Positions 1 to 64,000 of a stretch of DNA of 64,000 nt are shown in pieces (within the stretch, counting starts at the first letter, position 1; the number at the start of each line of letters is the position of its first letter). The stretch comes from Scyliorhinus canicula (lineage: Eukaryota): positions 5,766,001-5,830,000 of the forward strand of contig NC_052168.1 in NCBI RefSeq assembly GCF_902713615.1, given 5' to 3'. The notes under the pieces are model-generated. The model saw only the letters and a list, made by a program, of their open reading frames with translations, searched no databases and was not told the DNA's origin. Position numbers and translations under genes: made by a program.

Positions 1-639
1 TTTTAAGAAGCCCTCCTGGTGTGCAGCATATTCAGCCCCTCCACTGCCCATTCCGTTGCTGCATTCTCACACCACTTACTGGTAGTTGACTGAAAATTCA
101 TTATAGACAGTGCAGATCTCAACAATGTTCCTGAAACTAGTTTATAAACATGGATAACTGCAGGAGTGGCATCAATGTTGAATCCACTCCGAGTGCTCTT
201 TCCAAGGACTGTGCAGACTGGATGGGCCGAATGGCCTCCTCTGCACTGTAGGGATTCTTTCTATTTATAGGGGCAAAGGAGACAAATAATGGCCCACTGG
301 GATGAATATTATCGGTTATGAAATGCTTGATGCCCAAACCTAAACAAATACTTATTTTGGAGATGGGTTAGGGGAAATTAATGGAAGGTGTTTGTTAAGT
401 CACATTTATAGGATGTGACTGGTCTTTGGCTGGATCACGGAGGGAGAATTCAGAGGGCAACTCAAGTACATCTTTTAGTACACGTGGGTGGAAAATCCAC
501 ACAGACACTGGGAGATTGTGCAGACGTAGACAGACTTACACCAGGAACCAACCAAGGTCCCTGGTGCTGTGAAGTAACAATGTTAACTACTATGCTAACA
601 TGTCACCCTTTGAAATGGTAGCAGTCGTGGATTTAGAGA

Positions 640-990
640 GCATTGTCTAAGTAATCTTGGTGAGGTACTGCAGTGCATCTTGTAAATGGTACAGATGGCT
701 ACTACTGTGCATCAGTGGAGGAGTGTTTGAATGTTTGTAGAAGGGGGAAGTAACCAAGCAGGCCTGCTTGTCTTGGATGGTGTTGAGCTTCTGAGTGTTG
801 TTGGAGCTGCGCTCATCCAGGCAAGTGGAGAGTATTCCATCACACTCAATTTGTCAGTGAAGCAGCTTTGGGAGGGGGTGAGGATGTGGATTCTCACCTT
901 AGGATTCCTAGCCTTTGAGCTGCTCTGGTAGCCACAGTATTAATGTGGCTAGTCCAGTTTCTGATCAAGTGGTAACCCCCAGGATATTGA
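640..990 (-). mobile_element. Old L2/CR1-group LINE RT fragment (duplicated at ~7350-7690 and ~14040-14410)
   Basis: Translates MEYSPLAWMSAAPTT..LNTIQDK, resembling a non-LTR RT C-terminus; heavily decayed. Confidence 0.6.
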
Positions 991-1362
991 CTGATTCGTA
1001 ATCACACCCTGCTCAGTGCTAAATCATTCAGACCATCAAACTGCACTGAAATATTAAAAAAAACAGTGCTATGTGAACCCATTCATGGTTGAGATGTGGA
1101 GTGTACATGGAAATTAAACCTTCACCATGATCATGAAGAATGATGCTCAGACATCACATAGCTTGTATGTAACTGGGTGCAATATGAACTATGTCAGGAA
1201 ATAAAGGGGATTTCAAGTTTACAAGGAGGCAAAATAGTCATTTATTTACAGTTATGATGCTACAAGACCAGGTCCCGATTGCAACAAGACATGAGAGAAT
1301 TTGGTTTTTGCCTTCAATAATCTGGTTCCACCAAACAGAACAAGATTGTTCCCACTGTCAGT

Positions 1363-4220
<2,858 letters not shown>

Positions 4221-4258
4221 CCTCACTATTATTACTCACTGTCACCAAAATGTTGTAG

Positions 4259-4500
4259 AACTGACCCTTCCCACCACAAGCTCTTGTATTTATACAACTG
4301 GGACATCCTGCATTCAGACTGGGAATGACATCACCAATGATGATTGACAATTCCTGATAGCCAATCAGGAACCGGCCATTCCAGGCACCAATTAACCAAT
4401 GAGAGGTTTGGGGGGGGGGGGGGGGGGGCGAGACCCACAGCCAATCAGAGTTTTGGAATCCGGACCAGGTTGGAAGATTCATCTCGATGATGTCACTGCT
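4259..4500 (-). promoter_or_regulatory. Core promoter of copy 1 (Inr, TATA, TGACATCA, five CCAAT boxes)
   Basis: Initiator TCAGTT 4259-4264; TATAAA 4289-4294; TGACATCA 4326-4333; CCAAT at 4334, 4361, 4388, 4396, 4441; second TGATGTCA near 4488. Conserved upstream of all intact copies. Confidence 0.85.
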
Positions 4501-4817
4501 TTTACTTTCCTTGACCTTCTTCAGATGTGAAAATGTCTCGTTGTTGAACTCTCCCATTTTAACTCAATGATAATTGGTTCCTTTTGCTGAAGTGGGTTTT
4601 CATAACCTGGACAAGTTTGTTACTGGCCAGGAGCAGTGAAGCTGATACAATATTCAAACAATCAGGTCACCTTGAGGGAATTTCCTAACCAACCACTGGA
4701 CAGGGAAATGGAATTGTGGGAATGGGAGGGGGGAACATCACTGAATCCAATGTCATCCACGGACACGTCTCCATTTACTGTGTTTGGGGACAGGCTGGAA
4801 GGAGCAGCTATTCCTGC

Positions 4818-6219
4818 TCGTATAATCCAGGGAACTACAGGCCGATGAGCCTTACATAAGTGGTAGGGAAATTACTGGAGAGAATTCTTCGAGACAGGAT
4901 CTACTCCCAGGAGATGGACGTTTTAGTGAGAGGCAGCACGGTTTTGTGAAGGGGAGGTCGTGTCTCACTAACTTGATAGAGTTTTTCGAAGCGGTCACAA
5001 AGATGATTAATGCAGGTAGTGCAGTGGATGTTGTCTATATGGACTTCAGTAAGGCCTTTGACAAGGTCCCTCATGGCAGACCTGTTCAAAAGGTGAAGTC
5101 ACACGGGATCAGGGGTGAGCTGGCAAGATGGATACAGAACTGGCTCGGTCATAGATGGCAGTGAGTAGCAATGGAAGGGTGCTTTTCTGATTGGAGGGCT
5201 GTGACTAGTGATGGCCGGCAGGGATCAGTGCTGGGACCTTTGCTGTTCGTAGTATATTTCAATGATTCGGAGGAAAATGTAACTGGTCTGATTAGTAAGT
5301 TTGCAGACGACACAAAGATTGGTGGAATTGCGGATAGCGATGAGGACTGTCAGAGGATACAGCAGGATTTAGATCTTTTGGAGACTTGGGCGGAGAGGTG
5401 GCAGATGGAGTTTAATCCGGACAAATGTGAGGTCATGCATTTTGGAAGGTCTAATGCAGGTAGGAAATATACAATGAATGGTAGAACCCTCAAGAGTATT
5501 GACAGTCAGAGCGATCTTGGTGTACAGGTCTACAGGTCACTGAAAGGGGCAACACAGGTGGAGAAGGTAGTCAAGAAGGCATACGGCATGCTTGCCTTTA
5601 TTGGCCAGGGCATTGAGTATAAGAATTAGCAAATCATGTTGCAGCTGTATAGAACCTTAGTTAGGCCACACTTGGAGTACAGTGTTCAATTCTGGTCGCC
5701 ACACTACCAGAAAGATGTGGAGGCTTTAGAGAGGGTGCAGAAGAGATTTACCAGGATGTTGCCTGGTATGGAGGGCATTAGCTATGAGGAGCGGTTGAAT
5801 GAACTCGGTATGTTCTCACTGGAACGACGAAGGTTGAGGGGCGACCTGATAGAGGTCTACAAAATTATGAGGGGCATAGACAGAGTGGATAGTCAGAGGC
5901 TTTTTCCCAGGGCAGAGGGGTAAATTACTAGAGGGCATAGGTTTAAGGTGCGAGGGGCAAGGTTTAGAGGAGATGTATGAGGCAAGTTTTTTTACACAGA
6001 GGGTAGTGGGTGCCTGGAACTCACTGCCGGAGGAGGTGGTGGAAGCAGGGACGATAGTGACATTTAAGGGACATCTTGACAAATACATGAATAGGATGGG
6101 AATAGAGGGATACGCACCCCGGAAGTGAGAACATTTTAGTTTAGACGGGCAGCATGGTAGGCACAGGCTTGGAGGGCTGAAGGGCCTGTTCCTGTGCTGT
6201 ACTTTTCTTTTTTCTTTGT
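4818..6219 (+). mobile_element. 5'-truncated CR1-type LINE (dead RT)
   Basis: GRSCLTNL, VDVVYMDFSKAFDKVPH, QGSVLGPLLF, SKFADDTK, RPHLEYSVQFWSP, RRLRGDLIEVYK; internal stops; 3' tail shared with SINEs. Confidence 0.95.
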
Positions 6220-8064
6220 CAATGTTGTGTGTTAGATGATTCCTTTTATGGTCAACTTTCATTGTGGCTGAAGCCTCTCGGGAGAGATGTCACCGATGGG
6301 CACAGTTGACCCACCCGAAGAGAAAGTGTATCCGGGTATTTACACCGATTCTGGTGAGAAAGGATCCGAGATGCAGCGACTGTCCTGTGGTCACAAAGGG
6401 CTTTGTCCAAACTGAGGGACATCACATGGTCACTCAAATGGCCATCCAAGTGGACACAAGAGACTTTGCTGAAGGTCTGGGTTACTGATGCTGAGGGAAC
6501 TACTGATTGATCCTTTCCACAGGAAACTCTTTATATTCAATATCACAACCTGTAGGGAGTGGGGATGGTGATGGGGATGAGAAGCTCAGAGTGGTGCAGA
6601 GAATAAAAACACTGAAAGTGACCAGAAATTGTGAGTGACGCTGAGACAGGAACATGGAATGACTGAAACACCATGGTTTCCTCGAATTCCCTTTATTATT
6701 GTGTTGTGGCTTCACACATCCTCAATTTTAAGAAGCCCTCCTGGTGTGCAGCATATTCAGCCCCTCCACTGCCCATTCCATTGCTGCATTCTCACACCGC
6801 TTACTGGTAGTTGACTGAAAATTCATTATAGTCAGTGCAGATCTCAACAAGGTTCCTGAAACTAGTTTATAAACATGGATAACTGCAGGAGTGGCATCAA
6901 TGTTGAATCCACTCCGAGTGCTCTTTCCAAGGACTATGTGGACTGGATGGGCCATTCGCCTCATCTGCATTGTAGGGATTCTGAGATTCTATTTATAGGG
7001 GCAAAGGAGACAAATAATGGTCCACTGGGCTGAATATTATCGGTTATGAAATGCTTGATGCCCAAACCTAAACAAATACTTATTTTGGAGATGGGTTAGG
7101 GGAAATTAATGGAAGGTGTTTGTTAAGTCACATTTATAGGATGTGACTGGCCTTTGGCTGGATCACGGAGGGAGAATTCAGAGGGTAACTTAACAAGTAC
7201 ATCTTTTAGGACACGTGGGTGGAAAATCCACACAGACACTGGAAGATCATGCAGACTTACACCAGGAACCAACCAGGGTCCCTGGTGCTGTGAAGTAACA
7301 ATGTTAACAACTGTGCGAACATGTCACCCTTCGAAATGGTAGCAGTCGTGGGTTTAGAGAGCATTGTCTAAGTAATCTTGGTGAGGTACTGCAGTGCATC
7401 TTGTAAATGGTACAGATGGCTACTACTGTGCATCAGTGGAGGAGTGCTGGAATGGGGAGCAACCAAGCTGGCCTGCTTGTCCTGGATGGTGTTGAGCTTC
7501 TGAGTTGTTGGAGCTGCGCTCATCCAGGCAAGTGGAGAGTATTCCATCACACTCACGATTTAATGGTGAAGTAGCTTTGTGAGGAGGTGGAGTTCTCACC
7601 ATCGGATTCCTAGCCTTTGAGCTGCTGTGGTAGCCACAGTACTAATGTGGCTAGTCCAGTTTCTGATCAATGGTAACCCCCAGGATATTGATTGATAACA
7701 AATTAAACCCTGATCAGTGCTAATTTGTTAAGAACATCAAACAGCACTGAAATGTTAAAAAGCAGTGCTCTGTGAACCCATTTATGGTTGAAATGTGGGG
7801 TGTACATGGAAATTAAACCTTCACCATGATCATGAAGAATGATGCTCAGACATTACATAGCTTGTATGTAACTGTGTGCAATATGAACTATGTCAGGAAA
7901 TAAAGGGAATTTCAAGTTTACAAAGAGGCAAAATAGTCATTTATTTACAATTATAATGATGCTACAAGACCAGGTCACGATTGTGACAAGACATGAGAGA
8001 ATTTGGTTTTTGCCTTCAATAATCTGGTTCCACCAAACAGAAGAAGATTGTTCCCACTGTCAGT

Positions 8065-10956
<2,892 letters not shown>

Positions 10957-10994
10957 CCTCACTATTATTACTCACTGTCACCAAAATGTTGTAG

Positions 10995-11230
10995 AACTGA
11001 CCCTTCCCACCACAAGCTCTTGTATTTATACAACTGGGACATCCTGCATTCAGACTGGGAATGACATCACCAATGATGATTGACAATTCCTGATAGCCAA
11101 TCAGGAACCGGCCATTCCAGGCACCAATTAACCAATGAGAGGTTTGGGGGGGGGGGGCGAGACCCACAGCCAATCAGAGTTTTGGAATCCGGACCAGGTT
11201 GGAAGATTCATCTCGATGATGTCACTGCTT
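10995..11230 (-). promoter_or_regulatory. Core promoter of copy 2
   Basis: Identical by eye to the copy 1 promoter except poly-G length; TATAAA 11025-11030. Confidence 0.85.
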
Positions 11231-11546
11231 TTACTTTCCTTGACCTTCTTCAGATGTGAAAATGTCTCGTTGTTGAACTCTCCCATTTTAACTCAATGAT
11301 AATTGGTTCCTTTTGCTGAAGTGGGTTTTCATAACCTGGACAAGTTTGTTACTGGCCAGGAGCAGTGAAGCTGATACAATATTCAAACAATCAGGTCACC
11401 TTGAGGGAATTTCCTAACCAACCACTGGACAGGGAAATGGAATTGTGGGAATGGGAGGGGGGAACATCACTGAATCCAATGTCATCCACGGACACGTCTC
11501 CATTTACTGTGTTTGGGGACAGGCTGGAAGGAGCAGCTATTCCTGC

Positions 11547-12949
11547 TCGTATAATCCAGGGAACTACAGGCCGATGAGCCTTACATAAGTGGTAGGGAAA
11601 TTACTGGAGAGAATTCTTCGAGACAGGATCTACCCCCATTTGGAAGCAAATGGACGTTTTAGCGAGAGGCAGCATGATTTGTGAAGGGGAGGTCGTGTCT
11701 CACTAACTTGATAGTTTTTCGAAGCGGTCACAAAGATGATTGATGTAGGTAGCGCAGTGGATGTTTTCTATATGGACTTCAGTAAGGCCTTTGACAAGGT
11801 CCCTCATGGCAGACTTGCAAAAAAGGTGAAGTCACTCGGGATCAGGGGTGAGCTGACAAGATGGATACAGAACTGGCTAGGTCACAGATGGCAGTGAGTA
11901 GCAATAGAAGGGTGCTTTTCTGATTGGAGGGCTGTGACTAGTGATGGCTGGCAGGGATCAGTGCTGGGACCTTTGCTGTTTGTAGTATATTTCAATGATT
12001 CAGAGGAAAATGTAACTGGTCTGATTAGTAAGTTTGCAGACGACACAAAGGTTGGTGGAATTGCGGATAGCGATGAGGACTGTCCAAGGATACAGCAGGA
12101 TTTAGATCGTTTGGAGACTTGGGCGGAGAGATGGCAGATGGAGTTTAATATGGACAAATGTGAGGTGATGCATTTTGGAAGGTCTAATGCAGGTAGGGAA
12201 TATACAGTGAATGGTAGAACCCTCAAGAGTATTGACAGTCAGAGAGATCTTGGTGTGCAGGTCCACAGGTCACTGAAAGGGGCAACACAGGTGGAGAAGG
12301 TAGTCAAGAAGGCATATGGCATGCTTGCCTTCATGGGCCAGGGCATTGAGTATAAGAATTAGCAAGTCATGTTGCAGCTGTATAGAACCTTAGTTAGGCC
12401 ACACCTGGAGTACAGTGTTCAATTCTGGTCGCCACACTACCAGAAATATGTGGAGGCTTTAGAGAGGGTGCAGAAGAGATTTACCAGGATGTTGCCTGGT
12501 ATGGAGGGTATTAGCTATGAGGAGCAGTTGAATAAACTCGGTACATTCTCACTGTAACGACGGAGGTTGAGGAGCGACCTGATAGAGGTCTACAAAATTA
12601 TGAGGGGCATAGACAGAGTGGATAGTCAGAGGCTTTTGCCCAGGGTAGAGGGGTCAATTACTAGGGGGCATAGGTTTAAGGTGCGAGGGGCAAGGTTTCG
12701 AGATGTACAAGACAAGTGTTTTTACACAGAGGGTAGTGGGTGCCTGGAACTCGCTGCCGGAGGAGGTGGTGGAAGCAGGGTCGATAGTGACATTTAAGGG
12801 GCATGTTGACAAATACATGAGTTGGATGGGAATTGAGGGATACGGACCCCGGAAGTGAGAATATTTTAGTTTGGACGGGCAGCATGGTCAGCGCAGGCTT
12901 GGAGGGCTGAAGGGCCTGTTCCTGTGCTGTATTTCTCTTTGTTCTTTGT
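11547..12949 (+). mobile_element. CR1-type LINE, duplicate of 4818-6219
   Basis: Same 5' junction and same premature stop (EYKN*) as the first copy. Confidence 0.95.
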
Positions 12950-14727
12950 CAATGTCGTGTGTTAGATGAGTCCTTTTATGGTCAACTTTCAATGTGGCTG
13001 AAGCCTCTCGGGAGAGATATCACTGATGGGCACAGTTGACCCACCCGAAGAGAAAGTGTATCCGGGTATTTACACCGATTCTGGTGAAAAAGGATCCGAG
13101 ATGCAGCGACTGTCCTGTGGTCACAAAGGGCTTTGTCCAAACTGAGGGACATCACATGGTCACTCAAATGGCCATCCAGGTGGGCACGAGACTTTGCTGA
13201 AGGTCTGGGTCACTGATGCTGAGGGAACTGCTGATTGATCCTTTCCACAGGAAACTCTTTATTCAATATCACAACCTGTAGGGAGTGGGGATGGTGATGG
13301 GGATGAGAAGCTCAGAGTGGTGCAGAGAATAACAAACACTGACAGTGATTATAAATTGTGAGTGATGCTGAGACAGGAACATGGAATGACTGAAACACCA
13401 TGGTTTCCTCGAATTCCCTTTATTATTGTGTTGTGGCTTCACACATCCTCAACTTAAAGAAGCCCTCCTGGTGTGCAGCATTTTTGACCCTGCTGTTGCT
13501 GCATTGTCACACAGCTTACTGGTAGTTGACTGAAAATTCATTATAGTCAGTGCTGAAATTAAGTTAACTATGGATAATTGCATTCGTACCATCAATATTT
13601 AATCTACTCAAATATAAGTGCTCTTTCCCAGGACTGGTGCAGACTTGATGGGCTGAATGGCCTCCTTCTGCACACTGTAGGGATTCTATTTATCGGGACA
13701 AAGGAGACAAATGGTGGTCCATTGGGATGAATGTTAATCTGCTACAAAATGCTTTATGCCCAAACCCAAGCAAATACTTATTTTGCAGATGCGTTAGGGG
13801 AAATTAATGGAAGGTGTTTGTTAAGTCACATTTATAGGATGAGTGGCCTTTGGTTGGATCACTGAGGGAGAATTCAGAGGGTCACTTAACAAGTACATCT
13901 TTTGGAACTGGTGTGTGAAAATCCACAGACACTGGGAGATCATGCAGACTCACAGATATATGGCAGGATCCCAGGCACTGAAGTAACAATGTGAACCACT
14001 GTGCTACCACACCAACCTTTCAATATGGTAGTGGTCATGGGTGTTGTCTAAGTAACCAAGTAACCTTGGTGATTGACTGCAGTGTATTTTATAGATGACA
14101 CACATAGCTGCCACTGTTAATCAGCTGCCACTGTTAATCAGTGCAGGAGTGTTGGAGAGTTTGTGAAAGGGGGAGTAAGCAAGTGTGTTGCTGTGTCCTG
14201 GATGGTGTGGAGCTTTTTCCAGAGTTGTTTGAGCTGCATTCATCCAGGCAAGTGGAGAGTGTTCCATCACACCCGAGACTTAGCACCACCTTTGTGAGGG
14301 GGCAAGGAACTGGGGTTCGTCACCATCTTGACCTTTGACTTGCCCTGGTAGCCACAGTATTAATGTGGCTAGTCCAGTTTCTGATCAATGGTACCCCCAG
14401 GATATTGATTTCTGCTCAGAACATTAAACAGCATTATGAAATATTAAATAAAGTGCTATGTGAACCAAATCATGGTTCTGGCTGAGATGTGGTGTACATG
14501 GAAATTAGACCTTCCATGAGCATGATACTCAGACATTACATCTGTGTAACTGGGTCCAATATGAACTATATCTGGAAATAAAGGGAATTTCAAAGAGGCA
14601 AAATAGTCATTTATTTACAATTATAATCATGTTACAAGACCAGGTCACAATTGTCAGACAGAATTTGTTTTTTTCCCTTTAACAATCTGGTTCCACCAAA
14701 CAGAAGAAGATTGTTCCCACTGTCAGT

Positions 14728-19234
<4,507 letters not shown>

Positions 19235-19273
19235 TCTCACTTTGCCTGTTCACAATCACCTAGACTGTTTTAG

Positions 19274-19480
19274 AACTGACCCTTCCTAACACAAGCCTTT
19301 GTATTTATACAATTGGGACATCCTGCATTCAAACCAATGATGATTGACAATCCCTGATAGCCAATCAGGAATCTGCCAGGAACCAGCATCAATTAACAAA
19401 GGGGGGGGGGGGGGGGGGGGGGGTGAGACCCAGAGCCAATCAGAGTTTTGGAATCCAGACCTGGTCGATGATGTCACTGC
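19274..19480 (-). promoter_or_regulatory. Core promoter of copy 3 (proximal TGACATCA deleted)
   Basis: TATAAA 19304-19309; Inr and CCAAT boxes retained; ~15-bp deletion removes the proximal TGACATCA. Confidence 0.8.
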
Positions 19481-19790
19481 TTTTACTTTCCTTGACCTTT
19501 TGCAGATGTGAAAATGCCTCGTTGTTGAACTCCCCCATTTTAACTCAATGATAATTGGTTCCTTTTGCTGGAGTGGGTTTTCATAACCTGGACAAGTTTG
19601 TTACTGGCCAGGAGCAGTGACCTTTTATAGGGTCGCACTACTCTAATTTTTATGTGTTTTGGTTTTCTTTTTTATTATTTTAGTTTTTTTCGTGTGTGTT
19701 TTTTCTCGTGGATTTTATGACCTGCATGCTTATCTCCACGTGCAGGATTAGGCCAGCATCCGCCATTGACACAATGCCGGGTGTGATAAT

Positions 19791-20137
19791 ATAGAACATA
19801 GAACAGTACAGCACAGAACAGGCCCTTCGGCCCTCGATGTTGTGCCGAGCAATGATCACCCTACTCAAACCCACGTATCCACCCTATACCCGTAACCCAA
19901 CAACCCCCCCCCCCCAACCTTACTTTTTTAGGACACTAAGGGCAATTTAGCATGGCCAATCCACCTAACCCGCACATCTTTGGACTGTGGGAGGAAACCG
20001 GAGCACCCGGAGGAAACCCACGCACACACGGGGAGGACGTGCAGACTCCGCACAGACAGTGACCCAGCTGGGAACCGAACCGGGGACCCTGGAGCTGTGA
20101 AGCATTTATGCTAACCACCATGCTACCGTGCTGCCCC
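19791..20137 (-). mobile_element. V-SINE (HE1-like) nested in the Tx1 3' region
   Basis: Near-identical to 18226-18578. Confidence 0.9.
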
Positions 20138-21125
20138 AACCAAGCAAAGGAACATAAAGTAACTGATGGATAAAACAAAACAGCGAGTGGACAACAGCCC
20201 AAAAAGAACGAGAAAGGAAACAAAAACTTATCAAAAACCCGTCAAATTAAAGTGTGAAAATCGGGTTCCATGAGGCAATCCAACCCCTGCAGTGCCCACC
20301 GAGCACGGAAGGCTTCGAGTGTGCCCGTGGACACCGCATGCTCCCTCTCCAGGGACAACCGGCCGTGAACGAGGCCGCGGAAGGTGGGCAGACTGTCAGG
20401 CTGGACGATCCCCTTGGTCGCCCGCTGCCTGGACCAATAAATGGCAAGTTTGGCCGAGCCCAGGAGCAGGTTCACGAGGAGGTCCTCCGCCTTCCCCACC
20501 CCTCTCCGCACCGGATGTCTGTAGTTCAGGAGCGTGGGGCTGAAGTGCAAACAAAACCTCAACAACAACGTCGTCAAGAAATCAAAGAGGGAGTGCAGCC
20601 CAGGACAGACAACATAAACCTGCTCCACGGTCTCCACCGGGCCGTAAAAGAGGCAGGTCTCTGGGGAGGCCGCGAAGTGATAAACTCTGTGATTGGACGG
20701 TACTGCCATGCGCAGCACCCTCCACACCAGGTCCCCTAGTTTTATGGGGAGGACACCTCCGTAGAGGGGCCCACAGCAGGGACCTCCTCCGCCGCACGGC
20801 AGCGAGACATGCCAAGGCGTGTCCGGGCGGCGGGCAAGGGCAAGGAGGTGGAAGGTGTGCAACAGCAGGCCGTACAGGAAACCACTCCGTGCAGTGCGAA
20901 AAGGCACGAAGGGTATTTCCGCGAGGCTGCTGGGGCTGTGGGGCACCAGCACCTGGGGTGGGTTCCGGGGTTTGGGACCAATGTGGAGTTCCGTCCGAGC
21001 AGGGGTCCGCTCAGACGGGATGCCACCGCACAACCCCACCGTCCCGAGCCCGTGTGCCCACGGGGCCGCGCACCGGACAGACACGGCTCCGCGCCTGGCA
21101 AGCTCGTAGGGTGTCATCCAGCCTG

Positions 21126-21950
21126 CTCCTCCGCCACCCAGCACGTCCCCGATCCTGGTCACCCCAGCATCCACAGCCCGCTCCTCTGCCACCCAGCACG
21201 TCCCCGATCCAGGTCACCCCAGCATCCACAGCCCGCCCCTCCGCCACCCAGCACGTCCCCGATCCTGGTCACCCCAGCATCCACAGCCCGCCCCTCCGCC
21301 ACCCAGCACGTCCCCGATCCTGGTCACCCCAGCATCCACAGCCCGCCCCTCCGCCACCCAGCACGTCCCCGATCCTGGTCACCCCAGCATCCACAGCCCG
21401 CCCCTCCGCCACCCAGCACGTCCCCGATCCAGGTCACCCCAGCATCCACAGCCCGCCCCTCCGCCACCCAGCACGTACCCGATCCAGGTCACCCCAGCAT
21501 CCACAGCCCGCCCCTCCGCCACCCAGCACGTCCCCGATCCTGGTCACCCCAGCATCCACAGCCCGCCCCTCCGCCACCCAGCACGTACCCGATCCAGGTC
21601 ACCCCAGCATCCAAAGCCCGCCCCTCCGCCACCCAGCACGTCCCCGATCCTGGTCACCCCAGCATCCACAGCCCGCTCCTCCGCCACCCAGCACGTCCTC
21701 GATCCAGGTCACCCCAGCATCCACAGCCCGCCCCTCCGCCACCCAGCACGTCCCCGATCCTGGTCACCCCAGCATCCACAGCCCGCCCCTCCGCCACCCA
21801 GCACGTCCCCGATCCAGGTCACCCCAGCATCCACAGCCCGCTCCTCCGCCAGCCAGCACGTCCCCGATCCTGGTCACCCCAGCATCCACAGCCCGCCCCT
21901 CCGCCACCCAGCACGTCCCCGATCCTGGTCACCCCAGCATCCACAGCCCG
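21126..21950. repeat. 55-bp GC-rich minisatellite, 15 copies
   Basis: GATCC(T/A)GGTC recurs every 55 bp from 21151 to 21921; unit CCTCCGCCACCCAGCACGTCCCCGATCCTGGTCACCCCAGCATCCACAGCCCGCY. Confidence 0.97.
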
Positions 21951-24339
21951 AGTAGCGGCTCCCTTACGGCAGCCAGTACTCCTGACGGGGGAGAGCTGCG
22001 GCACGTGGCGACTGTATTTCAGACTTTGAGAAGGTCCTGGTACAAGACGGGCAGCGCCAACAAAGTGTTCTGAAGACCCTGCTGGTCAAAGAACAGGAGC
22101 TGCACGTCGTAGTTCAGGCCGTGCATCTGGCGGAAGAAATACGTCGCCAGGGCACACCATCGTGGAGGAGGCTCAACATACAGGTATCGCTGCAGAGCCA
22201 GGAGCAGTGAAGCTTTACAATATTCAAACAATCAGGTCATCTGGAGGGAATTTTCTCACCAACTACTGGACAGGGAAATGGAATTATGGGAATGGGAGGG
22301 GGGGAACATCACTGAATCCAATGTCACCCACAGACACGTCTCCATTTACTGTGTTTGGGGACAGGCTGGATGGAGCAGCTGGTCTATTCCTGCCCTTCAA
22401 TGTTGTATATTGGATGAGTCCCTTTATGGTCAACATCAATGTGGCTGAAGATTATTTGAATCTGAATGAAATGATAGTCAGATGTTCTTTAACTCAGCAT
22501 AGATTCAGAAAACATAGACGGAGGCCATTCAACCACTGGGACCGGTGTCATCTCTTTCAAACAACTTACCAATTGGTCCACCTCCTAAACGTTCCCGATA
22601 ACCCCGTAAATTTATTTCCTTTTCATGTAAATATCCATTTCCTTCCTCAAAGTTATTATTGAATCTGCTTCCACCGTCCTTTCAGACAGTGAATTCCAGA
22701 TCATAACTAATCAGTGTCACAATATGATTCTCCACATTTCTCTCTCTCTGATCTCTCCCATCATGCTCCTATTTCTCCGAGTTCCTTTGTGTTCCCATCT
22801 GGTTTCTCTACAGAAGTGGGTCAATCCTGGATTTGTTGGTGGGATGTGTTTCCTTGCATTAAAACTCTGGTTTCGATGGGTCGGATGGAGGTGGCAGTGA
22901 TTCACATCCAGAGTAGTCAGTCAGTCACACGTCTCTGGGGAGAGATGCCATTGATGGGCAATGTTGACCCAGCTGAAGAGAAAATGTACCTGGGTATTTA
23001 CACAGAGTCTGGTCAAAAATAATCCAGGATGCAGTGCATGGCCTGTCCACCCAAGGGGCTTTGTCCAAACTGATGGACATCACCTGCTCACTCAATAGCC
23101 ACCCAAAAGACACCAGAGATTTGGTGAAGGTGTGGTTCCCAGTTCCAAGGGAACTATTGATTGAACCTTTCTGCAGGGAATGCTTTGAATTCAGTATCAC
23201 AAGCTGTAGGAAGTAGTATTGATGATGGATATGAAAAGCTTAGTGGGGAAAGAATCATCCTTTACCATTTGTGGATCAACCTGGAAACTTAGATGCAGAG
23301 ATATTGATAGGACTGTGATTCTAATAATTGGAGTCTCTAGTTTCATTGTCTTCACTGCAGTTCCCAACTAAGATCCCAAAGTTTTACTACTGAACAGCGT
23401 TGTAGCAAAGCTTTAATTTTCCAAGTTTGAAGCATAATTGAGATCCCATAGAATTTGGAAAAGGATGATTTATATTTGGTATGAATGTGCCAAGATTAAA
23501 TATATTTACCTGTATCAATTGATGCTGCAGTGTTTCATGTGAAATATTTATAAATGGACAACTTACAAACTAAAACATTTTGCTCAATTACTGTTTAAAA
23601 AGGAGTCTCGAGCCCAATTTTCCCATAATCAAAATTCAATCTTCTCCCAGCAGTGAATCAACACTTTCCCTCCAAGAGGCTGATGGCAAGTGTGACATTC
23701 CAGGCAGTATTCCCAACTACCCAGTTGTAATTCCCTTTTTACACAGAGGTCAGTTCCAACTTGGTTCTCTGCTCAAGAAGCAGATCCAGAAAAGGTTACA
23801 GCTACAGGACAGGGGGTACAACCAGTGATCCCTCCCAGTCTTCCTTGGACTGAAATGCTGGAACACATACACACAGGAAAGTATTCATGCATTTCAGCAG
23901 CTAATGGCTGGAAAGATGGAGCCACCATTGGTGCAACACTCGGAATAAGCATCACCAACAGTTCCCCCATTTGGGCAGCTCGGCTCAGCTCTGACCGTGC
24001 TCACATTCTCTCTACCCTCCCAAAAACCAAAAAAGTATTCGACAGTGAGTGCAGCAGGAGGCAATGAAGAATGTGCAAGCTGCGCACAGACAGTTGCCCC
24101 CAAGGCCATAATTGAACCAGGTCCCCCAGACAGCAGTGTAACCACTGTGCTCACACAATCAATGCACAATGTTAAAAGCAGGTATTGAGTCAGCAAAATT
24201 CACTCCATTATGAAGCATTTATTTATAGTTTGTACATTTGCACAGTGGAACCCTGCTTCAACATCATAAACTGGCAGGTCCAAAGGTCTCAGTTATACAA
24301 ATGTGGAGGACACAATAAGCTTCTCCCCCCACTGTCAGT

Positions 24340-27217
<2,878 letters not shown>

Positions 27218-27249
27218 CTTCACTGCTACTATCACCTAGAGAGTTCTAG

Positions 27250-27485
27250 AACTGACCCTGCCCAACACAAGCTCTTGTATTTATACAACTGGGACATCCT
27301 GCAATCAAACAGGGAATGACATCACCAATGATGATTGACAATTCCTGATAGCCAATCAGGAATCGACCATTAGTCCGGGCACCAATTAAATGAGAGGGGG
27401 CGTGGGGAGGATTGAGACCCAGAGCCAATCAGAGCTTTGGAATCCAGACCAGGTTTGGGAGATTCAGCTTAATGATGTCAGTGCT
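27250..27485 (-). promoter_or_regulatory. Core promoter of copy 4
   Basis: TATAAA 27280-27285, Inr 27250-27255, TGACATCA and CCAAT boxes as in the other copies. Confidence 0.83.
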
Positions 27486-27601
27486 TTTCTCTTCCAATGT
27501 GAAAATGTTCCATTGCTTAACAATCTCATTTGAATTAAATGACAATTTGTTCCTTTTGCTGAAATAATCTGGACAAGTTTGTTATTTGTCAGGAACGGTG
27601 A

Positions 27602-27789
27602 GGCTCCGTCCGTGCCTGGTGGGCACTGCAGGGGTTGGGGTGCTTTACTGACCCCTCTAATTGCTCTCATTTGCTGTTTTTAAGTTTCTGTTGATCTTTG
27701 TTACGCTCGGGCAGTGCCTCTATCAGGAGCGGCCATTTTTGTTATATCCCTAAGTTTTTTCTTATATTTGGTTGACCTAAAAAAGAGTT
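27602..27789 (+). mobile_element. Tx1-like LINE extreme 3' fragment
   Basis: CCGTGCCTGGTGGGCACTGCAGGGGTTGG matches the Tx1 ORF2 end at ~20280-20310; A-rich end; direct repeat GGAACRGTGA (27592-27601, 27790-27799). Confidence 0.75.
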
Positions 27790-29558
27790 GGAACAGTGAA
27801 GCTGATACAATATTCGAAGCAATCAGGTCACTTTGCGGGAATTTTCTAACCAACCACTGGACAGGAAATGGAATTGTGGGAATGGGGGGGGAACATCACG
27901 GAATCCAATGTCACCCACGGATACATCTCCATTTACTGTGTTTGGGGACAGGCTGGATGGAGCAGCTGGTCTTTTCCTAGCTCACAAGGCTAAATCGCTG
28001 GCTTATAAAGCAGGCCATCAGCACGGTTCGATTCCCGTACCAGCCTCCCCGGACAGGCGCCGGAATGTGGCGACTAGGGTCTTTTCACAGTAACTTAATT
28101 GAAGCCTACTCGTGACAATAAGCGATTTTCATTCATTTCATTTCATTGTATATTGGATAAGTCCTTTTATGGTCAACTTTCAATGTGGCTGAAGGTTATT
28201 TGAATCTGATTGAAATGATATTCAGATGTTCTTTAACTCAGCATAGATTCATAAAACATAGACGGAGGCCATTCAACCACTGGGACCGGTGTCATCTCTT
28301 TCAAACAACTGACCAATTGGTCCACCTCCTAAACGTTCCCGATAACCCTGTAAATTTATTTCCTTTTCATGTAAATATCCATTTCCTTCCTTCAAAGTTA
28401 TTATTGAATCTGCTTCCTCCGTCCTTTCAGACAGTGAATTCCAGATCATGACTAATCAGTGTCACAATATGATTCTCCACATTTCTCCCTCTCTGATCTC
28501 TCCCATCATGCTCCTATTTCTCCGAGTTCCTTTGTGTTCCCAATTGGTTTCTCTACAGAAGGGGGTCAATCCTGGATTTGTTGGTGGGATGTGTTTCCTT
28601 GCATTAAAACTCTGGTTTGGATGGGTGGGATGGAGGTGGCAGTGATTCACATCCAGAGTAGTCAGTCAGTCACACTGCAGTCACGAGTCTCTGGGGAGAG
28701 ATGCCATTGATGGGCAAAGTTGACCCACCTGAAGAGAAAATGTACCTGGGTATTTACACCGAGTTTGGTCAGAAATAATCCAGGATGCAGTGAATCTCCT
28801 GAGGTCACGAGGGGCTTTGTCCAAACTGATGGACATCACATGATCATTCGATGGCCACCCAAGACTTTGACGAAGGCCTGTGGTTACTGCTTATGAGGGA
28901 GCTGTTGGTTAATTCTTTCAACGGGAAACCTTTTGATTTCAGTATCACAACCTGTGTGGAGTAGGGATGGTGACAGCTATGAAAAGCTCACAGTGGGGAA
29001 AAATCAACCTTGGGTTTTCCTGGAAACTGATGCAAAGATGCTAACATGCTTGTGATCTTCATAAATGAAGACTCTAATATCACTGCAGTTCGCAACTATA
29101 TTCCAACAATTAACAGTTCAAATTCTGATATATGTAGTTGTAGCAACAAAGCTTCAATCATGGGCAGCATGGTGATACAGTGATTAGCACTGCTGCCTCA
29201 ACTCCAGGGACCTATTTCAATTCTGGCCTTGGGTGACTGTCTGTTTAACGTTTGCACTTCCTCCCCATGTCTGCGTGGGTTTCCTCCCACAGTCCAAAGA
29301 TAGGATTTGGCATAAATGTACCAAGATTAAATGTATCTACCTGCATCAATTGATGCTGCAGTTTTATATGCAAATTATTTTAAAATTGACAACATTCACT
29401 CCGTCCGAAGTAAATTTTTTTTGTTGTTTTTAAAATTTAGACTACCAATTAATTTTTTCCAATTACAGGGCAACTTAGCATGGCCAATCCACCTACTGTG
29501 CACATCTTACATTCTGATAGATGTAGTTGTAGCAACAAAACTTCAATCATTCAATCAT

Positions 29559-29852
29559 GGGCGGCATGGTGGTACAGTGGTTGGCACTGCTGCCTCACAG
29601 CTCCAGGGACCGGGGATCAATTCCGGCCTCGGGTCACTGTCTGTGTGGACTCAGTACTTTCTCCCCATGTCTGCGTGGGTTTCCTCCGGGTGCTCCCACA
29701 GTCCAAAGATGTGCAGGTTAGGTGGGTTGGCCGTGCTAAATTGCCCCTTAGTGTCCAAAAGGTTAGGTGGGGTTACTGGGATAGGGTGGAGGCATGGGTG
29801 CTCTTTCTCGATGGGCCTTATGGCCTCCTTCTGTACTGTAAATTCTATGATT
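29559..29852 (+). mobile_element. V-SINE (further partial copies at 29161-29300, 29410-29505)
   Basis: tRNA-like head, V-core, CTGTAAATTCTATG tail. Confidence 0.85.
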
Positions 29853-30224
29853 CATAGGGCTGAAAGAGACCAATAGGATTTGGAAAAGTTGATTCTTATT
29901 TTTTGCGAAATACAATTATTGTCTCTGCAAAACATCTGAGCTTTATATTCAATCGGGAGCGAGGATAGATTTCACCCCCCTTGCCATGGATCTCCCACTT
30001 TCCCTCCATTTAGGTCAGTTAGTAAATATCTAATGTTGATGAACAATGACCTGATTGTCAGCCCCTTGACTATCAACGCTCCAGGAAAGATCCCAGAATC
30101 CATGTGTGCAGGGCTGTCACTTGTTAAAGCTCATCAGAATATAAAAGCTCATTGGAGTGTGCTCCCTTAATGCGTTTTAATTATATCAGTAAAGTGGAAT
30201 ACATTTTGCAGGTTATGTTCTGTT

Positions 30225-30680
30225 CATAGAAAACATAGAAAATTTGGCCCTTCAAGCTCCCTCCACCATTCATTGTGATCACGGCTGATCATCTAACTCA
30301 ATAGCCTAATCCCACCTTCCCCTCCATATCCTTTGATCCCCTTTGCCCCAAGTGCTATAATCGAACTGCTTCTTGAAACCATACAATATTTTGGACACAG
30401 CTACTTCCTGTGGTAATGAATTCCACAGGCTGACCACTCTCTGGGCGAAGAAATTTCTCATCTCTGTCCTAAATGGTCTACCCCATATCCTCAGACTGTG
30501 CCCCCTGGTTCTAGACACACCACCATCAGGAACATCCTTCCTGCATCTACCCTGTCCAGTTCTGTTAGAATTTTATAGGTTTCTATGAGATTCCCCCTCA
30601 TTCTTCTGCACTCCAGCGAATCCAATCCTAACCGACTCAATCTCTCCCCGTACATCAGTCCTGCCTCCCAGGCATCGGTC
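30225..30680 (-). mobile_element. CR1 LINE 3' fragment
   Basis: YGERLSRLGL..LECRRMRGNLIETYKIL, RTRGHSL, FFAQRVVSLWNSLP. Confidence 0.88.
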
Positions 30681-30960
30681 TGAAGTGTCATATATGTTGA
30701 ACTGCAGGAATTGGAATAAGATAAATAAGGCAGAGAGACTGAATGGAACTGGGGCATTTGAGAAATTAATGAGCAGAGCACCCTGCCAACAGATGTTGAC
30801 CCAAGAACAAGAGATATAGAACTTGAATTGGTTAAGGATTCAAAGGAAGCGAGAAAAGATGGATAGAATATGTTTACTTCAGCTTCTATTACAAGAGCAA
30901 AGTGATGGTAATTAAGCCTGGGAGAGAGTGGGCCCAGAAAGTGAGCGATTGAAGTGAAAG

Positions 30961-31286
30961 ATAGAATTTACAGTGCAGAAGGCGGCCATTCAGCCCACCA
31001 AGTCTGCACCAGATCTTGGAAAGAGCACCCTACCCAAGGTTAACACCTCCACCCTATCCCCATAACCCCACCCAACACTAAGGGCAATTTTGGATACTAA
31101 GGGTAATTTATCATGGCCAATCCACCCAACCTGAACATCGTTGGGACTGTGGGAGGAAACCGGAGCACCCGGAGGAAACCCACGCACACACGGGGAGAAC
31201 GTGCAGACTCCGCACAGTGACCCAAGCCGGAATTGAACCTGGGACCCTGGAGCTGTGAAGCGATTGTGCTATCCACAATGCTACCC
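30961..31286 (-). mobile_element. V-SINE (another at ~31569-31835)
   Basis: Same family as 34057-34374, reverse orientation. Confidence 0.88.
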
Positions 31287-32760
31287 CAAATGTGTTTAAT
31301 GGACTACTGAATGGTATATTGGCCTCAGTAAGCAGAGTGAAAGAACTTCCATTTGAGAAGGAACCAGGAGTTTTAAAAAAGATCACTGGCGGTAACAGTT
31401 AAAATAGATATTTACAAATCTTATCTAAAAGGTGTTGAGGAACATATTCGGAGTTGATTGGTTGGAATTGTTTAGTAATGCAGTGTTAAGTTATTGTCTT
31501 CGTGTACTCCTACCCTGTCAGTGACATCAGTCGCCAGATTGCTCAGGATAATTGTACCCTTTCTGGATCATAGAATTTGCAGTGCAAAAGGAGACCATTT
31601 GGCCCATTGAGTCTGCACGGGCCCTTGGAAAGAGCACCCCTACACCCACAACCCCCACCTAAAGTTGGACACTAAGGGCAATTTATCATGGCCTATCCAC
31701 CTAACCTGCACATCTTTGGACTGTGGGAGGAAACCCACGCGGACACATGGACAACATGCAGACGCAGCACAGACAGCGACTCAAGCTGGGACGCTGGAGC
31801 TATGAAGCATCAGTGCTAACCACTGCAGTACCATGCTGGGATTTGAAAAAGTTAGTATTTACCCACCAGCCTTCACATGAAAATGCCCACAATAGCATTG
31901 ATAAATTGACCAGTGGGCAATCTGACAGCGTCAGAGGACAGGGAGAGTCCAGATGTTTTTGTCAAACTGGAAAGAAAGATTTATACTGTTGGTTTGGGGG
32001 GGGGGGGAAAGGAAGAGAAAGAGGCAGGGCAGGGGTCTAAGGCACTGGATAGAGGACCAGCATCAGATGGAGAGAAAAGAACACCTAATCTCTTGCTTAC
32101 CAACAAGTGTCCCCAACCCTGCTAACTCACAGAAGAGGCTCCTTAAACCTACCTCAGGGGCTGGTTTAGCACAGTGAGCTAAACAGCTGGTTTATAATGC
32201 ATAACAAGGCCAGCAGTACAGGTTCAATTCCCATACTGACCACCCCAAACAGGAGTCAGATATGGCCGCTAGGGGTTTTTCCACAGTAACTTCATTGAAG
32301 CCTACTTAAGCGATTATTATTATTACCTCCAACAGCATATGCAGATCTTTGCATTTTCTATCTGGTTAAACATATTGAAATGCACTACTGGGCTAAATCG
32401 CTGGCTTTGAAAGTAGACCAAGGCAGGCCAGCAGCACGGTTCAATTCCCATACCAGCCTCCCCGAACAGGCGTCGGAATGTGGCGACTAGGGGCTTTTCA
32501 CAGTAACTTCATTTGAAGCCGACAGGTGAAAATAAGCAATTTTCATTTCAGAAGGAGGATCACAGGAATTTGGAGTTGACAGTCAATGTGCAATTTATTG
32601 TACTGCAAAACACCAGGAGCTATTATTTTACATCAGCATTGTGAAAACAAACATTTAAACCACAAACAAACTACTCCATTTTGAACAGTTTATTCCTAGT
32701 TGGTACATTTTTTTACAAATGGAGCCTCTACATAGTACTGAACACAACCAGTTTGAAGCC

Positions 32761-34719
<1,959 letters not shown>

Positions 34720-34743
34720 TCAATGTTACTGAGAATGTTCACA

Positions 34744-34885
34744 AACTGACCCTTCCCAACACAAGCTCTTGTATTTATACAACTGGGACATCCTGCATTC
34801 AAACAAGGAATGACATCACCAATGATGATTGACAATCCCCGATAGCCAATCAGGAATCTGACATGAACCAGCACCAATTAACAAA
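34744..34885 (-). promoter_or_regulatory. Core promoter of copy 5 (distal CCAAT displaced)
   Basis: TATAAA 34774-34779, Inr, TGACATCA, three CCAAT boxes; the distal motif CCCAGAGCCAATCAG reappears only at ~35795-35810. Confidence 0.82.
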
Positions 34886-35829
34886 GGGGCTGTGTGGGGG
34901 AGCTGGAGCTGTTTTCGGGGCCTTCCAGTGACCAGGCAGCGGGGGCGGAGCAGGTATCTGCACCACCACCACCTCCCTCTGGCCCGGGACCCCGGGAGGA
35001 GCCTGAGAAGGTCCCGCCTGTCGATGATCCCTGTGGCAGGATCAAGGCAGCCCCTGAGTTGGTTGTTGGGTCCATGTTGCCCGCCGCACTCAGTGTGGTG
35101 GAGGATTCGGGCCTTGAGGGCGACTGTCCCACGACTGTCAGTTGTCCTGTGTCAGGAGTGGAGGGTGCACATGAAATGAAAAATGAAAATGAAAATCGCT
35201 TATTGTCACGAGTAGGCTTCAATGAAGTTACTGTGAAAAGCCCCTAGTCGCCACATTCCGGCGCCTGTCCGGGGAGGCTGGTACAGGAATCGAACCATCG
35301 CCGCTGGCCTGCTTGGTCTGCTGTAAAAGCCAGCGATTTAGCCGAGTGAGCTAAACCAGCTCCCATGATGCTCTCTGCAGTCGTACCCGACACTGTGTCA
35401 CCCCTCACCCCCTCTGGGGGTCTCCCTGAACCTGGCACATCATAATTGGTTCCTTTGTTATTCTGCCTCCATAGATAGTTCAGGCAGTTCCCTAATGGGC
35501 CCCCCTTCACCAACACCCCGACTCCCTCCCTCCCCACCACCCTCCTTTCCCCCCTCTCCCAACCACCCCATCTTCCTTTCCCTTCTGTCGGTACAGGGGC
35601 GAGGGTGCCATTTGTTTTTTGTACAACTGTGTTGTGAACTGTTTTAATAACCAGAATATCCGACCCCCCCTCCCCGTATGTTGGTACTGAGGGGAGGGTA
35701 CCCTGTTTCTCCAATGCAAAATTAGTGTTTGTACCATTTGGCCTTGTATACATTTTTTACTGTTTTAATAAAAAGTTATGGGGTAAGGACAAAACCCAGA
35801 GCCAATCAGCCAATTCAAAAATTATCAGA

Positions 35830-36240
35830 GTGATTATGTCACTCGGAGTTTCAGAAATCCTCTGGTCCGTGATCCATGCCTATGTGACGTGTTATAGGCT
35901 GTACTCCCTTTTTGGTTTTCTGACGACTGTTGTTGAGGTGCTCTTTGAACTTCAGCCCCACACTCCTGACCTACGGGCACCCGGTGGGGAGAGGGGCGGG
36001 CAAGCTGGAGGGCCTCCTCGCGAACCTGCTCCTGGGCCTTGGCGAAACTCGCCATAAACAGGCCCATGCAAAGGGCAGCCAAGGTGGCCGTCAGGCCGGG
36101 CTGTCTGCCCCTTATCCGCGGCCACATTCATGGCCGGATGTCCCTGGAAAGAGAACATGCGATGTCCATGGGCACCATCGAGGCCCACAGTGATCAGTGG
36201 GCACCTCAGGGGTTGGGGTGATTTATTGACCCCCTCAATC
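35830..36240 (+). mobile_element. Tx1-like LINE ORF2 3' fragment
   Basis: FSPTLLTYGHPV, LLANLLLG, AKLAIN, RMSLEREHA, QWAPQG match the 20242-21192 ORF. Confidence 0.8.
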
Positions 36241-36420
36241 TTTGATTTGATTTGATATGATTTATTGTCACAGGTGCCGAAGTACAGTGAAAAGTATTTT
36301 TCTGCGGCCGAGGAACGTACACAGTACGTACATAATAGACACAGGAATAATCAACATTGACAAATGGTACATCGACAAAACAGTGATTGGTTCCAGTGGG
36401 GAACAAGGGGCCAAACAAAG

Positions 36421-36674
36421 TGATGCACCATCGATTGCACGTGAGGCGAGTGATTTACCAAAGTCAGGCTTTAATTAACTAGAACACAGCCTGGCGATCG
36501 TCTACAGTGGAAAGGGACGATCGTCAGGCTTCTGAGCATTTATACCTCGTTGATAGAGGCGTGGTTAACTCAGCCTCTCGGCCAATCGGTCGAGAGGCAC
36601 ATGACCGACCAGGGCCAATGGTAAGCCGACGTTCTGGCCCAATGGCAGACGAGTATGCAGATCATATCATCACA
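36421..36674. mobile_element. Solo LTR (254 bp) nested in a LINE 3' tail
   Basis: TG...CA termini, 5-bp TSD CAAAG. Confidence 0.8.
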
Positions 36675-37554
36675 CAAAGCAAATACATGAGCACTCTCAT
36701 TTGATATTTTTATGTTTCTGTTGAGCTATGTTATGTTGTGCCCCTATCAGGAGTGGCCCTTTCTGCCTTGTCCCTCAGCTTGTTTCCTTTCTTATATTTG
36801 GTTGACCTCAGTAACCAGCTTTCACGAAGCATCTATAATAGATTAATTACCCAATGGTTGAAAGGGAACTGTCTGTGCCAGATTTATGAGAAAACGTGAA
36901 TCAAATTGGATTCTGGGAAGGGAGAAAACAGTCGCTCTTCCCACGGTGCAGGAGGTCTGAGTGTGGTTGATGGTGAGTGTCTTCGCCATGATACCCACTT
37001 GTGAAATGGAAGGCAGGTAATTGGGCAAATGATCCCATTTTAAGCTTATGGTTGATTTTTTTTTTTATTCGTTCATGGCATTGCCGGCTGTGCCCACATA
37101 TATTGCCCATCCCTGAAGGCATTTAAGAGTCAACCACATTGCTGTGGGTCTGGAGTCACATGCAGGCCAGACCGGGTAAGGACGGCAGATTTCCTTCCCT
37201 AAAGGACACGAGTGAACGAGGTGGGTTTTTACGACAATCGACAATGGGCATCATTAGACTTTAAATTCCGATTCTTTTATTGAATTCAAATTTCACCACT
37301 GCAGTGGCGGGATTGGAACCTGGGTCCCGCAAGTATTATTCTGGGTCTCAGGTTTACTAGTCCAGTGACAATACCACTCCACCACCGCCTCCCTATAATG
37401 AAAAATTATGTTCGAGTGCGGCAAAAGACCATATTGAGCTTGTACAGAATGCATTGGAACTGGTCTGCTCTGACACAATCAGTTTCAAAGAATTCAGAAA
37501 AAAAATGAATTGCAGAGACTTTAATTTCACCTCAGCCCATTAATTGAAACCTAG

Positions 37555-38287
37555 GGGGATTCTCTGACCCCCCACCGGGTCGGAGAATCGCCGGGGGGCC
37601 GGCATGAATCCGGCCCCCGCCGTCTCCCGAAGTCTCCGGCACCAGGGATTCGGCGGTGGGCGGGAATCGGTCCGCGCCTGTCGGCGGGCCCGCCCCCCCC
37701 CCCCCCCCCCCGGCGATTCTCCGGCCCGCGATGGGCCGAAGTCCCGCCACTGTCATGCCTCTCCCGCCGACGTGGATCAAACCACCTCCCTTACCGACGG
37801 GACCAGGCGGCGTGGGCGGGCTCCGGGGTCCTGGCCGGGGGGGGGGGGGGGGCGATCTGGCCCCGGGGGATACCCCCACGGTGGCCTGGCCCGCAATCGG
37901 GGCCCACCGATCGGCGGGCGGGCCTGTGCCGTGGGGGCACTCATTTCCTTCCGCGTTGGCCAGAGTCTTCATGATGGCGGACGCGGAAGTGACCCCCTCC
38001 CCTGCGCATGCGCGGTGATGACGCAGCCGCTGACGCTCCGGCGCATGCGCGGACTTCCGGCGGCCGGCGAACTCCCTTCGGCCCCGGCTGGCGTGGCGCC
38101 AAAGGCCATTCCCGTCGGCCGGCAGGGCGCTAACCACTCCGGCGTGGGCCTAGCCCCTCAAGGTTAGGGCTTGGCCCCTAAAGGTGCGGAGACTTCCGCA
38201 CCTTTGGGGAGGCCCGATGCCGGAGTGATTCACACAACTCCATCCCGCCGGGACCCCCCGCCCGCCGGATAGGGGAGAATCCCGCCC
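37555..38287. mobile_element. GC-rich non-autonomous DNA element (MITE-like, possibly PIF/Harbinger)
   Basis: Imperfect terminal inverted repeats GGGGATTCTC / GGAGAATCCCGCCC, internal inverted repeats, TAG/CAG flanks, CpG-rich against an AT-rich background. Confidence 0.65.
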
Positions 38288-38409
38288 CAGGTGTTGAGGT
38301 GGAGAATGGGTAATGTATCTCCCATGAAGCTGCCGTTTGACTCCTCTCCTGGCTGTAAATGAGATTCAGGTCTGATCCCACTCTCCCTTTCTATCGTGAC
38401 TCTCCACAG

Positions 38410-39789
<1,380 letters not shown>

Positions 39790-40790
39790 TCAGTCCTGAA
39801 GGAGAATGATTCCTTCTTAGGCTCTTGATGTGAAGTATAACTGGATAGACCGAGTTTGCATCCTGCAAGGTTGTAGCAACACCCCAATGATGCAATGGTT
39901 CATGGGATTCAAGCCTGTGAAATTCATCGATCCTTCTGACATTGCCATTTATTCTGTAATCAGGACCATGTGATGGTGTAATCTTCATTCTGTAACTTTG
40001 ATTACGATTGGCATTCGCAGCAACAATCACATTCAACTGTCCTGTGCTGAGGCCAGGTGCTGAAGCATAAGAGCAACAACTGCTGAACATAAAGCTTTCC
40101 TGTGGTTTATTATTACCCATATCATGAAAATGAAAATCGCTTATTGTCACAAGTAGGCTTCAAATGAAGTTACTGTGAAAAGCCCCTATCAGAGTAGGAA
40201 TTCAAAACCTTGCATTTATTGCTTGGCCTCCACAGTTCTCAGAACAGCTGGGTGGGAGCAGCAAGAGGACCTACTTTGTTGGGCATTCTGAAGGACGTAT
40301 GACATTAAATTACAACGGAGGTGTTGTGGCAGATGAACAAAGGTTTGGTTAAAGAGGCAGGTGCGTAGAGGAAGGTGACTGAAGAAACAACCACCAGTGG
40401 TGGAGCTGGATGAACACAGGATGGAATTGAAGCGTTCAGATCCTGAAGGATTTGAGGTGATTATAAAGATTTGTGGAGTCCCTGCAGTGCAGAGACGACT
40501 ATTCAGCCCACCAAGTCTGCACCGAGCCTCTGAAAGAGCTCCTACCTTGGCCCATTTCGCTGTAACCCCACCTAACCTTTTGGACATTAAGGGGCAATTT
40601 AGCATGGTCAATCTGCACATCTCTGGATTATGGGAGGAAACGGGTGCACCCGGAGGAAATGCACGCAGATACTGGGAGAACGTGCAAACTCCGCACGGGA
40701 GGGGGGTTAGGCGGATTGGCCATGCTAAATTGCCCCTTAATTGGCAAACAAAATTGGTTGCTCTAAATTAGTTTTTAAAAAGCAGAGTTG

Positions 40791-41062
40791 GGGCAGCACG
40801 GTAGCATTGTGGATAGCACAATTGCTTCACAGCTCCAGGGTCTCAGGTTCAATTCCGACTTGGGTCACTGTCTGTTAGGTGGATTGGCCATGATAAATTG
40901 CCCATAGTGTCCAAAATTGCCCTTAGTGTTGGGTAGCGTTACTGGGCTATGCGGATAGGGTGTAGGTGTTGACCTTGGGTAGGGTGCTCTTTCCAAGAGC
41001 CGGTGTAGACTCAATGGGCCGAATGGCCTCCTTCTGCACTGTAAATTCTATGATCTATGATC
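40791..41062 (+). mobile_element. V-SINE (neighbours at ~40480-40700, 41555-41655)
   Basis: Head and tail match the family; internal deletion. Confidence 0.82.
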
Positions 41063-41924
41063 TGATGTTTTGCGTCCCTTTGATTCTTCTTCCGAGCTGA
41101 AGGAAGGGAGAGTGTGTTTGAATTCCCTTCAGTTCTGATGAAGAGCCAAAGGACTCACCGTTCACTGTTTTCTCTCCTTAACAGCTGCTGCCACACCTTG
41201 CGTTTTTCCAGCAATCCTTGTAAATTGTTCCAGATTCCAGCGTCCACACTATTTTCACTTTTTCGGTTGGTTGACCAGCTCAGCAACCCAGAATGCTCGG
41301 GGTAGCAGAACTTGCTGTGAGTTACACACAAGTAGCAGAATGGCCTCCACTTCAGATAGAAGAATGTGGGAGGGGGGAACCAGCCAGGAGCTCGCTGCAA
41401 TAGTCATGTCTGGAGGTAACGGAAATACGAAGGAAGGTTTCAGCAGCTCCTCTCTGGAAATGAATGTGATTGACTGGAGTTCACAGGGCTGGTACCTGGA
41501 GGGAACATTGTTTGGGGATAGAGCCAAAAGCAATGCCGTCAATCTGCCCCACAAGGGCAGCACGGTAGCACAGTGGTTAGCACAGTTCCCTCACAGCTCC
41601 AGGGTCCCAGGTTCGATTCCTGGCTTGGGTGCTTGAGTCTGCACGTTCTCCTCCCCTTGCCAACAATGAAGTCGAGGCATTTAGTTGAACCCTGCTCTGT
41701 GTGATGAAATTACCATTTCTAGGGATCCCACGTTCAAGTGCAAGGTGAAACATCCCATCATCAAATCCACGGCTGGAAAACTAAATCACTTTTGCATTGA
41801 GATCAGAGGTCAAGAGCAAACTTGGCGAGATCATGCAAAGCCACGTCAACAAAAGTAAGAAATTGTCATTCAGTTCAAATGAGAGCCTTAAACAAAGAGA
41901 CATTTTTACAGTCCAAGGAACCCA

Positions 41925-42140
41925 AAAGCAGTGACATCATCGAGATGAATCTCCCAACCTGGTCTGGATTCCAAAGCTCTGATTGGCTTCTCGCCCCCCC
42001 CCCCCCCACCCCCTCCCCCTCCCCCTCCCCCTCTTATTGGTAATTGGTGCCTGCAGAGATTGGTGATGTCATTCTCTGTTTAAATGTAGGATGTCCCAGT
42101 TGTATAAATACAAGACCTTGTGTTGGGAAGGGTCAGTTCT
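41925..42140 (+). promoter_or_regulatory. Core promoter of copy 7
   Basis: TATAAA 42103-42108, Inr TCAGTT 42133-42138, TGATGTCA, ATTGG boxes; an internal deletion removes one CCAAT-containing segment. Confidence 0.83.
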
Positions 42141-42162
42141 GGAACGTTTGAAGCAACATTGA

Positions 42163-45468
<3,306 letters not shown>

Positions 45469-46179
45469 ACTGACTGCTGGGAAGAAGCTTATTGTGTCTG
45501 GTATCCTATTTGTAGAACTGACCTTTGGACCTGCTGCCAGTTTGTGATGTTGCACCAGAGCTCCATTGTGAATGTACAAACTTTATAAATAAACCGTTCA
45601 TTGTGTTTAATAGCTACTTGTTTGCAAATTTATTGCAATCTCATTATTACTTTAACCATAGTCTACTGCATTGTTGACAGTCTGTCAACAATTTACCTTT
45701 TTGGATTCTTTGGTACATTTCTAGTGCCTTTTGCACCACTAAATGTCACACCATTTGGAGCTGTCAAATCTTCTCTGCTTTTTGCAAAAAAAATCTCTCC
45801 ATTTGCACAACTGTTTAGAACCAAAGAATTCCTACAACACTGAATGTGAGTCTGCACCAACCCTACAAAAGAGCCCAGTTCCCTCCCAATCTGCACATCT
45901 TTGGACTTGGGTGGAAATCCACACTGATGTGGGCAGGAATGTGTAACTGCAACCAGACTGTCAGCCAAGGCTGGGATTGAACCCTGGTCCCTGATGCTGT
46001 GAGGTGGCCATTCATTGATGTTCAGCACTTCAGTACAAGAATCAAAAGTGGACATGAGTTCTAGGAGCTCCCTCAACTCTTGGTAACAAGGGAATTATAA
46101 CTACATTGGGCAACACAGCCTGAATCATATTCACCGCTGGTCTCTGAGGATGGGAAAGTGATGATTCCATGTTTGTGTG

Positions 46180-46214
<35 letters not shown>

Positions 46215-47164
46215 GGAGAAGGAGAAGAGAGTTCAGTTTGCAAACTAAATTGAGCCAAATCTGCAGGAGTGAATGTTGTCACCTATAGAACAAACCAAGC
46301 AAGTATTGTGGCTTGTTATGGTTTCCTCTGTTTTAATTACCTTTGCTCAAGAATCGGCAAGTATCTTTTCGATACTACCACAAGGTTCAAAACCCAATAC
46401 TGGTCAATGACTTGATACACCAGTTAGTAAGTTTGAAATCAATGCGCATTTATTTACACAGTCAATTATTACTCGTGCACAAACTCTACTCGCTCAACTA
46501 CTACTAAAAGCCTACACTTAGCTTCGGGTGTCCACAGTCAGAGGAACAGTGGCCGTTGTCCGGTTTTGAGACTGCTGGCTTTGAACTGGGATAGAATAGT
46601 AGCTAGGAGCACCTATCCCGTAGCGTGCGTTGACCTTACACTTACTTGGCTGGAGCTTGGCAGTTCTCTCGTCGCTTGAGAGCCAAGGCCAAATGAAGGT
46701 GACGAAGAGTGATCTATCTTTGGGGACTCCTCTTTCTACCCCAAAGGGTTTTATGCCCTTCTGGGCAGGCCCTGAACTTGGCCCCAATTAATTGGACCAT
46801 GTCCCAAATTAATTGGACCATGTCCCAATCATTTGTATTGATTCTCTCCAATAAAGGGGTCATTGCTTGATCACTGGACAGGTCCTAGGTGACCGTTGGC
46901 CTGCCTTTGTTTTAGTCCCCTGACCCCCCCCCCCCCCCCCCCCCCATCTCTGTAAGGGGCAATTTTAACATAGCCAATCCATCTAACCTGTACATTTTTA
47001 GACTGCGGGAGGAAAACAGAGCACCTGGAGGAAGCCCACACAGACTGGGCGAATCTACAATCTTCACACAGACCGCCACCTGAGGTTGGAATCTAACCTG
47101 GGTCTCCTGTGCTGTGAGGTAGCAGTGCTAACCAATGGAATCATTCTGCAAGATCTCGTGTATA

Positions 47165-48820
47165 TAAGATTGTAGGAGCAGACTTGTGCCATTTGGCCCA
47201 TCGAGACTGCTCCTCTATTCAATCATGGCTGATCTCATTATGGCCTCTACCGTCCTGCCTATTCTCCATATCCCTTCAACACATTACCAATTAAAAATCT
47301 GTCTAACCTCCTTAAATTTACTATGTCCCAGCATCCACCACACTCTGGGGTAGTGAATTCCACAGATTCCCAACCCTTTGCGAGAAGTAGTTTCTCCTCA
47401 GATTATGAATTCTAGAATGCACCACAACAGGAATCATCTGCTCCATATCTGCTTTATCCATTCCTTTTTATCATTTTGCATACAAATTTGATCTCCCCTC
47501 ATTCTTCCAAACTGGAGAGTTTAGGCCCAAACTGCTCAATCTCTCGTCATACAAGAGTGGATAAAGAGCGGACTATATGGTCAATGGAAGAGTCCTGGGG
47601 AAAATTGATGTACAGAGAGATCTGGGAGTTCAGGTCCATTGTACCCTGAAGGTAGCCACACAGGTTGATAGAGTGGTCAAGAAGGCATACAGCATGCTTG
47701 CCTTCATCGGACGGGGTATTGAGTACAAGAGTCGGCAGGTCATGTTACAGTTGTATATGACTTTGGTTAGCCCACATTTGGAATACTGCGTGCAGTTCTG
47801 GTCGCCGCATTACCAGAAGGATGTGGATGCTTTAGAGAGGGTGCAGAGGAGGTTCACCAGGATGTTGCCTGGTATGGAGGGTGCTAGCTATGAAGAAAGG
47901 TTGAGTAGATTAGGATTGTTTTCATTGGAAAGACGGAGGTTGAGGGGGGACCTGATTGAGGTCTACAAAATTATGAGAGGTATGGACAGGGTGGATAGCA
48001 ACAAAGTTTTTCCAAGAGTGGGGGTGTCAATTACAAGGGGTCATGCTTTCAAGGTGAGAAGGGGAAAGTTTAAGGGAGATGTGCGTGGAAAGTTTTTTAC
48101 GCAGAGGGTGGTGGGTGCCTGGAACGCTTTGCCAGCGGAGGGGGTAGAGGCGGGCACGATAGCATAATTTAAGATGCATCTAGACAGATATATGAATGGG
48201 CGGGGAACAGAGGGAAGTAGATCCTTGAAAAATAGGCGACAGTTTTAGATAAAGGATCTGGATCGGCGCAGGCTGGGAGGGCCGAAGGGCCTGTTCCTGT
48301 GCTGTAATTTTCTTTGTTCTTTGAACCTCCTCTGAACTGCCTCCATTGTCTGCCCTCAATTCCAATGGTTTGTTGAGTACCGTTTCCCTATTGATGCTGA
48401 TTGTCCTAAATTCCTCCCTCTCTATTACCTCTGAATTACCCGTTCCTATACAAATGGTACTAGTGTCCTCCCCCATGAAAACTGAGGCAAAGTATTGATT
48501 TAGCATCTTGACCATTTCTGTGTTTCTCCATTATTAACTCTCTGTTTTCATCTTCCAAAGGACCAACATTTATCTCAGTGACTCTCTTCCCTTTTATGTA
48601 CTTATAGAAGCTTTTGTTATCCGTTTTGATATTTTGCTTTAGTTTTCTTTTGTAATTTACATTCACTCTTTTTATTACCTTTTTTAGTATCCCTTTGTTT
48701 ATTTTTGAAAGCTTCTCAATCTTCCAGCCTGCCTTTGCAAAGTGATAAACCTTAGTCTTTGCCTTTATATTGTCCTTGACCTCCTTGTTTAGCCATGTAT
48801 CTCTATTGCTCTCCTTCAAA
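47165..48820. mobile_element. Stack of CR1 fragments (minus 47165-47553, plus 47555-48323, minus 48324-48820)
   Basis: ORF 47577-48167 QRDLGVQVH...PHLEYCVQFWSP...RVVGAWNALP; minus-strand KSFYKYIKGKR, LNQYFASVF. Confidence 0.9.
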
Positions 48821-49357
48821 CCTGAAAATTATTTAAGCTTTGTTGCTGCAACTCCAATCACCAGTAAATTTTAGAATCCTAGTCGCAAACTGCAGTGACG
48901 ACAATTAAACGAGAGGTTCCAATTATTAGCATCACAGTCATGTTAACATCTTTACAGCTCACGAGTTTCCAGGAAAATTTACAACGGGTAACGGATGATT
49001 CTTCCCCACTGTGAGCGTTCATACCAATCACCATCCCTACTCCCTACAGGCTGTGATACTGAATTCAAAGCATTTCCTGAGGAAAGGTTCAATCAATAGT
49101 TCCCTCCAAACCGGGAACCACAGACCTTGATCAAAGTCTCCGGTGTCCATTCGGCTAACAATATAATGTCCACCAGTTTGGACCAAGCCCTTTGTGACCA
49201 CAGGATAGTCACTGCATCACAGACCCTCTTTAACCAGAACAGGTCTAAATAAATAAAATATAATTTCACCTGTGCTGTGGCTCTGGGTTACGTGGGGATG
49301 AAATTGGTCCTCACTAGCCCAGTGTGTCGTGACAATGCCAAGATTGAAAGAAGTTAA

Positions 49358-50047
49358 ATTGGATTGGATTGGATTTGCTTATTGTCACGTGTACCGAGGT
49401 ACAGTGAAAAGGAATTTTCTGTGAGCACCTTAACAGATCATTAAGTACATGAAAAGAAAAGAAAATACATAATAGGGCAACACAAGGTATACAATGTAAC
49501 TACATAAACACTGGCATCGGGTGAAGTATACAGCAGTGTAGTGTTAATCAGGTCAGTCCATAAGAGGTCGTTTAGGAGTCTGGTAACAGCGGGGAAGAAG
49601 CCGGTTTTGAGTCTGTTCGTGCGTGTTCTCAGACTTTTATATCTCCTGCCCGATGGAAGAAGTTGGAAGAGTGAGTAAGCCGGGTGGGAGGGGTCTTTGA
49701 TTATGCTGCCCGCTTTCCCCAGGCAGTGGGAGGTGTAGATGGAGTCAATAGATGGGAGGCAGGTATGTGTGATGGACTGGACTGTGGTCATGACTCTCTG
49801 AAGTTTCTTGCAGTCTTGGGCCGAGCAGTTGCCATACCAGGCTGTGATGCAGCCAGATAGGATGCTTTCTATGGTGCATCTGTAAAAGTTGGTAAGGGTC
49901 AATGTGGACATGCCAAATTTCCTTAGTTTCCTGAGGATGTATAGGCGCTGTTGTGCTTTCTTGGTCATAGCATCGACGTGGGTTGACCAGGACAGATTTA
50001 TAGTGATGTGCACCCCTAGGAATTTGAAGCAGCTGACCATCTCCACC
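49358..50047 (-). mobile_element. Rex1/Babar-like LINE 3' fragment
   Basis: FKFLGVHIT..LSWSTH..KKAQQRLYILRKLRKF..FYRCTIESIL..WYGNC..LLPSGRRY; (AATCC)n tail. Confidence 0.88.
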
Positions 50048-50134
50048 AAATTATGAGACAGTTTGCACAGAACAACCTTGCATTCTTTCAAGTATAGAAG
50101 AATAAGCGATGATTATAATTGATATATACAGAAA

Positions 50135-51868
50135 ATGGCACCAGAGGCGAGTGAGCCGCCAAGACTAGTAACTGTGTTTCCGTAGGTACAGCGTGAAGAA
50201 GAAGGTCCTGTGCAGGGCAAAGCAGAAGCGGGAGGTGCAGTGGGCTGGAAGTGATATACGTAGATATCAGGACTTTACGGTGGAGCTGGCGAGGAGGTGG
50301 GCGGTCTTTAGCCAGGTGAAGAAGGCACTGTACAACAACAAGGTGCAGTGCAGCATAGTGTATCCAGCTAAGTTGGGGTGACCTACAAATCCAAAGACTT
50401 TTATTTTGGGATGGCGGAAGCGGCAAGGGGGTTTGCGAAGGCAGAAGGACTGTGGCAGAATTGAGAATTGAGACTGAGAGTGGGTCTTGTACCGATGTAG
50501 CCTCATGTAACTTTAATTTTTCACTGCGTGTTGGTGTATGTACTAAATGTGTCGACGGCTGTGTCATGGGCCAGGGTTTAGAGAACCCAAAGTGTATCAT
50601 GGAGTTCACCTGACCCACAACTTTTAATAGATTGTGGTATGGGGAGCACACGGCCCACTCTACAGGTGTGGTACAGCAGAAATGGAATAGTATTTGTTAA
50701 AGCAAAACACTGTTTATTCTATGAACTCAAGTTAACCTTTTTAAAACATACAGTGAACATCTTCACAACCATCAATTCAAATACAACCCCCAATTCAAAT
50801 ACAACCCCCAAAGAATACAACACTAAGGAGTTCTTAATAATTTCCCAAACAACATCCAGAAGACAAAAGAAACACCTTTTAACAGAAGCACATCAGGTTT
50901 ACATTCACTACTGAAAACATTGATAATTCCGAATTCACCAAATGATTAAGAGATAGTCTTTTCATGGCAGAGAGATCAAAAGTACACCTGCTTTGTCTGG
51001 CTTCAGCTCCAACACTGAAAACAAAACTAAAATACACCCTGCAGCAAACAGCCTAAAACGAAAGTAAAAAGCTGACAGACAGCCCAGCTCCACCCACACC
51101 CTGGCATCACGGATAAATAACCATTTCTTAAAGGTACATTTCTTAAACACCCGTTTCTTAAAGGTACTCTCCTCGCATGACAGCTGTATATTTGGACAAG
51201 GGAAGAGTTGGGACTTTCATTTGCTATGATGGTTCTTTGGGCCTTGGGTGTGTATGCTGGGGTTGTGTGCTAAAGGGGATTTCTTGGTTTTCCTAGGACC
51301 GGGCAAGGGGGATGAAGACCCGGGCGGGGGCCTCCATGCTGGCCGGTTTAAGCCAGCCAGTGACCGGGAGTGGGGTAGGGGGTGGGGCTGCTGCCATCGG
51401 AGCCTGGGAGAACAGGATTCGATGAGTCTTGCCTGGGTGAAAAGTTGGGGGGAGGAACTGAGGCTGGGGAGAGGAGTTTACAAGAGGAAGTGGAGGGGAG
51501 GAGTCTGGGAAGAGGTGGGGGAGGGGGGGGGGCTCTACAATTCATGGGTGTAATTCACGGTACTCTTTCGGGGATTGGATGGCCTTGAATATTAGGGGGA
51601 GGGAATTAGACTATATATCAATGGTGACCACGGGCGATTCCTGATTCCTTTTACTTTTTCCTTTTTTTTTCTCCTTGGGAGGTTTTGTTTTATTCGAGGC
51701 TTAAATTGTCAGGCGGGCCGTTGTTTGGGGGTTGGTGGGAGGATGGAATTGTTTAGTTAATAAGGGGATTGACATTGTATTCGTCAGAGTTTGCTGCTTG
51801 TTGGTGTGTTGTAAACCTTGAAGAAAATGTGAAAATGGAGAATAAAAATATTTTAAATAAAATAAATA
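50135..51868 (+). mobile_element. Internally deleted L1-like element (ORF1 end plus 3' tail)
   Basis: KKKVLCRAKQKREVQW..IRRYQDFTVELARR..F..VKKALY..IVYPAKL resembles the L1 ORF1p C-terminus; A-rich tail at 51840-51868. Confidence 0.75.
50562..51182. mobile_element. Solo LTR nested in L1
   Basis: TGTCATG...CATGACA termini, 4-bp TSD GCTG. Confidence 0.85.
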
Positions 51869-52124
51869 ATTGAGGTGTTGAAGATGATGTTGAAAATGAA
51901 ATTGTTTGTTTTTTATAATGTTGGGATCAAATAAATATTTCAAATTGGAGATTATGGGTTTTTGTTAGGAGATGAAGGCATATAGAACCCAAGTGGACAC
52001 GGCACTAAAATTCTGAGCAGCCATGATAATTGAATGGCAGAACAGGCTTGATGGGCTGAATGGCCTCTTCCTGTTCCTATATTGCAATCACAGACTGATC
52101 ATCCAAATATCCTTACATTCTAAT

Positions 52125-52310
52125 GCTCTGATTGGCTCTGGATGTCGCACTCCACCCCCTCTCCTTTGTTAATTGATGCATGGATTCATGGCCGATTTCT
52201 GATTGGCTATCAGGGATTGTCAATCATCATTGGTGATGTCATTCCCTGTTTGAATGCAGGATGTCCCAGTTGTATAAATACAAGAGCTCCTGCTGGGAAG
52301 GGTCATTTCC
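52125..52310 (+). promoter_or_regulatory. Core promoter of copy 8
   Basis: TATAAA 52273-52278, Inr TCATTT 52303-52308, ATTGG boxes, TGATGTCA. Confidence 0.83.
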
Positions 52311-52347
52311 AGAACTTTCTAGGTGATAGTGATCAAGAACAGTGAAG

Positions 52348-55659
<3,312 letters not shown>

Positions 55660-57332
55660 ACTGATGTGGGCAAAAGCTGGGTCTTTACATATTTATGCAA
55701 CTGAGACCTTTGGGCCTACCAGTTTGTGATGTTGTACAAAGAGCTGTTGTGAAAATGTACAAACTATAAATAAATGCTACATAATGGTGTGACTTTGCCG
55801 TGTGTCAAATAGTTGCTTGTTTGTAAATTTAAGTGGGTTTGCTGCATTGTTGAATCTTAATTTGCCCTGGATTATTTTGTACATTTATCTAGTGTCTTTG
55901 TTTCAAATTTTGTTACCTTTAAGATCCCCATGCGTAGCTATTCTTGCTGAATGGTCAGATGTGAGTGTGAGTTGGGGGGCCGTTGGTGATGCTTAATCTC
56001 TCTCTGCTTTTAAGTGCCAATGGAAACTTCATCTTTCTTGCATTTGAGCACAGCAGCTAATGGCTTGAATGTTTTTCTGTGCCTTGTGATTCAAGCATTT
56101 AGTTCAAGAGTCAACCCAAATCCATCATTGTCTGCAGAATTATTAGTGAAATGTCCTGGGTGGGGGAAAGAATGGGATCGCCTGCACCTTTTCAATATTC
56201 TGTGAAGCAGAAGGCAGCAAGTTGCAGCAGCAGCAATGTGGATCTGGGTTCTGGGAATTTGTTTGAGCTATCGTTTTAAAAAGGAATTACAACTGGGTTG
56301 TTTGTCACAATTACCACTGGCTTCTTGAGGGAGGGTGAAGTTTCAAATCTGTAATTGAGCACAATCGCTTCATTTTATTTTTAAAATGACAAAGCAATTT
56401 TGCACTGTGCAGTTTATAAAGCCCAATACCACCAGCTCTCCAGAACTTGCAATGAATCTTGCTGTGCATTAGTACAAAATAAAGATCATCCTTTGAAAAA
56501 TTTCTATTGCTCTCCAAAGATGACAAATAAAACTTTGTTGCTGCAATTGCACTCAATACGTTTTTGAATCTTAGTTGAGAACTGCAGTGAAGTCAATGAA
56601 ACGAGATTCTTCAATTATTAGAATCGGTGATAGTATCCAGGAAAATCCACACGTGGCAAAGGATGATTCTTTCCCCCACGGTGAGCTTTTTATACCCATC
56701 ACCATCTTGCTATTTGTGATACGGAATTCCAAATATTTCCTGAGGAAAGGATCAATCAATAATAATCGCTTATTGTCACGAGTAGGCTTCAATGAAGTTA
56801 CTGTGAAAAGCCTCTAGTCGCCACATTCTGCCGCCTGTTTGGGGAGGCTGGTACGGGAATTGAGCCTGCGCTGCTGCCCTGCTCTGCATTACAAGCCAGC
56901 TGTTTAGCCCACTGTGCTAAACCAGCCCGATAGGTTCCCTCTCATCCAGTGACCATAGGCCCTCATCAAAGTTTCTGGCCTTGTGAAGTCCATTATTATG
57001 GACAAAGCCCTGTGTGACCACAGGACAGTCACTGTATCCCGGATCCATTTCCTTTTAACCAGAATCGTGGGGAAATACCCAGATATATTTTCTCTTCAGG
57101 TGGGTCAGCTGTGCCCATTGATGGCATCTCTTCGCAGAGGCTCGTGCCTGGACTGTGACTAGTGACTCTGGATGTCGGGGTTTCTGAAACAGGCAGCTGA
57201 TACTTCCTACCTCCGAGAGATGAAATACTGTGTGATTGTAGGAAAGGGCACTGAATTGATGTCTTCACCTGCATTTGCCAAGATGGAAGAACTGCAATTT
57301 TTTGTGTTAGACTCTCACAATCCACTCTCTAT

Positions 57333-57544
57333 TGTGGTAGGCTATATTAGGGGTATCGCGGTACCTTATACTGTAGTATGAGAGGCAGAACCTGCTTTTT
57401 GGTTCCGCCCAGCAGGCGGAGCATAAGAGTCTGTGTTTCACCCACAGCACTCATTCTGTACTGGAGCTGCTGGGGTAACTACATGTTCATTAAAGCCTTC
57501 AATTGGACTACACTCTCGCTTCAGTAGTGATTGATCGTGCATCA
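57333..57544. mobile_element. Solo LTR (212 bp)
   Basis: TG...CA termini, TSD TCTAT; its end resembles the reverse complement of the 36421 LTR start. Confidence 0.8.
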
Positions 57545-58789
57545 TCTATAGAGATGAAGTTATGTTTGTTTTTCTTGCCTTGTATACATATTAATGCATT
57601 CACCACTTTGACGACATTTGTTCAACTGCTACCTGCATACCATTCGCAAGCCCTCCCCGGACAAACATCGGGGGCTCCCACTGCCCCACTTCTGTGGAAT
57701 TATCGCCCGCGTTTCCACCCACATCTGTGCCCATGACCCCTCGAGCCAGCAAGCTCTCCCCTCACAACCCACTCTTTACCACCATACATTAGTGGACCCC
57801 CCCCCCCCCTCAAGAGGGTCTCTCACGAGAGGCTGGCACAGCCACATTGCCAGTGCCAAGCTGGCAGTTCCCACATGAACTGGGCCAATGCCAGGCGACA
57901 GTGCCCTGGTGTGACTCCCCCACCCACCACCCCCTCTTGGGGGCTAACTTCCTTTGCGCATCCAGAGGGATCCGTTCCACTGTTTCCCTTTTTTAAAAAG
58001 CGGTTGTAAACCTCACCAACGTGACGTCACATCGGCGAGGTAAAACTATTTAGTCAGGGGGCTGGTTTAGCACATGGGCTAAATCGCTGGCTTTGAAAGC
58101 AGACCAAGGCAGGCCAGCAGCACGGTTCAATTCCCGTATCAGCCTCCCCGAACAGGCGCCGGAATGTGGCGACTAGGGGCTTTTCACAGTAACTTCACTT
58201 TGAAGCCTACTCGTGACAATAAGCCATTTTCATTTCATTTTTTCATTTCATTCAGTGAGGGGGCATCATGTAGCACAGAGACCTGTCAGTAATATTAAAG
58301 TTTGTTAAAATCAATTTAAATGAGGTTCCTCTTCCCTTTTTGTGGGCGTGAACGTTGTGATGTCGCCGGCGAGGGGGCGGGGAGAATCGGAAAATCCGAT
58401 CTCACTGGAGAATATTGCGGTTCCCGATTCACTCCAGATTTTCCAACCACTTCGCCGTTCTATCCGACCTCGATCCGGGGCTGAAAATCGCCCTTATAGG
58501 ATATGTAAGGAAATTGGCAGGATAGGGCGGCACGGTGGAGCAGTTGTTGGCACTGCTGCTTCACTGAGCGGCACTGAGGACCCGGGTTCAATCCTTGCCC
58601 CGGGTCACTGTCCGTGTGGAGTTTGCCACATTCTCCTCGTGTCTGCGTGGGTCTCAACCCCACAACCCAAAAAGGTGTAGGCGGATTGGCCGGCTAAATT
58701 GCCCCTTAATTGGAAAAAATAATTGGGTACTTTAAATTTAAAAAAATAAAAGAAATAAAAGAAACTGGCAGGATTTGATGATTCAAACA

Positions 58790-59660
58790 TCCTGCGACAG
58801 TACTGGTGTCTCGGCAGAGTTGATAATATAAAAAGTTGCAGAGGGACATGGATAGATTACGTGAGTGGGCAAATCTGTGGCAAATGCAGTTCGATGTGAG
58901 GAAGAGCCAAGGTCATCCACTTTGGAATGGGAAAGATAAATAAGAGTGTTTTCCAAATGGTGAGGAGCGAGGGGCAGTGAGAGTTCGGAATCCATGAACA
59001 CAAATAGCTAAAAGCTAGTGGACAGCATCAAAAATAAATTAAAGAGGCTAATAGAATTTTATTCTTCATCTAATGGGGGCTGGAATAGAGAGGGATAGAG
59101 GTTCTGAAACAGCTGTATAAAGAGCAGCTTAGACCACATCTGGAACACCGTGTTCAGGATAAATTGGCTTTGATAGGGATGCAGAAAAGATCCATCAGAA
59201 CGATAGGAACACTAAACGGGTTAAATGATGAGGACAATTTGCATCGACTGCTCTTGCAATCCACAGAATCTAAGGGATGATTATAATTGAGGTGTTGAAG
59301 ATGATTATTGGATTTGATAGGATAGATAGAGAGAAGCCATCTCCACAGGTGGGAAAAGGGGGGCGGGTTGTGTAAAATGTTAAGTTTAGAGCGGGGGTGT
59401 TCAGGGGTGATGTTAGGGAGCACTGATGCTGGAGATCTGGAACTCTATCGCCCAAAATGTCAGAAGTTATTTTACCATTTCGAAAATTAGGTTGGTCATT
59501 TTTTATAATGTTGGGATCAAATAAATATTTCAAAATGGAGATTATAGGTTTTTGTTAGGTAAGGGGATGAAGGCATATAGAACCCAAATGGACACACGGC
59601 ACTAAAATTCAGAGCAGCCATGATAATTGAATGGCAGAACAGGCTTGATGGGCTGAATGG
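58790..59660 (+). mobile_element. Old degenerate CR1 fragment directly upstream of copy 9 (3' part shared upstream of copy 8)
   Basis: Remnants of WANLWQMQF and LRPHLE motifs plus the GGGCTGAATGGCCTCTTCCTGTTCCTAT tail. Confidence 0.7.
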
Positions 59661-59719
59661 CCTCTTCCTGTTCCTATATTGCAATCACAGACTGATCATC
59701 CAAATCTGCCAGCTTTCCA

Positions 59720-59906
59720 AAGCTCTTATTGGCTCTGGATGTCGCACTCCACCCCCTCTCCTTTGTTAATTGGTGCCGGGATTCATGGCCGATTTCTGAT
59801 TGGCTATCATGGATTGTCAATCATCATTGGTGATGTCATTCCCTGTTTGAATGCAGGATGTCCCTGTTGTATAAATACAAGAGCTCCTGCTGGGAAGGGT
59901 CATTTC
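59720..59906 (+). promoter_or_regulatory. Core promoter of copy 9
   Basis: TATAAA 59870-59875, Inr TCATTT 59900-59905; near-identical to the copy 8 promoter. Confidence 0.83.
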
Positions 59907-59944
59907 CAGAACTTTCTAGGTGATAGTGATCAAGAACAGTGAAG

Positions 59945-63671
<3,727 letters not shown>

Positions 63672-64000
63672 ACTGACTGGGAAGAAGCTTATGGTGTCTA
63701 GTATCATATTTGTATCACTGAGACCTTTGGACCTGCCAGTTCATGTTGTACAGACAAGACTCCATTGTGGAAATCTATGAACGATATAAATAAATGCTTC
63801 AAAATGGAGTGTCTTTTGGCTCGGTGTTTTAAATAGCTGCATGTTGCAGTTTAATTGTGTCTACTGCATTGTTGACGGTCTAAATTTACCATAGATTCTT
63901 TTGCACCTTTATCCAGTGCCTCCTGACCAATATTTGGTACCAGATCCCCATGCTATGGGGGTTACTGTCAGAGCAGGGGGCTGTTAGTGATGCTTATTAT

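Follow-up and report, generated by a model that had tools for sequence, protein, structure and literature searches.

All eight intact ferritin genes in a 64-kb stretch of Scyliorhinus canicula DNA (the whole of the sequence analysed, referred to as the window) are free of an iron-responsive element (IRE), and the observation of an IRE-free array is confirmed. The array is probably part of a shark-specific tandem amplification of H-type ferritin genes, in which the IRE was lost by decay and output is set by transcription and gene dosage. Canonical vertebrate cytosolic ferritin mRNAs carry a 5' IRE and are repressed by IRP1/2. In textbooks, this element exemplifies translational control; it is taken to be universal among the cytosolic ferritins of vertebrates, and the exceptions known to us are retrogenes. 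Here, intron-bearing, ferroxidase-competent genes would have lost the IRE, kept an ancient promoter and then (or thereby) been amplified to hundreds of copies. Such genes offer a natural experiment on what the IRE is for and how ferritin is controlled without it, as well as on a possible selective advantage of escaping IRP repression, through egg provisioning or oocyte protection, in animals that are large-yolked and long-lived. They also raise the question of whether any IRE-regulated ferritin exists in cartilaginous fish.

A shark ferritin array and its ovary expression were already known from a preprint on the Greenland shark, and tandem ferritin expansion from the hadal snailfish. The positive control for the IRE search, the conservation of the promoter across species, the IRE relics and the loss of the element beyond the amplified H-type array are new. 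No description of IRE absence was found in the published literature on shark, elasmobranch or cartilaginous-fish ferritin and the IRE.

Organisation and coding capacity of the array

Ferritin genes were located by tblastn and blastn with copy 1 as the query, which yielded eight intact four-exon genes and one copy without exon 1. The array runs head-to-tail with one head-to-head junction, G1-G5 lying on the minus strand and G6p-G9 on the plus strand. G1 extends from its ATG at 4220 to its stop (1363..4220, minus strand; exons 4220-4119, 2842-2696, 1875-1750 and 1518-1363; 176 aa). Its promoter and predicted 42-nt leader (4221..4480, minus strand) contain TATAAA at 4294-4289, TCAGTT at 4264-4259, four inverted CCAAT boxes and TGATGTCA. 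The stretch flagged in the preliminary description (4221-4294) runs on the minus strand from the G1 TATAAA to the base preceding the ATG. The other minus-strand genes, each given with its promoter, are G2 (8065..11216; ATG 10956, stop 8065; TATAAA 11030-11025; leader 10998-10957), which is a recent duplicate of G1, G3 (14728..19494; ATG 19234; TATAAA 19309-19304; leader 19277-19235), G4 (24340..27477; ATG 27217; TATAAA 27285-27280; 36-nt leader 27253-27218) and G5 (32761..34964; ATG 34704; TATAAA 34779-34774; leader 34747-34705), whose C-terminus is slightly divergent (177 aa). On the plus strand, the truncated copy G6p (38359..39786; exons 2-4 only, without exon 1 and promoter) carries several substitutions and has lost its stop. 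It is followed, again with promoters included, by G7 (41918..45468; ATG 42178; TATAAA 42103-42108; leader 42135-42177), G8 (52088..55659; ATG 52348; TATAAA 52273-52278; TCATTT; leader 52305-52347) and G9 (59685..63671; ATG 59945; TATAAA 59870-59875; TCATTT; leader 59902-59944).

Several features between the genes were recorded. The orientation switches at 34705-42177, a GC-richer junction (0.50-0.53) that contains G6p. The latter is annotated as protein XP_038639888.1 (100% identity over the first exon, 98% over the last), the model of which starts at an ATG within the former intron 1 and continues beyond the lost stop. Between G3 and G4, at 21119-21950, 15 copies of a 55-bp unit (96% identity) form a GC-rich tandem repeat that accounts for a 65% GC spike in the composition profile. 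The region 4740-6130 (plus strand), between G1 and G2, resembles by eye a decayed non-LTR retrotransposon reverse transcriptase, with motifs such as YMDFSKAFDKVPH and with stops.

In the eight intact copies, the exons measure 102, 147, 126 and 156 nt and are separated by three introns, all in phase 0 and with GT-AG borders. Exon translations matched Pfam PF00210 (Ferritin; E 7.6e-12 for exon 2), and a paralogue that is 98% identical to G1 (P0125) matched the ferritin chain of PDB 1bg7 and the human H chain with E ~1e-88. The nearest solved structures are 1bg7 (titled 'Ferritin'), human H and bullfrog M. The ferroxidase-centre residues (E27, Y34, E61/E62, H65, E107 and Q141 in human H numbering) are kept in all eight translations, within the motifs ELY..Y, SHEEREH, MEKNVNQ and DEQVK (LEKNVNQ in G3, with the Glu retained), and the ferroxidase stretch is identical to 1bg7 in the alignment with that chain. 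The proteins (176-177 aa) are colinear with cytosolic H chains over residues 1-175, start with M(V/A)(S/A)QV(R/C)QNYH, keep Glu62 and have neither a presequence extension, nor a signal peptide, nor a 42-aa insertion. Pairwise dN/dS values among the intact copies are mostly 0.2-0.6, from small counts, and the intact reading frames are under purifying selection. In G7, the frame of exons 3 and 4 stays open through intron 3, so that a 137-aa read-through ORF results (45055-45465, plus strand). Products of a similar kind are entered as proteins in databases: two Logan-sourced sequences (P0083 and P0093) were rejected as transcript contigs, as they are genomic read-through ORFs from other species. 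Each of the shark proteins listed in the protein search maps to a single genome contig.

Promoters, leaders and the search for an IRE

Alignment and direct counting placed the start of TATAAA 32 bp ahead of the A in TCAGTT (TCATTT in G8 and G9) in each of the eight copies. From this geometry, leaders of 36-43 nt are predicted (42, 42, 43, 36, 43, 43, 43 and 43 nt for G1-G5 and G7-G9, respectively), in exact agreement with the preliminary description, which had given a distance of ~32 bp and the same range. On their upstream side, the TATA boxes are preceded by between three and five inverted CCAAT boxes, the TGATGTCA element and a C-rich tract. A homopolymer C tract of variable length (~12-20 C) is situated between the first two CCAAT boxes in G1 (at about 4400-4420), G2, G3 and G7, and the whale shark and sevengill shark have CCCCTCCCCCAC, which is GC/CACCC-box-like, at its position.

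The agreement of the eight copies is a matter of shared descent and does not represent eight independent events; independent support is provided by promoter conservation in other species. The region from -260 to -1, comprising promoter and leader, is conserved across three shark orders (catshark G7, whale shark and sevengill shark), and in this comparison non-coding conservation is limited to about this interval, the introns and the sequence farther upstream being unalignable. In an alignment of 15 sequences, long stretches spanning the CCAAT boxes, TGATGTCA, the TATA box and the first part of the leader are invariant. From chimaera to sharks, the core promoter motif GTATAAATACAAGAG is found in nearly identical form; together with inverted CCAAT boxes, it is present in the chimaera, sevengill shark and whale shark, the sawfish having the TATA core only. 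This conservation lends strong, if indirect, support to a start site at TCA(G/T)TT, and transcription very probably begins just downstream of the TATA/CCAAT promoter. The leader itself is conserved across elasmobranchs (GGTGATAGTGA and AGTGAAGATG in catshark, whale shark, sevengill shark and sawfish), which could mean that it holds another control element. No conserved ARE, MRE or HRE motif was found in the proximal 280 bp. An HSE-like TTCnnGAA at the predicted start site was dropped from consideration, being present in some copies only.

For the detection of IREs, the window was searched with the Rfam covariance models and with a SIREs-style motif scan (CAG[U/A]GN loop, 5-bp upper stem and C bulge), the two approaches that had been suggested in the preliminary description. 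IRE_I and IRE_II were absent from the 64-kb window on both strands, at the gathering score (34 bits for IRE_I, RF00037) as well as at E<=10 (cmscan), and a 161-nt Rfam scan around the flagged site was free of IREs, sub-threshold matches included. The motif scan returned zero sense-strand candidates near any copy. Its sole match with a 5/5 stem and a C bulge falls within poly-G sequence, antisense to G7-G9. As a positive control, the same Rfam search recovered IRE_I at 42.5 bits, 159-194 nt upstream of the ATGs of both bowfin M-ferritin genes, and the motif scan likewise recovered the bowfin element. The G1 and G2 leaders contain CAGTGA, but the flanks pair at 3/5 positions and the C bulge is absent. 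As a whole, the leaders are unstructured (MFE -3.6 to -10.6 kcal/mol, z >= -0.24) and fold no better than shuffled sequences. The 3'UTRs of the array copies are short, with AATAAA 109-119 nt past the stop (66 nt in G5), and contain no IRE; a CPE motif ahead of AATAAA was not found in them either. The preliminary description, according to which the family is intron-containing, amplified and IRE-free, with no C-bulge/CAGUGN hairpin in the eight leaders and none in those short 3'UTRs that it covered, is borne out on these points.

IRE relics and ferritin genes of other cartilaginous fishes

Related loci were fetched from the chimaera (L001), sevengill shark (clade B: L002, L008 and L009; clade A: L003; dispersed: L007), sawfish (L006) and whale shark (L010). 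Protein searches and cluster look-ups revealed a very large expansion of the family in sharks, where clusters at 90% identity contain 127-180 member sequences. In the tree, the genes of the window fall into a shark-wide clade B, to which a chimaera gene is sister, and a separate clade A is resolved. Members of clade A carry Glu62Lys, in Heptranchias together with His65Arg, and are L-like (P0085 and P0111; L003 8001-9756). Clade A also forms large clusters (43-76 member sequences), and its loss of ferroxidase residues is similar to that of mammalian L chains.

No IRE was detected at the gathering score or by motif scan in about 20 related genes from the chimaera, sawfish, whale shark and sevengill shark, including the sevengill clade A gene, both chimaera genes and all sawfish copies. 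IRE absence is not peculiar to the catshark array, and it may be the general state in cartilaginous fish. The genes found to be without the element span the H-type and the Glu62Lys L-like clades, amplified and dispersed copies, the chimaera, the sawfish and three shark orders. We nevertheless regard it as unlikely that the cartilaginous fishes gave up IRE/IRP control of ferritin as a class, with decayed relics as the only remains; if they did, promoter activity and copy number would be the sole controls on ferritin in one of the major lineages of vertebrates.

Relics of the element were found in the sevengill shark Heptranchias. The leaders of B2 and B8 contain GTTTC(T/G)TGCTTCAATAGAGTT, which matches 19-20 of the 21 nt of the IRE 5' arm and the start of the loop (local-alignment score 30-34 versus a shuffle maximum of 24.5-28, p<0.002), and B2 gave a sub-threshold Rfam score of 12.4 bits. 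The clade A gene keeps AGTGTTTGAAC, corresponding to the end of the loop and the 3' arm (score 32, p<0.002). In this relic, U replaces the loop C, the upper stem has a mismatch and the C bulge is absent, and there is no Rfam match at this position. In B7 and the dispersed copy, CAGTGG or TAGTGG is followed by TGTTTGAA, equivalent to loop and 3' arm. Since different copies keep different fragments, the pattern is that of independent decay of a once-shared element, and the position of the significant fragments in the sevengill leaders indicates that it decayed in place. The TATA-to-TCAGTT spacing is equal in B2 and the catshark, and a multiple alignment sets the catshark leader opposite the bowfin IRE. 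The catshark leaders themselves contain no significant remnant by local alignment to the IRE consensus (p 0.1-0.7); for these genes, we infer decay in place by way of the sevengill intermediates. An IRE-like 9-mer upstream of the TATA box in sevengill B6 (TTGCTTCAA, p=0.012) was discounted after multiple testing.

Two further observations concern the neighbourhood of these loci. In Heptranchias perlo, a gene with a zona-pellucida (ZP) domain adjoins copies of the ferritin array (L009 19034-20288), which is suggestive of an oocyte-related neighbourhood, though ZP domains are widespread. In the chimaera Callorhinchus milii, the two tandem ferritin genes are separated by a tRNA gene (50 bits; L001 9924-9995).

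Comparison with known ferritins and predicted mode of control

Canonical H/M ferritins (human FTH1, bullfrog H/M and bowfin) resemble the catshark genes in having four exons, ~176 aa, roughly >=70% identity, an intact ferroxidase centre and a promoter with TATA and CCAAT boxes. They differ in that they are single- or few-copy genes with a cap-proximal IRE (42.5 bits in the bowfin) in a 5'UTR of ~200 nt, whereas the catshark genes are tandemly amplified and have an IRE-free leader of ~40 nt. To our knowledge, FTMT and FTHL17 both lack an IRE, and FTHL17 is intronless. These two were named in the preliminary description as IRE-less, intronless retrogenes. For FTMT, the absence of introns agrees with the literature, which describes an intronless, processed-type gene without TATA or CCAAT box, while FTHL17 is expressed in spermatogonia and embryonic germ cells (PMC7760355). 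FTMT has a mitochondrial presequence and FTHL17 has lost ferroxidase activity (Glu62Lys), whereas the catshark copies have no presequence and keep Glu62. Unlike both, the shark genes retain three introns, the old promoter and the ferroxidase site, and their IRE appears to have been lost by decay in place.

The yolk ferritins of snails (Lymnaea and Biomphalaria) and schistosomes likewise lack an IRE, the somatic form having one; their expression in female reproductive tissue serves to provision the egg (PMC10799875, PMC1488847). They are, however, encoded by single genes of invertebrates. The snail protein carries a signal peptide for secretion and an insertion of 42 aa (PMC10799875), neither of which occurs in the shark proteins, whose N-terminus is of the normal cytosolic type. 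The hadal snailfish has a similar tandem amplification of an H-like ferritin, with 14 copies of fthl27 that are expressed in most tissues and for which a dosage response to oxidative stress has been proposed; this is a teleost, and the IRE status is not discussed (PMC10746142). For the Greenland shark, a preprint gives copy numbers of 179 for FTH1 and 155 for FTL, with some 80% of the copies belonging to three clusters that are syntenic in the white shark, and describes ovary-specific expression of the largest cluster; in the text consulted, IRE and promoter are not mentioned (bioRxiv 10.1101/2024.09.09.611499). The Greenland and white shark expansion very probably represents the same gene family and clusters as the catshark array. 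None of the IRE-less ferritins compared here (the yolk ferritins, FTMT and FTHL17) combines introns, ferroxidase competence and tandem amplification in a cytosolic ferritin of vertebrates.

In the mechanism proposed, each copy retains the ancestral four-exon structure and the old TATA/CCAAT/CRE-like promoter, and decay in place of the ancestral cap-proximal IRE would leave a short, unstructured leader of ~40 nt. Without the IRE, IRP1/2 would be unable to block ribosome loading (43S complex), and the unstructured leader would permit constitutive translation. The absence of the element argues that output would be set by promoter activity and gene copy number instead of cytosolic iron, and IRP-independent control by transcription and gene dosage appears to be the best reading of the sequence data. 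As to use, mass supply of ferritin to the ovary or oocyte may be put forward tentatively, with the expression statement of one preprint on another shark as the starting point. Oocyte provisioning or protection is favoured among possible uses because of the Greenland shark ovary expression, the ZP neighbour in Heptranchias and the precedent of the IRE-less snail and schistosome yolk ferritins. The preliminary description had argued from the missing IRE to a role other than housekeeping. This step is weakened, as the sevengill clade A, chimaera and sawfish genes are also IRE-free; the idea of a special role itself gains from the ovary-specific cluster described in the Greenland shark preprint.

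The same genes bear on an alternative in which IRE absence is general in cartilaginous-fish ferritins, housekeeping ones included, and the array is ordinary ferritin at high dosage. Every chondrichthyan ferritin gene examined is indeed without the element (clade B of four species, sevengill clade A and both chimaera genes), but these are ~30 genes in five species out of hundreds, and the Heptranchias relics suggest that IRE-bearing copies long outlasted the split of clades A and B, so that some may survive. As the main cluster is, moreover, described as ovary-specific rather than ubiquitous in the Greenland shark preprint, we consider this alternative doubtful. It is very unlikely that the array is largely silent duplicated DNA, with IRE loss reflecting relaxed constraint on dead copies. 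Although G6p is clearly degenerate and the whale shark and sawfish arrays include copies with stops or frameshifts, eight of the nine reading frames in the window are undamaged, no splice site or ferroxidase residue has been lost from them and dN/dS is mostly <0.6. In three shark orders, promoter and leader are conserved but introns are not, and expression of the cluster in the ovary is reported in the preprint.

The conservation of the leader between catshark, whale shark, sevengill shark and sawfish, together with the resemblance of the GGTGATAGTGA / AATAGTGAAG motif to a C-to-U version of the IRE loop, could also be taken to mean that the short leader carries a non-canonical element (e.g. 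the GGTGATAGTGA / AATAGTGAAG repeat) for iron-dependent or oocyte-specific translational control. This is highly improbable, given that hairpin, C bulge and stable fold are all absent, that the catshark leader lacks even a sub-threshold Rfam IRE match and that the conservation is equally compatible with promoter elements acting at the DNA level. Finally, canonical ferritin 5'UTRs measure about 150-250 nt (bowfin), which might point to transcription from farther upstream, or to a non-coding exon 1, as the source of a canonical IRE, a possibility singled out in the preliminary description as one that would overturn its claim. Since the array is head-to-tail with one head-to-head junction, the window covers the sequence upstream of every copy, and as no IRE is present on either strand of the 64 kb, such an exon is excluded within it. 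The TATA box of fixed spacing is conserved from chimaera to sharks, a pyrimidine-tract acceptor is absent before the ATG and conserved blocks are absent beyond -260, all of which makes this explanation scarcely credible. IRP-independent control by transcription and dosage remains the preferred reading.

A minor observation was made at the loci that served as the positive control. The IRE-bearing 'middle subunit' ferritin genes of Amia ocellicauda (L004 and L005) are flanked by genes encoding a tankyrase-binding C-terminal domain and a Rad9 domain. The human counterparts of these flanking genes lie at 11q12-13 near FTH1, which hints that the bowfin genes mark the FTH1 locus.
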